Source of the DNA: Bdellovibrionales bacterium
Lineage (GTDB): Bacteria; Bdellovibrionota; Bdellovibrionia; Bdellovibrionales; CAYMLA01
Direction of reading: 5' to 3'
NCBI GenBank assembly: GCA_965217115.1
Contig: OZ244239.1
Coordinates: forward strand, 902,392-966,391
Length of the DNA stretch: 64,000 nucleotides
Within the stretch, counting starts at the first letter, position 1. Every line of letters starts with the position of its first letter. Below the pieces are notes generated by a model. The model had not been told where the DNA came from, did not search any database, and saw only the letters and a program-made list of their open reading frames with translations. The position numbers were made by a program, and so were the translations under genes. Positions 1 through 64,000 of this stretch are shown here, in pieces.

Positions 1-13
1 ATGCCTAAACGCG

Positions 14-739
14 TCAACTTGATTTTACCTGTAAAATCAATGCTGTAATATTATCTTCACCGCCATTAGCCTTAGCCTCTTTTATACACTTTTCTACACC
101 CGCCTTGCAGCTTAAATCATTCACTATATGAGATAGGACTTCATCGTCCACCATCCCAGTTAGCCCATCGGAACAAATCAAGTATTTCTCATCAACAATC
201 AACTTTCTTTTATAAATATCACAGGAAACATTGGCTTCGTATCCGACGCTCCGCGTTATTATATTCCTTCCTGAGTAGCTTTTTATGTTCTCTACACTCA
301 AAACACCAGCTTTGACTTGTTGGTTCACCAGCGAATGATCTTCTGTCACTTGCCAAAAATTCCCATTAGATGACAGATAGACTCTTGAATCTCCCACATT
401 ACCTATGTACACAGTGTCACGCATAACATAGCAAAGTACCATCGTCGTTCCCATTCCCTTCAACTCAGCAACCTCTTGGCTTTTAGTAAAAATACGCTGG
501 TTCACCTCCTTATAAACCGCTTGTAAAAGCTCTTCAGGAGCCAAGCGACTGGTCTTCTGCTCCTGGAGAAACTCTTTTGCTGTTTTCACAGCAATATTAG
601 AAGCCACCTCGCCACCCTTATGGCCACCCATTCCATCGGCAACAATATAAAGCCCCAAGCTCTCATCAACTAAAAATGAATCTTGATTACTACTACGGCT
701 AAGGCCCGTATCTGTTTCACACCAAACATCTAAATACAT
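14..739 (-). CDS. PP2C-family (PPM) Ser/Thr protein phosphatase
   Basis: 241-aa ORF with PPM motifs 'VADGMGGHKGGEVAS', 'GTTMV', 'ICSDGL' and 'GGEDNITALIL'. Confidence 0.9.
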   Translation of the reverse strand: MYLDVWCETDTGLSRSSNQDSFLVDESLGLYIVADGMGGHKGGEVASNIAVKTAKEFLQEQKTSRLAPEELLQAVYKEVNQRIFTKSQEVAELKGMGTTMVLCYVMRDTVYIGNVGDSRVYLSSNGNFWQVTEDHSLVNQQVKAGVLSVENIKSYSGRNIITRSVGYEANVSCDIYKRKLIVDEKYLICSDGLTGMVDDEVLSHIVNDLSCKAGVEKCIKEAKANGGEDNITALILQVKSS

Positions 740-896
740 AATTCAACCATTCTAAACTAATTTTTACTAAGGTCACAAAAAAACTCTTTAAAATTATCGT
801 AAAAGTAGAATCAAACCTAGTCTAGGAAGAAAAACACCATTATTATGATATTTAGACTTTAATAGCCGCAAAAAACAGCCGAAAAGCTATGTGAAT

Positions 897-1694
897 ATGG
901 AAATATTTAAAAGAACAACTCTCTACCACTGTATTGCCCTCTCCTTTCTCTGCCATCTCATCCTTACAGGAGGAGTCTGGCTAGTTCCAACACACAAACA
1001 ACAGCAACCTGTCACTATTGATGTTATTTCATCAAGAGACACCCCTAAAATAAAGAGACAGATCGTCGAGCAGCCTAAGAAAAGTATCAACAACATCTCT
1101 CCTAAAAAAACTCGGTTTCTTGGAAGGCATAACCAGAAGATTCTTAAACAAACCCAAGCAAAAAGCCATGGTGCTTTTAAAAACACTTCCCTTCCAATAA
1201 ATAGCCCCATTAAAAAAACACGAAGAGAATCCAAATGGACGCGATTTTCACCAAAATATAAGTTCTCTTATACAAAAAAAAACAACTCAACTTTAAAGCC
1301 CTCGCAAACCAACGACGCCCTCAAAGATATTGCTAAAGGAACTCACACTCTTCTCAATACTAGAGAATTTATTTATTATTCCTACTATTCTCGTATTCGT
1401 AAACAGCTACGCCAGCGTTGGGAAAAAAACATCCGCAAGAAACTGTCTGAAATATATAAATCAGGACGAGCCATTGCCACAACACATAATCACGCTACTA
1501 AGATATTGGTAGTCCTCAACACTAAAGGCGACCTACTTAACATCAAAGTACTTGGACATTCAGGAGTTAAAGACTTGGATGCCGCTGCCATTGAAGCTTT
1601 TCGGTCTGCCGCCCCCTTTCCCAATCCCCCTAAGGGAATTGTTAACTCAAAAGGGCAAATTCAAATTCCGTGGGAATTTGTCATAGAAACCTAG
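897..1694 (+). CDS. TonB C-terminal-domain protein (N-terminal membrane anchor, basic linker)
   Basis: N-terminal hydrophobic helix. C-terminus 'VLGHSGVKDLDAAAIEAFRSAAPFPNPPKG' resembles the TonB_C fold. ATG at 897; an in-frame GTG at 891 is also possible. Confidence 0.6.
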   Translation: MEIFKRTTLYHCIALSFLCHLILTGGVWLVPTHKQQQPVTIDVISSRDTPKIKRQIVEQPKKSINNISPKKTRFLGRHNQKILKQTQAKSHGAFKNTSLPINSPIKKTRRESKWTRFSPKYKFSYTKKNNSTLKPSQTNDALKDIAKGTHTLLNTREFIYYSYYSRIRKQLRQRWEKNIRKKLSEIYKSGRAIATTHNHATKILVVLNTKGDLLNIKVLGHSGVKDLDAAAIEAFRSAAPFPNPPKGIVNSKGQIQIPWEFVIET

Positions 1695-1831
1695 TAGGGG
1701 CTTTTGCGAATTTTCGCTCTTACTTTCTTATTTATTCCTCGTTTTTATAGGTAATCAGGTTTATATCCGATAAGTTTACATATACAATTAACGAACAATA
1801 CTCTCTCAACAAAACAAATTAGGATGCATCT

Positions 1832-4555
1832 ATGGGAAATCTAAATCGAGACGTGCTAGAATCTATCGTGAAACGAGTGCATTACCTAATGATACAAATG
1901 ATTCATATTGCCAACCACCGTAAAGAAAAAGTCAAAGGGGACCCTAAAGTAGGAGGACACCCTGCCGCTTGCGCATCTGCCCTACACATTATGGGAGCTA
2001 TTCACCTTATTGCAAAATCAGGGTTTGATCACGTCGTTAACAAGCCCCACGCTTCTCCTGTAGATCATTCCTATAATTATTTGCTTCGTCAGTTTTTCCA
2101 TGAAGATGGCACTGCTTTTTCAGACGAAGAAGCTAACAGAGTCATGCACTGCTTGCGTGCCTTTCCCCAAGAAAGCCAATCTCAAGCCCAACCCGTTTTT
2201 CAATCCTATCACTCGGCCTACGACCCTGATTACCATGGATTCTTACCATCCGGGACTGTCGGCATTCCTCCCGTCAATGCTGGTTACTTAGCTCTTGCCT
2301 ACCGCTATGCTGAAAAACATGGATACAAGGTTCCTGACGCTCATTTTTGGTGTCTTATGGGTGACTCTGAGTTCCGCGAGGGCTCTTTATTTGAAGCCAT
2401 TCCTGAATTTGCAGAACGACAATTGGGTAACCTCACTTGGATTTTAGATTACAATCGTCAAAGTCTCGACGGGCATCGTATGAATAATAAAAATATCATG
2501 GATGGCACTGACGATATACGTATAGAGAGAACCATGGAAGCCAACGGCTGGAATGTTATTCAAATTCGTCATGGCGCTCTCCGTCAAAGTCTATTTAAAA
2601 AGAAAGGAGGAGAGACGTTTCAAAAATTGATTGAAGACACTCTCGAAGATTATGAATTACAAGCCATCCTTATGGTCAAAGATATAAAATCCTTAAAAAA
2701 AGGTCTCATTCACTCACATCCTGATCTTAAGGACTTTCTTAAGAATGTGAGCGATAGAGAACTCTATGAGGGGTTTCGTGATTTCGGAGGGCATAACATT
2801 ATCACTATTGCCGACGCCCTTGAAGAAAGTAAAAAAGATCCTTTAAAACCAACCATGATTATCTGTCATACCTTAAAAGGTTGGCAGATGGATGCTGCGG
2901 CTATGCCTGGAAACCACTCAAGCCTCCCCACTGCCAAAGAAGTGGACAAACTAAGGGAAGCCCAGGGGATTTCACAGGAACAACTGTTCTCTCATTTTGC
3001 AGATTTCAGTAAAGAAGATAAATTTCTTCGCCAACGTGGGACTTCTATTCTCAAAGAAGTTCAAAATGAGAAAAAACTCAAAGAAAGTAATATCTTATTT
3101 TTTAGAGAAATAATGGAAAATTTCGGAAAGCTCCCTGACTCTCTTGATATTAATCTTAAGATGGCCAGTTACCCTCACACCCAATGGATGCTCGGACAAC
3201 TCACTGCTAAACTCACTCGCATTGCCAACACCCCTCTGGATGAGACAAAACTACAGGAGAAACAAAAACCTCTTAGTGATTTCGAAAAATCATGGAAACT
3301 CCCCAGTGAAGTTCTTGTCTCCATGGCTCCAGATGTGGGCACCAGTACCAACCTCAACCCAGCAATGAACGGAAAAATATTTGGCGCTGAAATTTCCACC
3401 GACCATGAAGCTGAGATGAATGTAAAAGATAGAAATACACCTGATTTGGTTCAACACGAAAATAACTCCAGCCGTTACATTCGCTTTGAAATTGCTGAAG
3501 CCAACACCATGTCCTGTGTCGGTTCTTTCGGGAAGATACGCGATATTCTTGGCATTCCTCTACTACCATTAATGACTGTTTACGATTTTTTTATTAAAAG
3601 AGCCTTAGATCAATACTTTTACAATATGTATTGGAGATCTAGCTTTATCCTTGTTGGAACTCCATCAGGTGTCACCCTCTCCTCCGAAGGAGCACAACAT
3701 GGTTGGAAATCAGATATTCAAATTCCCAATCAAATCACATGGGAACCTGCCTTTTGTATCGAGCTTGATTGGATCCTCTGTGATGCAATTAAGCGGCACA
3801 TGACCTTTAACAACGAAGGACGTAATGGTGTCGTCATACGTGGGGTCACTCGGGGGATTGAACAAAAAAATCTCATAAAATATCTACGTCAACAAACCCG
3901 TTTCAAAAATAATTGGGATGGAAGAGAAATCACTCACCATGATTTTCCCATGGACAACAGCACTGATGAATCCTCCCTCCCTTGCATTGACGACCTCTCT
4001 ATCATGGAACAATTAAGACAAGATGTCCTTGCTGGTGCCTATTACCTGATAGACTATCGCCACTACAGTAGCTATGACCCTGGAGACAATGTCATTAATA
4101 TCTTTGTCATGGGTTCTATGGTCACTGAAGGAGTTAAAGCCTCTGAATCTCTCTTGCAAAAAGGAATTTACGCCAATATTATCGTTGTTACTAGTTCGGA
4201 CCTTCTCGTTGGCAACCTTGGCCACGACAATGATTACTCCCACCTTAAACACGGATTAAATATCAATGGGAATCTCCACCTAAACTCCGACAATGCCACG
4301 TCATCTGAAGAATTCCAAACAATGGCTGGACGGCGGGTCCCCGTCGTCAGCGTTCATGACGGTGAGCCTGGACTACTCGATAATATCGGTTCCATCTTAG
4401 GTGTTAAACAACAAACTCTGGCTGTGCGCAAACACTCCCGCTGCGGACGACCTGATGATATCTATCAATACCACAGTATTAATCATCAAGCCATTGTTGA
4501 GGCTGTTGAAAAGGTTCTGTCTGAAACAGCGTTAGAAATGGTCTTGGCAAAATGA
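1832..4555 (+). CDS. Divergent AceE-like thiamine-diphosphate-dependent 2-oxoacid dehydrogenase E1 component (homodimeric type)
   Basis: 907 aa. Blocks align by eye to E. coli AceE: 'GGHPAACASA', 'MGDSEFREGSLFEAI...NLTWILDYNRQSLDG' (TPP GDG-N motif), 'GWNVIQIRHG', 'GGHN', 'HTLKGW', 'SEGAQHGW'. No E2/E3 genes adjacent. Confidence 0.75.
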   Translation: MGNLNRDVLESIVKRVHYLMIQMIHIANHRKEKVKGDPKVGGHPAACASALHIMGAIHLIAKSGFDHVVNKPHASPVDHSYNYLLRQFFHEDGTAFSDEEANRVMHCLRAFPQESQSQAQPVFQSYHSAYDPDYHGFLPSGTVGIPPVNAGYLALAYRYAEKHGYKVPDAHFWCLMGDSEFREGSLFEAIPEFAERQLGNLTWILDYNRQSLDGHRMNNKNIMDGTDDIRIERTMEANGWNVIQIRHGALRQSLFKKKGGETFQKLIEDTLEDYELQAILMVKDIKSLKKGLIHSHPDLKDFLKNVSDRELYEGFRDFGGHNIITIADALEESKKDPLKPTMIICHTLKGWQMDAAAMPGNHSSLPTAKEVDKLREAQGISQEQLFSHFADFSKEDKFLRQRGTSILKEVQNEKKLKESNILFFREIMENFGKLPDSLDINLKMASYPHTQWMLGQLTAKLTRIANTPLDETKLQEKQKPLSDFEKSWKLPSEVLVSMAPDVGTSTNLNPAMNGKIFGAEISTDHEAEMNVKDRNTPDLVQHENNSSRYIRFEIAEANTMSCVGSFGKIRDILGIPLLPLMTVYDFFIKRALDQYFYNMYWRSSFILVGTPSGVTLSSEGAQHGWKSDIQIPNQITWEPAFCIELDWILCDAIKRHMTFNNEGRNGVVIRGVTRGIEQKNLIKYLRQQTRFKNNWDGREITHHDFPMDNSTDESSLPCIDDLSIMEQLRQDVLAGAYYLIDYRHYSSYDPGDNVINIFVMGSMVTEGVKASESLLQKGIYANIIVVTSSDLLVGNLGHDNDYSHLKHGLNINGNLHLNSDNATSSEEFQTMAGRRVPVVSVHDGEPGLLDNIGSILGVKQQTLAVRKHSRCGRPDDIYQYHSINHQAIVEAVEKVLSETALEMVLAK

Positions 4556-4607
4556 GCTATTTTTTTTAGTAGACACTTAAAAAATGACTTAGCTTATCCA
4601 AATTAGA

Positions 4608-5540
4608 TCAACTACTTACTTGATTTCGACCATTAGACTTAGACCTATACAAAGCTTCATCCGCCTTTTTAAATAATTCATCCCACGATAGAATCTCAGA
4701 TGTTAAAGAACACAGCCCTAAAGATATTTTAATGGCCATCGTCTTTCCATCAAATGTAAAAACATGGTTCTCAACTTTGGTACGAGCCCTTTCCGCAACT
4801 TCAAGAGCATCGGTCTTAGAACTCCCTGCTAAGATCAATGTAAATTCCTCACCACCAAATCGCGCAAAGAAATCCCTGCTGCGAATGACACTGTTCTTTA
4901 TGACCTGACTTAGCTCTTTAATGACATAATCACCTGCAGAATGGCCATAGGTGTCGTTAACTTGTTTGAAATGATCAATATCAAAGATAATCACACTCAA
5001 CTCTTCCTTTAAAAGCCTCGCCCTTTTAAAAGCCTCGGGACCTTTATAGACTAATGCTCTTTTATTATAAATACCTGTTAAAGAATCCATTTGGGCTTTT
5101 TCAAAATTCTCTTGATTACTCATCGCCTCTAAATTTCCAGGGGCTAAATACTTAAAAATAACATTTCCTGTTTGAATCTGATCATTATCACCTAACTCCA
5201 CTGGAACCATTGGCATCAAAATATTCCCATTAATCAATGTTTTATTCGTTGATCCCAGATCAATGACAGACACTCCCGTATTCGCCACCATTATCTTAGC
5301 ATGAGCCTTGCTCACACTCCCTTCATCAATATGGATTTGTGCATTCACAGATCGTCCAATAACCAATTCAGAATCAATCAATTTCCACTGCTGTCCCATA
5401 TACTTAGACGGTCCAACCAACACCACAAAAAAAGGAGGCGTCTTTTCTGCTGCCTCTAATTTTTGATTAAACGTGTCACTGGGAGTAACACTGGTTTTTT
5501 CTTCATCAACTTCTTTATTCGACATTCTCGACCCCTGCAT
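4608..5540 (-). CDS. FHA-domain diguanylate cyclase (FHA + GGDEF)
   Basis: N-terminal FHA signature 'VIGRS...SKAHAKI...VIDLGSTNKTLING'. C-terminal GGDEF domain with an intact 'RFGGEEF' active site. Confidence 0.9.
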   Translation of the reverse strand: MQGSRMSNKEVDEEKTSVTPSDTFNQKLEAAEKTPPFFVVLVGPSKYMGQQWKLIDSELVIGRSVNAQIHIDEGSVSKAHAKIMVANTGVSVIDLGSTNKTLINGNILMPMVPVELGDNDQIQTGNVIFKYLAPGNLEAMSNQENFEKAQMDSLTGIYNKRALVYKGPEAFKRARLLKEELSVIIFDIDHFKQVNDTYGHSAGDYVIKELSQVIKNSVIRSRDFFARFGGEEFTLILAGSSKTDALEVAERARTKVENHVFTFDGKTMAIKISLGLCSLTSEILSWDELFKKADEALYRSKSNGRNQVSS

Positions 5541-5635
5541 GTGTAAAACATCATAGACCTCTTACTCCGCACAAACAATTTAACTCTTATGTTTTATAGT
5601 CCTTTAATATTTCTTCTACTAGCCATATGACCAGA

Positions 5636-6748
5636 TTAAGAAATATTCACATCTTCTTCTATACGATGGTACCCTCGCCACTCTTTCAAGCGGCCATAAG
5701 CCTGGCCTTCCTCATTATACTCAATCATCACATAAGTCAGTTTTGTTATCACTCCCAAAGAAGAAATGTCTAATGATGTCAATTCTGTCCAAGTTCCTGT
5801 ATTGAAGTACTCCCCCTTAGGCCATTGCCGATATTGATAAACATGGGTGTGCCCAAAAACAACAGTACTCACCCGATCATCTTCTAAAATTTTACGCGCA
5901 GCCACACTTAAATCAGGAAACACCGCACTCTCCAGCAAAACCCTTAGTATTCTTTGAATAGACCACACCTTTCCCGGCTCATTTTTAAATGGTGAACTCA
6001 AAAAATACCAGAGTAATTTCGAAAAAGTTACCAAAGCAAACCATGTTCTCTGGAACAACATCCAACGAATCATTCTATCAAAAGGACGAATTTTATCTAT
6101 ATGAGGGTAGTGTAGTTTGATGGTCATAACAAAATCGATAAAAAAATGAGAACCAAATGGTAAATTTAGTATTGGCTCTGGTAGATTTTTCTTTAAAAAA
6201 AACTTCCGTGGATCAAAACGATTTGCTGCCTCATGCATATGGCCATGTTCAATATGAACTCCATCAAAAGAATAAACTAAATTCTTATAACGGATTGCAC
6301 AGCCTAAAACTTTATTTAGATAAGCACGCACACCTGGCCACATAACTGCTTGATCATGGTTACCCACAATATATGTAATACTATTGCCTGGAGAAGAGAC
6401 AAATTTACGCAAGGCTTCAAATGCCTTAACGTGTCCTGAAACAATGTTTTTTAACTTCTCAATAGAGACACTCTCCGTAATAACAGTCAGATAATGTCCT
6501 CTATAGTCTACTTGTAAAAAATTAAGAAAATCTCCATTAATAATAAGTTCCAATTCACAATCAACATATTGACCCGTTGTGTAGTAATGGAGGAATTCTA
6601 CAAACTTCTCTTCAAAATAAAATTCTTCTAACTGATTCACACTGCCGTTTTTAAGAACTCGCCCAGTTCCTAAGTGCAAATCACTAATAACTAATTTTAT
6701 TTTATTTTTCCCTTGAGTTTCGTTTTTCTCTGCGAATTGTTCTACCAT
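5636..6748 (-). CDS. Calcineurin-like metallophosphoesterase
   Basis: 370 aa with motifs 'ISDLHLG', 'INGDFLNF', 'VGNHD', 'HIEHGH', 'FGHTH'. Confidence 0.8.
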   Translation of the reverse strand: MVEQFAEKNETQGKNKIKLVISDLHLGTGRVLKNGSVNQLEEFYFEEKFVEFLHYYTTGQYVDCELELIINGDFLNFLQVDYRGHYLTVITESVSIEKLKNIVSGHVKAFEALRKFVSSPGNSITYIVGNHDQAVMWPGVRAYLNKVLGCAIRYKNLVYSFDGVHIEHGHMHEAANRFDPRKFFLKKNLPEPILNLPFGSHFFIDFVMTIKLHYPHIDKIRPFDRMIRWMLFQRTWFALVTFSKLLWYFLSSPFKNEPGKVWSIQRILRVLLESAVFPDLSVAARKILEDDRVSTVVFGHTHVYQYRQWPKGEYFNTGTWTELTSLDISSLGVITKLTYVMIEYNEEGQAYGRLKEWRGYHRIEEDVNIS

Positions 6749-6769
6749 GAAATTGTTTCCCAGAGTTAA

Positions 6770-8167
6770 TTATTTTGCAACTTTTTTAAATTCTAAAACT
6801 GCCCCTTCATCAACTTCAAGATTTGTTAAAGCAAGTCTTAAGGCCTTCACCGTTCGGCGAAATTGTTCTTGATTTTTATCTATTTGCTTGTTTAATTCTT
6901 GGACCTTATTTCTGTAGTTATTTGATTCGCCCAAAAGTTGATCCATTTTTCTTTTGAGTCCCATTAATGTTTCATCTTTTTGTCTAACAACAGCGTGATT
7001 CTCAAGTTTCATCAGTTCAATACGATTTTCAAGTTCCCTTTCACGCACTCTTATTTTCTTTAGGTCAGACGACAATCGACATTCTAGCTCTTCCACTTTG
7101 CTTTTCTTCTCTTCAATTTCTCTTGTCTTATGGTTCACTGCCTCTTTGAGAATTCCCATTTCAGCTGAAAATATTTCTTCTTGATTTCCTAAATACTGTT
7201 TTAATTTTTCTAACTCCCCCATTTTCTCATCGGAGTTTTTCCTAAAAGTTTCACCTGCTGCTGCAAGGTCTTCATTTTCTATGATTAATCTATCAGCTTC
7301 CTTCTCTAACTCTATAATTTTTTGCTGAGCTGCTTTTAGATTTTCAGCTTGCACTAACCCGACTTCACCAGAAAACTTCTCTGTCTCCGAAGTACTCAAA
7401 GAATCTATACCGTAGCTCACTTGTACCTGATCGTCGGAAGCTCCTCCTCCCACCGATTGCACAGCCACTTGAGTGCTCTCATCAGAATTTTCCTCTGTTT
7501 TTATTTTTTCAAAAGCAACAGGCTCTAACGTTGAAGACAATGGTGTTGCCTTTGTCTCATCTTCTTCTTCAACATCTAGGGAGTATAAATTCTCTTCCTG
7601 CTTATTTTGTAACGAAAAACCATCATCCTGTTCTACTTTTTCACAAATATGAACCTCTGTAGCCTCACTATCTACAGCCTCATTACCTACAACCTCATTA
7701 CCTACAGCCTCATTATCTACAACCTCTTTGTCAGTGTGGTTTTCTCTAATTTGCTGGAACATGGTAGGTTCATCATTCTCAGCACCTTCAACAGCAGAAG
7801 CACTCTCTCCGAGATCAAGAACCCCAAACGGGTCTACATCAAGTGAATTTTCATTCATTTGGTTCTCATCACTATTTCCAGCACCTTCGACAGCAGAAGC
7901 ATTCTCTCCGACATCAAGAACCCCAAACGGGTCTACATCAAGTGAATTTTCATTCGTTTGGTTCTCATCACTATTTCCAGCACCTTCGACAGCAGAAGCA
8001 TTCTCTCCGACATCAAGAACCCCAAACGGGTCTACATCAAGTGAATTTTCATTCATTTGGTTCTCATCACTATTTCCAGCACCTTCCGGCGAAATATCGT
8101 CCAAAAGAGATTCCATGATTTCATCAGCTAAAAGCGATGTCTGTTCTAAATTATCCGTCTTTTTCAT
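6770..8167 (-). CDS. Acidic tandem-repeat / coiled-coil protein of unknown function
   Basis: 465-aa ORF. The N-terminal half is very acidic with 33-aa repeats. The C-terminal ~170 aa are heptad-like and rich in E, K and L. No family recognised. Confidence 0.65.
   Translation of the reverse strand: MKKTDNLEQTSLLADEIMESLLDDISPEGAGNSDENQMNENSLDVDPFGVLDVGENASAVEGAGNSDENQTNENSLDVDPFGVLDVGENASAVEGAGNSDENQMNENSLDVDPFGVLDLGESASAVEGAENDEPTMFQQIRENHTDKEVVDNEAVGNEVVGNEAVDSEATEVHICEKVEQDDGFSLQNKQEENLYSLDVEEEDETKATPLSSTLEPVAFEKIKTEENSDESTQVAVQSVGGGASDDQVQVSYGIDSLSTSETEKFSGEVGLVQAENLKAAQQKIIELEKEADRLIIENEDLAAAGETFRKNSDEKMGELEKLKQYLGNQEEIFSAEMGILKEAVNHKTREIEEKKSKVEELECRLSSDLKKIRVRERELENRIELMKLENHAVVRQKDETLMGLKRKMDQLLGESNNYRNKVQELNKQIDKNQEQFRRTVKALRLALTNLEVDEGAVLEFKKVAK
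7781..8086 (-). repeat. About three tandem copies of a 99-bp (33-codon) in-frame repeat
   Basis: The string 'ccccaaacgggtctacatcaagtgaattttcattc' recurs at 7822, 7921 and 8020 (period 99 bp). It encodes 'AVEGAGNSDENQ(M/T)NENSLDVDPFGVLDVGENAS'. Confidence 0.9.
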
Positions 8168-8541
8168 ACCTTAACACTTATCGGGAATATTCTTAGAAAA
8201 ATTAACCTTCATAGGACTAAACAGAAATGGGCTTTTAGCTGTCTCAAATCAAGACACTCAATGGGATTTTGACAAAAAAGGACCTTTTCCTAGCTTTTTG
8301 AGCTTGTCTGTAAGAGCCAAAGGACTTTTGAGAATACAAAAAAGCCCCTCATTTTCCGATGGCCTTCTAACTGGTTTTTTTGTTGGTTGGCCAAACCTGT
8401 CAGAGAGAAGACAATGTATCTTCCTGTTATCGAGAGTTGATATAAGAGATAACTTAGTTTTAATAAAATTGACCAGGTTTATATTGCAAACATTGAAGAT
8501 TAACAGTTCTTAATAATGATATGTAAGCAGGAGACAGATCA

Positions 8542-8913
8542 ATGATTCGAGGAATTCACGATTTTTACTATAACGTAAAAAATATGGAAAAAGCGGTTCA
8601 ATTCTATACTGAGACATTAAATATGAAAGTCACTCATGGGTCAGAACACTGGACAAGTCTTGACTGTGAAGGTGTCATGATAGGTCTACACTGGAGTGGG
8701 GGCAATGATATCCCATCTTTTCCAAGAGATTCTCATGGTGCTCATTGTGGTGGGACTTTGACTTTAGTTAGCGATAATATACCTGAAGATCGAAAAATTT
8801 TAGAAGCAGCAGGTTCTAAAATTTTAGGTGAAATGGATGAACTCTGGGGACATATGCTGATTTTTGAAGATATAGATGGCAATGTTCTTAAACTTCAAAA
8901 CGCGAAGTATTGA
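8542..8913 (+). CDS. VOC/glyoxalase-family protein
   Basis: 123 aa with a glyoxalase-like pattern ('FYTETLNMKV', 'FEDIDGNVLKL'). SD 'caggaga' lies upstream of the ATG. Confidence 0.75.
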   Translation: MIRGIHDFYYNVKNMEKAVQFYTETLNMKVTHGSEHWTSLDCEGVMIGLHWSGGNDIPSFPRDSHGAHCGGTLTLVSDNIPEDRKILEAAGSKILGEMDELWGHMLIFEDIDGNVLKLQNAKY

Positions 8914-9050
8914 GGAGCATATTTGAGCCAATTTAATTTACAGACTAATGGGGGAACCGCCCCCCTAACTCAAGTGAATGAGCCTGTTTTTTAAACCTAA
9001 CCTCTTTGACTAAGCCCTTAGTTTTTAATAAAAGGACACGCATCAATTTA

Positions 9051-9809
9051 TTAAAAATGATAAATTAGATTAATAGCATTTTTCCTATGTTTTACCTTTG
9101 CACCATTTCTGTTAAGGCTTCTAAAAGCATCTGCTTGAAATTCATGTCTAGAATAAACAAACTCTAAACTAAAACCATTATGAAAATTTAAGCCTGCTTT
9201 TAGTGCCCTGTAGCTTCCATCAACATCTGTCTCTCCTTTTGTTCCATATTCTGGATCACCTGGAACTCCGCTGTAGTAACTTTTCGTCCACTTACCCTTT
9301 GTTTTTGCATAACCAGCTCCAACATAAGGGCTCACACCTCTTACTGCAGTAAATATATATAATCCACCAAAATAAATATCGATTGTCTCTACCTCAGATG
9401 AAGGTGAATCAACAACGATATCTACTGGGCCGGTCGCAGTGTTTTGTGTAAACGCAGAACCGTCATCATGTTTCAAAGCAATCTCTTGTCTTGGAGACTT
9501 TATTCTTGTTTTATAAATTCCAACTTCATATCCCCAACCTGTTTCTGGAATATATCTTAGATTATAACCAAAAGACGTACTTCTCTCAATGAGTGCATCT
9601 AATATATTTGCATTTTCCTCTGTTATATCCTCTGGATTAGTGCCTATAAAGTGTCCATAATCCAAATGCTTACCTGTTATATCACTCGTTGAATCTCCCA
9701 CACTGCTGCTAACAAGAAACCCATGTTTAAAGATTTCTTCAGCTTTTGCTTCCTGATTGTGTGTCACTGCTAAGATCATCGTCGCGAGAATAATTATATA
9801 TGTGTGCAT
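9051..9809 (-). CDS. Putative outer-membrane beta-barrel protein
   Basis: Signal peptide 'MHTYIIILATMILAV...AKA', alternating Gly/aromatic-rich strands and a C-terminal '...LIYHF' with terminal Phe. Confidence 0.55.
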   Translation of the reverse strand: MHTYIIILATMILAVTHNQEAKAEEIFKHGFLVSSSVGDSTSDITGKHLDYGHFIGTNPEDITEENANILDALIERSTSFGYNLRYIPETGWGYEVGIYKTRIKSPRQEIALKHDDGSAFTQNTATGPVDIVVDSPSSEVETIDIYFGGLYIFTAVRGVSPYVGAGYAKTKGKWTKSYYSGVPGDPEYGTKGETDVDGSYRALKAGLNFHNGFSLEFVYSRHEFQADAFRSLNRNGAKVKHRKNAINLIYHF

Positions 9810-10021
9810 AACGGCCTCTCCTTCATTGGTCTCGTTCTATCTCTTTAGGAGAAGAAACTCTTAAAGAGCGATCAAACATTATTAGTTTAAACAAACCTGT
9901 CTAAGCTAGCTAAAAGGTTTTCACCCTCTCTTTTAACACAGAGCATCAAAAGATGCCACCTTTTTCCGCTCTTGAGAACTTTTTACAAAAAAGGGTTTTA
10001 TGACTTATACTCGGGGGCTTA

Positions 10022-11092
10022 TCAGATCAAGAGCTCTGGACGTCCTTCATATTTAGACGTCAATTGACCACAGGCTGCATAAATATCTCTACCCATGGTT
10101 TTACGTAAAAGAACATGAACTCCATTGTCCATTAATTCCTCGCGAAAGCGTTCCACCTGCCCATTGCTCGGTCGAACATAATCAGCATCCTCATGCTCAT
10201 TAAAGGGAATTATGTTCACCTTGCAGGGAATTGATTTAGCTATTTCAGCTAAACGTCTAGCGTCAGCAAGAGAGTCTGTCACTCCTTTAAGTAATACATA
10301 CTCAACAGTCACCTTGTCCTTTGTGATTCTTGCGTGTTTTCGACAGGCCTCTAACAATTGTTCAATGGAGTGCTTTTTATTGATCGGCATAATCTCAGAA
10401 CGAACGGCGTTGGAGCTACCATTGAGTGAAACAGCCAAACGCACTCTGGCTTGAGTGACCAATGGAATTTGCTCCACCAGACCAGAAGTTGATACTGTGA
10501 TCTTCTTTCTTGATATATTCATCCCCCAAGGAGAGTGTAAAACTTCAATCGCTTTAAATACAGCTTCGGGATTATCAAGTGGCTCCCCCATTCCCATAAA
10601 AACAATATTCGTAATACGCTGACCCTCTTCTATAAGATTAGAAGCCCCAACAAACTGCCCGACAATTTCTCTGGCACTTAACCGTTTCTTTAGTTTTCTT
10701 TTGCCCGTAAAACAAAACTTACAACCAAGATTACAACCAACCTCCGATGACACACACAAAGTCAAACGCCCATCAGAAGGAATTAAAACAGCCTCGACCG
10801 TCATTGCTACTTGACGATCATCAATCACTTCGCTGACATCAAAAAGAAACTTCTGTGTCCCATCCACACTGATTTTATGTTCCACAACTTTAGGCAAAGA
10901 AAAATTTAGCAACTGAGGCAACTCTTCGCGAAATTTTTTTGAAAGGTTCGTCATTTGCTCAACGTCAGTCACTCCTTTTTCATAAACCCATTTAAAAATC
11001 TGCTGAGCACGAAACTTGGCCTTACCCAAAATCTCCAATCGACTTTGTAAATCATCCAAACTCAAATCATAAAAATAACTCTTTTCCTTCAA
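10022..11092 (-). CDS. rlmN: 23S rRNA/tRNA (adenine-C2)-methyltransferase, radical SAM
   Basis: 356 aa. Has 'RAQQIFKWVY', the radical-SAM cluster 'CNLGCKFCFTG', 'MGMGEPL' and C-terminal 'AACGQL'. Confidence 0.92.
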   Translation of the reverse strand: MKEKSYFYDLSLDDLQSRLEILGKAKFRAQQIFKWVYEKGVTDVEQMTNLSKKFREELPQLLNFSLPKVVEHKISVDGTQKFLFDVSEVIDDRQVAMTVEAVLIPSDGRLTLCVSSEVGCNLGCKFCFTGKRKLKKRLSAREIVGQFVGASNLIEEGQRITNIVFMGMGEPLDNPEAVFKAIEVLHSPWGMNISRKKITVSTSGLVEQIPLVTQARVRLAVSLNGSSNAVRSEIMPINKKHSIEQLLEACRKHARITKDKVTVEYVLLKGVTDSLADARRLAEIAKSIPCKVNIIPFNEHEDADYVRPSNGQVERFREELMDNGVHVLLRKTMGRDIYAACGQLTSKYEGRPELLI

Positions 11093-11195
11093 TCAGCCCT
11101 CCACCAAAGCCCTCTCCTTCTACCACAAACACCAAAATATCTCACCAAAACCCCCTTTAATAATCCATTCTAATCATTTTTTAAGAATTTATTTC

Positions 11196-11248
11196 ACACC
11201 CCCCTCCGTTATTCCCTCCGTTATTCCCCCCGTTGTTCCCAGTCCCCG
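11196..11248 (+). repeat. C-rich 11-12-nt tandem motif (CCCYCCGTTRTT)n preceding hairpin copy A
   Basis: 'cccctccgttatt ccctccgttatt ccccccgttgtt cccagtccccg' read directly from the sequence. Confidence 0.8.
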
Positions 11249-11264
11249 CAAGTTTTCAAATAAA

Positions 11265-11377
11265 TGGTTCAAAGGGTCTTTCATCTTCAAGCGAGTTCGG
11301 ATTGGTGCGCCGCTCGCAAAGCGAGCCGCGCTGCCGAACGAATGTCTGAGCTTGAAGATGGAAGACCCTTTGAACCA
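11265..11377 (+). repeat. GC-rich 113-bp imperfect palindrome, family H, copy A
   Basis: 'tggttcaaagggtctttcatcttcaagc...gcttgaagatggaagaccctttgaacca' around the core 'cgccgctcgcaaagcgagccgcg'. In this copy the palindrome extends into the flanks (aaataaa / tttattt). Confidence 0.9.
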
Positions 11378-11448
11378 TTTATTTCAGACCCAGCTCCCCA
11401 AAACCCATGTTATAGAGAACCATCTTATACAATTCTACTGGGAGAAAT

Positions 11449-11523
11449 AAAGCCCTAGGTAAATAATCAGCCTCTAGCCGACAAGGCTAAGATTTGACGA
11501 CGTACAAAATAAATTATTCCATT
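11449..11523 (+). repeat. 75-bp repeat Q, copy 1
   Basis: 'aagccctaggtaaataatcagcctctagccgacaaggctaagatttgacgacgtacaaaataaattattccatt' is near-identical to 13441-13514. It abuts the LysR stop codon. Confidence 0.85.
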
Positions 11524-12388
11524 ATTCAAGTGAACGTAGACATTTGGCAACTTTTTTCATTTCTGAGCTTTCTGTAGATGATTTTGACTTAACAATATAA
11601 ACATCTCTTTTGATGGGCTTAAAGCCACTTGGGAAATTTTTCTGATATAGCTTATAATCATCTTTAACAATTTGATTGTGAATTTTGGCAATAAAATTTG
11701 GAAGATAAATAACACATAATCCACTCCTTGAAAGTTCTATTGCACTTTCGAGAGTATCAACTCTATGTTGAATTAAGCGTGGAAACTCATGCTCCGGCCA
11801 ACCATCAAGCCCTTTGACACCTGACGGAGCCCCTTTTATTGGTTGTATGGGAGCTACAAAAGGTATTTCCTGAAAATTTAAATTATTAAAAGAACCTTTT
11901 GTTCCGTAAATTGACATTTGAACTTTTGAAATTTTTAAAAAATCTACCCCAGGAGTTGGGATAGGCTCATATGTTATTCCAAAATCTACTATCTTTTTTG
12001 CAACAAATTCTTCTAATTCTCCCTGTCTGGTTTCATAGAGATCTAATTTATAAGTTTCCAACAATGGCTTCAACTTCTTTAAAAAATACGTGCTAAAGAC
12101 CTCAAATGTTGCTATTTTAATATTACTTGATTCAGCTTTTTTATTTATTACACTTAAATCTTCTATTTGATTGATGATGTTCTTAGCTCTCTTATAAATA
12201 ACTACTGCTTCATTGGAGGGCACTATACCTCGGCCTTCGGGTAAAAATAGTTCAAAACCCAGTTCTTCTTCTAATACTTTCAGTGACTTAGACAGCGCAC
12301 CATGGCTCATTCCTATTAGATCAGCGGCACTTCTTAACCCACCAGTTTCAACAACCGTACAAAATTGCTTAAGCCTATTGGTCTCCAT
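11522..12388 (-). CDS. LysR-family transcriptional regulator
   Basis: The HTH 'LKQFCTVVETGGLRSAADLIGMSHGALSKSLKVLEEELG' begins right after the Met at 12388. The upstream 80 codons of the ORF-track call are hydrophobic read-through and were trimmed. Divergent from 12493 (+). Confidence 0.85.
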   Translation of the reverse strand: METNRLKQFCTVVETGGLRSAADLIGMSHGALSKSLKVLEEELGFELFLPEGRGIVPSNEAVVIYKRAKNIINQIEDLSVINKKAESSNIKIATFEVFSTYFLKKLKPLLETYKLDLYETRQGELEEFVAKKIVDFGITYEPIPTPGVDFLKISKVQMSIYGTKGSFNNLNFQEIPFVAPIQPIKGAPSGVKGLDGWPEHEFPRLIQHRVDTLESAIELSRSGLCVIYLPNFIAKIHNQIVKDDYKLYQKNFPSGFKPIKRDVYIVKSKSSTESSEMKKVAKCLRSLE

Positions 12389-12436
12389 ATAGAAACAGAT
12401 ATATAAAATAATTCGATATACGGCAACAATAAAAAT

Positions 12437-12446
12437 GAATATATTC
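12437..12446. promoter_or_regulatory. Perfect 10-bp palindrome GAATATATTC in the LysR/divergent-gene intergenic region (candidate operator)
   Basis: Read directly from the sequence. Its position between divergent starts (12388 and 12493) fits LysR autoregulation. No experimental support. Confidence 0.2.
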
Positions 12447-12492
12447 CGACCTTCTTGAGAAATCAATAAAGGTCTAAAACCGAGGAGGAGAT

Positions 12493-12858
12493 ATGAAAAC
12501 AATAATTTTATTATGTTTATTGATAGGGTCACAGCATATTTTTGCTGCCAGTTGTGACATTGAAAAAGGGCACTACTTAATATTAAAGGTTGATCAACTA
12601 AAGGTAAAAGTAGATTCTTGTGACCCAACTCCAGGGTGGGGCCAGGGAAGAGCTCATTTTGCTACATTTGATAAAAATGATTTAGCTCGAGCAAAGCGAG
12701 AACTACTTACCAAGCATCACCCCCTGATACCTGACCGTTGTCAATTACTAGGAACAGGTGATATTGAAATTATAAGTAATCGTAGTCTTTGTAGCTTCTC
12801 AGGGGTAGACGAAGCAACAGCAAATTTCACCGTAAGATATAAGTGTCACTTATTCTGA
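12493..12858 (+). CDS. Small secreted protein, unknown function
   Basis: 121 aa. SD 'gaggagg' lies 4 nt upstream. Signal peptide 'MKTIILLCLLIGSQHIFA', five Cys. Confidence 0.6.
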   Translation: MKTIILLCLLIGSQHIFAASCDIEKGHYLILKVDQLKVKVDSCDPTPGWGQGRAHFATFDKNDLARAKRELLTKHHPLIPDRCQLLGTGDIEIISNRSLCSFSGVDEATANFTVRYKCHLF

Positions 12859-12939
12859 TTTAATGTAACTGTTCCTTTAATTCTGTGCAGAGGACGGTAT
12901 GCTAATAAATGTATTTAATAGAGTTAAGGGAAGTGAGAC

Positions 12940-13449
12940 ATGTTATCAAATTTTAAGTTAATTGAATTTTCATCAATAATGTTACTTATTCTAGGTAGTC
13001 TCTCTTTTGCAGGAGTTAAAAACGAAGAGGTTATCTATAAAAAATTGATTCTCAAAGCCAGTAAAGAACAGATTTGGTCTACATTGACTGATCAAAATGA
13101 ACTGGGCAAATGGTGGAATAAAGGAGTCAGACTTGAACCATATGTCGGTGGACAATTCTATGAACCTTGGGGAGAGGGGCAATTAGCCACTGGGAAAGTA
13201 GTAGATTTAAAATTTCAAAAGTTTATAAAGTTTACTTGGAAAGAGAAGTATTGGAATTCTTCTGAAAGTACAGTTTGTACATTTTTTCTAGAGAAAGTAG
13301 AAAAAGGGACGGTCTTAAAAATTCATCATTCTGGCTGGGAGTCTATTAAAGAATTAAGTAAAAGAAAAAAACTAATTGAAGGATTTCAGAAGGGCTGGGA
13401 CCTTCTTTTACCAAAATTGAAGAAATATGTTGAATCGGAAAAGCCCTAG
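12940..13449 (+). CDS. SRPBCC-superfamily (AHSA1/START-like) protein with N-terminal signal/anchor
   Basis: 'ILKASKEQIWSTLTDQNELGKWW...GG.F...W' is typical of the Aha1-like SRPBCC family. The stop codon lies inside repeat Q copy 2. Confidence 0.75.
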   Translation: MLSNFKLIEFSSIMLLILGSLSFAGVKNEEVIYKKLILKASKEQIWSTLTDQNELGKWWNKGVRLEPYVGGQFYEPWGEGQLATGKVVDLKFQKFIKFTWKEKYWNSSESTVCTFFLEKVEKGTVLKIHHSGWESIKELSKRKKLIEGFQKGWDLLLPKLKKYVESEKP

Positions 13450-13514
13450 GTAAATAATCAGGCTCTAGCCGACAAGGCTAAGATTTGACGACGTACAAAA
13501 TAAATTATTCCATT
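13441..13514 (+). repeat. 75-bp repeat Q, copy 2
   Basis: Near-identical to 11449-11523. It spans the SRPBCC stop codon and ends 12 nt before the next gene's ATG. Confidence 0.85.
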
Positions 13515-13526
13515 GGATTATCAGAT

Positions 13527-14117
13527 ATGAATACTAAAAAAGAAAGTTGGAATGATTATTACAAAAAAATAAGCAGAAAACCTCCTAGCCTATTACTTAA
13601 GGTGGCCTTAAATGAGGTTAAGCAGATTGGTATTGCTTATGACTTAGGGGCTGGAGCAGGAGTTGACTCAAAATTTCTAGCCAAACAAGGTTGGAATGTT
13701 TTTGCTGTAGATAAAGAACCGTCATCTATTAATTTTATTAGGAAAATCAAAACAGTGAGAGGTGATATTAAACCTGTTTTATCTAACTTTGAAGAATTAA
13801 CTCTTCAAAAAGCCCATCTTATATTTGCATCATTTTCTTTACCGTTTTGTAGCCCGTGTAAATTTCCATTTTTATGGAACAAAATACAATCATCACTGGT
13901 CGGCGGGGGCATATTGGCTGGAACATTGCTTGGAAATAACGATAGTTGGGTCAAAGATTCTAACGGAGGAATGACATTTCAAACAAATAAACAGATTCTC
14001 GATTTATTTGAAGATTATGAAATTTTATATTTCGATGAACAGGAAGAGGATCGTCCAACGGCTCTAGGAAAGCAAAAGCACTGGCATGTATACAGTTTTG
14101 TAGTCCGAAAACACTAG
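13527..14117 (+). CDS. Class I SAM-dependent methyltransferase (TehB-like size)
   Basis: Motif I 'AYDLGAGAGVDSKFLAKQGWNVFAVDKEP'. ATG 13527 is preferred over the TTG at 13485, which lies inside repeat Q. Confidence 0.8.
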   Translation: MNTKKESWNDYYKKISRKPPSLLLKVALNEVKQIGIAYDLGAGAGVDSKFLAKQGWNVFAVDKEPSSINFIRKIKTVRGDIKPVLSNFEELTLQKAHLIFASFSLPFCSPCKFPFLWNKIQSSLVGGGILAGTLLGNNDSWVKDSNGGMTFQTNKQILDLFEDYEILYFDEQEEDRPTALGKQKHWHVYSFVVRKH

Positions 14118-14151
14118 GTTCTGAGGCGAATTAAAAATCACAAAGCTCAGG
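14114..14151 (+). repeat. 38-bp post-ORF repeat S, copy 1
   Basis: 'ctaggttctgaggcgaattaaaaatcacaaagctcagg' includes the stop codon TAG of the methyltransferase gene. It recurs at 16208 and 17059. Confidence 0.85.
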
Positions 14152-14173
14152 CTTTTAAGATGCCTCCCGTAAA

Positions 14174-14230
14174 GAAGATGAAAGCCCCTTTGAACCAACC
14201 TTATCTACCAAAAGTTAAGTCCTCTCTTTA
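14174..14230 (+). repeat. Truncated H (right arm only) plus tail T
   Basis: 'gaagatgaaagcccctttgaacca' followed by 'accttatctaccaaaagttaagtcctctcttta'. Confidence 0.85.
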
Positions 14231-14281
14231 ACCCCCGCTGTTCCCCCCGTTGTTCCCAATCCCCGCTGTTCCCAGTCCACG
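14231..14281 (+). repeat. C-rich 11-12-nt tandem motif (CCCCCGYTGTT)n
   Basis: 'acccccgctgtt ccccccgttgtt cccaatccccgctgtt cccagtccacg'. Confidence 0.8.
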
Positions 14282-14297
14282 CAAGTTTTCAAATAAA

Positions 14298-14410
14298 TAG
14301 TTCAAAGGGTCTTTTATCTTCAAGCGAGTTCGGATTGGTGCGCCGCTCGCAAAGCGAGCTGCGCTGCCGAACGAATGTCTGAGCTTGAAGATGAAAGCCC
14401 CTTTGAACCA
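14298..14410 (+). repeat. H palindromic repeat, copy B (followed by tail T at 14411-14445)
   Basis: Same 113-bp sequence as copy A with a few substitutions. Preceded by 'caagttttcaaataaa'. Confidence 0.9.
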
Positions 14411-14467
14411 CGCCTTATTTGCCAAAAGTTAAGTTCTCTATTTAGTCCCCAACCTCTCAGCCAAAGC

Positions 14468-14560
14468 CTCTTTTTAAAACTCTAAATTGACAATCTACGC
14501 AAGGGGTTAGACACCTCAAAAACTCTCAGGCATCGATAAATTGATGTCTAAGCTATTTTC
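14468..14560 (+). repeat. ~95-bp repeat U, copy 1
   Basis: 'ctttttaaaactctaaattgacaatctacgcaaggggttagacacctcaaaaactctcagg...' is about 80% identical by eye to 15417-15510. Confidence 0.75.
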
Positions 14561-14675
14561 TCCATGGCATAGAATATGCTGTCTAAAGTCTTGAAATTAA
14601 TGGTATCAGTCTGATTTAGGAGAATTAAATGAAAAAATTATTATTTTTAACAACTATTATTTTGAGGGTATGCCT

Positions 14676-14948
14676 GTGAGATTAGTAAGAACTATCACTA
14701 TCGCTTTAAGTATTTTTTTGAGCTTTGCTGTGTTAGCAAGCGACTATGAGTGTTCAGGATTATTTATGAAGTGCTCTGAAGGAGAAGAAATACATCACCT
14801 TACTAGATTGTCAGAATCTGAATGTAGTGGATCATATGAGGGATGTAGGCAGTACTTAAAAAACGAATTAAAGAACTTACGGAAAGTAAAAAAAACTGAA
14901 GTGTTTTGCTATTTCGATGAATACCGTAACGAAGCTATCTGTTTATAA
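14676..14948 (+). CDS. Small Cys-rich secreted protein, unknown function
   Basis: Signal peptide '(M)RLVRTITIALSIFLSFAVLA' and 7 Cys in the mature part. GTG 14676 has SD 'gaggg' 7 nt upstream. An in-frame ATG at 14670 is the alternative start. Confidence 0.5.
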   Translation: MRLVRTITIALSIFLSFAVLASDYECSGLFMKCSEGEEIHHLTRLSESECSGSYEGCRQYLKNELKNLRKVKKTEVFCYFDEYRNEAICL

Positions 14949-15001
14949 CTAGATTAGTAAAGATGGTTTAAGATGTAAAATACACTCAGCAGGAATACTC
15001 T

Positions 15002-15026
15002 CTGCAAAGATAAGAGTTCTTTGCAG
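15002..15026 (+). terminator. Stem-loop downstream of the 14948 stop (8-bp stem CTGCAAAG / CTTTGCAG, 9-nt loop)
   Basis: Read directly from the sequence. No immediate U-tract follows, so terminator function is uncertain. Confidence 0.3.
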
Positions 15027-15093
15027 CAGCTTGAACAAAGAAATTTCTTTTTCACCTAAGGTTTCTTCTAAAACATGATCCAAAATATACGAG

Positions 15094-15172
15094 CCAAACG
15101 AATGCCTGAGCTTAAAGATGAAAGCCCCTTTGAACCAACCTTATCTACCAAAAGTTAAGTTCTCTATTTAGT
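15094..15172 (+). repeat. Truncated H (right ~44 bp) plus tail T
   Basis: 'ccaaacgaatgcctgagcttaaagatgaaagcccctttgaacca' + 'accttatctaccaaaagttaagttctctatttagtcc'. Confidence 0.85.
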
Positions 15173-15251
15173 CCTTAAGATCCCACCAAACAAGGCACAC
15201 ACCCCGCCCCTTGCCCCCGCTGTTCCCAGTCCCCGCAAGTTTTCAAATAAA

Positions 15252-15364
15252 TGGTTCAAAGGGTCTTTTATCTTCAAGCGAGTTCGGATTGGTGCGCCGC
15301 TCGCAAAGCGAGCCGCGCTGCCGAACGAATGTCTGAGCTTGAAGATGGAAGACCCTTTGAACCA
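15252..15364 (+). repeat. H palindromic repeat, copy C (tail T at 15365-15398)
   Basis: Near-identical to copies A, D and E. Preceded by the C-rich motif and 'caagttttcaaataaa'. Confidence 0.9.
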
Positions 15365-15416
15365 GCCTTACCTACCAAAAGTTAAGTCCTCTCTTTAGTC
15401 TGCTGCCCCAGAAAAA

Positions 15417-15510
15417 ACTCTTTTTAAAACTCTAAACTGACAATCTGTGCAAGGGATTAGACACCTCAGAAAAGCTCAGTTACCGATAGATTTATGTCTG
15501 AGCTGTTTTT
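15417..15510 (+). repeat. ~95-bp repeat U, copy 2
   Basis: 'ctttttaaaactctaaactgacaatctgtgcaagggattagacacctcagaaaagctcag...' parallels 14468-14560. A degenerate Q-like stretch follows at 15531-15570. Confidence 0.75.
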
Positions 15511-15765
15511 TCGATGAGCGGTAAATAATTGATCCCCAGCCAACAGGACTAGAATATCATAGCGAGGCCACTGGAAAGTGGTCTTTTTCCTTTGGGGCCG
15601 GAAAACGTCACTTCTAAAAGCAATCCCCGAAAAAATTGAAAAATTTACATCACTCGATGATTTTCCCCTTAAAAGTGCACGAATCAGTTATAATAATTCA
15701 AACAATATCAATCAAATTTAAGAGAATTTGTCCCCCAAGGAAATAGAACGATATCAAGAGGAGAA

Positions 15766-16176
15766 ATGATGAAAAAAATATTAATTGGTTTAACTCTTTT
15801 AATGTCCGTTACAGTTTTTGCTGAGAAAAGGATTATCACCTGCTCAAATACGGCTATCACAGTTCATTCGGAGAATATTATCGGAGGGGAATTCACTGTG
15901 ACGCCTTCTAAAGGAATTCAGCATAAACTAACTATCAAATTGGAAGGAGGAGCAGATTCAATTTTTTGGGCTACTTCAGACACTTCTCAAGAACAACTTT
16001 TTGCTGGAGGCATCATGCATAATGCCAGTAGCTTAACCATGTTTCCTGGCGGTAATAAAGCAATGTTGTCCTTCGAAGGCGATATTTATCCTTTGGTGTG
16101 TGATAAAAAATGGAGTACTGAGTTGAGTAAATGGCTTGAAGAATGGCACCAAAGGGAGAAAAGGTGGTCTTGGTAG
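15766..16176 (+). CDS. Secreted protein, unknown function
   Basis: 136 aa. SD 'agaggag' upstream. Signal peptide 'MMKKILIGLTLLMSVTVFA'. Confidence 0.55.
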   Translation: MMKKILIGLTLLMSVTVFAEKRIITCSNTAITVHSENIIGGEFTVTPSKGIQHKLTIKLEGGADSIFWATSDTSQEQLFAGGIMHNASSLTMFPGGNKAMLSFEGDIYPLVCDKKWSTELSKWLEEWHQREKRWSW

Positions 16177-16207
16177 TAAACTCATTAACTAGACAGATTT
16201 TTTTTCA

Positions 16208-16245
16208 CTAGGTTCTGAGGCTAATTAAAAATCACAAAACTCAGG
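16208..16245 (+). repeat. Post-ORF repeat S, copy 2 (no H follows)
   Basis: 'ctaggttctgaggctaattaaaaatcacaaaactcagg'. Confidence 0.8.
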
Positions 16246-16299
16246 AACTCTAAACGAATCGAACAAATAAACCATTAGTTTATCGAGGATAGAAAGACT

Positions 16300-17058
16300 T
16301 TGAGATTACTTTTAATATTGTTTTTTTCTGCATTTATATTTAGTGATACCTCTTGGGCTTCTTCTTCATGTGCAGACTTTCTCGGGAGTTCATTCAGAAG
16401 TGAAAGTCGTGTTATTACGACCGATACAATAGTTAAAAAAAGTGATGCTCCCATCTTAATGAAAGATATTTTAGGTTTTGTATATTACACTAAATTAAAT
16501 TGGAAAAATTTTATATCTAAACATCGAAGAAAGGTTCGTTTATATGATACTGATTGGAGCAGAGAGAATTTCCTTAAGGAACAATTACTCTTACCTAAAG
16601 ACTTAAAGCCTGATGAGCGAAAGATTATCTTAAAAATAAAGAGAGAGACATCACCGGAATCAAAACATTATAAAAAGGCGCAAGAATTAGAAGGGACTCC
16701 AGATATTATTGGAGTTGAGTCTGCTATTTTGAAAATTAAACTTAAAAGCAACGACATTTATTATGCTGAACACACTTCAAATAGAGAGACATCAATAAAA
16801 GTTCAAGATATTCTTTCAGCATTATCTGGAATAGGAAGAAAAAAGAATTTCTCGCCAAATGATATTGCAGAATTACACTTTTTCCATAATCATCCAGGAA
16901 TAACTCAACCTATCTCAAAGCCTGATGTGGGAGTTGCCAAGAAATTTGTAAAAATTTTTGGTGATAATAATCCCGATTTTAAATTTCACATGTATGCAAT
17001 TAGTTTTGAAAATAGTCTTCGTCCAACACTTATCTTTCATGCTGGGTTTCAGAATTGA
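16300..17058 (+). CDS. Secreted protein with a JAB/MPN+ (JAMM) metalloprotease motif
   Basis: TTG start with 'gagga' 10 nt upstream. Signal peptide 'MRLLLILFFSAFIFSDTSWA'. 'HFFHNHPGITQPISKPD' matches H-x-H-x7-S-x2-D exactly, with a candidate upstream Glu in 'YYAEHTS'. Confidence 0.6.
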   Translation: MRLLLILFFSAFIFSDTSWASSSCADFLGSSFRSESRVITTDTIVKKSDAPILMKDILGFVYYTKLNWKNFISKHRRKVRLYDTDWSRENFLKEQLLLPKDLKPDERKIILKIKRETSPESKHYKKAQELEGTPDIIGVESAILKIKLKSNDIYYAEHTSNRETSIKVQDILSALSGIGRKKNFSPNDIAELHFFHNHPGITQPISKPDVGVAKKFVKIFGDNNPDFKFHMYAISFENSLRPTLIFHAGFQN

Positions 17059-17096
17059 CTAGGTTCTGAGGCGAATTAAAAATCACAAAGCTCAGG
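17059..17096 (+). repeat. Post-ORF repeat S, copy 3
   Basis: Identical to copy 1. Starts immediately after the TGA stop at 17056-17058. Confidence 0.85.
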
Positions 17097-17118
17097 CTTT
17101 TAAGATGCCTCCCGCAAA

Positions 17119-17166
17119 GAAGATGAAAGCCCCCTTTGAACCAACCTTATCTACCAAAAGTTAAGT
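17119..17166 (+). repeat. Truncated H (right arm) plus tail T
   Basis: 'gaagatgaaagccccctttgaacca' + 'accttatctaccaaaagttaagtc'. Confidence 0.85.
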
Positions 17167-17230
17167 CCGTTGTTCCCCCGCTGTTCCCCATTGTCCCCCC
17201 CCCTGTTCCCCCCGCTGTTCCCAGTCCCCG
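17167..17230 (+). repeat. C-rich 11-12-nt tandem motif, longest array
   Basis: 'cgttgtt cccccgctgtt ccccattgt ccccccccctgtt ccccccgctgtt cccagtccccg'. Confidence 0.8.
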
Positions 17231-17246
17231 CAAGTTTTCAAATAAA

Positions 17247-17359
17247 TGGTTCAAAGGGTCTTTTATCTTCAAGCGAGTTCGGATTGGTGCGCCGCTCGCA
17301 AAGCGAGCCGCGCTGCCGAACGAATGTCTGAGCTTGAAGATGGAAGACCCTTTGAACCA
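17247..17359 (+). repeat. H palindromic repeat, copy D (tail T at 17360-17392)
   Basis: Full 113-bp copy, in tandem with copy E about 215 bp downstream. Confidence 0.9.
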
Positions 17360-17461
17360 GCCTTATCTACCAAAAGTTAAGTCCTCTATATAGGCCTTAA
17401 GCCCCCCACCGAACACCCCATACCTTCGCTGTTCCCAGTCCACGCAAGTTTTCAAATAAAA

Positions 17462-17574
17462 TGGTTCAAAGGGTCTTTCATCTTCAAGCGAGTTCGGATT
17501 GGTGCGCCGCTCGCAAAGCGAGCTGCGCTGCCGAACGAATGTCTGAGCTTGAAGATGGAAGACCCTTTGAACCA
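17462..17574 (+). repeat. H palindromic repeat, copy E (tail T overlaps the hldA-like stop codon)
   Basis: Full copy. The tail 'gccttatctgccagaagttaagttctctatgtagg' at 17575-17608 contains the TAA stop (17578-17580, minus strand) of the neighbouring gene. Confidence 0.9.
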
Positions 17575-17577
17575 GCC

Positions 17578-18618
17578 TTATCTGCCAGAAGTTAAGTTCT
17601 CTATGTAGGCCTTAAGCCCCCCCCCCGAACAAGGTACACACCCCACCTTACCCACAACAAACCCCGCTGCAAAATTAGACAAAACACAGGAATCTAATAG
17701 TGACAATTGAGCTGCCTTTGCTAACGCTAAAGTTGCTACCACAGTATCCCCCGCCCCCGTCACATCAAAAACCTGACGGGCATAGGTGGGAACAATGTTC
17801 ACTTGTTCTGCGCTGTAAAGAACCATTCCTTCACTTCCCCGAGTTAAAACCAATTCATCGGCGCCTATTTTATCACGAATTCTCTGTCCTAAATTTAAAA
17901 TAGCCTGCTCATCTTGCCAACAACGATCAAAAGATTCTCCCAAAAGAGTTAAACTCTCCTCAAAATTGGGCTTAAATAGATTCGCCCCGCGATAAAAATC
18001 CAGGGGAGTCTCTCGATGGGGGTCAATTAAAACTTGCTTAGAAGATGACTTGGCAATGAGCAAAATTTCTTGAATCAAAGTCTCATTCAACAGTCCTTTG
18101 GCGTAATCCTGTAAAACAACCGCTTGGCACTGATCAATATTATCCTTGATCACTTGCAATATCTTCCTATGAACACTCTCACTGATATCCTGACGACGCT
18201 CATAATCAACGCGCACAATGTGATTATGACCTGTCATAACTCGAGCTTTACGTGTCGTTGGACGGCAGGAGTCTTCCACAAGATATTGACCTTCAATTCC
18301 CTCTCTCTCTAAAATATCACGTAACTTATCAGCTCCTTGGTCCTTTCCAATCACTGAAACAAGAATAGGATAACCCCCCAAACCGACAATATTATGAGCT
18401 ACATTGGCCGCCATCCCCAGACGAGTATCTTCTTTTTTAACCTCTAGAACTGGCACTGGAGCTTCTGGGCTAATTCTGCGCACATCACCAGTGATATATT
18501 CATCCAACCCACAATCACCTACCACTAAGATTCTCTTATCTGACAGAGTTTCAACTTGTTGTAAGAGCTTCGGTAAAAGTTCTTTACCTGGAATAGAGCT
18601 TTGAAAGGGCTTTAACAT
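17578..18618 (-). CDS. hldA: D-glycero-beta-D-manno-heptose-7-phosphate kinase (RfaE domain I type, PfkB family)
   Basis: 'ILVVGDCGLDEYITGDVRRISPEAPVPVL' is the RfaE-kinase hallmark, and 'DVTGAGDTVVATLA' is the PfkB motif. The last ~22 codons are encoded by repeat-related sequence. Confidence 0.85.
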   Translation of the reverse strand: MLKPFQSSIPGKELLPKLLQQVETLSDKRILVVGDCGLDEYITGDVRRISPEAPVPVLEVKKEDTRLGMAANVAHNIVGLGGYPILVSVIGKDQGADKLRDILEREGIEGQYLVEDSCRPTTRKARVMTGHNHIVRVDYERRQDISESVHRKILQVIKDNIDQCQAVVLQDYAKGLLNETLIQEILLIAKSSSKQVLIDPHRETPLDFYRGANLFKPNFEESLTLLGESFDRCWQDEQAILNLGQRIRDKIGADELVLTRGSEGMVLYSAEQVNIVPTYARQVFDVTGAGDTVVATLALAKAAQLSLLDSCVLSNFAAGFVVGKVGCVPCSGGGLKAYIENLTSGR

Positions 18619-18803
18619 CTTATTTGTGTCTCCTTAATTTAAAAACAAACACACTCTCTCACCTTATCAATAAAATGACAGCAACAGTAACAATTTTCCT
18701 CTTTTTTACAAGAAAACCTCTCGACGAAGAAGAAAAATAACAATATCCTTTTGAGTGTTTAATAAAGGTTTTTAAATAGATTCTTCCTTGGAGGAGCTCA
18801 TTC

Positions 18804-20066
18804 ATGGATAAACTACTCAAAGGTCAGTTTTTTGAAAACACCCTCCGCTCACTCGAAAATGCAGGCCGAGTTATCAACATAGACCCCAACGTTATGGAGC
18901 GTCTTAAATATCCTAAAAGATGTATCATTATGAGTATCCCCATCCGCATGGACGACTACAGTGTTAAAGTCTTCACTGGATACCGCGTTCAGCACAACTC
19001 CACACTTGGACCATTTAAAGGGGGTATTCGTTACCATCAAAATGTGACTCTTAGTGAAGTCGCAGCGTTATCCACTCTTATGACTTTTAAGAATTCTCTC
19101 CTAGGTCTTCCTCTAGGAGGAGGTAAGGGTGGCGTGACAGTTGACCCCACGCAGCTCTCTAAGACAGAAAAACAAAATCTCACTCGGCGTTACGCCAGTG
19201 AACTGAGCACCTTTATTGGCCCACGCACAGATATCCCAGCGCCAGATGTTGGAACAACTCCACAAACCATGGCTTGGTTTATGGATACGTACTCTCAAGA
19301 GACAGGCCTTGCACAACCAGGGTGTGTCACTGGAAAACCTGTCGCTATCGGTGGAACTGAAGGTCGGGCTGGCGCCACAGGACTTGGAGTTGTTTACTGC
19401 ACCGAACGAGCCTGGCAGAAATTAGGTCGGAAAATGTCTGAGGTATCAATCGCCATACAGGGTTTTGGAAATGTTGGCCAAAATGCCGCTCTCTATAGCC
19501 ACCGTCTTGGTTCTAAAGTTATCGCTGTCAGTGATGTCTTTGGAGGCTTTTATGACCCTGAAGGACTCGATATACCAGGTATGATCGAATATGCAAAAGC
19601 ATACAAGTCTCTTAAAGGATACTCCAAAGGGGCTGCCATTTCCAACGAAGAACTTCTGCATTTAGACGTAGACTCTCTTTTGCCTTGCGCCCTTGAGGGA
19701 GTGATTCACAAGGATAATTTTGACAAGGTCAAAGCAAAAATGATTGTCGAAGGAGCCAACGGGCCTTGCACTATCGAAGCCAGTAAAGCCCTACGAGAAA
19801 AAAATGTTCACATCATCCCTGATGTTCTTGCCAATGGCGGAGGTGTAGTTGTCAGTTACTTTGAGTGGGTGCAGGATGCCACTTCTTCCCTCTTTTGGGG
19901 AGAAACTGAGGTCAATCGTCGTCTAGAAACCATCATGCACAAAGCATTTGATACAGTTTGGGCATTTTCAGAAGAAAAAAATTTAGATATGAGATTATCC
20001 GCAATGTCCGTTTCTGTTAAACGCCTTGAACGTGCCACTCTTATGCGAGGGCTTTATCCTAGATAA
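18804..20066 (+). CDS. gdh: Glutamate dehydrogenase (Glu/Leu/Phe/Val dehydrogenase family)
   Basis: 420 aa with 'GPFKGGIRYH', 'PLGGGKGGV' and the NAD(P) fold 'IQGFGNVG'. Confidence 0.92.
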   Translation: MDKLLKGQFFENTLRSLENAGRVINIDPNVMERLKYPKRCIIMSIPIRMDDYSVKVFTGYRVQHNSTLGPFKGGIRYHQNVTLSEVAALSTLMTFKNSLLGLPLGGGKGGVTVDPTQLSKTEKQNLTRRYASELSTFIGPRTDIPAPDVGTTPQTMAWFMDTYSQETGLAQPGCVTGKPVAIGGTEGRAGATGLGVVYCTERAWQKLGRKMSEVSIAIQGFGNVGQNAALYSHRLGSKVIAVSDVFGGFYDPEGLDIPGMIEYAKAYKSLKGYSKGAAISNEELLHLDVDSLLPCALEGVIHKDNFDKVKAKMIVEGANGPCTIEASKALREKNVHIIPDVLANGGGVVVSYFEWVQDATSSLFWGETEVNRRLETIMHKAFDTVWAFSEEKNLDMRLSAMSVSVKRLERATLMRGLYPR

Positions 20067-20074
20067 AGTAACTG

Positions 20075-21046
20075 ATGATGCTCTGGTCGTTTGTTCCCCC
20101 AAAAATAGCCCATGACATAGCTCCCTATGCCCTAAAGGCCTATACATTTTTTTCTAAAGCAGAGCCCGTAGCATGTAATTCTTTTTCATGGCGTGGTCTT
20201 CACTTTCCTAATCGCTTAGGGATTGCGGGAGGTGTCGATAAAACAGCTTCGAGTATTATTCCCTGGTGGAAACTCGGTGCTGGTTTTATTGAAGTTGGCA
20301 CTGTCACCCCCCAACCTCAAAAACCCAATTCAGGAAAAATCCTTATTCGTGATGAACAACAAAGAGCTCTGTGGAATAAGATGGGGTTCCCAAGCCCTGG
20401 TTCTGAAACAGTCCTCAAAAATCTTAAAAAAATCCCCTCCAAAAGACTCTCTCCCATCTTTATTAATATTGGCAAAAACCGTCAAACAGAGAGTCACAAC
20501 GCTCATGAAGACTACAGTCAACTCGTTCATTTATTTCAAAACTATGCTGATGCTTTTGTTATCAATATCAGTAGCCCAAATACAGAGGGCTTACGCTCTT
20601 TGCAAGAACCGGAAACTATTCACAAACTCATCTCTCAATGCCAAAAATTCAATAAGAAAAACATTCCAGTTCTTATAAAGTTTAGTCCCGATCTACACAG
20701 AGAAAAACTCAAAGAAAATCTCTTGGCCTCCTTAGAGGCAAATATTGATGGGTGGATTCTAACAAACACCACTACTGATCGTACGAACACCCCTCATCTA
20801 CCCAAGGAAGGGGGTGTTTCAGGCACTCCACTCACTCAACTTTCACGGAAAAAACTCGAAGAAACAATTGATATTTTAGGCACTCAGAAAGAAGGAAAGC
20901 TTCTCATCTCAACAGGAGGCATCATGGGCGCAGAAGAGGCCGATCTTAGATTAGACATGGGTGCTGATCTGATTCAATTCTACTCAGCCCTTGTCTTTAA
21001 AGGGCCTCGTTTTTTTAAAGACGTCACTCAATTTTGGATAAAATAA
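20075..21046 (+). CDS. pyrD: Dihydroorotate dehydrogenase (quinone), class 2
   Basis: 'GIAGGVDK', 'GFIEVGTVTP', 'INISSPNTEGLRSLQ' and 'GGVSGTPL'. Confidence 0.9.
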   Translation: MMLWSFVPPKIAHDIAPYALKAYTFFSKAEPVACNSFSWRGLHFPNRLGIAGGVDKTASSIIPWWKLGAGFIEVGTVTPQPQKPNSGKILIRDEQQRALWNKMGFPSPGSETVLKNLKKIPSKRLSPIFINIGKNRQTESHNAHEDYSQLVHLFQNYADAFVINISSPNTEGLRSLQEPETIHKLISQCQKFNKKNIPVLIKFSPDLHREKLKENLLASLEANIDGWILTNTTTDRTNTPHLPKEGGVSGTPLTQLSRKKLEETIDILGTQKEGKLLISTGGIMGAEEADLRLDMGADLIQFYSALVFKGPRFFKDVTQFWIK

Positions 21047-21120
21047 GTTTTCTTTGATGTCAGCCAGGGCGAGAGCCAGCGTCTGGATTTATGGAGACTC
21101 TCTAGACGTTTAAATATCTC

Positions 21121-21363
21121 TCAACTCCAATCAGGTTCTAATTTTTTCACATCCCTTAGATCAACCAAGCGAGGTTTTAAATCTCTCTCACCAATTCTCT
21201 CTAACATAACAAAACCATTGTCTACGTCTATTTTAGTAATAAAAGCCTGGGAGAATATCTCACCATCCTTGAAATGATAATTCCCCTTCCACCCTTGCTC
21301 AGCACAAAGCTGGGCTTTTTCTAAAATATCAGCTTCTATACCTTCTGTTTTCTTTTCTCTCAA
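21121..21363 (-). CDS. Hypothetical 80-aa protein
   Basis: An isolated ORF filling an intergenic gap. No motif recognised. Confidence 0.4.
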   Translation of the reverse strand: MREKKTEGIEADILEKAQLCAEQGWKGNYHFKDGEIFSQAFITKIDVDNGFVMLERIGERDLKPRLVDLRDVKKLEPDWS

Positions 21364-21423
21364 TGCCTACTCCTTTTAAGTCTCTACATGACATAGTTCT
21401 CTTATTACAGTATCATTTAATAT

Positions 21424-21831
21424 ATGAAAAAGCGTGGACTTTGGATACCTGTTGTTGCTGGTTTCGTTATTAAAAAAGGGCAAATACTCATAGGCGAGCG
21501 TATTATTAAAAATGCAGCCCCTGCATGGGAGTTTCCTGGAGGGAAAATAGAGCTGGGAGAGTCCCCAGAAGAGGCTCTGGCTAGAGAGCTTTTTGAGGAA
21601 CTCTCAATCGAAGCGCAAATTGGAGAACTTAAACTCGCCTGCACCCATACCTACAACGACACAGGAATTATTTTGCTTTTTTTCTCGGTTCCCTACTGGA
21701 AAGGAGAAGTTAAGTTGGATCACTACCAAAAAATCAAATGGGTCGCCCCCAAAGAATTGCGACAACTTCCTATCTTAGAATCTAATAAAAAAGTACTCGA
21801 TCAACTTATTTCGGCCATTGAGGACTCTTAA
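21424..21831 (+). CDS. mutT: NUDIX hydrolase (MutT-like)
   Basis: Nudix box 'GGKIELGESPEEALARELFEELSI'. Confidence 0.85.
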   Translation: MKKRGLWIPVVAGFVIKKGQILIGERIIKNAAPAWEFPGGKIELGESPEEALARELFEELSIEAQIGELKLACTHTYNDTGIILLFFSVPYWKGEVKLDHYQKIKWVAPKELRQLPILESNKKVLDQLISAIEDS

Positions 21832-21851
21832 CGTGGTAAAAAATACGACCT

Positions 21852-23105
21852 ATGACTTCTAAAAAACCATTTCCTACTCAATTTAATGTCTGTATTGTGG
21901 CTGGGAAACTTCCTATCCTAGGACGTGCCGCACAACATGGCTTTCTTTGGCCACTGGCTAAAGGTCTAGCAGATGAAGGCCATAACGTCACTGTTCTCTC
22001 CACAAGAAGTCCATTAAATAGATATAAATTACAAAGAGCCGGGGTTGATATTTATTTTATCAAAGAAAAGGAGAGCTCTTATAAAAATTTACCATTTCCC
22101 GATGGAGTTAAAGAAATTTTTAATCACCTTCATCAAGAATCCCCCTTTCATCTTATTCACAGCATCGATGCCAACGGCTACAAGATTATCAGAGACAAAA
22201 AGCTCTATCGAGTGGCTGCCGCTGTTGATATCGGTGCAACACAAATATCACAGCTTTTTTCAATTCTTGCCATGGCACAAGAAACTTTAGGGAGCCAGTT
22301 AAGCACAAGTTTAGCCATAGCCTACAAATTTATAACGACCTACTACGGCAGAGACAGAAGCATACTTAGAAAAGCCGATGGGATTTTTGTTTCCAGCCCC
22401 CAGCAACGTATCGTACTAGAGAGATACTATCTTTTTCCCGATGCCCGTACCTATACCATTCCCTATAGTATTGAATTAGGGGATCTATCGGCAGATCATG
22501 ACAATAATGCCTTAAGAGAAACACTCGGAGTACCCAAAGAGAGTAAAACAGTTGTTACAATCTCTGATATGAGCGAGTTTGGAGAATTACGCAATTTGCT
22601 TCGAGCTTTTCAAAAAGTTGCCATTAAAAAACCCAGTTCAAGACTTATCATCGTTGGTAACGGTCCTATGTTTAAAAAAGTCGAATATGAAATACTCATT
22701 CTAGCCTTAGGAAGTAAAGTCATTCTAACAGGCGCCGTAAATAACACGGATCTACCGAACTATATTTCTCTCTCCGATGTTTTTGTTAATCTCAGCTCAC
22801 GCACAACAGGTTTTGAATCCAGCATTATCGAAGCCATGGCACAAAAAAAGGTCGTTGTCGGATCCGAAGTAAGCCCTATTTCTAATATTGTTGACGATGG
22901 TATTGACGGCTTTCTTATTAGACCAGCCGATGTCTCATCCCTCTCATCTTTGCTAATAGAAATTTTCACATTGCAATTACCCACGGAAGAGATCGGACAA
23001 AATGCTCGTAAGAAGACGCTTGATTTGTTTGATGCGTCGCGTATGATGGGGCAGCTCGTCGATGCCTACACTCGTATTATTAGATCCACCAACTATTATC
23101 TATGA
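21852..23105 (+). CDS. Glycosyltransferase, GT-B fold (GT4-like)
   Basis: 417 aa. The C-terminal 'GFESSIIEAMAQKKVVVGSEV...DGIDGFLI' is the typical GT1/GT4 E-x7-E region. Confidence 0.85.
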   Translation: MTSKKPFPTQFNVCIVAGKLPILGRAAQHGFLWPLAKGLADEGHNVTVLSTRSPLNRYKLQRAGVDIYFIKEKESSYKNLPFPDGVKEIFNHLHQESPFHLIHSIDANGYKIIRDKKLYRVAAAVDIGATQISQLFSILAMAQETLGSQLSTSLAIAYKFITTYYGRDRSILRKADGIFVSSPQQRIVLERYYLFPDARTYTIPYSIELGDLSADHDNNALRETLGVPKESKTVVTISDMSEFGELRNLLRAFQKVAIKKPSSRLIIVGNGPMFKKVEYEILILALGSKVILTGAVNNTDLPNYISLSDVFVNLSSRTTGFESSIIEAMAQKKVVVGSEVSPISNIVDDGIDGFLIRPADVSSLSSLLIEIFTLQLPTEEIGQNARKKTLDLFDASRMMGQLVDAYTRIIRSTNYYL

Positions 23106-23280
23106 AACACGACCGTATGGTTGTTAATTCCCTACATCGAACACCAGCCCATGTTTTCCCTAGGAATATCAAAATAATATTGGTACAATTTAAGTCTTCT
23201 CAGTGGGTTACAAAGGTTTTTCTCCACTGATAAAATATCATTTATTTACAACCTCTTTTTATTAACTAAGGACAGTGGCC

Positions 23281-23568
23281 ATGACAAAAGCAGACCTTAT
23301 TAATCATATCTCCGAAAAAGCAGGCATCACTCGTGTGAAATCTGAAACTGTTATAAATACCATTTTTGATTCTATGATCGAAGCACTTGTTCGTAATGAT
23401 CGTATTGAAATTCGCGGCTTCGGTTCTTTTGTCAATCGCATTTATGAACCCTATAAAGGACGAAATCCAAGAACAGGTGAAGTTATTAATGTTGGCGAAA
23501 AGAAACTTCCCTTTTTCAAAGTCGGTAAACAATTAAAAGAAACTATTAATAATGAGGGAAAATCTTAA
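23281..23568 (+). CDS. ihfB: Integration host factor beta-like / HU-family DNA-binding protein
   Basis: 'MTKADLI...RIEIRGFGSF...GRNPRTGE' closely parallels IhfB. ATG 23281 has SD 'aagga' 8 nt upstream. Confidence 0.85.
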   Translation: MTKADLINHISEKAGITRVKSETVINTIFDSMIEALVRNDRIEIRGFGSFVNRIYEPYKGRNPRTGEVINVGEKKLPFFKVGKQLKETINNEGKS

Positions 23569-24538
23569 ACTCTCTCATATCGTCAATTCCCATAATCACC
23601 ATAAACAACCTTTCCAACCCCAGTGCGATGCCAGAGGAATCCGGCATTCCCTCTCTGAGAGCTTGAATAAAGTCCTCATCTATTGGAACAGGTTCCTTTC
23701 CCAAGCGTTTTCTTATTTCTAAGTCCTTTTTAAATCTTTTTACCTGTTCATCAGGATCAACTAATTCATAAAAAGCATTGGCAATTTCAACCCCTTGACA
23801 ATAAAACTCGAACCTCTGTGCCCAGCCATCAGCTCCAATCTTCGCCAATGCTGCCATAGAGGGGGGGAAATTTGATATAAAGACTCCTTGTTGGCCTTTT
23901 AAATAAGGTTCTATTTTTTCTAAAAAAGCCCGAAAGAACAAATCATCCCACTCATCATCTTCTTTGAAATTAATAGATAAGCTCTCTAATAACTGTCTCA
24001 AATCCTCTTCAGAAGTGTGTGGGAATAAGTGAAAATCTAACACTTTTTGGAATAACGAAGCCATTGTTTCAAATTGAATAAAGCTTATAGCCGACCCTGC
24101 TATTTGTTCTACTTCCCTTCTCTTCGCCCACTCTTGGGAACTTCTTAATAAGAGTTCAACGTCTTTCTGTAAACTCTCTAAGTCCTCATCGACTCGATAC
24201 CATTCTAGCATAGTGAACTCTGGTTGATGATAACGCCCAAACTCCCCATTGCGAAAACACTTTTTTATTTCAAAGACTTTTTTCCAACCTGCAACAAGAA
24301 GCCTCTTTAAATGAAACTCCGGACTTGTTGGTAGATATTTAATAAAAACACTGCCATTTGAATGTAATTGAGTCTTAAACGGCTCTAAGTAAGGCTCTAA
24401 CCCCGGAGAACTTACCAGTGTCGGAGTTTCTGCCTGTGAGAACTGATGGGAGATAAAAAACTCCCTAACATGAGCTTGAAACGCCATCCAAAGATCATGT
24501 TTCTCTTTCTTTCCATAGATTTGTTTAAAATCTTCCAT
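23546..24538 (-). CDS. epmA: EF-P lysine aminoacylase (class II LysRS paralogue)
   Basis: 'FRNGEFGRYHQPEFTMLEWY' and 'GIALGLERL'. The 330-aa length fits EpmA/GenX. Confidence 0.85.
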   Translation of the reverse strand: MEDFKQIYGKKEKHDLWMAFQAHVREFFISHQFSQAETPTLVSSPGLEPYLEPFKTQLHSNGSVFIKYLPTSPEFHLKRLLVAGWKKVFEIKKCFRNGEFGRYHQPEFTMLEWYRVDEDLESLQKDVELLLRSSQEWAKRREVEQIAGSAISFIQFETMASLFQKVLDFHLFPHTSEEDLRQLLESLSINFKEDDEWDDLFFRAFLEKIEPYLKGQQGVFISNFPPSMAALAKIGADGWAQRFEFYCQGVEIANAFYELVDPDEQVKRFKKDLEIRKRLGKEPVPIDEDFIQALREGMPDSSGIALGLERLFMVIMGIDDMREFKIFPHY

Positions 24539-24547
24539 TAATTGAAG

Positions 24548-26209
24548 CTATTTTCCCTGAAATTCATAGTTAAAGGATAGGTAGATTCCCCAGTTAAGTT
24601 CAGACAGCTTACCATTCATAAATTGAGTTCTTATTTTTTTAACACGAATCCCACCTACAAAAAAGCGACCTCTTTCAAGGTTCAAACGAACTCCAGCACG
24701 ATAACCAAAGGAGTAGCTCTCCAGTGGGCGACCTCCTGATACACTTGCAAAAATCGGCCAACCTAATAAAAATTCATTCACCATTAATGTTTTAGGCCAA
24801 AGAGGAAAAGTCACTACGCCACCAAAAAGTGGTGATACACGGGAGAGAGAAGAAAGTCCACTTGGATTCGACTCACTCTCATCAGATGTGGCAGAGTAAA
24901 CATCATAACCTAGCCCTGCCTGCCAATTAATAAAATATTCATCCCCTTTCCTCCAAGGACGTGTGTAAAAAAACTCTGATAACAAAAATGTCGTTTTCTG
25001 ATTTAAAGAAGTTGATGACGAACTTGACTGGTTACCAAAACCAACTAAACCTCTTCCCAACCAAGAGCCTCTGCCTAAGGATATCTGCAAAAAAGGACTT
25101 GTCTCTAAATGATAATCCATCGCAGATAATTCACTTGTATCCACGAAAGTGTCAATAGAGATCCATTTAACCCCCGCCTGCACCCACCAAGACTTATTGT
25201 GTAGATTTTTTTCTTCAAAGAGAAACACTGACTTCTTAGATAAACGCACCTTCATAAAAGGCTTTAATCCCGCATCTTTCTTTTTAAGTCTTCCGTGGAT
25301 TTGCTTTCCATCCACTCTCATTATTTTTAGAACCCCTCGCCTTCGAGCTTCTTTTTGTAGAATGAGCCCTTCTGGCGAAAACTCTAAAATTTCTAAATAA
25401 TCTCCTCTCTTGAGGTTTGTCTTTAAATTTAATGTTGCAACAGCCTTGTCTCCCGTTATTTTTGTTAAAAAACCATCAAAGGGAATTGCTTTTACCAATG
25501 AACGTACAATTTGAATAACTATTTTTCTACGCCCTTTCTTGGCTGTATCTCGCGGAAATTTTAATTGCCATTGAGCTAACTCCACATTTTTTTGTGAACT
25601 AATAATTTTCATATATAATGTTTTTTTTCTTATTTGGAAAAGCACTAACCCCACATTTTCTCTCAATGCTTTGTTTTTCCATTTTCCTAGGATATAGGGC
25701 CGGCGTGAAATTTTTATTTTCAATGGCGCTTGTTTTTTTAACGACTTAAAAATGATTCTTTGTAACGGCCATAGCTTTCTACGCCATTTTTTCTTGATCA
25801 CACTATCAGCTAAGGAGATGTCTATGGGAGTTAAAATCAGAGATTCCAAGGCACTGACTCTTGGAGCAATGAAATCAGCAGAGCCTTCTATGAAACCTTT
25901 CTCAGCTTCGCTTTCATCCTCAAAAGCCGTTAATTTTTCTTCTTCTGCGTTTAACGAAAATTCCTCATTTTTTTTTACACTCTCTTCTGATTCTTCTTCA
26001 TCAATGCCTAGATTTTTTAGCTCCTCATTACTCAACTCGTCATTACTCAACTCGTCATTGTTCAACTCGTCATTGTTCAAATCATCAACATATTCAATAT
26101 CCTCTAACGCTTGAGCCTTTAATTCATGGCATGAAAATCCATACCAAAAAACAGTCACAGCAAAAACATGTAATAATATCTTTAATCTACTCTTTGCCAC
26201 TTTCACCAC
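24548..26209 (-). CDS. Secreted/envelope protein of unknown function with acidic pentapeptide repeats
   Basis: 553 aa. Signal-like N-terminus, 'NDELNNDELSNDELSNEEL' (15-bp tandem repeats around 26030-26085) and a beta-rich C-terminal half. Confidence 0.6.
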   Translation of the reverse strand: MVKVAKSRLKILLHVFAVTVFWYGFSCHELKAQALEDIEYVDDLNNDELNNDELSNDELSNEELKNLGIDEEESEESVKKNEEFSLNAEEEKLTAFEDESEAEKGFIEGSADFIAPRVSALESLILTPIDISLADSVIKKKWRRKLWPLQRIIFKSLKKQAPLKIKISRRPYILGKWKNKALRENVGLVLFQIRKKTLYMKIISSQKNVELAQWQLKFPRDTAKKGRRKIVIQIVRSLVKAIPFDGFLTKITGDKAVATLNLKTNLKRGDYLEILEFSPEGLILQKEARRRGVLKIMRVDGKQIHGRLKKKDAGLKPFMKVRLSKKSVFLFEEKNLHNKSWWVQAGVKWISIDTFVDTSELSAMDYHLETSPFLQISLGRGSWLGRGLVGFGNQSSSSSTSLNQKTTFLLSEFFYTRPWRKGDEYFINWQAGLGYDVYSATSDESESNPSGLSSLSRVSPLFGGVVTFPLWPKTLMVNEFLLGWPIFASVSGGRPLESYSFGYRAGVRLNLERGRFFVGGIRVKKIRTQFMNGKLSELNWGIYLSFNYEFQGK

Positions 26210-26427
26210 TCAACTTCGCATTTACATATTTTAGGGCGTGTAAGCTCTACCATTCATCAAACAATACCATGAATATTCACTCTCAAGCAAAGCAAAGAAG
26301 ACAATAAAGCTCCCTAATCATCAGTGTCAATGCCATGAAATTAGACTTGAACTCGCTATTCTTTCTGCTACCATTCCTAAGTAAAAACACCTCTGAATGT
26401 TTGCAATAAGAGAAAAGGAGTGCTTTT

Positions 26428-26952
26428 TTGAAACTGTCTCTTTATATTATTCTTCTCCTCTTACTCCCATCCAGTGCCTACTCTGTTAAAATAAAAAAAG
26501 GAGATGTTTTTCCAACTTTTAAACTGAAAACTCTGGATAATCTAAAAGAGTTTTCTCTGGAAGATTTCAAAGGGAAAGTTGTCGTTTTAGACCTTTGGGC
26601 CCATTGGTGCGCCCCTTGCCTGGAAGCAATGCCTGAATTGGTAAAGTTACAAACAAAATACGGCCTCCATGGCTTACAGGTTGTTGGTGTTAACGTCGAT
26701 CACAAAATCCCTAAAGCCATTGAATTTGTTAAGAAATTCCGTCCTAATTTCCCCATTGTTCATGATAAATCACAGAAATATTTGAAAAAAATTAACATAC
26801 AGGTTCTTCCAACGACTTTTATTTTAGACCACAAACTAAGGCTCAAGGCTCTATTTAGAGGGTATGGCTCTAGTACGAAGAAAAATCTAGAGAGACAAAT
26901 CAAAAAATTGCTACAGCAAGTCCCTCTATCCCCACCCGTGGGAAAGAAATGA
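26428..26952 (+). CDS. TlpA-like periplasmic thiol:disulfide oxidoreductase (redoxin)
   Basis: Signal peptide and 'WAHWCAPC' CxxC motif. TTG start with SD 'aaggag' 8 nt upstream. Confidence 0.85.
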   Translation: MKLSLYIILLLLLPSSAYSVKIKKGDVFPTFKLKTLDNLKEFSLEDFKGKVVVLDLWAHWCAPCLEAMPELVKLQTKYGLHGLQVVGVNVDHKIPKAIEFVKKFRPNFPIVHDKSQKYLKKINIQVLPTTFILDHKLRLKALFRGYGSSTKKNLERQIKKLLQQVPLSPPVGKK

Positions 26953-26982
26953 TCTAAAACAGAGCCATATCCAAACTGAAAT

Positions 26983-27010
26983 GCGCTCTAAAGGATTTGA
27001 GCGCTTTTCT
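26983..27010 (+). terminator. Rho-independent terminator candidate
   Basis: Stem GCGCTC / GAGCGC with a 10-nt loop, followed by TTTTCT, 30 nt after the 26952 stop. Confidence 0.5.
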
Positions 27011-27180
27011 GAACAAATAACAGCAAATCGACAGACTCTCAAGCGACCCTAAGCCCCTCTTCACAGCCCATTCCTTCACCCCTTTAATTTTGTAAATTTA
27101 TATATATATGCTCTTTTTTCACTTATTTTCTTCTCATTTTCACTATTTCCACGTATTTAATGCTTTAAGAGAACCTTACC

Positions 27181-27687
27181 ATGGAGGCTTTTGTGAAAAA
27201 AACAGATTTTCTCTTCGAAAGAATAGTCAGTGAGGTGCAAAAAATTAAAGACCTAGACACACTTAAGAAAGAACTCAAAAAACTCGCCAAAGAAATACAA
27301 AAAGAGATCCAAAAAATCGGAAGCCCCGTCGACCTCGCCAAAAACCAGCTAAAACAATTAGAACTTCAATACAGTGATCTTCTTAAAAAAATATCTAAGG
27401 CTCAGAAGCAATTTGATAAAGAGGTCTTCAATGCTCTTGGTAATATAAAAAAAGTACGCAAAGACGCGAAAAAAACTTTCCACTCTTACAAGAAAAAAGC
27501 TAAAACTCAAAAAAAGAAAATTAAAGTCGCCATCAAAAAGAAAGCTAAAAAGAAAACAGCTGCCGTAAAAAAAACTAGTAAAAAAATAGCTAAAAAAATC
27601 TCTAAAAAAATTAATAAAAAACTAAATACAACTAAAAAAACCTCAACACGTAAAAAAAACTCAACACGTAAAAAAACCTCTTCTTAA
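27181..27687 (+). CDS. Lysine-rich protein with a histone H1-like C-terminal tail
   Basis: 168 aa. The N-terminal half is coiled-coil-like. The C-terminal ~75 aa are mostly K, A, T and S ('KKKAKKKTAAVKKTSKKIAKKISKKINKK'), ending in the 18-bp tandem repeat 'STRKKN STRKKT'. Confidence 0.7.
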   Translation: MEAFVKKTDFLFERIVSEVQKIKDLDTLKKELKKLAKEIQKEIQKIGSPVDLAKNQLKQLELQYSDLLKKISKAQKQFDKEVFNALGNIKKVRKDAKKTFHSYKKKAKTQKKKIKVAIKKKAKKKTAAVKKTSKKIAKKISKKINKKLNTTKKTSTRKKNSTRKKTSS

Positions 27688-27710
27688 AAGCAAAGTAAAA
27701 GGTCATTGCT

Positions 27711-30647
27711 ATGAATAGCTTCTTTCCGTCACTTGATAACATGAACAATAATGAAGAGTTTATTTCAAGACACATTGGTCCTAATTCCTCAGAGACTCAA
27801 GAAATGCTACAAAGCTTAGGAGTTAGTGATTTTGATAGCCTCATTAATAAAACACTTCCTGAAAATATTCTCACGAAGAAAGATTTTGACTTAAAACACG
27901 CACAAACAGAACACCAAACTCTCAAAGAGATCAAAGCTCTCGCTAAACAAAACCAGATTTACCGTACTTACATTGGCATGGGGTTTCACGATACCATCAC
28001 ACCTCCCGTTATTCAGAGAAATGTTTTTGAAAATCCTGGCTGGTACACAGCTTACACCCCCTATCAACCAGAGATTTCACAGGGACGCTTAGAGGCTCTT
28101 ATTAATTTTCAAACCATGTGTTCTGAGCTCACTGGAATGGATATCTCTAATGCCTCTCTTCTCGATGAAGGAACTGCTGCAGCCGAAGCCATGATTTTGT
28201 GCCGCAATCAAATTCGTGATAAGAACAGGAAGACTTTCTTCATCAGCGACGACACCCATCCACACACTATTGAGGTTATCAAGACCCGCGCCCAACACTT
28301 GGATATAAATATACAAATCGGCCCTGTTGTCTCTACAGATTGGTCTCTGTGTTTTGGAGCATTGCTCTCCTATCCGAACACCTATGGTTCCATTGAGAAT
28401 ATGAGTTCGCTCATTGCTAAAATACAAGGAAATGGTGCTCTTGTTGCTGTTGCAGTAGATCTACTCAGCTTAACTATTCTCAAGCCTCCCGGGGAGATGG
28501 GTGCAAATGTTGTCGTCGGTAACACACAGCGCTTTGGTGTTCCACTTGGTTTTGGCGGTCCCCATGCCGCATTTATGGCCACACAAGATAAATTTAAACG
28601 CAGTCTTCCTGGCCGCATAGTCGGTGTTTCGGTGGATACTAAAGGACGCAAATCTTATCGATTGGCTCTACAGACACGGGAACAGCACATCCGTCGAGAG
28701 AGAGCATCAAGTAATATCTGCACCGCCCAAGTTCTTTTGGCCAATATGGCTTCTTTCTATGCTGTTTATCATGGTCCACAGGGGCTTATTCGTATTGCTA
28801 AACGTATTCACAAACTCACATCGGCACTCTACGAAGGACTGCAGTCTTTAGGTTTTGAATGTCTTCACGGAGATTTTTTTGACACAATCGTTCTTCGCAC
28901 AGTCACTCCATCTACTGAAAAAAAAGGACAGAAAAGCAACGACGAGATTTATCAAGAAGCATTGAATAAAAAAATTAACCTCAGAAAGGTCCCTCAAGGT
29001 TTAAGTATTTCCCTTAACGAAACAACGACTTCTGAGGATATTTCTGACATTTTAGAAGTTTTTAGTGGACAAAAAAGAGACCTCACAAAGCTCATCGCAG
29101 ATGCATCTAAAAAAATCCCTGATGACCTTATTCGATTATCTACTTTTATGACTCATAAGGTTTTTAACTCTTTTCACAGTGAAACATCCATGCTCCGTTA
29201 CATTCAAAAATTACAGAACAAAGATCTCTCACTCACGCAAGCCATGATTCCTCTAGGCTCTTGCACCATGAAGCTCAATGCCACCACAGAACTTATCCCC
29301 GTGTCCTGGCCTGAGTTTAATAAGATCCATCCCTTTGTGCCTTTAGATCAAGCCAAAGGTTATCTACAGCTCATCAAAGAAACGGAACAAATGCTTGCCA
29401 CTATCACTGGTTTCTCTTGCGTATCACTGCAACCCAACGCCGGCTCCCAAGGAGAGTTTGCAGGTCTACTTGTTATACGTCGCTACCAACAGGAGAAAAA
29501 TCAAGGGGAACGTAATATATGCCTCATACCCCATTCAGCCCATGGCACTAATCCTGCCAGCGCTGTTATGTCAGGACTTAAAGTCGTCGTCATCAAATGT
29601 GATAACGATGGTAATATTGACGTTGACGATTTAAAAAACAAAGCTCAAGAACACAAGTCCCACTTATCTAGTTTAATGATCACCTATCCTTCCACCCACG
29701 GAGTCTACGAAGAAACCATCCAAAACATCTGTAAAATTATTCACGATAACGGCGGACAGGTCTACATGGACGGAGCCAACATGAATGCTCTTGTCGGGTT
29801 GGCTCGCCTTCCCGAGTTAGGGGCCGATGTGTGTCATCTAAATCTCCATAAAACATTTGCCATTCCCCACGGTGGCGGCGGTCCAGGCGTTGGACCCATT
29901 GGCGTCGCAGAACATTTAAAAAACTTCCTCCCAAACCATGGACTCGTTCCTGAGGCTGGACCTATCACGGGAATTGGTTCTACGACCTCGGCTCCTTGGG
30001 GAAGCGCCAGTATTTTACCCATCTCTTGGGCATATATGAAGATGCTGGGAGGCAACGGCCTCAGAAAAGCCACTGAATATGCTATTTTAAACGCTAACTA
30101 CATTGCTAAGAAATTAGAAAACCATTATGAAATTTTGTACAAGGGAAAAAATGGCATGGTCGCCCACGAGTGCATTATTGATGTCAGACCCTTCAAACAA
30201 AGTGCGGGTGTCACGGTTGATGATATCGCTAAACGACTGATTGATTATAGTTTTCACGCACCAACAATGTCTTGGCCTGTCCCCGGAACTCTTATGGTGG
30301 AACCCACAGAGAGCGAAGAAAAAAAAGAACTGGATCGCTTTATCAATGCCATGATCCGTATTCGAAAAGAGATACAGGCTATTGAAGAAGGTGTCTACTC
30401 CCGAGAAGACAACGTTCTCAAAAATGCTCCTCATACAGTTGAAGGCCTCATTGCCCCCTCTTGGAGTCATGAGTATCCAAGGGACGAAGCTGCTTACCCT
30501 GTTCCTGGTTTAAGAGATAACAAGTACTGGGCTCCTATTACAAGAATCGACAATGCCTATGGCGATCGCAACTTAGTTTGCTCCTGTCCTGCCATAGAAG
30601 AATATGAGACAGAAGAATATGAAACAGAAGAACATGAAACGAAATAA
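27711..30647 (+). CDS. gcvP: Glycine dehydrogenase (decarboxylating), glycine cleavage P protein
   Basis: 978-aa single-chain P protein with 'GWYTAYTPYQPEISQGRLEAL', 'HLNLHKTF' (PLP Lys) and 'AYGDRNLVCSC'. Confidence 0.95.
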   Translation: MNSFFPSLDNMNNNEEFISRHIGPNSSETQEMLQSLGVSDFDSLINKTLPENILTKKDFDLKHAQTEHQTLKEIKALAKQNQIYRTYIGMGFHDTITPPVIQRNVFENPGWYTAYTPYQPEISQGRLEALINFQTMCSELTGMDISNASLLDEGTAAAEAMILCRNQIRDKNRKTFFISDDTHPHTIEVIKTRAQHLDINIQIGPVVSTDWSLCFGALLSYPNTYGSIENMSSLIAKIQGNGALVAVAVDLLSLTILKPPGEMGANVVVGNTQRFGVPLGFGGPHAAFMATQDKFKRSLPGRIVGVSVDTKGRKSYRLALQTREQHIRRERASSNICTAQVLLANMASFYAVYHGPQGLIRIAKRIHKLTSALYEGLQSLGFECLHGDFFDTIVLRTVTPSTEKKGQKSNDEIYQEALNKKINLRKVPQGLSISLNETTTSEDISDILEVFSGQKRDLTKLIADASKKIPDDLIRLSTFMTHKVFNSFHSETSMLRYIQKLQNKDLSLTQAMIPLGSCTMKLNATTELIPVSWPEFNKIHPFVPLDQAKGYLQLIKETEQMLATITGFSCVSLQPNAGSQGEFAGLLVIRRYQQEKNQGERNICLIPHSAHGTNPASAVMSGLKVVVIKCDNDGNIDVDDLKNKAQEHKSHLSSLMITYPSTHGVYEETIQNICKIIHDNGGQVYMDGANMNALVGLARLPELGADVCHLNLHKTFAIPHGGGGPGVGPIGVAEHLKNFLPNHGLVPEAGPITGIGSTTSAPWGSASILPISWAYMKMLGGNGLRKATEYAILNANYIAKKLENHYEILYKGKNGMVAHECIIDVRPFKQSAGVTVDDIAKRLIDYSFHAPTMSWPVPGTLMVEPTESEEKKELDRFINAMIRIRKEIQAIEEGVYSREDNVLKNAPHTVEGLIAPSWSHEYPRDEAAYPVPGLRDNKYWAPITRIDNAYGDRNLVCSCPAIEEYETEEYETEEHETK

Positions 30648-30698
30648 CATGATTCAAAACACTGACAATCCCATGATCGGAATCTCTGGATTCTCTAA

Positions 30699-31445
30699 AT
30701 GAGCTTGCACATTGTCTCAATTCCCATTGGCCATCCAGATGATGTCACTCTCAGAGCGATCAACACCTTAAAATCTTCAGATTTAATTATTGGTGAGGAG
30801 CGCAAGGTCGCTGTCAGGTTCTTGAAAAGTATTGGTTTAAGTGACTTTAAATTGGAGCTTCTTAACGAGCATTCTGATAGTCAAGATTTAGATTTTTTAG
30901 AAGATCAGTGTCTTCACAAAAAAGTATCTTTGATTTCAGATTGTGGAACTCCTGTTTTCTGTGACCCTGGTTCACAACTAATTGATCGCTGTCGTAAAAA
31001 AAACATCTCTCTGGTTGCTATCCCAGGGGCATCGAGTCTTATGACTCTTCTATCTCTTAGCAGTAAAGCGATTAAAGAATTTCATTTCCACGGTTTTCTC
31101 CCTGCCAACAATGAAAAGCGCCAAGGTTTCTTACAGGCCCTTGCCAAGGAGAAACAAGCCTCCGTACTGATGGACACCCCCTATAGATTAAAAAAAACCT
31201 TAACAGAATTGGCGAAATTTATTCCTCACCGAGAATCTCTCCTGGGGATCAACCTCACTCAAGAGAATGAATATGTTTTAGAAGGAACCTTAAAAGAAAT
31301 CGTACAGAGGTTTTCCCAAAAAGAAACTTCAACTGAGAGAGCATTACCAGATAAAGCAGAATTTATTATTTTTCTCTACACGATTGAGAAAAATCACTCA
31401 CAATCAAAGCAACGACCTCAGATCAAACATCGATCAAGGCGTTAA
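30699..31445 (+). CDS. rsmI: 16S rRNA (cytidine1402-2'-O)-methyltransferase (tetrapyrrole-methylase fold)
   Basis: 'LHIVSIPIGHPDDVTLRAINTLKSSDLIIGEE', 'ISDCGTPVFCDPG' and 'IPGASS'. Confidence 0.85.
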   Translation: MSLHIVSIPIGHPDDVTLRAINTLKSSDLIIGEERKVAVRFLKSIGLSDFKLELLNEHSDSQDLDFLEDQCLHKKVSLISDCGTPVFCDPGSQLIDRCRKKNISLVAIPGASSLMTLLSLSSKAIKEFHFHGFLPANNEKRQGFLQALAKEKQASVLMDTPYRLKKTLTELAKFIPHRESLLGINLTQENEYVLEGTLKEIVQRFSQKETSTERALPDKAEFIIFLYTIEKNHSQSKQRPQIKHRSRR

Positions 31446-31446
31446 T

Positions 31447-32409
31447 TTAAAGCTTTTCAGTAAAGTCTGTTAGTAAGAAATAACGATCGAATAGAGAGTT
31501 GTATCGGGACCACTTTTCCCCCGACTTTCGTTCGTCTTTCATAAAACCTTCAAGAATATTTATACGACTATCAAGTTCATCCACCATAGAAACAACAAGA
31601 GCCTCTAAAAACTTAGGTCGCTTAGGGCTGCCAAACTCCAACTTACCGTGATGACTTAAAACAATATGCTTACAGATATCTCTTAACTCATCAGAGAAGC
31701 CTTCAATATGATTTGATTTCCTATCGATCAATTCTAAGGCAATGCCCATATGCCCTATCAACCGCCCTTTATCCGTGTAAGAAGTCGTTCCTCCATAGGA
31801 CAACTCCCAAACCTTACCTATATCGTGATAAATAGCTCCAAAATACAGAAGATCTCGATTCAAAGTCTGATAATGGCTGGACAAAAATTTCATGATTTTT
31901 AAAATAGACATCGTGTGATCTAAAAGTCCCCCTATCCATGCATGATGAATATTCTTTGCCGCAGGAGCCTTTAATAGCAATGGCTTTATTTCTTTATCAT
32001 TAACCGTATTTTCCAGCAACTGTCGTAAATGACTATTTTCCACTTCATCAACAAATTGCAACAGCTCGACATACATTAACTCTGATGAATTATCACTCGC
32101 GGGTAGAAAGTCTTTAATATCATAATCATCGACTTGTACTTTTTGTATATCACGAATAATAATCTGCTTGCGCCCTTGAAAAACCTGTACAACTCCTTGC
32201 ACCCAGGATAAGTCACCATCATCAAACTTTTTGTTCAAGTCATCGGCATTATCCCAAACTCGCCCATCAATTTGTCCTGTTTTGTCAGAAAGCAACACAG
32301 ATAAGTAGGGTTTTCCCGTTTTTCCCATGTTTAGATGCTTCTCTTTCACAAGAAGAACTGTCTCTATTTTATCTTTTTCCTGGAAATGCTCTACACTGAT
32401 CTTTTTCAT
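31447..32409 (-). CDS. OB-fold + HD-domain 3'-5' exoribonuclease (YhaM-like)
   Basis: N-terminal OB fold ('GKPYLSVLLSDKTGQIDGRVW'). HD domain with 'HH...GGLLDHT', 'YHDIGK' and 'LSHHG'. Confidence 0.8.
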   Translation of the reverse strand: MKKISVEHFQEKDKIETVLLVKEKHLNMGKTGKPYLSVLLSDKTGQIDGRVWDNADDLNKKFDDGDLSWVQGVVQVFQGRKQIIIRDIQKVQVDDYDIKDFLPASDNSSELMYVELLQFVDEVENSHLRQLLENTVNDKEIKPLLLKAPAAKNIHHAWIGGLLDHTMSILKIMKFLSSHYQTLNRDLLYFGAIYHDIGKVWELSYGGTTSYTDKGRLIGHMGIALELIDRKSNHIEGFSDELRDICKHIVLSHHGKLEFGSPKRPKFLEALVVSMVDELDSRINILEGFMKDERKSGEKWSRYNSLFDRYFLLTDFTEKL

Positions 32410-32466
32410 GTGATTATCTTATAATGATTTGATCAAAGAAACATCGTTTTTTTTCACATCTCTCTC

Positions 32467-33627
32467 TTATCGCACTATTCCTTGCTCCCCATGACTCCCT
32501 CCACCGTCACCCTGTGAATCTTTTTTTGGATGCTTCTTAGCAATCGCCTGTTGCACCTTTTCCTCACAAGTTTGATTATAATCGCCCATTATTTTAGCTG
32601 ATTTCTTAGACTGGAAGTTCTGCAAAGCTCCCTCGCAACAATCAGCAATGAGTGTTGTGAGCCCTTCTTTAAAAAGGGGTTTGAAATTCTTCTCTGCCAA
32701 TGCTTTTACATTAAATTCAACGTGATAGGTGAATGGGCTTTTCCCTAAATCTTTAAAAAAGGCTCCTGAGAAATCACTCTCTTGAACAAACCTAGGGTGT
32801 TCTTTGTCGGTTTTAGCAAATAAACCCTTTTCGTCCAGTTCCCTAAGACCATCCCCTGCAAATACAAGGATTTTATCACCACTTGATATATTTTTTATTC
32901 TTGGAAAACTAAAATCTCCATCTTTGATCCCTAAGGTGTACTTCTTGCCCCCTACTGTTATATCAGAAAATGATCGACCCTTCTTATCCCTGCGACAGGT
33001 AAATTCTGTTGGATTTAAAGACTCCAACAACCTTTCATCCGCGGAATCAACATTCTTGTATATAGTCATGCCTACCCAAGTTATACCAGCAATGACTCCA
33101 TTAATGGCAATTGAAATTGGCAACATATTAGCAGTTGTGATAACAATACCAACAGCATGGGCTTTAGGCGCTATTAATGATAAGAACACAGACGGTGATT
33201 TACTTGGTTTTTGATAGAGTTTATTTATCGCTGTGTAAAGGGAGCGAAAACTCCTATGGGAGGTCGCATTTAACTCTTTGCCATTAATAAGGAACTTTCC
33301 CTCAATGGCTTTTTGAAAACCGACGTTGACCTTCTCGCCACCCACCCTCATCACCAGATCATTGCCACTCACGGAGAGTTTTATCTTTTGGGATTTAGGT
33401 GTTTGCTCTATCAGATCTTGGATGAACTTCCTGTCGTCTTTCAACTTCAATATCTTCTTTAAACCAACGAACATCTCCCGCGCATGGACGCCATGGATCT
33501 GTTCATAGGCTCGACCCATTAACTCTTGATTCACATCACTCAAAGGAGTCCCAAACACGACGGGTGAAAAAAGCAAGCCCACCATAGATGTAAAAAAAAC
33601 TGACATCAGTAAAACCATTCTCTTCAT
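32467..33627 (-). CDS. Secreted paralogue 1 of a tandem four-gene family (unknown function)
   Basis: SD 'ggaagg' 6 nt before ATG 33627. Signal peptide 'MKRMVLLMSVFFTSMVGLLFSPVVFG'. Has the conserved N-domain, a unique hydrophobic segment (about 33040-33153) and a Cys-containing C-domain. Confidence 0.75.
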   Translation of the reverse strand: MKRMVLLMSVFFTSMVGLLFSPVVFGTPLSDVNQELMGRAYEQIHGVHAREMFVGLKKILKLKDDRKFIQDLIEQTPKSQKIKLSVSGNDLVMRVGGEKVNVGFQKAIEGKFLINGKELNATSHRSFRSLYTAINKLYQKPSKSPSVFLSLIAPKAHAVGIVITTANMLPISIAINGVIAGITWVGMTIYKNVDSADERLLESLNPTEFTCRRDKKGRSFSDITVGGKKYTLGIKDGDFSFPRIKNISSGDKILVFAGDGLRELDEKGLFAKTDKEHPRFVQESDFSGAFFKDLGKSPFTYHVEFNVKALAEKNFKPLFKEGLTTLIADCCEGALQNFQSKKSAKIMGDYNQTCEEKVQQAIAKKHPKKDSQGDGGGSHGEQGIVR

Positions 33628-33672
33628 CAGAAACCTTCCATTCAAATTCAATGGGTTTTTCATGTGCTGCTC

Positions 33673-34845
33673 TTATTTCACTGTTGTTCTATTATTAGTC
33701 GTTCCATCATCACCTGATGAATCTTTTTTTGGATGCTTTTTAGCAATCGCCTGTTGCACCTTTTCCTCACAAGTTCGACTCCTAGCGCCCATCGTTCCAT
33801 ATGATCTCTTATTAAATTGGAAGTTCTCCAAAGCTCCATCGCAACAATCAGCAATGGCTGTGAGCCCTACTCTTAAAAAAGGCTTGAAATTTTTCTCTGC
33901 CAATTTTTTTAACCCACGTTTATCACCTTGATAAAAGCGGCTGCTTTTATAGTCTCTAAAAACAGCTTTTGAGAAATCACTCGCCTGAACAGATTTAGGG
34001 TATGGCTCGGTTCTAATAACTGAACCCCTTCTGTACCGTCCCCTAAAACCATCATTTGCAAATATAATCTCTCTTTTATGCCCATCAGCCTTACCAACTG
34101 ATATGCTTTTTATTCTTGGACGATTAAACGCTCCATCTCTGATCTTTAAGGTGTACTTCTTGCCCCCTACTGTTATATCAGAAAATGACTGATCATCCTT
34201 ATCCCTGCGACAACTAAATTCCGTTGGATCTAAAGATTGCAGCAGCCTTTCATCCATAGGAGTGCCTCCAAGATTCGTATCTGACCCTAGAAAATCTATA
34301 CCATTAAGAATTGAGGGTATAAGAATTACAGGAGTCATTGCAGCAATAGCAGAAGTAGCTATCAAACCAAGAGCATAGGCTTTAGGCGCTATTAACGATA
34401 AAAACACAGACGGTGATTTACTTGGCTTTTGATAGAGTTTATTTATCGCCGTGTAAAGAGACCGAAAACTCCTATGGGAGGTCACATTTAACTCTTTGCC
34501 ATTAATAAGGAACTTTCCCTCGATGGCTTTTTGAAAGCCAACGTTGATCTTCTCTCCCCCCACACTCATCACCAGATCATTGCCACTCACGGAGAGTTTT
34601 ATCTTTTGGGATTTAGGTGTTTGCTCTATCAGCTCTTGGATGAATTTCCTGTCGTCTTTCAACTTCAATATCTTCTTTAAACCAACGAACATCTCCCGCG
34701 CATGGACGCCATGGATCTGTTCATAGGCTCGACCCATTAACTCTTGATTCACATCACTCAAAGGAGTCCCAAACACGACTGGTGAAAAAAGCAAACTCAC
34801 CATAGATGTAAAAAAAACTGACATCAGTAAAACCATTCTCTTCAT
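33673..34845 (-). CDS. Secreted paralogue 2
   Basis: Same architecture as paralogue 1. Start ATG 34845 after 'aaggaaggtctgtg'. Unique segment at about 34255-34374. Confidence 0.75.
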   Translation of the reverse strand: MKRMVLLMSVFFTSMVSLLFSPVVFGTPLSDVNQELMGRAYEQIHGVHAREMFVGLKKILKLKDDRKFIQELIEQTPKSQKIKLSVSGNDLVMSVGGEKINVGFQKAIEGKFLINGKELNVTSHRSFRSLYTAINKLYQKPSKSPSVFLSLIAPKAYALGLIATSAIAAMTPVILIPSILNGIDFLGSDTNLGGTPMDERLLQSLDPTEFSCRRDKDDQSFSDITVGGKKYTLKIRDGAFNRPRIKSISVGKADGHKREIIFANDGFRGRYRRGSVIRTEPYPKSVQASDFSKAVFRDYKSSRFYQGDKRGLKKLAEKNFKPFLRVGLTAIADCCDGALENFQFNKRSYGTMGARSRTCEEKVQQAIAKKHPKKDSSGDDGTTNNRTTVK

Positions 34846-34889
34846 CACAGACCTTCCTTTCAAATTCAATGATTTTTCATGTGCTGCTC

Positions 34890-36071
34890 TTAGTGCACTG
34901 CCGGAGTATCCCTAAAACGCACTCCACCGTTATCTTGTGAATCTTTTTTTGGATGCTTTTTAGCAATCGCCTGTTGCAGCTTTTCCTCACAAGTTCGACT
35001 CCTAGCGCCCATCGTTCCATATGATCTCTTATTAGATTGGAAGTTCTCCAAAGCTCCCTCGCAACAATCAGCAATGGCTGTGAGCCCTACTTTTAAAAAA
35101 GGCTTGAAATTTTTCTCTGCCAATTTTTTTAACCCACGTTTATCACCTTGATAAAAGCGGCTGCTTTTATAGTCTCTAAAAACAGCTTTTGAGAAATCAC
35201 TCTCCTGAACAGGTTCAGGGCGGTATGGCTCGGTTCTAATAAAAAGTAAACCATTTCTGTACCGTCCCCTAAAACCATCATTTGCAAATATAATCTCTTT
35301 TTTATGCCCATCAGCCTTACCAATTGATATACTTTTTATTCTTGGGCGATTAAACGCTCCATCTCTGATCTTTAAGGTGTACTTCTTGCCACCCACTGTT
35401 ATATCAGAAAATGGTTGATCATCCTTATCCCTGCGACAACTAAATTCCGTTGGATCTAAAGATTGCAACAGCCTTTCATCCATAGGAGTGCTTCCAAGAT
35501 TCGTATCTGCCCTTAGAAAATCCAGAACAGTCCAAATTGTGGGAGCAACAATTGCACCAAGCATTGCACCAATACCAACACTAGCTATCAAACCAACAGC
35601 ATGGGCTTTAGGCGCTATTAATGATAAAAACACAGACGGTGATTTACTTGGTTTTTGATAGAGTTTGTTTATCGCCGTGTAAAGGGACCGGAAACTCCTA
35701 TGGGAGGTCGCATTTAACTCTTTGCCATTAATAAGGAACTTTCCCTCAATGGCTTTTTGAAACCCGACGTTGATCTTCTCGCCACCCACCCTCATCACCA
35801 GATCATTGCCACTCACGGAGAGTTTTATCTTATGGGATTTAGGTGTTTGCTCTATCAGCCCTTGGATGAATTTCCTGTCGTCTTTCAACTTCAATATCTT
35901 CTTTAAACCAACGAACATCTCCCGCGCATGGACGCCATGGATCTGTTCATAGGCTCGACCCATTAACTCTTGATTCACATCACTCAAAGGAGTCCCAAAT
36001 ACGACTGGTGAAAAAAGCAAGCCCACCATAGATGTAAAAAAAACTGACATCAGTAAAACCATTCTCTTCAT
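34890..36071 (-). CDS. Secreted paralogue 3
   Basis: Same architecture. The C-domain is about 90% identical to paralogue 2 by eye. Unique segment at about 35481-35597. Confidence 0.75.
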   Translation of the reverse strand: MKRMVLLMSVFFTSMVGLLFSPVVFGTPLSDVNQELMGRAYEQIHGVHAREMFVGLKKILKLKDDRKFIQGLIEQTPKSHKIKLSVSGNDLVMRVGGEKINVGFQKAIEGKFLINGKELNATSHRSFRSLYTAINKLYQKPSKSPSVFLSLIAPKAHAVGLIASVGIGAMLGAIVAPTIWTVLDFLRADTNLGSTPMDERLLQSLDPTEFSCRRDKDDQPFSDITVGGKKYTLKIRDGAFNRPRIKSISIGKADGHKKEIIFANDGFRGRYRNGLLFIRTEPYRPEPVQESDFSKAVFRDYKSSRFYQGDKRGLKKLAEKNFKPFLKVGLTAIADCCEGALENFQSNKRSYGTMGARSRTCEEKLQQAIAKKHPKKDSQDNGGVRFRDTPAVH

Positions 36072-36166
36072 CATAGACCTTCCTTTCAAATTCAATGATT
36101 TTTCATGTGCTGTTCTTAACCAATACTCTTTAAGCAGAGAAATGCTAAATTTTAAACACCTCTCTC

Positions 36167-37336
36167 TTATCGCACTATCTGACTATCCTTACCAGACACT
36201 CCACCGTCACTCTGTGAATCTTTTTTTGGATGCTTTTTAGCAATTGCCTGTTGCACCTTTTCCTCACAATTTCGCTTATCAGCGCCCATCGTTCCATATG
36301 AGATCTTAGCCTGGAATTTCTGCAAAGCTCCCTCGCAACAATCAGCAATGGCTGTGAGCCCTGCTTTTAAAAAAAGTTTGAAATTCTTCTCTGCCAATGG
36401 TCTTACCGTGTCTGAATCTTTTTCGTAAAAGCGCCTGCTTTTATGGTCTCTAAAAACAGCTTTTGAGAAATCACTCGCTTGAACAGACCCAGGGGTTCCT
36501 GTGTCCTCTCTAAAAATGGTACCATTTTTGTACAGTCCCCTAAAACCATCATTTGCAAATGTCATCGTTTTTTTATCCCCATCATCCTTACCAACTGATA
36601 TACTTTTTATTCTTGGAAAACTAAACGCTCCATCTCTGATCTCTAAGGTGTACTTCTTGCCCCCTACTGTTATATCAGAAAATGATTGCCCCTTCTTCCT
36701 GCGACAACCAAAGTCCGTTGGATTTAAAGACTGCAACAAGCTTTCATCCGCACCAATAGCTCCAAAACCAATACCCATCTTTGTAGATATAAAGTCATTA
36801 GAAAACGCAACAGCGGTAGCAACTCCTGCTGCTGCTGCTGCTGCTACACCCAACATAACACCAGCATGGGCCTTAGGCACTATTAATGATAAAAACACAG
36901 ACGGTGATTTACTTGGTTTTTGATAGAGTTTGTCTATCGCCGTGTAAAGGGACCGGAAACTCCTATGGGAGGTCGCATTTAACTCTTTGCCATTAATAAG
37001 GAACTTTCCCTCAATGGCTTTTTGAAACCCGACGTTGATCTTCTCGCCACCCACCCTCATCACCAGATCATTGCCACTCACGGAGAGTTTTATCTTATGG
37101 GATTTAGGTGTTTGCTCTATCAGCCCTTGGATGAATTTCCTGTCGTCTTTCAACTTCAATATCTTCTTTAAACCAACGAACATCTCCCGCGCATGGACGC
37201 CATGGATCTGTTCATAGGCTCGACCCATTAACTCTTGATTCACATCACTCAAAGGAGTCCCAAACACGACTGGTGAAAAAAGCAAGCTCACCATAGATGT
37301 AAAAAAAACTGACATCAGTAAAACCATTCTCTTCAT
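36167..37336 (-). CDS. Secreted paralogue 4
   Basis: Same architecture. The unique segment at about 36746-36862 includes a (GCA)6 Ala6 run at 36827-36844. Confidence 0.75.
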   Translation of the reverse strand: MKRMVLLMSVFFTSMVSLLFSPVVFGTPLSDVNQELMGRAYEQIHGVHAREMFVGLKKILKLKDDRKFIQGLIEQTPKSHKIKLSVSGNDLVMRVGGEKINVGFQKAIEGKFLINGKELNATSHRSFRSLYTAIDKLYQKPSKSPSVFLSLIVPKAHAGVMLGVAAAAAAGVATAVAFSNDFISTKMGIGFGAIGADESLLQSLNPTDFGCRRKKGQSFSDITVGGKKYTLEIRDGAFSFPRIKSISVGKDDGDKKTMTFANDGFRGLYKNGTIFREDTGTPGSVQASDFSKAVFRDHKSRRFYEKDSDTVRPLAEKNFKLFLKAGLTAIADCCEGALQKFQAKISYGTMGADKRNCEEKVQQAIAKKHPKKDSQSDGGVSGKDSQIVR

Positions 37337-37526
37337 CACAGACCTTCCTTTACAAGAACTCTTTAAAATTCACCACTGACATAGTGTATAACACTCCAAT
37401 CCCGGGTCCTAGTTCCATTCCTCATTTCCATTTTAATTCTTGGCTTAAGACTGGAAGTGAACTAGACCTTTGTGTTATGTAAATTTCTTAAGATCTCTTG
37501 CAAAAAAAACCCGAAATCGCCCGATC

Positions 37527-39239
37527 TCAAAGGCTCTTGCCCCCTCGATAACGATACAGAGGCAGGTAATTAGGATAGAGTTTTTCAATTTTCTCAATCC
37601 AATATTTTTTTCGCTTTGAAGTTTTTAACAACCCCATATAAGCAGGGAGAAGGCGACTGTTTATCTTTAAAGCCTCTTGCCAACGACTCTTAGCACATTT
37701 TAACTTGTTTCTCTCAGCACAAATTGATCCTTCTATTAAAAAAGGCAGGGCATATTTCTTGCTTTTTTGGGCAACTCTTCCTGATGAGATTGCCTCTCCA
37801 TCTTGCCCTGTTCTTCTCAAGTAAAAGGCTCGAATTGTCTGAACAAAGCCATCCTTTGGAGCCATGAACACAGCCTCGTCAATAAATTTAGTCGCCTCAT
37901 GCTCCCTCTGGGATAAAACCAAGCACAAGGAATAAAGAGCTCTCTGTCTACTCTTTCTTAAAAGATTCTCTGAAACAAATTTACATTCATCAAATAAATC
38001 AATCCAATCAATATCACTTTTATAAACTAAGATATCCCTGTAATAATTCTGTGGGCTATCTCCTAAAGCATCTAAAAAGCCCCTTAGAAACCTCCCCTCC
38101 TTTTTCGTATTTCCCAGTATTGCACTGTAAGCTTTCAACAAAAAAGCGGGCGCTCTATAAGGGTTTAACTGATCAGTCACAATTTTCAATGCCTGATTAG
38201 CTCTCAATAAAATTTTCCCCCGCTCTTTGCCTTGAAGGTTTTTTTTATACTCCTTTAAATACCCCCAACCAGAGATAAAGTAAGATAACAGAGAGGACTC
38301 TCCAACCTCCATCACTTCCTTAGAGGATGTTTTTAAATTTCTCCATTGCTTTTGATGGAAATTTAACATCATTTTATTTAACAGAGCTGAAGTGAAATTT
38401 CCGTTAATACTTAAAGCCTTCAACAGTTGATTTTCAGCTTGCTCCCAATCATTGCTCTCCATATAGAGAAGGCCCAAAGCCGTGTAAACCTCCACTGCGA
38501 CTTGCCTCCCTCTCTTAGATGCAAGCAAGGACTCTAATTCCCTCCGAGCAGCAACTCTCTCTCCCTTCAGAATCATACGCAAAGGAGATAGCTTCACTAA
38601 AATCTCTGATTGATTGGGGATTAAAACATCTGCTTGAGATAAAAAACTCCACGCACCTTCATAATCACCCACCTGATAAGAATCCCATCCTTTATTTGCC
38701 AAGTTTTCAAAATTATTTATTTTAGATTTAAACACACTGTTTTTGATTAAAAAAAACACTCCTGATATGAGAATAAATGCCACGACTGTGACCCACAGGT
38801 ATTTTCGATAGGATGAGATTTTTTTTTCAACCTCTCTCTCTATATTTGAACCAAAACGCTTTTCTGCTTTTTTACTTTCCCCCTTAATAAGTTCCTCTGG
38901 CAATACAAACTCAGGATCTGTTTTATCAAAATTACCAACATCCAGAACATCTGTGTCCGTAATTGTATTATTAATACTTACGGTTCTTGTCTTATCATTC
39001 AGAGAGAGATTTGTTCTCTCTATCGTGCTGTCCATCATCTCTTCTCTTAATTTGGAAAAATGAGGCTCTAAAGAGATTTGACAATATCTTCCGAAGGGCT
39101 GACAAATCTCATCGTCATCGATAAGGTTTCCATTTTGTAAATGCTCTGCAATTTCATTATAACTATAGGGACCAAGTAGCTCACCATTAGAGCGAACAAG
39201 CCATTTTTTTATTTGTTTATCATTCTTCTTTAAAGACAC
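37527..39239 (-). CDS. GYF_2-domain / TPR-repeat membrane protein
   Basis: N-terminal 'WLVRSNGELLGPYSYNEIAEHLQNGNLIDDDEI' (GYF_2-like), one TM helix ('YLWVTVVAFILISGVFFLI'), then TPR-like repeats. Confidence 0.65.
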   Translation of the reverse strand: MSLKKNDKQIKKWLVRSNGELLGPYSYNEIAEHLQNGNLIDDDEICQPFGRYCQISLEPHFSKLREEMMDSTIERTNLSLNDKTRTVSINNTITDTDVLDVGNFDKTDPEFVLPEELIKGESKKAEKRFGSNIEREVEKKISSYRKYLWVTVVAFILISGVFFLIKNSVFKSKINNFENLANKGWDSYQVGDYEGAWSFLSQADVLIPNQSEILVKLSPLRMILKGERVAARRELESLLASKRGRQVAVEVYTALGLLYMESNDWEQAENQLLKALSINGNFTSALLNKMMLNFHQKQWRNLKTSSKEVMEVGESSLLSYFISGWGYLKEYKKNLQGKERGKILLRANQALKIVTDQLNPYRAPAFLLKAYSAILGNTKKEGRFLRGFLDALGDSPQNYYRDILVYKSDIDWIDLFDECKFVSENLLRKSRQRALYSLCLVLSQREHEATKFIDEAVFMAPKDGFVQTIRAFYLRRTGQDGEAISSGRVAQKSKKYALPFLIEGSICAERNKLKCAKSRWQEALKINSRLLPAYMGLLKTSKRKKYWIEKIEKLYPNYLPLYRYRGGKSL

Positions 39240-39248
39240 TCTTTTACC

Positions 39249-40808
39249 TCAATGACGAAAATGTCTTTCCCCTGTCAAAAGAATATTTACTCCCAATTCA
39301 CTGGCTTTGAGCAAAACTTCTTTATCCCGGATAGAACCACCTGGTTGAATAATCCAACGAATGCCAGCACGATCTATTTCTTCAATAGAGTCTTCAAAAG
39401 GAAAAAATGCGTCACTGGCCAAAACGGCTTCTTTGCAATCAGGGTGAAACTCTTTCATCCGACTAATTGCTTGTCTAACAGCATCTACTCGATTGACTTG
39501 CCCCATACCTAATCCCAAAGACTGCCCCTGCCCACAAATAGCTATGGCATTGCTCTTTAAATGGGCACACACGTTCCATGCAAATTGTAAATCTGCCTTA
39601 ATACAAGAAGAAGGCTCTTCCCCTGACACTGTCCATCCATCATTCCACGGGGACGGCTCATCTTGATTTTGCACTAAAAAACCTCCTGCCACTGTTTTTA
39701 CTTCAACAGCATTCATTCCAGGTATTTCTTCCAAATCTAGCATTTGTGGCCACTTTAAAAGACGCAAGTTTTTTTTCTTCTGTAAAATTTTTAAAGACTC
39801 TTGAGAAAAAGAGGGTGCTACCACACACTCTAAAAACAACGAATTTAAAAGTTTCGCAACTTCTTCCGTCACTTCTTCATTCACCGATACAATACCACCA
39901 AACACACTCATTGGGTCTGCTTTTAGAGACTTATTAACTGCCTCGGTTAAATTCTCTCCAACAGCAACGCCACAAGGATTATTATGCTTTACCGAAACTG
40001 CCGCAGCCTGATCTTTAAAGGAGCGCAGCACCCTTGTCGCCGCTTCCAAATCCAAAATATTATTGTAGGATAACATCTTGCCCTGTAAAATTTCTGATTG
40101 ATGCAAGCCACTCAAGGCTCCTTTGGTTTTGTACCAAGATGCCGATTGATGGGGGTTTTCACCATAGCGTAGGCGAGATTGCAAAGCCCCCCCTAATGAA
40201 TACTCTAAATCTAGTTTATTATTTAATTTTCGTGCGATCATGCTGTCATAGGAAGAAACATGAGCAAAAATTTTCGCTGCTAACTCTTTTCTTTCATCAA
40301 TGCTTAATTTATCTCCTGATAAATCTTTCTGTGCAATCCAATCATAATCAGACGGATGACAAACCACTGTAACACGTTCAAAACCTTTAGCTGCGCCCCT
40401 TAAAAAACTCGGTCCACCAATATCAATAAAATCACTCAACTCACGGTCAGCTAAACCTTTCTGCGAAGCCTCTTCAAAGGGGTAAAGATTACCAATCACT
40501 AAATCAATAGGCTGTAGCTGATATTTTTCAAGAGTTTGCAAGTCCTCTGACTTATAACCTCTCGCCAAAATAGACATGTGAATATGGGGATGTAAAGTCT
40601 TTACACGACCATCCATAACCTCTGGAAACCCCGTATACTCGCTCACATCCATGACCTTTAAACCATTTTCCCTTAAATGTCGTGCTGTTCCGCCTGTAGA
40701 AAGTATCTTTAAACCACGGTGAGCAAAATTATTTAAAAAATCAACAAGCCCCTCTTTGTTAGAAGCACTCACCAGAGCCAGTTTAAACTGTGATAGAGAT
40801 TCAGACAC
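39249..40808 (-). CDS. purH: Bifunctional AICAR transformylase / IMP cyclohydrolase
   Basis: 519 aa with 'ALVSASNKEGL', 'STGGTA', 'DGRVKTLHP', 'QPGGSIRD' and C-terminal 'RHFRH'. Confidence 0.95.
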   Translation of the reverse strand: MSESLSQFKLALVSASNKEGLVDFLNNFAHRGLKILSTGGTARHLRENGLKVMDVSEYTGFPEVMDGRVKTLHPHIHMSILARGYKSEDLQTLEKYQLQPIDLVIGNLYPFEEASQKGLADRELSDFIDIGGPSFLRGAAKGFERVTVVCHPSDYDWIAQKDLSGDKLSIDERKELAAKIFAHVSSYDSMIARKLNNKLDLEYSLGGALQSRLRYGENPHQSASWYKTKGALSGLHQSEILQGKMLSYNNILDLEAATRVLRSFKDQAAAVSVKHNNPCGVAVGENLTEAVNKSLKADPMSVFGGIVSVNEEVTEEVAKLLNSLFLECVVAPSFSQESLKILQKKKNLRLLKWPQMLDLEEIPGMNAVEVKTVAGGFLVQNQDEPSPWNDGWTVSGEEPSSCIKADLQFAWNVCAHLKSNAIAICGQGQSLGLGMGQVNRVDAVRQAISRMKEFHPDCKEAVLASDAFFPFEDSIEEIDRAGIRWIIQPGGSIRDKEVLLKASELGVNILLTGERHFRH

Positions 40809-42190
40809 TAAAAAGAAGCTCCTGTAGCCAATAGTTTTAAATCATCATTGGTAAGAAATAATCCAATTCCAAAATAGTCAGATTTTTTTTTGCCCAAGAC
40901 ATCATCTACACCACCGTGAATGTAAATACCTTTGTAAATATCCATCTTTGCACTTAAGCGTAAGTTCAAATAAGAAAAATCTAACGCCTCCATAGAAAAT
41001 TTAAATTTCTGACGAAACATATGATAATCAATCCCAAACCCACCTGTATTTTCTATAAGCCCACCCTTTACAGTGAAGTCATAAAAGTTTTTCGCAAATA
41101 ACGCAGTCAATTTCACCTTATTTCTAAATGTTACTGTTTCAATGGTGCTCACTGAATCACCGGGAATCGTCTCCGTATCTTTTTCCGTAACCTCCCTAAC
41201 TCCAGTAGGATCATCAACGACTCCAAGATAATAATAACGATCCAGACCAGGCTGAATCTTTACACCTAACGTTGATTTAGATATATTGGAAACAGGATAA
41301 TGGTTTGTATAAAAATCAATACTCGTTTGCAAACGATAGCCCGATCCTAAAAGGTTATTCACTCCTTCAATGGCTTCATTCAGCTCATCCACCGTCTGAC
41401 TATCGTTCACCAAGCGCCCTAAAGTCCCCTCTCCCGAATTAATTTTATCTGTGATCTCTGCCGTATTCTGTAACGTGCGATCAATACGAGATAGACTCTC
41501 CACGGCTTTACTCCATGCTGCTTTAAAACCATTATCACTTTCATTATTAATGAAACCATCTAGAGTTTTAGAAACACGCTTAAACTCTTTGACCATGCTT
41601 CGAACATCTTTTTTATTATCCGAAGCCATTTCAGATATATCAGTTGTCAAGTTTTCTAAATTTCTCATCACGCGTCCAAAGGAGTCACCGGTGTTTCCAT
41701 CTCCTTTCAAAGCATTGCGCATCGTATTGGCAACATCACCCACGACTTTAGATATTCTACCCATCTGTGTTAATAACGCCTGAATAGACCCTCTGTCTTC
41801 CACATAGAAAATCTGTCCCCCTTCCTCTAGAACAAGGTCATTCTCGTCCCCCGCTACCACCTCGATATGCTTATCTCCTAAGATACCATTGGCTCTAATT
41901 TCAATGCGTGCGCTATTAGTCAACGGAACGTCTGCATCAAGCACCATATCCACTCGTGCCAAGCCATTTTGTAAACGAATATCCTTAATTATACCAATGT
42001 TAATTCCAGCCATCTTAACACCACTGTTTTTCACTAAACCACTGGCATCACTCACAACAAACCAAGCCTTTCGAGAACCCCCTAAATAATTAGACTTTTC
42101 ACTCACTTGCATGGACATAAAAGCAACAAGGCCTGCCACCACTGCCACCAAAAGACCTACTTTAAATTCCACTGCACCAAGAACACTCAT
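40808..42190 (-). CDS. MCE/MlaD-family substrate-binding protein (long form)
   Basis: N-terminal TM helix plus MCE domain ('GLVKNSGVKMAGINIGIIKDIRL...ARVDM'). Located downstream of mlaE/mlaF-like genes. Confidence 0.85.
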   Translation of the reverse strand: MSVLGAVEFKVGLLVAVVAGLVAFMSMQVSEKSNYLGGSRKAWFVVSDASGLVKNSGVKMAGINIGIIKDIRLQNGLARVDMVLDADVPLTNSARIEIRANGILGDKHIEVVAGDENDLVLEEGGQIFYVEDRGSIQALLTQMGRISKVVGDVANTMRNALKGDGNTGDSFGRVMRNLENLTTDISEMASDNKKDVRSMVKEFKRVSKTLDGFINNESDNGFKAAWSKAVESLSRIDRTLQNTAEITDKINSGEGTLGRLVNDSQTVDELNEAIEGVNNLLGSGYRLQTSIDFYTNHYPVSNISKSTLGVKIQPGLDRYYYLGVVDDPTGVREVTEKDTETIPGDSVSTIETVTFRNKVKLTALFAKNFYDFTVKGGLIENTGGFGIDYHMFRQKFKFSMEALDFSYLNLRLSAKMDIYKGIYIHGGVDDVLGKKKSDYFGIGLFLTNDDLKLLATGASF

Positions 42191-42197
42191 TATTATC

Positions 42198-42959
42198 TCA
42201 AACCTTTTGCCTTAAACCTTTTTCTATAAAACTCTTCACTAGAGGAATCTCAGATTTTAAAAAATCCTCTGATGTTCCTGCAAACAAAACTTTCCCCCCA
42301 TCAAGCATGGCAACACTGTCACTTATTCGAAAAGCCGCATACATATCATGGGTTACTACAATTGATGTTATCCCCTCTCGATGATTATGTGTACTTAGAA
42401 TTAAATTATCAACCATCTCTGCCCGTATAGGGTCTAGTCCAGTTGTGGGCTCATCATAAACTAAAATATCTGGGTCCAAGGCTAAAGCCCTGGCCAAGCC
42501 CACGCGTTTACGCATTCCTCCACTCAACTCTGAAGGCATCTTGCCATAATGCTTTTCTTCCATTTCCACTAATTTTAATTTCTGCAAAGCGATTTCATTC
42601 ACCTCTTTAGGTTTTAAATCACGACGATGTTCAAATAAAGGAAAGCAAACATTACCAAGAACTGTCTCATCATCAAAGAGAGCTGCATGCTGAAACAACA
42701 TTCCAAAATTACAACGAAACCGAGTGAGCGCTCTTTGAGACATTACCGATAAATCACAGCCCAAAACTTCAATCGCTCCCCTCGTCGGAGCTAAAAGACC
42801 TAAAATATGCCGCAAAAGAACACTCTTACCCGCTCCACTATAGCCTATAATAGAAGTGATTTTTCCTCTTGGGATTTCAAAGTTCATTCCATCAATGATG
42901 TAATCTTCTCCATCATTGAATGTTTTATACAGGTTTTTAACTGAAACTGCCGTTTTCAC
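42198..42959 (-). CDS. mlaF: ABC transporter ATP-binding protein (MlaF-like)
   Basis: Walker A 'GYSGAGKS', signature 'LSGGMRKR', Walker B 'ILVYDEPT'. Confidence 0.9.
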   Translation of the reverse strand: MKTAVSVKNLYKTFNDGEDYIIDGMNFEIPRGKITSIIGYSGAGKSVLLRHILGLLAPTRGAIEVLGCDLSVMSQRALTRFRCNFGMLFQHAALFDDETVLGNVCFPLFEHRRDLKPKEVNEIALQKLKLVEMEEKHYGKMPSELSGGMRKRVGLARALALDPDILVYDEPTTGLDPIRAEMVDNLILSTHNHREGITSIVVTHDMYAAFRISDSVAMLDGGKVLFAGTSEDFLKSEIPLVKSFIEKGLRQKV

Positions 42960-43756
42960 TACAAAACCCCTATAAAAGAGTAATAAATACGAATCAAATT
43001 AGTTAAAAAATAATCAAGAACAATGATCAGAACCATGCTCGTCACCACACCTCGGTTCGTCGATTCACCAACTCCCTTCGCTCCACCCGTCGTAAAAAAG
43101 CCTCGATACACACAAATCGTTGAAAAAACAAAACCAAACACAGATGCCTTTAAAAGGCCCTCAGCAATATGGTGAGGTTCCAGATTTTTACGAATTTTAT
43201 CCCAAAAAATAGCCTCATCCAACTTGAGCAAATTCACACATAGAAAATAAGCTCCCAATATAGCTACAAAATCAAAAATAGCGCAAAGTACTGGCATTGA
43301 AATAATCGCTGCATAAATTCTCGGCACTACGAGATATTGCTTAGAATTAATTCCCATAACTTCGAGGGCATCAATCTGCTCACTCACCCGCATTGTACCT
43401 AGCTGAGCAGCCATTGCTCCTCCTGCCCTCGCCGAGACAATAAGACCTGCTAAAACAGGGCCCAATTCCCTCGTAATACCGAAAGCCACAGTGGAGCCCA
43501 CCAAGTTAACAGCATTGACTATCTTAAAACCTAAAAATACCTGAAAAGCCAATGCCAATCCCGTAAATAAACCTGTCAATACGATAATGAGTACCGATCT
43601 ATTACCAATAAAGTAAATATGCTGAATCAACTCAGGAATACGATAGGGTCGAGTGAAGCTCAGACAAATGGACTCTGAAAAGAAGACAGCTATTCGTCCC
43701 ATTTCTAAAATAAGCTGATAAAATAACTGAAATATGCTGTTCAATAAATTCTTCAC
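42959..43756 (-). CDS. mlaE: ABC transporter permease (MlaE-like)
   Basis: 'ITRELGPVLAGLIVSARAGGAMAAQLGTMRVSEQIDALEVMGI' is the MlaE-family signature region. Confidence 0.9.
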   Translation of the reverse strand: MKNLLNSIFQLFYQLILEMGRIAVFFSESICLSFTRPYRIPELIQHIYFIGNRSVLIIVLTGLFTGLALAFQVFLGFKIVNAVNLVGSTVAFGITRELGPVLAGLIVSARAGGAMAAQLGTMRVSEQIDALEVMGINSKQYLVVPRIYAAIISMPVLCAIFDFVAILGAYFLCVNLLKLDEAIFWDKIRKNLEPHHIAEGLLKASVFGFVFSTICVYRGFFTTGGAKGVGESTNRGVVTSMVLIIVLDYFLTNLIRIYYSFIGVL

Positions 43757-43797
43757 GTTGCTCGATCCACTTCATCAATTTTTTTAAAGAACTGATT

Positions 43798-44991
43798 TTA
43801 CTTTAAAATCCGAGGAACCCGTGGGCTAATACCTGTAAGAATCTCATAAGGTATCATTTCCGCCTGATGAGACAACTCACTTACACACAAGATCACCGAT
43901 CCCTCTTTACCAAATAAAGTAAAATTTTCTCCTTCCTTAGGGGTCTTCCCCTTTATTGCCAATTCTGTTACATCAAAGAAAGTATACCCCATACACACTC
44001 GACCGACTTGTGGAACACGCTCTCCCTTGTACAAAGCTAGACTTTTGTTAGATAAGCAGCGTGGATACCCATCAGCATAACCACAGAAAATCAAAGCCAG
44101 AAGAGAGTCAGATTCTGCTTTCCAAGTTCCTCCATAGGAGATTTTCTGCCCTTTTTTCACCTCACGTACAGACATCACCTCTCCCTTCAAGGACATAACT
44201 GGGCGCAAATCAAAATTTTCTCTTTTTATATTCTCTGGCAAAACCCCATAAAGAGCCAAGCCTGGTCGCATTCCCTTAGCTACAGACAGTAACTCCTTTG
44301 GGAAAATCTCTTCTCTGAGTAATTCAATAAGCCCCAAAGCCCCTGGACTGTTAAGACAATGAATGTCAACACCCTCGCACCACTCGCCAAGATCTCGCAT
44401 AAATTTCTTAAAAAGAGTTAACTGTCTAATACTATCGCCAAGTGGATCCGCAATATCTTCTCCTGCCATTAAATGAGTGCCTATGCCAATGATCTTCACT
44501 GTCGAACAAGCAACAATTTCTTCTTTTATTTTTTCTATTTCATCATGAACAAACCCCATACGAGACATTCCTGTATCGAGTTTAATATGTATCGGGTACC
44601 TCTTTTGAGTCTCCTCTTTTGAAAAAAACTGAGACAATACTTGAGACAAAGCCCTCCACTGCCTCCAACTTCCAACAACGGGCGTACAACCATTTTTGAT
44701 TAACTGATTTGCACCTTCCTGGGAAAAACCTCCAAAAACTAAAATCTCTGCCTGGATATTGGCTTCACGTAAAGCAACAGCCTCTTCAACAAGGCTCACG
44801 CCCAGATGAGTCACACCCTCTTCTTCTAAAATTCTCGCCACCGAAATCAATCCATGGCCATAACCATCGGCTTTCACCATTGGACAAAAGAATGGACTCC
44901 CCATTTCTTTATTGATCGCTAACAAAAAGCGACAATTATGCCTAAGATTTTTTCCACTGATTTCGGCAAAAGTATTACGAAATTGTTTCAA
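43798..44991 (-). CDS. alr: Alanine racemase
   Basis: PLP-Lys motif 'MVKADGYGHG' and C-terminal beta domain 'YGG...' with 'GRVCM'. Confidence 0.9.
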   Translation of the reverse strand: MKQFRNTFAEISGKNLRHNCRFLLAINKEMGSPFFCPMVKADGYGHGLISVARILEEEGVTHLGVSLVEEAVALREANIQAEILVFGGFSQEGANQLIKNGCTPVVGSWRQWRALSQVLSQFFSKEETQKRYPIHIKLDTGMSRMGFVHDEIEKIKEEIVACSTVKIIGIGTHLMAGEDIADPLGDSIRQLTLFKKFMRDLGEWCEGVDIHCLNSPGALGLIELLREEIFPKELLSVAKGMRPGLALYGVLPENIKRENFDLRPVMSLKGEVMSVREVKKGQKISYGGTWKAESDSLLALIFCGYADGYPRCLSNKSLALYKGERVPQVGRVCMGYTFFDVTELAIKGKTPKEGENFTLFGKEGSVILCVSELSHQAEMIPYEILTGISPRVPRILK

Positions 44992-46679
44992 ACTCCCCTC
45001 TCGGCATAAACAAAGTTATCTTTTCCTTGATCTATTTCAAATACAACTTCCACCACAGTTCCTTTTCCTATTTCAGAAGTTATATTTAATTCAGCTCCAA
45101 ATGAAGTCAAAACACCTAAGACCACTGATACTCCCATACCCTTGTTTTCAACAGATTTTGACGAAAAAGGTTCCTTAATCTGTCGCAACTGCTCTTGAGA
45201 CATACCACAACCCGAATCTATTATTAGTAAATGAACTTTTTCACCTTTACTCTCAACCTTTACACTTAAGGTTGATGTGTCTGTTCTAGCCATTGCTTCC
45301 AGAGAGTTATTTATAATTTCCGTCAACACTAACTGCAATAATGACGGTTCTGCTTTCACACAGCCACTAAAAGTATCCTCCACTTCCAAAGTGATTTCTA
45401 AATCCTGTATCTTTAGCTCAAAAAACTTCAATACAGTGGGAATCAAAATCTTTAAATTAACTGAAACTGTTTCCATCCTCTCTAAACCAGCAAACAAGCT
45501 TAGGCGGTCTAATACTTCACGAATTTTCCTAGCACTCTCCTCTATTGCTCTCAAGTTTCCCTGAGTTTCATCCTCAACTCTCCTGGCTCCCATTAATTTT
45601 GCCTGACCTATAATAGATGTGGTCGGCGGAACCAAGTTTTGTACAATACCTCTAGACATTTTCAATAAAGCTCTCTTCCTTATCTCAAATTCATCCACGA
45701 TATTTGTCATTGAAGATTCTATTTTTTTCTTTTTTCTATCTAAGTTCCATTTCTCATTGTTGTTATTGTATTTCTCCATGGAGGAACTCTTCTCTTCTTG
45801 AAGAACTAATCGTTTTGTAGATTTTTGTAGGCATAAATAAAGTATTAATGAACACAAAAGAATCAATCCTAAAAAAATAAATATCAACTTTAAGAGCAAA
45901 GGGTTTATGGTTTTGTCTAAATCGTATTCCCAAAAAAAATACAAATTATTATAAGGAGGCTTTTTTATATATTTTCCTAAAGAACTTTTATCATCCTCTT
46001 TAAGTTCTAAAGGAAATAGGACGTTGAGTGGGATCTCAATGTTTTCCAATATGCTTTTAAGAGGTCGTCTCTTGCCTTTCTCTTGAAAAGAGTAAAACAC
46101 TTCCCCTTGATCATTTATCAAAGAAATATTTCTTTTTTCTAGGTTTCTATGAAAAGAAATATTTAAAAACCTATTTTTCAAAAAACCTACTGCAACCAAC
46201 GTCTGTGATTTCTTTAAGGGCTTTATGAATAATGTCTTCTCATCTATACGGATAAAAGTTTCTGTGTTATTTGAAATAGTTTTTACTGATATTTTTTTAA
46301 TTTTCTCTAAGATTTTTTTCTTTTCTTTTTCAAAACCATTATGCCAGCGCAGTGAAATTTGAGATTTTTTTATTTCAAATAACCATATTCCGATAAAAGC
46401 CTCTGGCATTTTTGATTCAAAAAGAGAGTTTTCTTGTGATTGTGTGTAGTCAAGAAGCTGTTTTCCTAATTTTTGTATTTTATCATCTACTTTTTGAGTT
46501 AAGATGCTCATATCTCTTTGTGCCAAAAACCGTATCGAATTTTGTTTTTCTTCAAACAGAGATCTCTGCGCTTGCCACAAAACTCCCCCTCCCACAAGAA
46601 GACCACTCAGCACGCCCACAAATAAAATCAAACTTTTTAACTGTAGCCTAAACACCAAAAACTCCTTAAAACAAGCCAT
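44988..46679 (-). CDS. Membrane sensor histidine-kinase-like protein (intact HATPase_c; DHp H-box lacks His)
   Basis: Two TM segments. N box 'EIINNSLEAM', G1 'IDSGCGM', G2 'GMGVSVV'. The H-box position reads 'VQNLVPPTTSIIG' versus the canonical 'HELRTPLTSIxG'. Confidence 0.75.
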   Translation of the reverse strand: MACFKEFLVFRLQLKSLILFVGVLSGLLVGGGVLWQAQRSLFEEKQNSIRFLAQRDMSILTQKVDDKIQKLGKQLLDYTQSQENSLFESKMPEAFIGIWLFEIKKSQISLRWHNGFEKEKKKILEKIKKISVKTISNNTETFIRIDEKTLFIKPLKKSQTLVAVGFLKNRFLNISFHRNLEKRNISLINDQGEVFYSFQEKGKRRPLKSILENIEIPLNVLFPLELKEDDKSSLGKYIKKPPYNNLYFFWEYDLDKTINPLLLKLIFIFLGLILLCSLILYLCLQKSTKRLVLQEEKSSSMEKYNNNNEKWNLDRKKKKIESSMTNIVDEFEIRKRALLKMSRGIVQNLVPPTTSIIGQAKLMGARRVEDETQGNLRAIEESARKIREVLDRLSLFAGLERMETVSVNLKILIPTVLKFFELKIQDLEITLEVEDTFSGCVKAEPSLLQLVLTEIINNSLEAMARTDTSTLSVKVESKGEKVHLLIIDSGCGMSQEQLRQIKEPFSSKSVENKGMGVSVVLGVLTSFGAELNITSEIGKGTVVEVVFEIDQGKDNFVYAERGV

Positions 46680-46917
46680 GCTATAAATAACACTCTATCA
46701 ACTATTTCGCCCATTTATTTATTCTGACTTTTTCATCAAAAATACAATGTAATGCACCTAAAAATTTAAACAGGATTAATATAAATATATTTTAATATGA
46801 GCCTCTCAAAGAGAGCAAGCGACAAAGACTTTGACTCTCTGTATACCGTAAATATTTAGTCTATTTTTGTCAGAAACCTTGAAAACCCATCTAAAAAGAG
46901 TGTATATAAATCTTTCT

Positions 46918-48525
46918 ATGAAAACCAATGAATGTGACTTTCTTATTATTGGATCGGGGCTAGCTGGCTTAACCGCAGCTATGCACCTTTCCAGATTAGG
47001 AGAGGTCCATATTCTATCTAAAGGGCAACCTGATGAGACCAACACCTCAATGGCCCAGGGGGGTATTTCCTCCGTTAGCTCATCTGAGGATTCCTTTCTA
47101 AATCATATAAAAGACACTCTCACAGCAGGAGCAGGGCTCTGCCATGCTAATGTCGTTCGCAGTGTCATCGAACAAGCCCCCGATTGCATAAGGCAACTAC
47201 AGGACTGGGGTGTACAGTTTGATCAAGACTCTCTCAAAAAAATGTCTCTCACCCGTGAGGGAGGCCATAATAAAAAAAGAATTCTCCATGTTAAAGATCA
47301 AACGGGGAAAGCTATTCACACCCAACTTTTACAAGTCACCCATGAATCCCCTCATATTAAATTTTTTTCCAATTACACAGGCATTGATCTTATTCTGGAC
47401 GAACAGATTAAACCCTCTAAAACTCATCCAGCTTCTTGCATCGGGTGCTATGCACTAGATACTTCTTCCCAAGAAGTCATCGCATGGAAGTCCAAGATTA
47501 CTATTTTAGCCACTGGTGGAGTTGGAAAAGCCTATCTTTACACTTCTAATTGGAGTGGCTCTACTGGAGATGGAATTGCGATGGGCTTTCGCGCCGGCAC
47601 TCGAATCGCTAATATGGAATTTATGCAGTTTCACCCCACCTGCCTCCATCACCCTGAAGCAAGAAACTTTCTTATTTCTGAAACCCTCCGCGGAGAAGGC
47701 GCGTGTCTTATCAATTCCCAGGGGCACAAGTTCATGGATGATCACCATGCCTTGGCTGAACTTGCGCCCCGTGACATTGTTGCTCGAGGCATTACTGCTG
47801 AAATAAGAAGAACAGGAGATAGCTGCGTATTTCTTGATATTACCCACAAACCTGCTGGTTTTTTGAAAACTCGCTTTCCTGTCATCTATAAACGCTGCCT
47901 TCAATATGGTATCGACTTAACCACTGATCCTATTCCCGTTATTCCAGCCGCACATTATCTCTGTGGTGGTCTTGTCAGCAATGAAGTAGGACAAACTGAT
48001 ATACAAGGCCTCTTTGCTCTTGGCGAAACGGCCTGCACGGGGCTTCATGGAGCGAATCGCTTGGCTTCTAATTCTCTATTAGAGTGCGTAGCCTATGCAC
48101 ATAATACCTACAAATTTCTTCAAAAAAATATAGCTTCCTTCCCTCTCTCAAAAACAGATATTAAGAATTGGACTTCTCTTGAAAGCACAAATGATGACGA
48201 GCTTCTTGTTATTTCACAGACTTTAGATGAGATTCGCCATCTCATGTGGAACTACGTCGGCATTATTCGCTCTAATAAAAAACTTTCCCACGCGCAATCA
48301 CGCCTCGATAATATTATAAAAGAAACTAAGACTTATTATGGTCACTTTCAACTCTCTCAAGACCTCATAGAATTAAAAAATATCGCTCTAGTGGCAAAAC
48401 TCACCGTTGAAAGCGCCCTACGACGTCAAGAGTCTATCGGTATTCACTACAATATTGATGCACCTAGAGCTACTGACTCAAAAAGTCATTTTAGTGATAC
48501 CATTATCCTTCCCGGGCAGTTTTAG
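46918..48525 (+). CDS. nadB: L-aspartate oxidase
   Basis: 'DFLIIGSGLAGL', 'AQGGI', 'HPT', 'HYLCGG' and 'GANRLASNSLLE'. ATG 46918 is preferred over the upstream TTG at 46867. Confidence 0.92.
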   Translation: MKTNECDFLIIGSGLAGLTAAMHLSRLGEVHILSKGQPDETNTSMAQGGISSVSSSEDSFLNHIKDTLTAGAGLCHANVVRSVIEQAPDCIRQLQDWGVQFDQDSLKKMSLTREGGHNKKRILHVKDQTGKAIHTQLLQVTHESPHIKFFSNYTGIDLILDEQIKPSKTHPASCIGCYALDTSSQEVIAWKSKITILATGGVGKAYLYTSNWSGSTGDGIAMGFRAGTRIANMEFMQFHPTCLHHPEARNFLISETLRGEGACLINSQGHKFMDDHHALAELAPRDIVARGITAEIRRTGDSCVFLDITHKPAGFLKTRFPVIYKRCLQYGIDLTTDPIPVIPAAHYLCGGLVSNEVGQTDIQGLFALGETACTGLHGANRLASNSLLECVAYAHNTYKFLQKNIASFPLSKTDIKNWTSLESTNDDELLVISQTLDEIRHLMWNYVGIIRSNKKLSHAQSRLDNIIKETKTYYGHFQLSQDLIELKNIALVAKLTVESALRRQESIGIHYNIDAPRATDSKSHFSDTIILPGQF

Positions 48526-48567
48526 ATTTCGTTTTTTCAGAACTAATAATGGTCTAAATGGAGCTTC

Positions 48568-49359
48568 TCATCTAACTGGGGATGGTGAAAATAGATGAAA
48601 CTTTCCACCACTATCATTCAAACAATAAATTTGTGACTCTTTTCCCCAAAATCCTAAATTAACCGAATGAACTCTACGACCTGCAAACTCAAAATTATAC
48701 TCATCCCGCACATGCACGTGCCCTGTGAAAATATAATCAAACTCTTTATTTGATCCTTTTATTTCTTCACATAGATTATGAGCGTAACTACGAATTAACT
48801 TCAAAGCCTGGGCTTCATTGAAATTATGCTTTTTTTCTTGTCTCAAACGACTAGCTTTACTCAATCTCTCTCCGATCGATGAAACCACTGAACCTGGCAG
48901 AGAAAATAAAATTATTTTTATAAAAGAACTCCGTATAAATCGACGCCAACGTAGGTAACTAGTATCATTTGAATTTATTAAATCTCCGTGCTCTGCCCGG
49001 ACTCTAAAAGAGCCCAGACGAAAGTGAGCTTCATTCGAATGAACAGTCACCCCTAACTCTTCTTGCCAATAAGACCGCAAATGAAAATCGTGATTGCCCT
49101 CGAAGAAATGAATCTCAATTTCTTTCTTTTTTACTTCCTTTATCAAAGAAATCAACTCAGCATATTTTTTTATGAAATAAGAGTGATCGGCAATCCAAAG
49201 ATCAAAAATATCTCCCAATAAAAATACATGGGTTGCCTTTAATTCTCCAGATACGATAGAACGAAAAAAATGCAGCAGAGTTTTTCCATTACGCTCATTA
49301 AGGTCATTTAAGTGAATATCTGATAAAAACCAAGCTTGCAAAAAACTAAAGTTCTCCAT
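48568..49359 (-). CDS. lpxH: LpxH-like UDP-2,3-diacylglucosamine pyrophosphatase (metallophosphoesterase)
   Basis: 'FLSDIHL', 'LLGDIFDLW', 'EGNHDF', 'EHGD' and 'TGHVH' are colinear with LpxH. Overlaps the ftsZ 3' end by 14 nt. Confidence 0.7.
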
Positions 49360-50650
49360 CTACCTCATTCGGTTTACGTCGAAGATAAGAAGGTACATCT
49401 AAATCATCGCTATCTGTAAAAGAAAACTCTATATTTTCTACTAATTCCTCTTTAGTTCCGCGAAAAGTCTTCGCTTTTTCTAAAAGAATATCTCTGGGCA
49501 GAGCATCTTTCTTTTCCTGATAGATTTCAGGAGTTTTATTTTCAATCTGATGATATTGACCGTCTTTAGAAGACAATCCCTTACTCAGTATCTGAAATCC
49601 ATCTCCCTCGCCCATCTGTTCAAGAACCTGAGTTTGACTATCCGTGAGGGTTTTCTGCATTTCTTTCATTTGATCAGATGCCTCTTTATGACTCTCATCA
49701 CCAAACCCTGTGGCAATAACCGTCACGCTCACTGCATCTCCAATATTCTCATCAATCACTGCACCGAAAATAATTTCAGCATCCTCATGGGCTGCCTCCG
49801 TAATTAACGTCGAAGCTTCGTTGACTTCAAAAAGACTTAGCTCAGATCCACCTGTAACATTTATAATAATGCCCGTTGCCCCTTCGATGGCAACATTCTC
49901 AAGTAGTGGGGAAGATATCGCCATTGTCGCCGCTTCCACTGCACGATTATCACCTTCGGCTACTCCTGTACCCATAATGGCCACGCCCTTTGTTTCCATC
50001 ACAGTGCGAATGTCGGCAAAATCCAAATTAATCAAGCCACGAATATTAATAAGATCCGAAATTCCCTTAACCGCTTGATGAAGAACCTCATCCGCTTTCT
50101 TAAAAGTCTCAAGCAAAGGAGTTCTCTCTCCAGAAATAGACAAAAGCTTTTGATTAGGAATCACAATCAAAGTGTCCACATTTTCTTTTAATTCTTTAAG
50201 ACCCATTTGAGCATGCTTTTGCCTTTTCTTTCCTTCAAAAATAAATGGGCGAGTGACGACACCGATTGTCAACGCTCCCATTTCTTTAGCTATTTTCGCC
50301 ACAATCGGAGCGCCACCAGTTCCTGTTCCACCGCCCATTCCTGCAGTGACAAAAACCATATCAGCCCCTTCAAGCTGCTGAGCAATCTCATTGTAGGACT
50401 CGATCGCTGCTTTTTTTCCAATTTCAGGGTTAGCTCCAGCGCCCAAGCCCTTCGTTAACTCACTTCCCAATTGAACTTTTCCCTCTGAACTACTGGCATC
50501 CAAAGCCTGAATATCTGTATTAGCCACAACAAATCCAACACCTGTCATTCCCATTTTAATCATCGTGTTCACAGCGTTGCTTCCGCCGCCACCAACACCA
50601 ACAACTTTAATATTCGCACCTATACTGGTATTTTCTTCCAATTCAAACAT
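49346..50650 (-). CDS. ftsZ: Cell division GTPase FtsZ
   Basis: '[11 protein letters not shown]' and '[10 protein letters not shown]'. ATG 50650 lies 6 nt after SD 'aggaggg'; the ORF-track start at 50656 is a GTG inside the spacer. Confidence 0.97.
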
Positions 50651-50668
50651 TATCACCCTCCTGGGTTA

Positions 50669-51901
50669 TTACTCCATCACATTCAAAAAATTAAACAGCT
50701 TACGTTTTAATCCTAAAACTCCATCTCCCAATTTTGATTCCCGCTCCTCTTTTACGCCATTCTGCCTTTGCCCATAAAACAACAAACCAATAGCCGTCGC
50801 ATAATCAGAGGACTTCACGACATCGGTCAACCCTCCAACCTTGATCGGTTGGGCTAAACGAAAAGGGATGTCAAACATAAACTCTCCCATCTCCTCCAAA
50901 CCTGAAAGCTCACTAGCTCCGCCCGTCAAAACAATACCCGATCCTAAATCCTTAAAAAAACCACTGCTAACAATATCTTTCTTTATCAATTCTAGTGTCT
51001 CTTCAGCTCGTGGTTCTAAAATACTACAAAGGTTTTTTCGTAGAATACTTCGAGATTGGCGACCGCCAACTCCTTCAACATCAATCATCTCTTCATCATT
51101 CAACATTTCTGTCAAAGCACAGCCATATTTCTTTTTTAATTTTTCAGCATTTTGTTGAGGAGTTCTCAAGCCCACTGCTAAATCATGAGTAAAATGTTCT
51201 CCACCCACTGGTAACACAGAAGTATAAGCCACACTGCCATTAGCATAGACAATGGTACCACAACTCCCACCACCCATATTCACTAATGCCACGCCTAGAT
51301 TTTTTTCATCTTCACTCACTGTTGCCAATGACGATGCCAGTTGATCTAAGACTAAGCCTGCTATTTTTAAATTTGCTTTTTCAGTGCACTTAATAGCATT
51401 TTGACTAGCTGTTCTTCCGCTGGTCACAATATGGACAGACGCTTCAAGACGAATGCCCGACATCCCGATAGGGTCCCAAATCCCCCCTTGTTCATCAACT
51501 TTGTACTCTCTGGGTAAAACATGTAAAACATCGCGATCTGTTGGCACTGCCACTGCTTTTGCCGCCTCCAACACACGGTCAATATCCTGCTCACTCACTT
51601 CCTGATTTTTTATGGCAATCATTCCTTTAGAATCAAAGGATTTTACATGTGTTCCTGATATGCTCAACCATACCTCGCCCACATCATAGCCAGACATTAA
51701 TTCAGCTTCTTCTTTCGCCCTAGTGATTGCCTCTGTTGTTGCATCAATATTAACAACTACGCCTTGACGCATTCCCGTGTTGGAAGCTGTTCCAACTCCC
51801 ACGACATCTAAACCATTTTCTCCAATGACACCAACAACAAGAACCACCTTTGTGGTTCCAATATCAAGACCTGCAATAATCGGCTGAATCCGTTTAGCCA
51901 T
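50669..51901 (-). CDS. ftsA: Cell division protein FtsA
   Basis: Actin-like ATPase with 'GLDIGTTKV', 'NMGGGS' and 'GIVLTGGAS'. Confidence 0.95.
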   Translation of the reverse strand: MAKRIQPIIAGLDIGTTKVVLVVGVIGENGLDVVGVGTASNTGMRQGVVVNIDATTEAITRAKEEAELMSGYDVGEVWLSISGTHVKSFDSKGMIAIKNQEVSEQDIDRVLEAAKAVAVPTDRDVLHVLPREYKVDEQGGIWDPIGMSGIRLEASVHIVTSGRTASQNAIKCTEKANLKIAGLVLDQLASSLATVSEDEKNLGVALVNMGGGSCGTIVYANGSVAYTSVLPVGGEHFTHDLAVGLRTPQQNAEKLKKKYGCALTEMLNDEEMIDVEGVGGRQSRSILRKNLCSILEPRAEETLELIKKDIVSSGFFKDLGSGIVLTGGASELSGLEEMGEFMFDIPFRLAQPIKVGGLTDVVKSSDYATAIGLLFYGQRQNGVKEERESKLGDGVLGLKRKLFNFLNVME

Positions 51902-51990
51902 TTTTCCTCTCTAGACCGAGAATTCTTCTCTGGTCTGCTGTACACTCTTTTGATGCATTAACGCCTAAAACTCACAAGACTAGGTAAAGA

Positions 51991-52746
51991 TTAAGGTTTT
52001 TTACGCAGCTTGACAAGAACTTTTTTTGAAAACCTAGCATCAATAACTCGACCTCTAACCTGATGAGATTCCATGTATTCAAGAACTCGGTTGACTCTTT
52101 TTATTTTTCCCGCAACTGGACCTTGGCCCATGATTACTTTTGTTCCACTCCCTATAAGTGATAACCAGAACCCTTCTTTATCATTGTACTCAATATCAGA
52201 AACCTTCTCTTTTGTTAACAAACCCTCCTTTGGCAAAGCTTTCAAGAACTCAATAGCCTTCTGACGAAGGGCTTGTTGTTTTTCTAAAGATTCTCCACGC
52301 AACACAACCAAGTCAAGCGAACCCGCTTCTTTTGTCGTCTCTAAAAGCCCCCCCCCTTCCATCACAGGATTTAAGCTTCCATTTTTGTTGAAAAGAACCG
52401 TCGCCACTCCTTTTGCCGTAATAGAAATCTCCAAAGTATCTGGCCAATGCCTTGATAGAACCACCGAATTCACCCAATGCTCTGCTAACACCTCGTCACG
52501 GATAGTTTTTAATTTTAATTTTAATAGCGATTGCCCCTCTAATTTTTCTAACTTTAATTGAAGCTGTGACATTTTTTTCTGCACCAATACATCTACCTGC
52601 GAACGGTTCGCTTGGTGGATGAAAATTTCTTTTAAGTTAAAGAGACTTTGTCCATCCAACCAATAAAGAATTCCCGCCAAACTCGACCCAACAAGTACAG
52701 CTAAAAAAGAAAATAAAAATAATCGTTTAAATAGAATCTTTCCCAT
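51991..52746 (-). CDS. ftsQ: Cell division protein FtsQ (POTRA domain)
   Basis: N-terminal TM helix plus a POTRA-like region. Located between murB and ftsA. Confidence 0.8.
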   Translation of the reverse strand: MGKILFKRLFLFSFLAVLVGSSLAGILYWLDGQSLFNLKEIFIHQANRSQVDVLVQKKMSQLQLKLEKLEGQSLLKLKLKTIRDEVLAEHWVNSVVLSRHWPDTLEISITAKGVATVLFNKNGSLNPVMEGGGLLETTKEAGSLDLVVLRGESLEKQQALRQKAIEFLKALPKEGLLTKEKVSDIEYNDKEGFWLSLIGSGTKVIMGQGPVAGKIKRVNRVLEYMESHQVRGRVIDARFSKKVLVKLRKKP

Positions 52747-52889
52747 AACCTAAGAATATTCTAAGGCAATCATGAAGAAAATACTCTCAACAATTAAATT
52801 TCATATCAAAATATTCGACTATAGACCTGAAAAAAGGCTCTTCACCTTTCTCTCGTTAAACTTAGCTAAGTTATAAAATAAAAAGTCCT

Positions 52890-53798
52890 TTAAAAGCCCA
52901 TTAAGACAACTTCGCTCTCAAGAGTGATCCCTTTTTTCTCTTTAATCGTTTTGCAAACGTAATCAATCAGATCAGCAATATTCTGAGCAGAAGCCTCTCC
53001 TGTGTTAATAATAAAATTGGCATGCTTTTTTGAAACCTTCGCTCCACCTATTGAATATCCTTTCAAACCACAGTCCTCAATCAATGCCCCTGAAGAAAAA
53101 CCTTCTGGATTTCTAAATACAGAACCACAACTCGGTTTGTCTAAAGGCTGTTTAGACATTCTTTTCTTATTGGCTTCAAATACTAATTTCTTAATTTCAT
53201 CCCTCGGCTTATTAGGCCACTTCAATCCAACACGCACAATGATCCCTGGTTGCCATCCACTGCAATCACGATACTGCCATCGTAAATCAGATTTCCGGTA
53301 ACGCTTAATATGTGATTTTTCATTTTTACTCCACTTTAAAACATCCACCCATTCAATGATTTCTACAAATTCACGGGGAACCAATTCCTCTCTGACACCT
53401 GCATTCATCACTACACCACCACCAGTATTTCCAGGTAATCCAGTCAAAAACAATGCAGGAGACAAGCTTTTCTTTAGATAATAGCGCATTACCTCAAATT
53501 TAGGCGTTCCCGACATAACAGAAAGGACATAGTCATCACCTACAATATTCTCATCTATTCCAATGAGATTCTTTGTTGAAACAACTAAACCTTTAATCCC
53601 TGCATCGCTAATCAGAACATTCGTACCACCACCTAATATTGTAATTAATTGTTTATTTTCTAAGGCCCAATCAACCACTTCTTTGAATTGCGCAATACTT
53701 TGTGGCTGACAAAAAAACTCACTCATTCCTCCCACCTTCCAAGAAGTGTAGGGAGCTAAACAAATATTTTCTTGTATACAACTCAGTTTCAAACTCAT
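52890..53798 (-). CDS. murB: UDP-N-acetylenolpyruvoylglucosamine reductase
   Basis: 'GGGTNVL', 'AGVRE' and 'GSVFRNP'. The start at 53798 forms an ATGA overlap with the murC stop. Confidence 0.92.
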   Translation of the reverse strand: MSLKLSCIQENICLAPYTSWKVGGMSEFFCQPQSIAQFKEVVDWALENKQLITILGGGTNVLISDAGIKGLVVSTKNLIGIDENIVGDDYVLSVMSGTPKFEVMRYYLKKSLSPALFLTGLPGNTGGGVVMNAGVREELVPREFVEIIEWVDVLKWSKNEKSHIKRYRKSDLRWQYRDCSGWQPGIIVRVGLKWPNKPRDEIKKLVFEANKKRMSKQPLDKPSCGSVFRNPEGFSSGALIEDCGLKGYSIGGAKVSKKHANFIINTGEASAQNIADLIDYVCKTIKEKKGITLESEVVLMGF

Positions 53799-55162
53799 GA
53801 TTTTTTTAAACAGCTTTTTAATTCTGCTCCAAATTTCCAACCATCACCTGCCCCAAGAGTTAAATAGACATCGCCCTCTTTAATTATCTTCTGACTTTCT
53901 ATCAAGACATGATCCCTTGGAATATAACACACATCTGGGTGAGATATTGCCTCAGAAAGCATCTTTCCCGTCACTCCATCTATGGGAGTTTCAGCACCAG
54001 GATAAATATCTGTTACTATGACTTGATCAGCCAACTCAAAACACTGAGTGAATTCATGCCACATATTCTGTGTCCTCGTATAACGATGGGGCTGAAACAT
54101 CACAACTAGCCTCTTACTATTGCTAAATTTTTCCTTAAACCCCTGCAATGTCGCGCGAATTTCCGTTGGATGATGAGCGTAATCATCATAAAAAAGTACG
54201 CCCTTCTCTTCACCTCTAAATTCAAATCGTCTTCCTACCCCTGTAAATTTTCCCACTCCTTCAATACAAGTTTCAAAACTAATTCCAGAAGATAAACCAC
54301 AGACAATTGCAGCTAAAGCATTCAGAGCATTATGACGGCCAGGAAGAGAAACTAAAAAAAATCCTAAACTCTTCTTTAACCCTCCACTATGAGAACGGTA
54401 AACTTCATATTTTCCTTTTTCACCCTTAATATAAAAATCATTCTCTTTTTCAAAACCGTAAAACAACATCTTCTTAGGAAACTCTTTAAATAACTCCCGC
54501 ACTCGATGATCATCACCACAAACAATCGCTAACCCATAAAAAGGAACTTTCAAGGTGAATTCATAAAATGCTTTCTGTAAATTTTGAAAAGATTTGTAAT
54601 GATCCAAATGGTCTACGTCAATATTAGTCACCACAGCAATCTCTGGAGTTAATTTAGAAAAGCTTCCATCGCTCTCATCAGCCTCAGCAATAATCCATTC
54701 ACCTTGACCCAACATTGCCGTGGACTTAATTAAATCTAAGCGTCCGCCAACCACAATTGTCGGGTCCGTCTCAGCTTGTAAAAAAATCGACGCCATAATA
54801 CTCGTTGTTGTCGTCTTACCGTGGGTTCCTGCAATAGCAATTCCCCGTTTAGAACGCATGATTTCCGCCAAAGCCTCCGCCCGTGGAATTACAGATATCC
54901 CCTGTTTTTGCGCTTCAACTATCTCTGCATTACTCTCTTTAACGGCACTCGAATAAACGACAACATCAATATTTTTAATAAATTTTTTTTCATGCCCTTG
55001 AAAAATTCTAACTCCTATCTCCTGTAAATACTTTGTCTGTGTATTGACAGATAAGTCACTCCCCTGAACAAAAGCACCCATATTATGTAGAAGTTCCGCC
55101 AAACCACACATTCCTATGCCACCAATACCTACAAAATGAAAACGAGCTTTTGTTAATTTCAC
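53795..55162 (-). CDS. murC: UDP-N-acetylmuramate--L-alanine ligase
   Basis: 'HFVGIGGIGM', 'GTHGKTTTT' and 'DDYAHHP'. Confidence 0.95.
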   Translation of the reverse strand: MKLTKARFHFVGIGGIGMCGLAELLHNMGAFVQGSDLSVNTQTKYLQEIGVRIFQGHEKKFIKNIDVVVYSSAVKESNAEIVEAQKQGISVIPRAEALAEIMRSKRGIAIAGTHGKTTTTSIMASIFLQAETDPTIVVGGRLDLIKSTAMLGQGEWIIAEADESDGSFSKLTPEIAVVTNIDVDHLDHYKSFQNLQKAFYEFTLKVPFYGLAIVCGDDHRVRELFKEFPKKMLFYGFEKENDFYIKGEKGKYEVYRSHSGGLKKSLGFFLVSLPGRHNALNALAAIVCGLSSGISFETCIEGVGKFTGVGRRFEFRGEEKGVLFYDDYAHHPTEIRATLQGFKEKFSNSKRLVVMFQPHRYTRTQNMWHEFTQCFELADQVIVTDIYPGAETPIDGVTGKMLSEAISHPDVCYIPRDHVLIESQKIIKEGDVYLTLGAGDGWKFGAELKSCLKKS

Positions 55163-55174
55163 CTAAATACCAAC

Positions 55175-56263
55175 CTATTGATTCAATAACTTATCAGCTA
55201 TCTTTAATGCCGCCTCAGGAATATACATCTCTCGAGCACTTTCTCCCATCTTTTTCAATAAAGAAGGATTTTGTACAAAAAATTCTATTTTTTCAACTAA
55301 TATTTTCCCCGTTAAGTCTTTCTGCAGGATCATCTCTGCCGCTTGCTGATTCACCAACTCCTGAGCATTTTTTCTTTGATGATCGTCCGCTGCTGTTGGC
55401 AAAGGAATAATCACCGCTGGTCTACCTGCCGCCATCAATTCAGCCATCGTCGACGCTCCCCCTCGACAAATTACCAAATCAGCCCACTCTAAACACTCTG
55501 ACATATCATGAAGATAGCTTCTCACATTCACAAATGAAAATTTCTCTGCGTATACCGCCTTCATCTTAACAAAATTTCTTTGCCCTGTTTGATGAATTAA
55601 ACTCACTTCTATGTTCTTTAAAGCCAATTCACTACAAACCTCATAAACTACTTCATTAATAATAGTTGCCCCTTGGCTTCCTCCAAAAACCAATATTTTT
55701 AACGCTTTATTTTCTTCCATTACCTTATCTTTCATTTTAGAAACCAATTCAATTTCTCTTCTAACAGGTAATCCAACTCTCTCCACTCTCCGTGTTTTCA
55801 AATACTCAGCTGCTTTGTCGAAAACAACAAATGAACGCCGAACAAAGAAAGAAAGAATACGATTTGTCAGTCCTGGAAATGCATTTGGCTCCCACAAAAA
55901 AGTTCGCCTACCCAATAAAGAAGCCATCAAAACAAAAGGGCCAGAGGCATACCCTCCCACACCTAAAACAGCCACAGGTTTTAAAATACAAATTAAATAA
56001 ATACTCTTACAAAACGCTACAGGTAAGAAAAATAACGTTTTTGTTTTAGACCATAAACCACCACTATGGTTCAGCTTCCCTACTTTCAACAAATGAAGAT
56101 CAAAACCTTCTTGAGGAAGAATTCTCTCCTCCAAACCACCATAAGCTCCAACAAAATGAATTTTTATCTCTTTATTTGAACGATCTTCCAAGGAACGAGC
56201 TATGGCAACGCCTGGGTAGATGTGACCTCCAGTCCCGCCCCCTGCAATAACTATGTTTTTCAA
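55175..56263 (-). CDS. murG: Lipid II-forming UDP-GlcNAc transferase
   Basis: 'AGGTGGHIYP', 'GGSQGA' and 'RGGASTMAEL...HQ..NA'. Confidence 0.95.
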   Translation of the reverse strand: MKNIVIAGGGTGGHIYPGVAIARSLEDRSNKEIKIHFVGAYGGLEERILPQEGFDLHLLKVGKLNHSGGLWSKTKTLFFLPVAFCKSIYLICILKPVAVLGVGGYASGPFVLMASLLGRRTFLWEPNAFPGLTNRILSFFVRRSFVVFDKAAEYLKTRRVERVGLPVRREIELVSKMKDKVMEENKALKILVFGGSQGATIINEVVYEVCSELALKNIEVSLIHQTGQRNFVKMKAVYAEKFSFVNVRSYLHDMSECLEWADLVICRGGASTMAELMAAGRPAVIIPLPTAADDHQRKNAQELVNQQAAEMILQKDLTGKILVEKIEFFVQNPSLLKKMGESAREMYIPEAALKIADKLLNQ

Positions 56264-57429
56264 AGTTTTGCTCTATAAGAAGATGATCGTCGGGAAGATG
56301 AACGTGCTGGCTTTCGTGTCACTAATCTCTCCAAATTCATTAACAATCCCATACAAAATGCCATCATTAACAAGGAGCTTCCTCCATAACTAATAAATGG
56401 TAAAGTTAAGCCCTTTGTAGGCAATATCCCTAAAACTACGCCTGTATTAATAAATACATTCAATGTAAAAGTCATCGTTAAACCAACAGCCAATGCCTTA
56501 GGAAAAATCTCTTTCAATTTAAAAGACAGCTGAAAACCTCTGAAAATTACAAAGCCATAAAGTACCATGATAACTAAAAAACCAATAAACCCTGTCTCTT
56601 CACCCAAAACAGCCAATGTGAAATCTGTATGTGCTTCAGGTAAATAAAATAGCTTCCCCTGCCCTTGACCTAAACCACTACCAAACATCCCCCCTGAGTG
56701 AAAGGTCAACATACTTTGGATAACCTGAAAACCTTTCTCCTGCGCGTCTGCCCACGGGTCAACAAAGGCTAGCATTCTAGATTTTCGATAGGGGACCTTC
56801 ATCACCAGAAAATAGAATAAAGGAATTATTGCTAGGATAGCTCCAAAAATAAAACGCCATTTCAAACCGAAAGCAAAAAGCACAGCCACAGCTACAAACA
56901 TACAAATTGCAAAAGAACCAAAATCAGGTTGTTTCAAAAGCAGCAACAACGGTGTGAAAAAAACAACTGCCTTCACTCCCCAATCTACCCAAATATTTTT
57001 ATGCAAAGGCTTAGAGGAAGCCAGGCAAGTCGCCAAAAACAGACTCAACGCAATCTTTAAAAGTTCTGAGGGTTCAAATCTCAAACCCCAGGGAAGACTT
57101 ATCCATCGCAAAGACCCTCCTACCTTTACTCCTATGCCAGGAATAAATGTAGCTATCATACAAAAAACTGCTAAAACCCAAAGAGTCCAACCCCATTTTT
57201 GAATCCACTTAAAGGGAATATTAGAAGTTAATAACAGCACCCCTATAGCCAAAATGCTAAAAACAGCTTGTTTTTTAAAGAAATAAAACCCATCTCCTAA
57301 AGATTCTAGAGCATATATAAAGCTCGAACTATAAACTTGTACTAGACCAATGCCTATAAGAGCGATCACAACCGTTAAAAGCCCACGATTATTTTTCTGC
57401 AACCTCTCCCCCCCCAAGCTGGCGTACAT
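56260..57429 (-). CDS. ftsW: SEDS-family peptidoglycan glycosyltransferase FtsW
   Basis: Polytopic membrane protein with 'QPDFGS', 'PEAHTDF' and 'LPFISYGGSS'. Confidence 0.93.
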   Translation of the reverse strand: MYASLGGERLQKNNRGLLTVVIALIGIGLVQVYSSSFIYALESLGDGFYFFKKQAVFSILAIGVLLLTSNIPFKWIQKWGWTLWVLAVFCMIATFIPGIGVKVGGSLRWISLPWGLRFEPSELLKIALSLFLATCLASSKPLHKNIWVDWGVKAVVFFTPLLLLLKQPDFGSFAICMFVAVAVLFAFGLKWRFIFGAILAIIPLFYFLVMKVPYRKSRMLAFVDPWADAQEKGFQVIQSMLTFHSGGMFGSGLGQGQGKLFYLPEAHTDFTLAVLGEETGFIGFLVIMVLYGFVIFRGFQLSFKLKEIFPKALAVGLTMTFTLNVFINTGVVLGILPTKGLTLPFISYGGSSLLMMAFCMGLLMNLERLVTRKPARSSSRRSSSYRAKL

Positions 57430-57597
57430 AATGCTAGTCTACTTAATTGTAGCGTAAATCAACTGTAACGTAAATTATTAATAAGCCACTCAGAAAGAAT
57501 CAGGCTCAAGAAAAAGGCCAATTTCGACCCATGCTTTAAAACGATGACAATTATTTCGGGAAGGTATTAAGAAAACATGCTTAAATAGCCACAATAA

Positions 57598-57744
57598 TCA
57601 ATGAATTTCCCCGCCGTTGGGCGTCGGTTCCATATTTGATTGTCTTTCTCTCTGTTCCTTTTTCTCTATAAATTTTCTAAGTTTTCCTGAACAAGAAGTT
57701 ATCCAATTAGCTACACCAGAGAAACAACATTCAGCAGCTGCCAT
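57598..57744 (-). CDS. Candidate 48-codon ORF in the murD-ftsW gap (speculative)
   Basis: Hand translation gives 'MAAAECCFSGVANWITSCSGKLRKFIEKKEQRERQSNMEPTPNGGEIH'. Below the ORF-track cutoff, and no convincing SD. Confidence 0.15.
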   Translation of the reverse strand: MAAAECCFSGVANWITSCSGKLRKFIEKKEQRERQSNMEPTPNGGEIH

Positions 57745-57787
57745 CAATAACTGACCACTTATTTTTTCATTTAATGCCGTCGGATTA

Positions 57788-59173
57788 TTAATTAAAAGAA
57801 TTCACAATTTCTTTAAAGTACTGCCCACGTTCTATATAACTATCAAACAAATCAAAACTAGAACACCCAGGGGACAATAACACCTTGTCACCAATGCGAG
57901 ATTTTTGAAAAGCGACATGAACTGCCTCCTCAAAAGTTCCAATCAAAAAGGTTTCCGATTCATCACCAATATCACGATTAATACGTTCCTTAGCTTCGCC
58001 TACAAGAATCAAAGTTTTCACTTTTTGTCGAACCACTTGGCGTAGAGGTTCATAGTTTAAATTTGTGTCTTTTCCTCCCGCAATTAAAATTACATTTTCA
58101 TTAAAGGACTCTAGCGCTCTGAGAACAGAGTGAACATTCGTTGCCTTAGAATCATTGTAAAACTCTACTCCTCCAATTTTTTTCACATATTCAAGACGAT
58201 GGGCTATTCCACGAAATTTTGACATAATGCTCTCAATGGCCTCTCTCGTAGCCCCGTGCTCTTTTGCTGCCAACATAGCAGCCATAAAGTTTTCAACAGA
58301 GTGTGGCCCTTTCATTTTTAAGCCCTCAATAGAAAATCTCTCAATCTCAGGCCCCGTACGCACACGCACCTCTTTATCAATATTAACAGCTCCACCTATA
58401 TTCATAATCTGAGATTCTAACGATGGTTTGCGAGAAAAATAAAATATTCGCCCACGCTGAACAGAGAGGTCACGAGCTAACTCAACAACCGCATTGTCAT
58501 CGGCATTTAAAATACTTGTCGTAGCTTGATTCGTATTTAAAAAGATCCTTCTCTTTGCATTGATATAATCCTCCATTGATTTATGGCGGTCCAAATGGTT
58601 TTCAGCTAAATTTGTAAAAACGATGTTTGAAGGACAAAATGTTTCCACATGCTCCAGCATAAAACTGGATACTTCCATAATGACAACATCCGATTTCTCT
58701 TCTTTCAATAAATATTCAGTTGCTGGCAAGCCATAGTTTCCACCCAACCAGACTTTTTTTCCTGATTCCTTCAAAAACAATTCTATTAACTTAGATGTTG
58801 TCGTCTTTCCATTTGTTCCCGTCACGGCAATAATCGGCTCTTTTATGAATTGAGCTGAAAATTCAAATTCCCCCGTAACCTTCACACCATTGTTACGAGC
58901 ATAATCAAATATTTTAAGCTGAGGATTAATTCCTGGGCTTAAAACAATCAAATCCTGTTGTAAAAATGTCTTTGGCGAATGTCCACCTAAATCGTAGTTC
59001 ACGATATAACCTTCCAAAGCATCCAAAGCCGTTGATAATTCAGGCTTAGATTTATGATCACTAATTGTAACCTCCGCTTCATAGCGAACTAAAAATTTGA
59101 CCAAAGACACACCTGAACGTCCAAGCCCAACGATTAAAATTTTCTTTCCTTTTAAATCACCTACTTCCATCAT
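57788..59173 (-). CDS. murD: UDP-N-acetylmuramoylalanine--D-glutamate ligase
   Basis: 'VGLGRSG', 'GTNGKTTT' and 'NDSKATN'. Confidence 0.95.
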   Translation of the reverse strand: MMEVGDLKGKKILIVGLGRSGVSLVKFLVRYEAEVTISDHKSKPELSTALDALEGYIVNYDLGGHSPKTFLQQDLIVLSPGINPQLKIFDYARNNGVKVTGEFEFSAQFIKEPIIAVTGTNGKTTTSKLIELFLKESGKKVWLGGNYGLPATEYLLKEEKSDVVIMEVSSFMLEHVETFCPSNIVFTNLAENHLDRHKSMEDYINAKRRIFLNTNQATTSILNADDNAVVELARDLSVQRGRIFYFSRKPSLESQIMNIGGAVNIDKEVRVRTGPEIERFSIEGLKMKGPHSVENFMAAMLAAKEHGATREAIESIMSKFRGIAHRLEYVKKIGGVEFYNDSKATNVHSVLRALESFNENVILIAGGKDTNLNYEPLRQVVRQKVKTLILVGEAKERINRDIGDESETFLIGTFEEAVHVAFQKSRIGDKVLLSPGCSSFDLFDSYIERGQYFKEIVNSFN

Positions 59174-59180
59174 TTTTGCC

Positions 59181-60257
59181 TTACCTCAACTTTAATGTAC
59201 TAATGCTTAAAATAGCTAACAATATAGAAACAATCCAAAAACGGATAATAATCTTTGATTCATCTAGCCCCTTCAATTCAAAATGATGATGGATAGGAGC
59301 CATCTTAAAAACCCTCTTTCCTGTCAGTTTAAAAGAAATCACCTGAGTGATCACCGACAGAGCTTCAACAACAAAAATTCCTCCAAGTAAAACCAAAAGC
59401 AATTCATTCTTACTCAAAATAGCCATAATTCCCAGAAAACCACCCAAGCTGAGACTTCCTACATCACCCATAAAAACTTGAGCTGGATAAGAATTAAACC
59501 AAAGAAATCCCAGCCCTGCAGCGACAACCGTTGCACAAAAAGGCGCCAATTCACCAGCACCTGCTACATACGGGATCTGTAAGTACTCAGCTAAAATAAA
59601 ATGCCCAGCAACATAAGCAAACAAAGCAAACGTTCCCGCGCAAACTATCACTGGGAAAATTGCCAAACCGTCCAACCCATCAGTCAAATTAACACTATTG
59701 GCACAACCCACAACCACAAAGGTCGCAAAAGGAATATAAAGAACCCCTAAATCAAACACTAGATTTTTAAAAAATGGCACATGAAGCTCAGTGGAAAATT
59801 CACAAAAATAAACCAGATAAGAAACAACCAATCCACTGATTAGAAACTCCACTAGTAAGCGAATTCTACCTGAGAGTCCTTTACTTCCTTTTTGCTGAAC
59901 TTTCATCGAATCATCAATATAACCAATCACTCCAAAACTAAAAGTGACTATCAGAGCTGCCCACACCAAGGGGTTAAAGAGATCCATCCACATCAAACAA
60001 GGAATTAGCACACTTAGTAAAATTAAACCTCCACCCATCGTGGGAGTTCCTGTCTTCTTTAAATGTGACTCGGGCCCATCATCGCGGATAGTTTGCTTCA
60101 TTTGCTTGCGAACCAAACGACGAATAAAACGAGGACCCGACAACCAAATAAGAAAAAAAGCCGTAAAAAAAGAAATGAACGTACGGAAAGTAATATATCG
60201 AAAAATATTAAAGCCAGATATCTGCTCCGACAAAGAATAGAGCCACTGATACAACAT
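59181..60257 (-). CDS. mraY: Phospho-N-acetylmuramoyl-pentapeptide transferase
   Basis: 'GTPTMGG', '[13 protein letters not shown]' and 'MAPIHHHFE'. Confidence 0.96.
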
Positions 60258-60358
60258 GAATTCCCAACTCCTCTAGATCAAGATTCAGACCCTAGCATAA
60301 AAGGCTTAGCTATAGCAAGGGGGAATAATGGGCAAAACACTCTATATGTTTGATATTA

Positions 60359-61012
60359 TTAAAAAAATCCCCCTTGATTTCCCTGATTATTCTCAAAAAA
60401 ATCAAAATCAATGCTGATAGCTGCCGCTAATATAATTGCTTTCTGTGATGATTCCCAGCTCCAATCACCAAAATCAATGGAAAAGCTGTCTGCATCACTA
60501 AAGGCTTCCTTCAGCAGTCCCTGCCATTTTTTATTAATTTCTCCGATTTTCTGATGACGGTTATTAAAAACCGAAAAGCGCCATAACTGCCATAATGGAG
60601 AACTAATACGACCAAAAATATTTCCATCTCTCTCGACAAGGTCATACTTTTTATACAATAACCCAAAACGGCGACGGACACACCCTATATACTGTCCTCT
60701 GTCATCCATAACGTTTAACTCAGAAAACAAAAAGAAAAAGTTTCTTGAGAAAAATAGCAGAGGGGATTTTTCGGTATTCATCACATCTATCTCTAAGGAC
60801 CGATGAGAACGTAAAATCCAACGTTTTAACTTCGTTGACCAGTTTCCTCCTCTTTCAACAATAACAGCCAAATGTCCACCGTTAGAATTCAAAAGATTAT
60901 AATAATTCTTTGCTTCCCAGTCTATAAGGATCTCCATCCACTCTTTTTTCTGTGAAACAATTAAGCTTTTTTCTAAATCCAATAACTGTTGATATGATAT
61001 AACTAATTTCAT
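60359..61012 (-). CDS. Phospholipid-scramblase-family (PLSCR/tubby-like fold) protein
   Basis: Colinear by eye with human PLSCR1. 'EAKNYYNL' parallels 'ETNNKYEI'. 'KKWQGLLKEAFSDADSFSIDF...KAIILAAAISIDFDFFE' parallels 'KHWTGILREAFTDADNFGIQF...KAVMIGACFLIDFMFFE'. ATG 61012 starts 2 nt after the murF stop. Confidence 0.75.
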   Translation of the reverse strand: MKLVISYQQLLDLEKSLIVSQKKEWMEILIDWEAKNYYNLLNSNGGHLAVIVERGGNWSTKLKRWILRSHRSLEIDVMNTEKSPLLFFSRNFFFLFSELNVMDDRGQYIGCVRRRFGLLYKKYDLVERDGNIFGRISSPLWQLWRFSVFNNRHQKIGEINKKWQGLLKEAFSDADSFSIDFGDWSWESSQKAIILAAAISIDFDFFENNQGNQGGFF

Positions 61013-61014
61013 CC

Positions 61015-62424
61015 TCAATCCTTCAAGCCTAATTGCTCTGATACTCCCCATTTTTGCAGAATTCTCTCTAACTTCATTCCACGAGAACCTTTAAGGACAA
61101 CCAGTTCAAACTTATCTAAGCAATTGCCATATTCATCAGCCCACTTTTCTAAAAAAGATTTCGATGAACGAAACTGACCTGAAAAATTAGCCCTCTTCAA
61201 ACCTTCATTAAAAGAGACAACACTCTCACCAATGAACCAAATTTCATCGGAATTCTTGCCAGCTAAATATCCAACCTCTTCATGGGCTTTTTCCCTCTCT
61301 TGACCCATCTCTAGCATTTCACCCAAAATAACTAAAGATTTTCGTTCTTTTCTGGAAGTTCTTGCAAGGTTCTGAAAAAGAGCTTTCATGCTTTCTGGAT
61401 TAGCATTGTATCCATCAAAAATAATTTTCGTCTTATCTTTCTTTAAGACTTGATTTCGCCCCCAATAGCTCTGACAAAACTTCAGCCCACACCAAATATC
61501 TTCTCCTTCAAGCCCCACAGACAGAGCTAAAGCACTTGCCGCCATTAAATTTTGTCCATTATGCAAGCCAAAAACATTTACTTCACAAGAGCCTGTAACT
61601 CCTCCCACTCTTCCATCAATACGCAGTGGCTCAAACCCCTGAGCCTTAACATTTAAATTTACATCACAATTCATTTCTTTTTGGCTAAAAGTTTTTATTT
61701 GATCATTAGTATTTTTAAATTTCCCCATCATCTTTAATGTCAAAGGATCATCTAAGTTGAATACTCGTATGATAGAATCTGAATTATGATAAATCTCCTC
61801 TTTAGCTTGAGCCACCTCCTCTAAAGAAGAAAAGAACTCCATATGGGCTCTACCAATATTCAAACACACCACGACATTTGGTTCAGCAATTTCCACTAAA
61901 CGCGCTAATTCACCTTTATGGTTCATGCCCATTTCGCAAATAACTATTTCACTATTTTCCTCGGCTCCAAGTAATGTGAATGGAACTCCCCAATGATTAT
62001 TAAAACTTCCTCGACTCTCATGAACTTTTTTAAACTTTTCTATTATTTTTTTTGTAAACTCTTTGGTTGTCGTCTTACCGTTAGAGCCTGTAATACCAAT
62101 TACTTTAAATTTATTACGACGACGCCAGTAGTTTGCTAGATCTTGAAGCCCCCTTAAGGTGTCTCTAACTTTTATCACTGTGACTTTTCGACTCACCTTC
62201 ACATCAACATCTTCATGGACAATCAAACAACTCGCCCCTTTTTCCACTGCTTGTATTAGAAAAAAATGACCATCAAATTGCTCTCCCTTGAGAGCAAAAA
62301 ATATTTTCCCCTCTAGATTATTACGCGTGTCACTGCCCGTGCCAGAAAAATCAGTCTGCACCTGAGAGACAACCTCTCCACCTGTATTCTCCTGTAATTC
62401 CTTAAGAGTTAATTTCCATGCCAT
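61015..62424 (-). CDS. murF: UDP-MurNAc-tripeptide--D-alanyl-D-alanine ligase
   Basis: 'GITGSNGKTTTKE', 'EMGMNHKGE' and 'DGYNANP'. Confidence 0.93.
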   Translation of the reverse strand: MAWKLTLKELQENTGGEVVSQVQTDFSGTGSDTRNNLEGKIFFALKGEQFDGHFFLIQAVEKGASCLIVHEDVDVKVSRKVTVIKVRDTLRGLQDLANYWRRRNKFKVIGITGSNGKTTTKEFTKKIIEKFKKVHESRGSFNNHWGVPFTLLGAEENSEIVICEMGMNHKGELARLVEIAEPNVVVCLNIGRAHMEFFSSLEEVAQAKEEIYHNSDSIIRVFNLDDPLTLKMMGKFKNTNDQIKTFSQKEMNCDVNLNVKAQGFEPLRIDGRVGGVTGSCEVNVFGLHNGQNLMAASALALSVGLEGEDIWCGLKFCQSYWGRNQVLKKDKTKIIFDGYNANPESMKALFQNLARTSRKERKSLVILGEMLEMGQEREKAHEEVGYLAGKNSDEIWFIGESVVSFNEGLKRANFSGQFRSSKSFLEKWADEYGNCLDKFELVVLKGSRGMKLERILQKWGVSEQLGLKD

Positions 62425-63967
62425 GTAAACATTCCTTCGCTACGAAATAATCACTAAAAGCCCGTATTTCTTCACCAATCACCTGCTCTTCTTCGTGCCC
62501 CTTACCTACGATCACAATTACATCTCCCTTCTGAGATTCTTGCAAAGCCATGTAAATAGCCTTTTTCCTTGAGACCTCTTGAACCACACAGCTTTTAACA
62601 TACTTTTGAGAAAAACCCACCAACACATCTGCCATAATCTCCAGTGGTTCCTCTCCCCTTGGGTTGTCTGATGTTAAAAATACTCTGTCTGCAGTTTTTT
62701 CTGAAGTTTTTGCCATAAGAGGTCTTTTCTTTTTATCCCGCTCTCCACCACAACCAAAAACAACTGTTATTGTACACCCTTCAACACCTATGCTCTGTCT
62801 TAATTGATGAAAACTTGATAACACTTTCTCTAAAGCATCAGGAGTATGAGCATAATCAACAAAAACACTCCTATCACAAGAATTTGGTACGGCTTGCAAC
62901 CTTCCTGGGACTCCTTGAAATTGTCGCAAACCCTCTGCACATACTTCTAAACCAACTCCTCCTGCCACAGCCACCGCTAAAGCGGCAACTGCATTTTGAA
63001 TATTAAAAGAACCAATTACAGGTAATGAAATTTTAACACTTCCTATCGGGGTTTTTACCTGAAACTGACTTTTTGAAAAATCCTGAAAGCTGATTTTATA
63101 GGAAAAATCATCTCTGGCTTTTCCATGATTCTCTCCATAACTCCAAATCTCAACATTTTTAACACTTTTTACTACATTTATCATTTCATCAGCATAAAGA
63201 TCATCTCTATGAATGATTGCATATTTCTTTTTTTTATTGGAGCTCATTAAGAAGTAAGAAAATAACAGTTTTTTTGCTGAAAAATAATTTTGCATATTTT
63301 TATGATAATCTAAATGATCCTGGGTTAAATTTGTAAAAACTCCCACATTAAAGTTTACAGCTTCCACTCTTTTCTGCATTAGCGCGTGACTGGAAACCTC
63401 CATGACCACTGACTTAGCTCCCTGTTTTTTAAATTCAGCTAATCGCGAGTGCAAAGTTAACGAGTCTGAAGTCGTCAATTTCGATGACCAAGTTTTTTCT
63501 ACGATCTTTCCAAAATTAACGCTTTTAATATGATGATCCAGAGTTCCCATAACACCCGTCGTTATTTTTGCATAGTTTAAAATACTCTCAAGCATATAAA
63601 CTATCGTGGTCTTGCCATTAGTTCCTGTAATCCCCACACAAAAAAGTTCATCTGTTGGACAGTCTTCACTTTTATGGGCCAAGTGAGCTAAAGCTAAACG
63701 ACTATCACTAACTTGCAAGATTTTTCCTTTGTAGTCTGTGGATATCTGACTTGTATCTTCAACAACAAGACCCGTGGCCCCTCTACGACAAGCTTCTTCA
63801 AGAAAATCATGCCCATCAAAACGTTCACCTTTAATTGCAACAAAAATATCACTTTCTTGAAATTTCCGACTATCAGCACAAATACGAATAACCTTCACTT
63901 GCTTTCTTACACAAGCTAAAAAATCACTTACGGAATTTAGAATATTCTGAGTCTCCATTATAATCAC
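62402..63967 (-). CDS. murE: UDP-MurNAc-L-Ala-D-Glu--2,6-diaminopimelate ligase
   Basis: 'GITGTNGKTT', 'MEVSSHAL', 'VDYAHTPDAL' and 'DNPRGE'. The start may instead be Met4 at 63958. Confidence 0.93.
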   Translation of the reverse strand: MIIMETQNILNSVSDFLACVRKQVKVIRICADSRKFQESDIFVAIKGERFDGHDFLEEACRRGATGLVVEDTSQISTDYKGKILQVSDSRLALAHLAHKSEDCPTDELFCVGITGTNGKTTIVYMLESILNYAKITTGVMGTLDHHIKSVNFGKIVEKTWSSKLTTSDSLTLHSRLAEFKKQGAKSVVMEVSSHALMQKRVEAVNFNVGVFTNLTQDHLDYHKNMQNYFSAKKLLFSYFLMSSNKKKKYAIIHRDDLYADEMINVVKSVKNVEIWSYGENHGKARDDFSYKISFQDFSKSQFQVKTPIGSVKISLPVIGSFNIQNAVAALAVAVAGGVGLEVCAEGLRQFQGVPGRLQAVPNSCDRSVFVDYAHTPDALEKVLSSFHQLRQSIGVEGCTITVVFGCGGERDKKKRPLMAKTSEKTADRVFLTSDNPRGEEPLEIMADVLVGFSQKYVKSCVVQEVSRKKAIYMALQESQKGDVIVIVGKGHEEEQVIGEEIRAFSDYFVAKECLHGMEINS

Positions 63968-64000
63968 TTACTCTAAAAAGATTTTTACAGTTTTATTTTT

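Follow-up and report, generated by a model that had tools for sequence, protein, structure and literature searches.

A tandem array of mosaic paralogues with a hypervariable hydrophobic centre in a Bdellovibrionales bacterium

Introduction

Anaplasma Msp2/P44 and proteins of the Neisseria Opa type carry a central or loop hypervariable region within a conserved frame, which is diversified by segmental gene conversion. Both families comprise beta-barrel antigens in the outer membrane of host-associated pathogens; Msp2/P44 relies on one expression site together with truncated silent cassettes. Canonical bacterial transmembrane sensors, for instance MCPs and histidine kinases, have the order TM1, periplasmic domain, TM2 and cytoplasmic output domain.

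A tandem paralogue cluster, lpl (lipoprotein-like), has been described from the nuSa-alpha island of Staphylococcus aureus; there a highly conserved intragenic segment serves as the substrate of homologous recombination, and different parts of the ORFs have incongruent phylogenies (Tsuru and Kobayashi 2008, PMC2568036). In eukaryotes, the Plasmodium 2TM families comprise RIFIN, STEVOR and Pfmc-2TM (PMC1751529).

Results

Array layout and genomic context

The minus strand of the window (the whole analysed stretch of 64,000 nucleotides) carries at 32467-37336 four complete, head-to-tail paralogous ORFs, c1-c4, whose starts are taken as the ATG of MKRM and of which c4 comes first in transcription order.

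36167 to 37336, minus strand: copy c4, 389 aa; signal peptide 37259-37336, N-domain 36863-37258, hydrophobic centre 36749-36862, C-domain 36170-36748
34890 to 36071, minus strand: copy c3, 393 aa; signal peptide 35994-36071, N-domain 35598-35993, centre 35481-35597, C-domain 34893-35480
33673 to 34845, minus strand: copy c2, 390 aa; signal peptide 34768-34845, N-domain 34372-34767, centre 34255-34371, C-domain 33676-34254
32467 to 33627, minus strand: copy c1, the most divergent of the four, 386 aa; signal peptide 33550-33627, N-domain 33154-33549, centre 33040-33153, C-domain 32470-33039

The initial annotation described this layout accurately. The start-to-start periods of 1218, 1226 and 1265 bp match exactly, each copy has its own ribosome-binding site (GGAAGG, 6 nt 5' of the ATG), the signal peptide MKRMVLLMSVFFTSMV is invariant in c1-c4, the 3' end ATAGTGCGATAAGAGAGAG is common to c1 and c4, and the four conserved cysteines (C..CC..C) and the AIAKKHPKKDS tail are both present. 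Spacers between the copies measure 95, 44 and 45 nt. All four reading frames are intact, for which the probability is about 0.016 under 140 random substitutions, and each of the six C-half indels seen in the alignment has a length divisible by three.

37337 to 37526, minus strand: non-coding stretch 5' of c4, with GGAAGG at 37343-37348
37527 to 39239, minus strand: upstream neighbour, TPR protein of 570 aa with Pfam TPR matches
31447 to 32409, minus strand: downstream neighbour, OB-fold and HD-domain protein of 320 aa with Pfam HD and tRNA_anti-codon matches

The non-coding stretch is probably the promoter region of the array. Within it a T8 run directly follows the stop codon of the GYF/TPR gene upstream, and a sigma-70 consensus scan of the stretch revealed no convincing promoter. 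Both neighbours are syntenic anchors, one on each side: the TPR gene adjoins purH in at least six related Bdellovibrionales loci, and the HD gene has orthologues of 45-56% identity downstream of the TPR gene in relatives. Between these two genes the relatives have one lipoprotein-like gene of about 220-246 aa in the array's place. The array occupies a core-chromosome slot, and the relatives' single gene there is unrelated to c1-c4. Its base composition is native (GC 0.40-0.43), and no mobile-element genes were found from 16 to 53 kb. The host is an uncultured environmental relative within the Bdellovibrionales.

Family distribution

Searches of Pfam, NCBIfam, PADLOC, PHROG and PDB gave no match, in line with the initial annotation, which recognised no family for either conserved domain. 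Among about 5.8 billion proteins there are, besides c1-c4, one strain-level array of at least five copies and one distant single-copy relative; judged by these sequences, the family is almost an orphan and lineage-restricted. The second array lies on the ENA metagenome contig L001 (5119 bp), whose independent tandem copies of the family indicate that the c1-c4 array is not an assembly artefact. Copy number differs between the strains (four in the window, at least five in L001), as expected from the unequal recombination proposed earlier. Frameshifts in two of five L001 copies may be sequencing errors, given the 2x-coverage assembly.

The distant relative, P0008, is a hypothetical protein of 289 aa encoded in JGI metagenomes (L082 10001-10870) with 25% identity, and the only distant homologue detectable among 1.84 billion representatives (HMM E=2.4e-4). 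It shares the order of parts with c1-c4 (signal peptide, N-domain, 23-aa hydrophobic helix, C..CC..C, Lys-rich tail), the motif AIEGKF(I/L)(L/I)NG in the N-domain and PEAHA before the helix. Unlike c1-c4 it is single-copy, has a C-domain of about half the length, lies in a different neighbourhood downstream of a 536-aa outer-membrane-like gene and, being identical on at least eight contigs from several samples, lacks hypervariation. 

Structure prediction with AlphaFold2 produced neither a confident fold (mean pLDDT 37.8 and 44.1) nor a usable model.

The conserved N-half

Codons 1-158 are 96-99% identical among the copies at the nucleotide level. The near-invariance that had been assigned to the first ~165 codons is real and ends at codon 158; similarly, the 183-nt stretch noted before is identical in c3 and c4, with 5-6 differences from c1 and c2 instead of 1-3, and the full identical c3/c4 tract extends to 330 nt (c3 35670-35999, c4 36935-37264). 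Differences sit at third codon positions (pS 0.02-0.14, pN 0.008-0.019), with a nonsynonymous deficit at P=5e-6 to 5e-4. The proposed homogenisation of the flanks by gene conversion applies to the N-half, but the near-identity is owed largely to purifying selection (dN/dS 0.1-0.2).

The hypervariable centre

Sliding-window nucleotide identity of 0.92-1.00 (columns 1-450) drops sharply to 0.44-0.46 (columns 481-570), as the annotated central drop implied, and amounts to 0.65-0.95 thereafter. For about 38 codons past codon 158 identity is at chance level.

36749 to 36862, minus strand: c4 centre, own allele class, GVMLGVAAAAAAGVATAVAFSNDFISTKMGIGFGAIGA; Kyte-Doolittle 19-mer 2.11
35481 to 35597, minus strand: c3 centre, class I allele, VGLIASVGIGAMLGAIVAPTIWTVLDFLRADTNLGSTPM; Kyte-Doolittle 19-mer 2.22
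34255 to 34371, minus strand: c2 centre, class I allele, LGLIATSAIAAMTPVILIPSILNGIDFLGSDTNLGGTPM; Kyte-Doolittle 19-mer 2.12
33040 to 33153, minus strand: c1 centre, own allele class, VGIVITTANMLPISIAINGVIAGITWVGMTIYKNVDSA; Kyte-Doolittle 19-mer 1.76

The centres, 38-42 codons long, had been considered unrelated in every copy. This holds for c1 and c4, which are unrelated to each other and to the others, but c2 and c3 form one class (77% nucleotide identity). At least four classes with abrupt borders can be distinguished, with 35-46% identity between them. Alignments between classes score no better than codon-shuffled controls, which implies that no residual nucleotide homology persists; the c4 centre scored marginally with c2 (z=2.4) and with L001 copy D (z=3.3), and not above those controls with the c1 and c3 centres. 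The c1 centre has no nucleotide homology to other centres and no second copy in the window or L001. By contrast, the c3 centre is 91% identical to that of L001 copy A. Centre alleles are stable between strains: over the part present in the incomplete L001 copy E (5046-5119), 74 of 74 nt agree with the c2 centre.

The c2 and c3 centres differ at 12, 11 and 3 sites in codon positions 1, 2 and 3, respectively. Diversifying selection, as suggested before, is supported by their pN of 0.28 versus pS of 0.07 (Fisher P=5e-5 against the gene-wide pS of 0.095) and by a pN/pS of 2.6-8.8 in all ten alignable pairs of class-I centre alleles. These tests draw on 4-9 closely related, recombining sequences and on regions picked post hoc, and the pairwise P values (0.004-0.15) are mutually non-independent. 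Synonymous divergence rises from 0.00-0.10 (aa 1-100) over 0.11-0.25 (aa 91-160) to 0.33-0.59 in the centre, then falls from 0.27 to 0.06.

The C-domain

The C-terminal ~190 codons are 75-93% identical among copies at the nucleotide level, and the C-halves of c2 and c3, annotated as about 90% alike, reach 93%. Hypervariability is not localised to the centre, contrary to the initial annotation: the whole C-half has a dN/dS of about 0.9-1.45, and invariant blocks alternate with two patches in which pN lies far above pS (pN/pS 3-13, and 5).

35253 to 35342, minus strand: C-domain patch, c3 example, aa 244-273, RIKSISIGKADGHKKEIIFANDGFRGRYRN; nonsynonymous change far above synonymous

In this patch pN/pS is 3.1-13.3 at a pS of 0.02-0.04 when seven sequences are pooled, and 2.5-5.2 among c1-c4.

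Mosaic structure

Informative sites in the N-half group c3 with c4 (12|34, 4:1:0), while those of the centre and C-half group c2 with c3 (14|23, 45 vs 11). Sawyer-type permutation tests are significant for both pairs (c3-c4, P=0.001; c2-c3, P<0.0005). This mosaic phylogeny and the 330-nt tract bear out the suggested gene conversion.

Membrane topology

The signal peptide is of the n-h-c, Sec type, with predicted cleavage after VFG. Hydrophobicity of the centre in every copy is a feature absent from the initial annotation. In eight of eight variants, P0008 included, the centre forms an uncharged hydrophobic stretch of 21-33 residues (Kyte-Doolittle 19-mer 1.76-2.22) whose first 25 aa include 0-1 charged residues. 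We interpret this as an indication that the central cassette is most likely a stop-transfer transmembrane helix, a topology based on hydrophobicity alone. The earlier description as a secreted protein is therefore doubtful, and for the products a bitopic membrane location is more probable than soluble secretion. With both the N- and C-domains basic (pI 8.6-10), the positive-inside rule gives no guidance.

Discussion

Proposed model

We favour, with moderate confidence, a lineage-restricted family of bitopic envelope proteins that act as receptors or anchors with a shared module and evolve under three regimes per gene. A basic N-domain of ~132 residues would lie on the periplasmic side, followed by one transmembrane helix and a C-domain of ~190 residues ending in a Lys-rich tail. 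Given only one stop-transfer helix, this C-domain would face the cytoplasm. The four conserved cysteines and the strong diversifying selection fit an extracytoplasmic C-domain better, which counts against this orientation. Unequal recombination between the 1.2-kb periods would have made the array and would still be altering it.

The N-domain is under strong purifying selection and is also homogenised by gene conversion, which suggests one partner or ligand common to all copies. The transmembrane and juxtamembrane classes most probably represent old alleles, with conversion tracts failing to pass through them, and in the alignable class amino-acid change proceeds 3-9 times faster than silent change. 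The C-domain combines invariant blocks with patches of pN far above pS. The architecture, as read from sequence properties, the mosaic pattern, the selection statistics and the narrow distribution are observations, and we infer from them topology, expression, oligomerisation and any biological role: the copies may be co-encoded receptors or anchors whose outward module is common and whose membrane-embedded and inner modules differ. If so, each copy would have a partner of its own or withstand an antagonist of its own. The array is a clean example of a gene family that diversifies at particular positions.

Alternative explanations

The centre classes could instead be recent non-homologous replacements by slippage, small indels or illegitimate recombination rather than old alleles shielded from conversion. 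Their abrupt borders and length variation (38-42 codons) would agree with this, and a (GCA)6 run at 36827-36844, coding for the Ala6 core of the c4 helix, hints at slippage; T-rich sequence in a 40% GC genome, moreover, readily gives hydrophobic stretches. We nevertheless consider replacement unlikely in this comparison of two strains, as synonymous divergence climbs gradually towards the centre from both sides, which fits old polymorphism with conversion tracts stopping short and not recent insertion. Two strains also have class I and the c2/E allele in common, and no donor sequence for the centres was found in the window or L001.

Relaxed constraint alone has a slimmer chance; here a transmembrane segment that needs merely hydrophobicity and a barely constrained C-half would drift neutrally in redundant paralogues, without selection for difference. 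The C-half dN/dS does not deviate statistically from 1, and its differences fall equally on the three codon positions; many hydrophobic substitutions are compatible with a transmembrane helix, and two of five L001 copies are frameshifted. Neutral drift, however, cannot raise pN above pS, as seen in the centre (0.28 vs 0.095, P=5e-5) and in the C-domain patches (3-13), nor can it wipe out centre homology while flanking pS is at most 0.25. The intact ORFs, in-frame C-half indels and lasting invariant blocks (FSDITVGGKKYTL, LAEKNFK, IADCC) speak against it as well.

Equally doubtful is a soluble secreted or periplasmic protein whose centre would be a buried core, a cleaved pro-peptide junction (after AHA) or a helix for the membrane of a target (prey). 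Bdellovibrionales include predators that export many proteins, and the N-terminal Sec signal would suit such a protein, as would the exposed location suggested by the four cysteines and the diversifying C-domain; the conserved P-K/E-A-H/Y-A directly before the hydrophobic stretch resembles an AXA signal-peptidase site. Yet an uncharged segment of 21-33 residues with Kyte-Doolittle values of about 2 is expected to stop Sec translocation, and hydrophobicity that is kept while the sequence varies is the behaviour of a lipid-embedded helix, not of a packed core. A toxin or pore-former has no support from fold or homology.

Programmed hypermutation by a diversity-generating retroelement or similar system is disfavoured and very improbable: class-I variation falls almost wholly on codon positions 1 and 2 while position 3 retains T (NNT), which superficially resembles AAY-templated mutagenesis by such retroelements, but neither the window nor L001 yielded a template repeat, no reverse transcriptase was found among ORFs from 16 to 53 kb, core adenines are invariant in five of five alleles (ATA9, ATT14, ATG17; third-position A of codons 16, 20 and 25), the classes differ by indels and lack homology, which substitution-only mutagenesis cannot yield, one allele is identical in two strains, and the variable region is hydrophobic and mid-gene instead of a C-terminal lectin-type fold.

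Comparison with known systems

The bitopic receptor or anchor reading invites comparison with MCP and histidine-kinase sensors, which c1-c4 resemble in the order of a hydrophobic N-terminus, an extracytoplasmic domain of ~130 aa, a second helix and an inner domain of ~190 aa. Unlike these sensors, c1-c4 have an N-terminal segment resembling a cleavable signal peptide, and no HAMP, kinase, MCP-signal, GGDEF or other signalling domain was detected in them; the usual variable part of sensors is the periplasmic domain, opposite to the pattern here.

Msp2/P44 and Opa share with c1-c4 conserved flanks, a sharply bounded variable region, mosaic copies and an excess of nonsynonymous over synonymous change in that region. 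In contrast to Msp2/P44, the array consists of four complete copies, each with its own ribosome-binding site, and in contrast to both, its variable element is a hydrophobic helix and its bearer an uncultured environmental organism.

The Plasmodium 2TM families (PMC1751529) are likewise multigene families in which a signal sequence and a conserved domain go together with hypervariability concentrated at or beside transmembrane segments. They differ in being eukaryotic, in having two transmembrane segments around a variable loop and in their dozens to hundreds of dispersed copies; they lack homology to c1-c4, and the likeness is one of analogy only.

The lpl cluster and c1-c4 are alike as tandem paralogues of exported proteins with a conserved recombining segment and part-wise incongruent phylogenies, and in both copy number and content vary between strains. 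The lpl products are lipoproteins encoded on a genomic island, whereas c1-c4 have no lipobox, possess an internal transmembrane helix and occupy a core-chromosome slot; unlike lpl, c1-c4 have no sequence relationship to any known family. The layout of lpl, with its conserved centre and variable flanks, is the inverse of that of c1-c4.

Organisation of the tandem array

The ORF list for the minus strand between 32467 and 37339 contains four complete paralogous genes:

32467-33627, minus strand: c1, starting at the ATG of MKRM
33673-34845, minus strand: c2, starting at the ATG of MKRM
34890-36071, minus strand: c3, starting at the ATG of MKRM
36167-37336, minus strand: c4, starting at the ATG of MKRM, the first copy transcribed

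The ATG of MKRM was chosen as the start because an invariant GGAAGG lies 6 nt before it and, in c2 and c3, the starts further upstream are not in frame. The ORF coordinates give the same start-to-start periods as the initial annotation (1218, 1226 and 1265 bp), and the other described features of the array, i.e., the four cysteines (C..CC..C) and the AIAKKHPKKDS tail of all four copies, the 3' end that c1 shares with c4, and the unequal spacers (95 nt between c4 and c3 against 44 and 45 nt), are likewise present. On L001, an independent ENA metagenome contig of another strain, the family is represented by five or more copies in tandem, which rules out an assembly artefact.

The central drop in identity is evident in a 60-nt sliding window, where mean pairwise identity falls from 0.92-1.00 in the first ~450 nt to 0.44-0.46 over ~90 nt and returns to 0.65-0.95 in the 3' half. 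Some details differ from the first description. The 5' half is conserved, but ends at codon 158 instead of ~165, and the 183-nt stretch that is the same in c3 and c4 differs from c1 and c2 at 5-6 positions instead of 1-3. The centres of c1 and c4 are indeed unrelated, but those of c2 and c3 share 77% nucleotide identity, and the centre classes among the four copies number three, not four.

Several smaller features accompany the array. A spacer element, AGCACATGAAAAATCATTGAATTTGAAAGGAAGG, lies upstream of c3, c2 and c1 and is absent before c4 (window 32410-32466 and inter-copy spacers, e.g., 34846-34889). The stretch CACATGAAAAA within it recurs where the downstream HD-domain gene begins (ATGAAAAAG at 32409). 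The ATG of the spacer element is in frame in c1, where it adds a 12-residue N-terminal extension, and runs into a stop in c2 and c3. Matches to promoter and terminator consensus sequences were found inside coding sequence only. Every copy, and the other strain too, has antisense ORFs, 60 aa or ~89 aa in length:

window 33326-33508, 34544-34726, 35770-35952, 37035-37217 and 33662-33931, plus strand: antisense ORFs
L001 603-872, 1810-2082 and 3029-3298, minus strand: antisense ORFs

They overlie the most conserved coding stretches and are therefore probably by-products of conservation rather than genes.

Chromosomal context

PurH of the window has at most 59% identity to any GTDB species representative, with best matches in uncultured Bdellovibrionales. 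At least six relatives share, in order, purH, a GYF/TPR gene, one lipoprotein-like gene of ~220-246 aa and an OB-fold + HD-domain gene. The anchor genes are present beside the array, which sits in the slot of the relatives' lipoprotein-like gene:

window 37527-39239: GYF/TPR anchor gene
window 31447-32409: OB-fold + HD-domain anchor gene
L002 13247-13900, L005 3905-4618, L008 7132-7872 and L009 13295-13963: lipoprotein-like genes of relatives

The lipoprotein-like gene of the relatives is unannotated but conserved, has a G-x-G-C motif and a C-terminal Cys and lacks a Pfam match; a G-C lipobox-like site occurs in three of the four syntenic proteins that were read. Descent of the array from this gene was rejected (hhalign probability 0.8%), and when the four proteins were compared with the window by tblastn, no match had an E-value below 1.9, which also indicates that the lipoprotein-like gene itself is absent from the window. 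The surroundings are core chromosome: one flank carries Mla transporter genes, alanine racemase and ftsQAZ, the other an RsmI-like methylase, gcvP, pyrD and gdh. From 16 to 53 kb the neighbourhood contains no reverse transcriptase, transposase or phage gene, the window gave no Rfam or tRNA match, and the base composition of the array is that of its neighbours.

Elsewhere in the window, poly-C tracts of 8-10 nt occur at 17195, 17617, 52348 and 57408, which is unusual at 39% GC; the one at 17617 lies within the 3' end of a pfkB-family kinase gene. The single-chain glycine dehydrogenase GcvP (978 aa) carries an acidic repeat tail at its C-terminus, EEYETEEYETEEHETK (30590-30647). GC skew is negative in all 2-kb windows but one (to -0.34) and genes are mostly on the minus strand, which fits a location wholly in one replichore with the plus strand as lagging-strand template.

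Homology and distribution

The initial annotation recognised no family for these proteins, and none emerged from Pfam-A, NCBIfam, PADLOC or PHROGs at threshold, where the best matches (E=0.1-0.2) are at chance level. A profile search of PDB sequences returned no matches at E<=10. A word-indexed search of ~5.8 billion proteins retrieved only the four proteins themselves, from their 2,170,531-bp contig, and two L001 proteins. A single further protein, P0008 (E=2.4e-4), came from an exhaustive HMM search that covered 1.84 billion representatives, and scans of genome contigs with the family profile and of metagenome and viral contigs gave no match.

P0008 is a single-copy protein of 289 aa found in JGI and Logan metagenomes. 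Its features follow the same order as those of the array proteins: signal peptide, AIEGKF(I/L)(L/I)NG, P-E-A-H-A, a 23-residue hydrophobic helix, C..CC..C and a Lys-rich tail. A search for further relatives of P0008 yielded none, and its neighbours have neither a Pfam domain nor a homologue in the window. Beside P0008, on the minus strand at L082 11319-12971, lies a gene for a 550-aa protein that combines a signal peptide with a hydrophobic stretch rich in Gly and Ala (GGVSVAAAGGIVGAIAQPL) and has cysteine in its C-terminal part; by eye, its layout looks similar to that of the array family. The array proteins form an orphan, undescribed family in uncultured bacteria.

Protein architecture and topology

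By inspection, all copies begin with the invariant features of Sec export: a positively charged n-region (MKR), a hydrophobic h-region (VLLMSVFFTSMVGLLFSPVVF) and small residues in positions -3 and -1 relative to the putative cleavage point, V-F-G|TP. The h-region of 21 residues is long, and an uncleaved N-terminal anchor is a possible alternative to a cleaved signal peptide. A lipobox (L-x-x-C) is absent, and no copy has a Cys within residues 1-200.

The centres of 38-39 codons are strongly hydrophobic in every window copy. We took as the mark of a bitopic protein one internal uncharged hydrophobic stretch of ~20 or more residues with a Kyte-Doolittle 19-mer value above ~1.6. The values range from 1.76 to 2.22 in all eight variants (the four window copies, three readable L001 copies and P0008), and the first 25 aa contain at most one charged residue. 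A sequence that is free to vary while its hydrophobicity is kept behaves as a lipid-embedded helix. The most economical architecture, as judged from sequence, would comprise a signal peptide, a basic N-domain of ~132 aa outside, one transmembrane helix and a basic C-domain of ~190 aa inside the cytoplasm. This orientation is a prediction to which the positive-inside rule contributes no information because both domains are basic.

The proteins were initially described as secreted, and a soluble secreted protein is possible: the conserved P-K/E-A-H/Y-A motif that directly precedes the helix is similar to a peptidase site, and an exposed location of the C-domain would fit its four cysteines and the diversifying selection. 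Against this reading, an uncharged segment of 21-33 residues in the centre is expected to halt Sec translocation, and we prefer the single-pass architecture. Structure prediction gave models of low confidence (AlphaFold2, two runs, mean pLDDT 37.8 and 44.1), and a Foldseek search of the PDB with the better one found no credible match (E>=0.46).

Constraint and gene conversion in the N-terminal half

Synonymous divergence in the N-half is low (pS 0.02-0.14) and nonsynonymous divergence lower still (pN 0.008-0.019). The nonsynonymous deficit is significant in five of six pairs (P=5e-6 to 5e-4), whose differences fall almost all at third positions, a pattern indicating strong purifying selection on the N-domain.

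Gene conversion, proposed in the initial annotation, is supported by phylogenetic incongruence between segments at the centre and by long identical tracts. Parsimony-informative sites group c3 with c4 in the N-half (4:1:0) and c2 with c3 in the centre and C-half (45 vs 11). In a Sawyer-type permutation test the run shared by c2 and c3 is significant both pairwise and globally (P<0.0005), and the 330-nt identical tract of c3 and c4 has P=0.001 pairwise and 0.33 globally. Copy D of L001 is likewise a mosaic, with a c4-like middle and a c3-like tail. A single offset tandem duplication (centre, C-half, spacer and next N-half) was rejected as the origin of c3, c2 and c1, as c1 and c2 are not the closest N-half pair.

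Sixty nucleotides (codons 33-52; c3 35916-35975) are invariant, silent sites included, in all eight copies that span the region in two strains; they could be a conversion hot spot or under RNA-level constraint.

Allele classes and selection in the centre

The borders of the centre are abrupt. Between classes (c1, c4, copy D of L001 and class I, which unites the alignable alleles of c2 and c3 with those of copies A, B, C and E of L001), centres share 35-51% of nucleotides, and global alignment scores do not exceed those of codon-shuffled controls, apart from marginal values for c4 with copy D (z=3.3) and with c2 (z=2.4). Derivation of one centre from another by inversion or frameshift was rejected on the same scores and on the lack of plus-/minus-strand similarity. 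Synonymous divergence rises from 0.00-0.10 (aa 1-100) through 0.11-0.25 (aa 91-160) to 0.33-0.59 in the centre and then declines from 0.27 to 0.06. Total loss of homology beside flanks with pS of at most 0.25 exceeds what point substitution produces, and implies either old alleles with homogenised flanks or non-homologous replacements. The gradient of pS on both sides favours old alleles. Replacement is hinted at by a (GCA)6 run within the c4 helix (36827-36844). Read on the minus strand, the run specifies the Ala6 core of this helix; slippage could alter its length, and it may point to the way in which new helix variants originate.

Diversifying selection in the centre, likewise suggested initially, is borne out where the alignment is safe. 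Within class I, pN/pS is 2.6-8.8 in all ten pairs, and several codons have four or five residues among five alleles with the third position fixed; between the centres of c2 and c3, pN (0.28) exceeds the gene-wide pS of 0.095 (Fisher P=5e-5), these statistics resting on nine recombining sequences in all. Helical periodicity of the class I variability is not significant (P=0.12). The centre of c2 is identical to that of L001 copy E (74/74 nt), and an allele shared by two strains indicates stable types rather than ongoing hypermutation.

We consider it disfavoured that a diversity-generating retroelement writes the centre. Such an element is characterised by a nearby reverse transcriptase and a template repeat of ~90% identity, with changes only at template adenines. 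The ORFs scanned between 16.3 and 52.7 kb contain no reverse-transcriptase domain, and neither the 64-kb window nor L001 has a second copy of any centre that could be the template repeat. Moreover, the hypervariable core retains invariant adenines, third-position changes occur, the classes differ in length and lack homology, which is at odds with substitution-only variation, one allele is common to two strains, and the variable region is hydrophobic and lies mid-gene.

Cassette-type antigenic variation (Msp2/P44, PilE/pilS, VlsE), which relies on a single expression site and on truncated silent cassettes that lack promoters, was rejected since all four copies are full-length, with ribosome-binding site, start codon and signal peptide; no partial cassettes occur elsewhere in the window. 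Phase variation, which would call for a simple-sequence tract in the promoter or early coding region that differs in length among copies or strains, was also rejected for the T8 tract in the signal-peptide codons: the tract is 8 nt long in all eight copies that cover it in two strains. Runs of at least 8 nt are frequent across the window, at 35 per 64 kb.

Patchy variation in the C-terminal half

Variability had been regarded as localised to the centre, which does not hold for the C-half. Here dN/dS is 0.9-1.45 overall, with differences spread evenly across codon positions, but two patches stand out: aa 244-273, with pN/pS of 3-13 at a pS of 0.02-0.04, and a second patch before the last Cys, with pN/pS of about 5. 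Other blocks are invariant (FSDITVGGKKYTL, LAEKNFK, IADCC and CEEK.QQAIAKKH). The array genes are not in decay: random substitution at 140 sites would leave 235 codons open with a probability of ~0.016, and each of the six C-half indels has a length divisible by three. Relaxed constraint by itself does not account for pN > pS, the total homology loss in the centre or the intact ORFs.

A model for the array

The array may be read as a set of co-oriented, probably co-transcribed, single-pass envelope proteins with a shared outer module and differing helices and C-domain patches. The same periplasmic module on all copies would serve one common partner or ligand, and the differences in membrane helix and second-domain surface patches would reflect a partner specific to each copy, or an antagonist that each copy escapes. 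Unequal recombination between the 1.2-kb periods would alter copy number (four here, at least five in L001) and generate mosaics such as L001 copy D. Gene conversion would homogenise the 5' half, and selection would keep the centres and C-domain patches distinct. We favour this model with moderate confidence overall; we are more certain of its architecture and its mode of evolution, and far less so of its function. The evolutionary mechanism of the initial interpretation is thus retained, but not its secreted protein nor its confinement of variability to the centre.

A more daring proposal, which we think improbable, is that the transmembrane helix itself is under diversifying selection as an intramembrane "barcode" of each paralogue, for packing with a partner helix or escape from an antagonist (toxin, phage protein or protease), beside an invariant periplasmic module. 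If true, it would be a bacterial case of specificity or an arms race encoded within the lipid bilayer. The present value of the locus, an orphan family whose statistics rest on nine sequences, is that of a lead rather than a result. If the signal holds in a larger sample, the array would provide a compact natural system for selection on helix-helix or helix-lipid interfaces, and would point to an envelope function confined to a little-studied lineage of Bdellovibrionales.

Comparison with known systems

Surface antigens and lipoproteins offer well-known cases of tandem families in which concerted evolution is combined with local diversification. Families of the Msp2/P44 and Opa type resemble the array in having a hypervariable core between conserved flanks, but their members are beta-barrel antigens and their genetics differ. 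To our knowledge, no bacterial pattern has been described in which a sharply bounded hypervariable element is a transmembrane helix, least of all beside an invariant extracytoplasmic and a patchily diversifying domain.

The nearest described behaviour is that of the tandem lpl paralogue cluster of Staphylococcus aureus, where variable regions are shuffled and copy number is altered through recombination at a conserved segment within the genes (PMC2568036). The layout of the array is the mirror image of that of lpl, and the proteins are unrelated. The 2TM families of Plasmodium display hypervariability beside membrane spans and provide an analogy only (PMC1751529). The process in the array, a tandem family under concerted evolution and local diversification, is familiar; the protein family is undescribed, and its variable cassette is, unusually, a transmembrane helix.

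Follow-up and report, generated by a model that had tools for sequence, protein, structure and literature searches.

Introduction

Glycine zippers are found in membrane-depolarising or translocating effectors such as the T7SS LXG toxins TelE and EsxX, and at the N-terminus of the T6SS effector Tde1. Polymorphic toxins (CdiA-CT, Rhs-CT, MafB) are built from a conserved N-terminal part, a demarcating motif and a variable C-terminal part. Pore-forming colicins carry a hydrophobic helical hairpin within a ten-helix bundle, and cognate immunity proteins recognise this hairpin in the membrane. The membrane-spanning segments of a protein normally rank with its slowest-changing parts, or do no more than tolerate drift. 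Finally, the lpl cluster of Staphylococcus aureus consists of tandem lipoprotein-like paralogues, in which a conserved central region lies between variable flanks and the parts have incongruent histories as a result of homologous recombination (Tsuru & Kobayashi 2008, PMC2568036).

Here we analyse four tandem paralogues, c1 to c4, in 64 kb of DNA from a Bdellovibrionales bacterium (called hereafter the window). Each product comprises a predicted signal peptide, a near-invariant N-domain, a PKAHA motif, a variable hydrophobic segment and a basic, Cys-bearing C-terminal half. Like the lpl cluster, the array consists of exported paralogues in tandem, the parts of which differ in their histories, but its layout is the opposite one, with the hypervariable block in the centre. 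Moreover, the products have a hydrophobic mid-segment and no lipobox, whereas those of lpl are lipoproteins. The resemblance to polymorphic toxins lies in a highly conserved 5' part, an abrupt switch after PKAHA and a raised dN/dS downstream of it. In contrast to these toxins, however, the downstream halves are homologous to one another, immunity genes are absent, the proteins are small (~390 aa) and have what looks like an ordinary Sec signal, and only a block of ~39 codons is truly cassette-like.

With TelE, EsxX and Tde1 the array proteins have in common a short Gly/Ala-rich hydrophobic stretch, which is membrane-active in those toxins, and c3 and c4 match the pattern (G/A/S)xxxGxxxG. Unlike in these effectors, the motif is present in two of nine variants, the segment sits in the middle of the protein, with a folded half on either side, and there is no LXG or T6SS domain, adjacent immunity gene or nearby secretion system. 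As in the colicin hairpin, an Ala/Gly-rich uncharged segment could carry in-membrane specificity, but its 22–35 residues do not make a two-helix hairpin, and the array is without an immunity gene. Pfam and PDB searches with the array proteins gave no match to a colicin pore domain.

Results

A tandem array among housekeeping genes

The open reading frame (ORF) list of the window contains four tandem paralogues of 390–401 aa each, at 32467–37339 on the minus strand (Table 1). All copies are full-length and co-oriented, and 9–71 nt separate the listed ORFs. The conserved ATGAAGAGAATG is preceded, 6 nt upstream, by a GGAAGG Shine-Dalgarno-like motif in four copies out of four. Between or beside the copies the list has only chance ORFs, antisense or overlapping, and none of them is immunity-like. 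The c3 product is identical to the database protein P0001.

Table 1. Positions of the array genes and of their parts in the window.
Feature	Position	Strand	Remarks	Source
c1	32467..33663	-	listed length 398 aa; translation probably starts at 33627, with the ATG of MKRMVLL	ORF list, alignments
c1 variable hydrophobic segment	33040..33153	-	type B, unrelated to the other segments	
c2	33673..34869	-	probable start 34845	ORF list, alignments
c2 variable hydrophobic segment	34255..34374	-	type A; alignable with c3 and with m0, m1, m2 and m4 of contig L001	
c3	34890..36095	-	copy named in the original prediction; probable start 36071	ORF list, alignments
c3 signal-peptide-like N-terminus MKRMVLLMSVFFTSMVGLLFSPVVFG	35994..36071	-	invariant across copies save one G/S position	
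c3 conserved N-domain	35598..35993	-	residues 35-166; ends LIAPKAHA (PKAHA at 35598-35612)	
c3 variable hydrophobic segment VGLIASVGIGAMLGAIVAPTIWTVLDFLRADTNLGSTPM	35481..35597	-	type A; residues 167-205	
c3 C-terminal half	34890..35480	-	residues 206-401; pI 9.7; variable tail	
c4	36167..37339	-	5'-most gene of the array	ORF list, alignments
c4 variable hydrophobic segment	36746..36862	-	type C, Ala-rich	

The neighbours of the array are housekeeping genes (purH, mla, alr, gcvP, rsmI, yhaM and the dcw cluster). It occupies a core-chromosome slot in which relatives carry a small lipoprotein; descent of the array from this syntenic gene was rejected, as the two are without similarity. No secretion system was detected in the 64 kb, and Rfam gave no match in the window.

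A conserved front half, a variable block and a basic C-half

Mean pairwise nucleotide identity between the copies is 94–100% over the first ~500 nt, 44–61% in the variable block and 67–94% downstream. The N-terminus of c1 to c4 consists of a basic n-region and a hydrophobic core; its h-region is long and could be an uncleaved anchor. No lipobox was found in the array proteins. A putative internal signal-peptidase cleavage at AHA was also considered and set aside, the short hydrophobic stretch that precedes it having the wrong orientation and length. The N-domain is 94–100% identical between copies at the nucleotide level, with a dN/dS of ~0.1–0.2. The C-halves are mutually homologous (70–90% at the aa level) and basic in all copies (pI 8.6–9.9). 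In c3 the C-half has four conserved Cys (C220, C344, C345 and C369), including a vicinal CC, and its conserved blocks are split by fast-evolving patches at residues 259–285 and 356–370.

Homologues were sought in a 5.8-billion-protein search, an HMM scan of 1.84 billion representatives, GTDB genomes and viral contigs, and also in JGI metagenomes by protein pattern and exact DNA. All these searches yielded only the genome itself, a related metagenome contig of 5.1 kb from ENA (L001) with at least five copies (m4 of which has the same segment as c2), and one distant homologue, P0008. Neither the individual proteins nor a profile gave a usable match in sequence searches of Pfam, NCBIfam, PHROGs, PADLOC and PDB. 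The family is, by these searches, an orphan and lineage-restricted.

P0008 is 25% identical to the array proteins and has the same layout: a cleavable-type signal peptide, an N-domain, P-(K/E)-A-H-A, a 22-residue hydrophobic stretch and a Cys-bearing basic C-part (pI 9.0). Its signal is classical and cleavable (...SDSAFA|KS). The motif AIEGKF.(I/L)NG of the N-domain is common to P0008 and the array copies, and hhalign gave 95.6% probability over the N-domain, through P-x-A-H-A inclusive. A common upstream partner was rejected, since the gene product upstream of P0008, which resembles an outer-membrane beta-barrel, and the GYF/TPR protein upstream of the array are not homologues. AlphaFold2 models were unusable for both c3 (mean pLDDT 37.8, six-sequence alignment) and P0008 (37.6, seven-sequence alignment).

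Hydrophobic character of the variable segment

The original prediction had quoted four segment peptides with their positions, and both were correct: the four ranges are the variable blocks, that at 35481–35597 being c3 residues 167–205. It had also described the segments as membrane-helix-like, their hydrophobicity being kept and their sequence not, which agrees with what we found. Four sequence types that are unrelated to one another, and P0008 as well, have an uncharged run of 22–35 residues at a corresponding position. Outside the segment 26% of residues are charged, and the chance of such a run is ~0.74^25 = 5e-4 per independent variant. Kyte-Doolittle means over 19 residues are 1.76–2.22, Eisenberg <H>21 is 0.60–0.76 and muH is 0.02–0.20. 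The amphipathicity check that had been proposed thus shows a uniformly hydrophobic segment with membrane-helix scores. Since muH does not exceed 0.20 the segment has no amphipathic face, and since it is only 22–35 residues long it fits one span and not a two-helix hairpin. Simple Hessa-scale sums range from -0.6 to +2.4 kcal/mol, which is marginal for membrane integration or stop-transfer. The variability profile of the segment has no beta-type periodicity, and its helical periodicity (peak at 100–105 degrees, AP 1.54) is not significant (P = 0.37).

Similarity among the segments had been denied altogether. This is right for c1 and c4, which are unrelated beyond composition, but not for c2 and c3, which have 10 of 25 core residues in common (a level matched by none of 300 shuffles) and 69–76% nucleotide identity. 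The description of all four as Gly/Ala-rich applies to c4 alone (G+A+S 0.53, against 0.25–0.32 in c1 to c3). Small-xxx-small spacing (i,i+4) is not enriched in the whole set of segments, with 33 occurrences versus 27.8 in composition-preserving shuffles (P ~0.1); the i+3 spacing of small residues is more enriched (43 versus 28.9). As for the glycine zipper, c3 (SVGIGAMLG, the one strict match within type A) and c4 (STKMGIGFG) do have it, but it is not a trait of the family, as the strict pattern occurs in two of nine variants and is absent from the other seven (c1, c2, m0 to m3 and P0008). The c4 segment also contains a perfect (GCA)6.7 tract (36826–36845).

Probable selection on the segment, recombination around it

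That the segment is being diversified was borne out by an excess of dN over dS within it among the alignable, type A variants, namely c2, c3 and the copies on L001. In the c2–c3 pair there were 23.8 non-synonymous differences for 86 sites versus 2.2 synonymous ones for 31 (Fisher test, P = 0.009), and the independent pairs c3–m0 and c2–m1 combined gave P = 8.8e-5 (Fisher); the test covers 39 codons, in a region picked for its variability and partly read from a contig of 2x coverage. Type A pS is 0.00–0.07, as low as in the flanks, whereas pN (0.12–0.29) is several-fold above both pS and flanking pN. Unrelated segment types reach a pS of 0.37–0.59, and codon bias therefore does not explain the low pS of type A. 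Variable sites of type A at codon positions 1, 2 and 3 number 21/15/7. Outside the segment, omega is ~0.1–0.2 in the N-half and ~1 in the C-half, with patches at 5–7.

Comparison of the copies shows that the genes have a mosaic history: the N-half groups c3 with c4 (dS 0.02), whereas the C-half groups c2 with c3 (dS 0.056 vs 0.16). In the 5' half, dS between copies is 0.02–0.15, and gene conversion clearly acts on this half.

The window holds no programmed diversification apparatus. No template-like copy of the segment was found in it (allowing 3 mismatches or fewer to the invariant scaffold); the scanned ORFs, those of at least 150 aa, include no reverse transcriptase, recombinase, transposase, invertase or integrase; and inverted repeats do not exceed chance level.

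Discussion

The reading that we favour, tentatively and at a little under an even chance, is that the segment is a single membrane-spanning helix, of type I topology, in a lineage-restricted, Sec-exported family, and that selection diversifies this helix while gene conversion keeps the 5' half uniform. The four genes would have arisen as a tandem duplication array. In each product the signal peptide would be followed by a periplasmic N-domain, by P-K-A-H-A at the membrane surface, by the helix, and by the basic C-half on the cytoplasmic side. Gene conversion or unequal recombination would hold the signal peptide and N-domain near-identical, and positive selection would drive the helix and the patches of the C-half apart, within a hydrophobic alphabet; older segment variants may have diverged, or been replaced, beyond alignability. 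Diversification may serve the specificity of an in-membrane contact, each paralogue pairing with a different membrane partner or evading a membrane-embedded antagonist.

The type I topology is itself predicted, from sequence features. The second hydrophobic stretch is long and hydrophobic enough for a bilayer, as expected of such single-pass proteins. Flank charges are ambiguous by Lys/Arg counts beside the helix, and directly C-terminal to it the window copies are acidic and P0008 is basic. The four conserved Cys with their vicinal CC, together with the patchy selection in the C-half, would be easier to reconcile with an external domain linked by disulfides than with a cytoplasmic one. If the C-half is external, the hydrophobic segment could not span the inner membrane of the producer once.

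A further reading of the helix, which we consider unlikely yet worth retaining, is that in this undescribed family of a Bdellovibrionales lineage it is itself the recognition element, a positively selected, membrane-embedded specificity code. Such a code would serve to choose between, or to enter, different target (prey) membranes or membrane proteins, or would set paralogue-specific helix–helix pairing, with the conserved N-domain as a shared delivery or docking function. The confinement of dN >> dS to the hydrophobic segment, the orphan status of the family, its tandem amplification and its copy-number variation are all compatible with this.

The original prediction had gone further, as speculation, to a pore-former that targets prey. 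For this there is no positive evidence, and we rate as quite unlikely that the products are fully exported effectors, with a segment that inserts into, or forms pores in, prey or competitor membranes and is diversified by an arms race. Being Gly/Ala/Ser/Thr-rich although hydrophobic, and marginal by Hessa sums, the segment could pass Sec without arrest, and membrane toxins with glycine zippers are established in other systems (TelE, EsxX, Tde1), a strict match being present in c3 and c4. The distant homologue is, however, among the seven variants of nine that miss the motif, and a non-amphipathic segment with room for one span is too short for a two-helix hairpin. Antagonistic co-evolution predicts both dN > dS in the segment and C-half patches with omega of 1 or more, and the four Cys with their CC hint at disulfides in an exported domain. 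The abrupt boundary after a conserved motif recalls the demarcation of polymorphic toxins, but here the C-halves stay homologous and are not exchanged for unrelated toxin folds. The host is Bdellovibrionales-like, but the array lies among housekeeping genes, with no immunity-like ORF between or beside its copies, no secretion system in the 64 kb, and no toxin, LXG, PAAR, Rhs or other secretion-linked domain found by Pfam, NCBIfam or PADLOC.

Immunity proteins against pore-forming toxins work inside the membrane, and their genes are often tandemly amplified. The array could in this way be a membrane-anchored protective one, its variable helix and C-half recognising and neutralising different membrane-acting toxins or phage proteins. 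The structural features that speak for a single-pass anchor speak for this too, and it is in line with tandem amplification, with copy number differing between strains and with positive selection concentrated at the membrane helix. We nevertheless regard it as improbable: it is purely inferential, no cognate toxin gene lies nearby, PADLOC and other searches gave no defence match, and the strictly conserved periplasmic N-domain is left unexplained.

No more probable, and disfavoured by the substitution data, is that nothing adaptive takes place, the segment being a low-constraint anchor or linker that seems hypervariable because gene conversion of its flanks stops there. Gene conversion does clearly affect the 5' half (dS 0.02–0.15, incongruent groupings), membrane anchors accept many substitutions, and the region was chosen post hoc for its variability. 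However, drift or escape from conversion would lift pS as well, as in the unrelated types (0.37–0.59), whereas type A pS remains flank-like (0.00–0.07) with a several-fold higher non-synonymous divergence, and the 21/15/7 spectrum of codon positions is the reverse of the neutral expectation.

Programmed cassette diversification, by a diversity-generating retroelement (DGR), a site-specific shufflon or silent-cassette copying, is highly improbable: the block is sharply bounded, codon positions 1 and 2 vary most and position 3 retains its T (a superficial likeness to AAY-templated mutagenesis) and c4 has a slippage-prone (GCA)6.7 tract, but all copies are full-length, co-oriented genes with substitutions of every type, not adenine-specific ones, and a DGR or shufflon origin was rejected as the window has no template repeat or meaningful inverted repeat, and no reverse transcriptase among its scanned ORFs of at least 150 aa.

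A single membrane-type segment that appears to change faster than neutral drift, while the front half of the same protein stays near-identical, is unusual. In these recent duplicates, with flanks kept identical, the dN of a transmembrane-type helix exceeds its dS several-fold, which points to specific recognition inside the membrane. As the lineage is related to predatory bacteria, such recognition could concern prey entry, self-protection or the choice of envelope partners. As no domain library detects the family, annotation would otherwise yield “hypothetical protein” four times over. Should the selection signal persist in more strains, the array would be a compact natural experiment on helix–helix specificity, in which the helix and parts of the C-half vary across copies and the N-half is near-constant.

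Results

The array (window 32467–37339, minus strand) is made of four co-oriented ORFs of 390–401 aa, c1 to c4, lying back to back, and protein and DNA alignments revealed a single kind of repeat unit, about 1.2 kb long. GGAAGG-N6-ATGAAGAGAATG is common to all copies, so that translation probably begins at the M of MKRMVLL. A signal-like N-terminus, MKRMVLLMSVFFTSMV(G/S)LLFSPVVFG, is invariant among copies, and forms the N-half together with an N-domain of about 130 residues that lacks Cys and ends in LI(A/V)PKA(H/Y)A. The variable hydrophobic block follows, and then the C-half (about 190 residues, basic, pI 8.6–9.9), with four conserved Cys, the conserved stretches DE.LLQSL.PT.F.CRR, FSDITVGGKKYTL, IADCC.GAL and CEEK.QQAIAKKHPKKDS, and a variable tail.

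Coordinates of the array genes and of neighbouring or related features
Feature	Position	Strand	Description
c1	window 32467–33663	-	ORF
c2	window 33673–34869	-	ORF
c3	window 34890–36095	-	ORF
c4	window 36167–37339	-	ORF
GYF/TPR protein	window 37527–39239	-	570 aa; N-terminal GYF_2-like motif and TPR region
GcvP	window 27711–30647	+	glycine dehydrogenase, 978 aa
Scramblase-family protein	window 60359–61051	-	PF03803, E = 6.7e-43
Secreted lipoprotein of relatives	L007 9247–9900; L010 3905–4618; L013 7132–7872		between GYF/TPR protein and yhaM
Beta-barrel-like protein	L002 8390–9985		531 aa; upstream of P0008 gene

Averaged over copy pairs in 45-nt windows, nucleotide identity was 94–100% over the first ~500 nt, 44–61% in the block and 67–94% after it. 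The segment singled out by the original prediction, 35481–35597, is exactly residues 167–205 of c3, and its three companions (about 33040–33153, 34255–34374 and 36746–36862) are the equivalent blocks. Each variant has, at the same position, an uncharged run of 22–35 residues (charged residues make up 26% elsewhere), so that hydrophobic character is indeed kept while sequence changes. Kyte-Doolittle 19-residue means were 1.76–2.22; Eisenberg mean hydrophobicity over 21 residues was 0.60–0.76 with helical moments of just 0.02–0.20, and the blocks are therefore uniformly hydrophobic, not amphipathic. Simple summation on the Hessa biological scale gave marginal values (-0.6 to +2.4 kcal/mol).

Other proposed traits held for some copies only. 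The segments had been described as mutually dissimilar. This is true of c1 and c4, each unrelated to any other, but c2 clearly resembles c3, with 10 of 25 core residues in common (reached by no shuffle) and 69–76% nucleotide identity. Only c4 is Gly/Ala-rich (G+A+S 0.53, versus 0.25–0.32 in the others), and a strict glycine zipper is present in c3 and c4, two of nine variants. Across the full variant set, small-xxx-small spacing showed no enrichment relative to composition-preserving shuffles (33 versus 27.8, P about 0.1); i+3 small-residue spacing was more enriched. The c4 block also contains a perfect (GCA)6.7 trinucleotide tract (window 36826–36845) encoding an AAAAAA run; in-frame and slippage-prone, it could change helix length. 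An inverted match of 24 nt, 79% complementary with an 11-nt exact core, links c1 and c2 (33082–33105 / 34325–34348); it is near chance expectation for the region, yet both arms lie inside variable blocks.

The array proteins are an orphan family. A search of 5.8 billion proteins returned the four proteins of the source genome (one 2.17-Mb contig) and fragments from L001, a 5.1-kb ENA metagenome contig (1–5119) with at least five tandem copies, m0 to m4, versus four in the window. The blocks of m4 and c2 are identical, those of m0, m1 and m2 are further c2/c3-type variants (together, type A), and that of m3 is a fourth unrelated type. Two L001 copies contain frameshifts, probably assembly errors of the 2x coverage. 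Neither GTDB genomes nor JGI metagenomes nor viral contigs yielded a further member, and searches of Pfam, NCBIfam, PHROGs, PADLOC and PDB gave no match to the family. No fold comparison was possible, because pLDDT was just 37.8 and 37.6 in two AlphaFold runs.

Just one distant homologue, P0008 (289 aa, E = 2.8e-4), emerged from a complete HMM scan of 1.84 billion representatives; hhalign confirmed it, with 95.6% probability across the N-domain as far as the P-x-A-H-A motif. Its layout is that of the array proteins: a textbook signal peptide, SDSAFA/KS (slash at the cleavage site), then AIEGKFILNG, later VVPEAHA and then a hydrophobic stretch of 22 residues, FLPLIPIAAGITALGVAGIAYA, and a basic C-part in which the C...CC...C pattern recurs. 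Both the hydrophobic segment and its preceding motif are therefore ancient features of the architecture, and no accident of the array. The P0008 gene is single-copy. It lies 15 nt downstream of the gene for an outer-membrane beta-barrel-like protein (weak OMP_b-brl match, C-terminal ...LEFLF); an RHS/YD-repeat protein and Tad/T2SS-like genes are encoded a few kb upstream.

The evolution of the block is the most informative result. By Nei-Gojobori counts, omega was about 0.1–0.2 in the N-half, with dS merely 0.02–0.15 between any two copies, and about 1 in the C-half, with patches well above 1 at residues 259–285 and 356–370. Among alignable type-A blocks, pS was 0.00–0.07 and pN 0.12–0.29, which upholds the predicted diversification: the comparison of c2 with c3, two genes of the finished genome, gave Nd = 23.8/86 sites and Sd = 2.2/31 (P = 0.009), and joint testing of two phylogenetically independent pairs, c3-m0 and c2-m1, gave P = 8.8e-5, in a region picked for its variability, of 39 codons only, with L001 at 2x coverage. 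Variable sites at codon positions 1, 2 and 3 numbered 21, 15 and 7. Between m0 and m1 the C-half is near-identical (pN 0.013), and the block differs at 24% of non-synonymous sites. Unrelated block types had pS of 0.37–0.59; third-position codon bias is therefore not the cause of the low type-A pS.

The N-half groups c3 with c4, whereas the C-half groups c2 with c3, so that recombination or gene conversion is active between copies; its tracts end at the block. A retroelement mechanism was rejected for the window, since block changes were of all nucleotide types and no template-like copy of the block was found.

The best two matches of the PurH adjoining the array were 59% (Bdellovibrionales MAG) and 57% (Bdellovibrionaceae MAG) identical, and the genome thus counts as a deep relative of the group. 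The gene order conserved in those relatives is purH, GYF/TPR protein, small secreted lipoprotein (217–246 aa, 26–31% mutual identity), yhaM. The array sits in the slot of the lipoprotein (flanks 37340–37526 and 32410–32466), which is absent from the 64-kb window. The GYF/TPR protein, directly downstream of purH, is conserved across Bdellovibrionales MAGs at 20–24% identity; its translation contains a hydrophobic stretch. Housekeeping genes make up the rest of the window (mla transporter, alr, gcvP, rsmI, dcw cell-division cluster), and a scan of its ORFs of at least 150 aa detected no secretion system, toxin, reverse transcriptase, recombinase or transposase. The Scramblase-family gene lies within the dcw cell-wall/division cluster, between murF and mraY, and overlaps the murF end; GcvP has a C-terminal acidic repeat tail, EEYETEEYETEEHETK. 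GC skew is negative over the entire window (cumulative -6.3), and the minus strand holds most genes.

Discussion

The hypervariable hydrophobic block is real and statistically supported, and the family bearing it is previously undescribed and extremely narrow. In evolutionary logic the array resembles known tandem, recombining exported-protein families and polymorphic systems, but by the tests run it belongs to none of them.

The simplest reading of a cleavable-type signal peptide with one uniformly hydrophobic, uncharged stretch of 22–35 residues is a single-pass membrane protein. We tentatively favour, at somewhat less than even chances, a block acting as its anchor helix, with the N-domain outside and the basic C-half inside. 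Two points speak against this. An exposed, disulfide-bonded domain would account more naturally for the C-half, with its four conserved Cys (two of them vicinal) and its patches of positive selection; and the hydrophobicity of the segments is no more than marginal by the biological scale. These same points keep alive the exported, membrane-inserting effector of the original prediction; it is nevertheless unlikely, as the features that would specifically support it, namely conservation of the glycine zipper, an immunity gene and a link to a secretion system, are all absent. A low-constraint linker under neutral drift is disfavoured by dN exceeding dS in the block while dS stays at flank level.

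If the block is indeed an anchor helix, the surprise would be that this helix is under positive selection, beyond a mere tolerance of change, which would imply a sequence-specific contact within the membrane.

Follow-up and report, generated by a model that had tools for sequence, protein, structure and literature searches.

A scramblase-family gene between murF and mraY in the dcw cluster of one Bdellovibrionota lineage

Introduction

The canonical order of the dcw cluster is mraZ...murE-murF-mraY-murD-ftsW-murG-murC...ftsZ, and the scramblase family is best known from eukaryotes. In the 64,000-nucleotide stretch of Bdellovibrionales DNA analyzed here (the whole of which we refer to as the window), a gene of this family stands between murF and mraY. 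If this placement were functional, it would connect the PLSCR fold with the stage of bacterial cell-wall synthesis at which a lipid-linked precursor first arises, as a preliminary description of the locus had suggested, and would offer a handle on what the barrels of the PLSCR family do. We therefore asked whether the position of the gene reflects such a link or an event confined to the lineage of the window. The gene is a member of a known family in an unusual place, and we found no evidence for a new cell-wall mechanism: the placement looks like a gene insertion in one lineage and not like a conserved link to cell-wall lipid chemistry, because neither any other family member examined nor the closest sampled relative has it.

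Results

An additional gene in a canonical dcw cluster

The 217-aa reading frame, the product of which begins with MKLVISYQQ and ends with GGFF, lies where the preliminary description had placed it, on the minus strand, which that description had left unstated (Table 1). As it had also reported, 2 nt separate the murF stop codon (TGA, 61017-61015) from the ATG of the scramblase-family gene (61012-61010). A Shine-Dalgarno-like GAAGGA is located 6 nt 5' of this ATG. An alternative ATG at 61051 would yield a 230-aa product overlapping murF; in an alignment with 58 homologues, the 217-aa start fits their N-termini better than the 230-aa start.

Both flanking genes were verified with NCBIfam models (TIGR01143, 369.6 bits vs. 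a cut-off of 288.6 for murF, and TIGR00445, 413 bits vs. a cut-off of 192 for mraY), which corroborates the reported location of the gene between murF and mraY in the dcw cluster. The murE, murD, ftsW, murG and murC genes likewise score above their NCBIfam cut-offs, and murB, ftsQ, ftsA and ftsZ, further downstream, are Pfam assignments. With the scramblase-family gene denoted X, the order is murE murF X mraY murD ftsW murG murC murB ftsQ ftsA ftsZ, that is, the canonical order on one strand, with an unrelated gene between murF and mraY as the sole extra.

Table 1. Positions of the scramblase-family gene, its parts and its neighbours in the window
Feature	Position	Strand	Basis
PLSCR/Scramblase-family (PF03803) gene, 217 aa	60359..61012	-	ORF, Pfam, AF2, Foldseek
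murF, UDP-MurNAc-tripeptide--D-Ala-D-Ala ligase, directly upstream	61015..62424	-	TIGR01143, Pfam Mur ligase domains
Shine-Dalgarno-like GAAGGA inside the murF 3' end	61019..61024	-	read from the sequence
Spacer from the scramblase-family stop to the mraY start, 101 nt	60258..60358	-	
mraY, phospho-MurNAc-pentapeptide transferase, downstream	59181..60257	-	TIGR00445
FFFLF aromatic stretch, residues 92-96	60725..60739	-	alignment A1, BLASTP register
Residues 173-184, DADSFSIDFGDW, counterpart of PLSCR1 273-DADNFGIQFPLD-284	60461..60496	-	alignment A1, BLASTP, PMC7150476
C-terminal hydrophobic helix (predicted), residues 188-205, SQKAIILAAAISIDFDFF	60398..60451	-	AF2, Kyte-Doolittle, PMC2639001

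No terminator-like site was detected between murF and mraY, and promoter-like hexamers in this interval are no more common than in shuffled sequence. Given also the shared strand, the 2-nt gap and the Shine-Dalgarno-like site, the scramblase-family gene is likely to be co-transcribed with murF and probably also with mraY, in agreement with the co-transcription that had been considered probable from the 2-nt gap. A hairpin across the stop codon of the gene is no more stable than those in shuffled sequences (z = 0.85), and there is no Rfam match in the spacers.

Membership in the scramblase family and comparison with PLSCR1

Judged by its sequence, the 217-aa protein is a clear member of PF03803 (Scramblase), with a match far above chance (147.2 bits, E = 5.8e-43, cut-off 25.4) that spans residues 12-208 and model positions 19-221 of 221. 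The family assignment in the preliminary description was thus borne out. Of the two Pfam profiles that had been proposed for checking it, PF03803 gave this match, whereas PF04525 (LOR) produced no match to the protein at E <= 1 in the Pfam search; precomputed PF04525 matches are faint and occur in some homologues only. Neither NCBIfam nor PADLOC yielded a model for the 217-aa protein.

Aligned by BLASTP with human PLSCR1, the protein is 26% identical across 203 aa (E = 1e-16). The alignment is colinear through the C-terminal helix, as previously claimed, and reproduces both pairs of parallel segments that had been quoted. The Ca2+-binding motif of the PLSCR1 sequence used in this comparison, DADNFGIQFPLD, matches the published motif, 273-DADNFGIQFPLD-284 (PMC7150476). 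The two proteins share the full-length match to the family HMM, the predicted architecture of a 12-stranded barrel with a C-terminal hydrophobic helix, the block K-x-W-x-G-x3-E-x-F-x-D-A-D-x-F-x-I-x-F, and the IDFxFFE end of the helix. They differ in that the window protein has no proline-rich N-terminal domain (it contains 2 Pro in total, and the barrel starts near residue 16) and no CCCPCC palmitoylation motif, in place of which R90-N-F-F-F-L95 is aligned (1 Cys in total). Both missing elements are features of animal PLSCRs, and CCCPCC lies outside the Pfam domain definition. Furthermore, unlike human PLSCR1, the window protein is bacterial, operon-borne and predicted to be cytoplasmic.

The scramblase family has been found in eubacteria, and its C-terminal helix has been described as buried (PMC2639001). 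PLSCR1 itself is reported to show weak Ca2+-dependent scrambling when overexpressed and to have a barrel too short to cross the bilayer; in the A549 cells tested, Ca2+-activated scrambling was reportedly dominated by TMEM16F (PMC10371867). Accordingly, the term 'scramblase-fold' used in the preliminary description holds for family and fold, but as a name it overstates the case, given that the helix is predicted to be buried and that scrambling by PLSCR1 is reported to be weak (PMC2639001, PMC10371867).

Conserved motifs in bacterial homologues

In an alignment of 59 bacterial homologues (alignment A1), D173 and D175 are invariant, as are the preceding K161-W163-G165-E169-F171. Within the Ca2+ motif D-x-D-x-F-x-I-x-F-x-x-D, the window protein has D173, D175, F177, I179 and F181; the Asp at position 12 is not conserved, and the window protein, which has G-D-W there, differs in this last Asp from human PLSCR1. 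In the same alignment, R90 and F96 do not vary, and conservation at F92, F93 and S97 is 90% or higher.

The pattern R-x-F-F-F-x-F-S (residues 90-97, 60722-60745) is conserved in the bacterial homologues and aligns with the CCCPCC of PLSCR1. We conjecture that this Phe-rich stretch may be a candidate loop for lipid-free docking to the membrane.

All 27 family-invariant residues of alignment A1 are kept in the window protein. It departs from the consensus at 7 of the 62 columns with 90% or higher conservation, compared to a median of 1 for the homologues, a divergence that is suggestive only because the sample was picked by similarity to the window protein and is dominated by one clade. These departures could mark a change of function.

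Predicted fold and contact with the membrane

The AF2 model, built on the 59-sequence alignment, has a pLDDT of 85.2 and a pTM of 0.86, and consists of 12 strands and a C-terminal helix (residues 188-205). In a Foldseek comparison with the PDB, the top match is At5g01750 (1zxu; probability 1.00), and the Tubby domains of TULP1 (3c5n and 2fim) rank third and eleventh (probability 1.00 and 0.99, TM 0.46-0.48); the TM scores of the 1zxu and TULP1 matches range from 0.44 to 0.56 overall, and their E-values are marginal. Bateman et al. had identified the same relatives for PLSCR1 (PMC2639001). The topology of a barrel around a helix is common to the predicted protein, At5g01750 (LURP-one-related, DUF567, PF04525) and TULP1 (PMC2639001), but the likeness is a structural one, read from the model, and has no counterpart at the sequence level: searches of solved structures with the single protein and with the 59-sequence profile against the PDB returned nothing relevant, and thus no solved structure for any member of the scramblase family. 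Matches to MEF2 and oligoribonuclease in the PDB were dismissed as noise (E > 0.3).

The highest Kyte-Doolittle mean over 19 residues in the 217-aa protein is 1.08, so that no segment reaches the transmembrane level, and no signal peptide is apparent at the N-terminus. In the model, helix 188-205 (SQKAIILAAAISIDFDFF) is predicted to lie within the barrel, and as a transmembrane helix it would be too short as well as too acidic. With its sole hydrophobic helix predicted to be buried, and with the barrel of PLSCR1 reported to be too short (PMC10371867), the fold argues against a transbilayer carrier. Polytopic flippases of lipid carriers (MurJ, FtsW/RodA, Amj, DedA/UptA) were considered as a possible type and rejected on account of this predicted burial and the lack of a transmembrane segment.

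Homologues of the protein and their gene neighbourhoods

A word-indexed search retrieved 284 homologues, the best non-self match being 54% identical; the best 120 of these 284 are 205-271 aa long (mostly 205-225 aa) and carry PF03803. An exhaustive phmmer search yielded 1668 clusters (at 50% identity) with E <= 1e-3. Bacterial PF03803 proteins are thus already present in databases, where the JGI label is 'uncharacterized protein YxjI'. The window protein resembles its homologues from Myxococcota, Acidobacteriota and Bdellovibrionota in length (205-225 aa), in the invariant residues and in sequence (36-54% identity), and is among the more divergent members.

We scanned 106 homologue loci, 48 from species-representative genomes and 58 from metagenomes. 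Their hosts (L001-L048 and L056-L113) are nearly all Myxococcota and 'Deltaproteobacteria' MAGs, Acidobacteriota (Holophagae, Thermoanaerobaculia, Acanthopleuribacter and Sulfidibacter), Bdellovibrionota/Oligoflexales, and SAR324, a distribution that is possibly biased because the patterns used for searching came from the window protein. When the window MurE, MurF, MraY, MurD, FtsW, MurG and MurC were compared by tblastn with all homologue loci, dcw genes were found within the fetched flanks of 0 of the 106 loci (the flank was long enough in 82 of the 106), and the window copy is therefore the only one in a dcw cluster among the loci sampled.

All-vs-all clustering of flanking ORFs revealed no conserved neighbour gene: the best cluster covered 8 of 47 loci, and part of the apparent neighbour clusters among these 47 loci consisted of antisense ORFs from high-GC DNA, which were set aside as spurious. 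Each of the six closest homologues was also inspected singly; they are in unrelated contexts, next to a radical SAM gene (1 locus), rhodanese and peptidase C11 genes (2 loci), a methionyl-tRNA synthetase gene (1 locus), MAPEG, GT2 and isoprenoid genes (1 locus), and an aldehyde dehydrogenase gene (1 locus).

Two observations on single homologues were made in passing. P0088 (L115, 5001-10642) adjoins genes for a MAPEG protein, a GT2 glycosyltransferase, a squalene/phytoene synthase, an amine-oxidase-type desaturase and a polyprenyl synthase, a set that, from its gene content, looks like an isoprenoid-lipid cluster, as a single case and not a pattern of the family. P0251, P0261 and P0304 are 418-456 aa long, with N-terminal extensions of 220-260 residues before the scramblase domain.

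The murF-mraY junction in relatives

MurF homologues place the window in Bdellovibrionota, with named matches at 47-50% identity from Bdellovibrio, Bdellovibrionaceae and Pseudobdellovibrionaceae. The nearest sampled relative, a 14-kb contig (L052), is 58% identical to the window in MurF, 81% in MraY, 85% in MurD and 65% in FtsW. Its gene order is murE-murF-[174 bp]-mraY-murD-ftsW-murG, with no scramblase-family gene; the 174-bp spacer contains no remnant of such a gene and is not alignable with the window spacer. A Bdellovibrionaceae MAG (L054; MurF 47% and MraY 73% identical to the window) has murF-[34 bp]-mraY, again with no inserted gene. The survey of murF-mraY junctions in related genomes that had been proposed as a check on the association with lipid I and lipid II thus went against it. 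As far as sampled, with L052 as the one reasonably close relative found, the insertion is specific to the window lineage, because the gene is missing from the junction in both relatives.

The rise in identity to L052 from 58% in MurF, upstream of the junction, to 81% in MraY, downstream, led us to consider recombination at the junction. This was rejected: the same pattern is seen against L054, and the step therefore reflects the intrinsic conservation of the two proteins.

In another Bdellovibrionota-like contig (L053, 5001-7200; JGI Ga0679475_0001081), the dcw cluster is broken directly after murF; the next genes, all on the opposite strand, are those for a YkuD_2 protein, a histidine kinase and a response regulator. 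Within Bdellovibrionota, then, murF|mraY is not a fixed junction.

Composition and origin of the inserted gene

The GC content of the scramblase-family gene is 0.356 and its GC3 is 0.339, compared to GC3 values of 0.28-0.36 in its dcw neighbours. Around the gene, flanking repeats are limited to short chance matches, and mobile-element genes are absent. In a rough NJ tree without support values, the window gene groups with the low-GC homologues P0002, P0088 and P0058, with Bacteriovoracaceae nearby, and Myxococcota sequences (60-72% GC) stand apart. A composition matching that of the neighbours, together with the retention of every family-invariant residue, points to an old, intact, lineage-specific insertion. 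These data are consistent with a move within the phylum long ago or with an ancient transfer, and not with a recent acquisition.

Discussion

We consider it likely that the gene codes for a cytoplasmic barrel with peripheral membrane binding, and that a lineage-specific insertion has tied its expression to the dcw operon. The protein would be a cytoplasmic 12-stranded beta-barrel of about 210 aa around a hydrophobic C-terminal helix, belonging to the Tubby-like superfamily, in which the acidic D-x-D-x-F-x-I-x-F motif (Ca2+-binding in PLSCR1) is kept and a conserved Phe-rich stretch replaces the palmitoylated cysteines. In most bacteria that carry it, the family gene stands alone, in varied contexts; in this deep-branching Bdellovibrionota lineage, one copy has lodged at the 3' end of murF, before the mraY spacer, where it most likely shares the dcw operon transcript and is coupled in translation to murF. 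Docking would be peripheral, on the cytoplasmic side of the inner membrane, with the aromatic loop and the cation-bridged acidic motif making the contact, and the docked protein would bind or perturb lipid head groups, with no transbilayer carriage of lipid I or lipid II. The dcw insertion would then amount to division-coupled expression of a scramblase-family gene. Both this attachment to the membrane and the lack of any part in peptidoglycan synthesis are inferences; co-expression with murF is most likely a matter of position only.

The preliminary description had read the position of the gene as reflecting a link to lipid I and lipid II. Among more than 100 family loci, this position, which is the sole argument for such a link, occurs only in the window, and the nearest relative lacks it; it is thus no evidence of a conserved partnership with MraY. 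Of the two outcomes that had been named in advance as counting against the proposal, a strain-specific gene and rejection of the family by profile searches, the former essentially describes the position, whereas the profiles upheld the family. Co-option of the scramblase-family protein into peptidoglycan precursor synthesis, with selection keeping the operon position, for example because the protein arranges anionic lipids or undecaprenyl phosphate for MraY in the cytoplasmic leaflet or promotes flip-flop of lipid-linked intermediates, is in our assessment unlikely. It would be in keeping with the 2-nt gap, the Shine-Dalgarno-like site and the lack of a terminator-like site before mraY, with an intact ORF that keeps all invariant residues, with a host-matched composition that implies an old arrangement and long residence in an essential operon, with the unusual divergence at 7 of 62 near-invariant columns, and with the weak Ca2+-dependent scrambling by overexpressed PLSCR1 (PMC10371867). 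However, none of the 106 other family loci is near any dcw gene, L052 has no such gene at its murF-mraY junction, the protein has no transmembrane segment and the PLSCR1 barrel is reported to be too short for the bilayer; moreover, the cluster contains FtsW, and within the 64-kb window nothing points to a missing flippase. We regard it as very unlikely that a Tubby-like barrel, translationally coupled to MurF, was recruited as an accessory to the membrane steps of peptidoglycan synthesis that works at the cytoplasmic leaflet and, in the vicinity of MraY, concentrates or redistributes undecaprenyl phosphate, lipid I or anionic lipids.

The restriction of the placement to the window lineage, as well as the larger number of departures from the consensus than in most homologues, would also be expected of a neutral passenger, inserted by chance, tolerated because operon expression was undisturbed, contributing nothing and perhaps decaying. 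That the gene is such a passenger seems improbable to us, given a frame uninterrupted over 217 codons, 27 invariant residues kept, a good start context, a matched composition that implies long residence without decay, and a confident AF2 model. Least probable, to the point that we hardly credit it, is a recent horizontal transfer in which the gene came from a eukaryote or from a distant phylum (Myxococcota, for example) and was dropped into the dcw cluster. Although the family is best known from eukaryotes and several of the top-identity named matches are Myxococcota (52%), identity is 26% to human PLSCR1 vs. 54% to the best bacterial match, GC and GC3 are indistinguishable from those of the neighbours whereas Myxococcota loci have 60-72% GC, the gene is not accompanied by flanking repeats or mobile-element genes, and the NJ tree (again, without support values) puts it with low-GC bacterial homologues.

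In the literature that we searched for bacterial PLSCR homologues, for YxjI/COG4894, and for scramblase together with Bdellovibrio, we found no study characterizing a bacterial member, and the association with the dcw cluster, which the preliminary description had believed to be undescribed, was likewise not found there. As the evidence stands, the bacterial PLSCR homologues are a compact, well-conserved family of about 1,700 sequence clusters, experimentally untouched, with a Phe-rich stretch in place of the palmitoylation motif. The lineage with a dcw-borne copy offers a convenient natural test case for the function of this family, and not proof of a conserved pathway; should recruitment into precursor synthesis prove true, a bacterial PLSCR homologue would for the first time have a physiological role assigned to it.

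Two further features of the window were noted outside the murF-mraY interval. Genes for MlaE and an MlaF-like ABC protein (phospholipid transport), together with an alanine racemase gene, are located on the same strand at 42198-44991, a few kb downstream of ftsZ, and are ordinary envelope genes. The gap between murD and ftsW (57430-57787, 358 bp) contains no ORF of at least 50 aa and has no Rfam match; the corresponding junction in L052 is only 26 bp long, and the gap in the window could be the site of an internal promoter or of another unannotated element.
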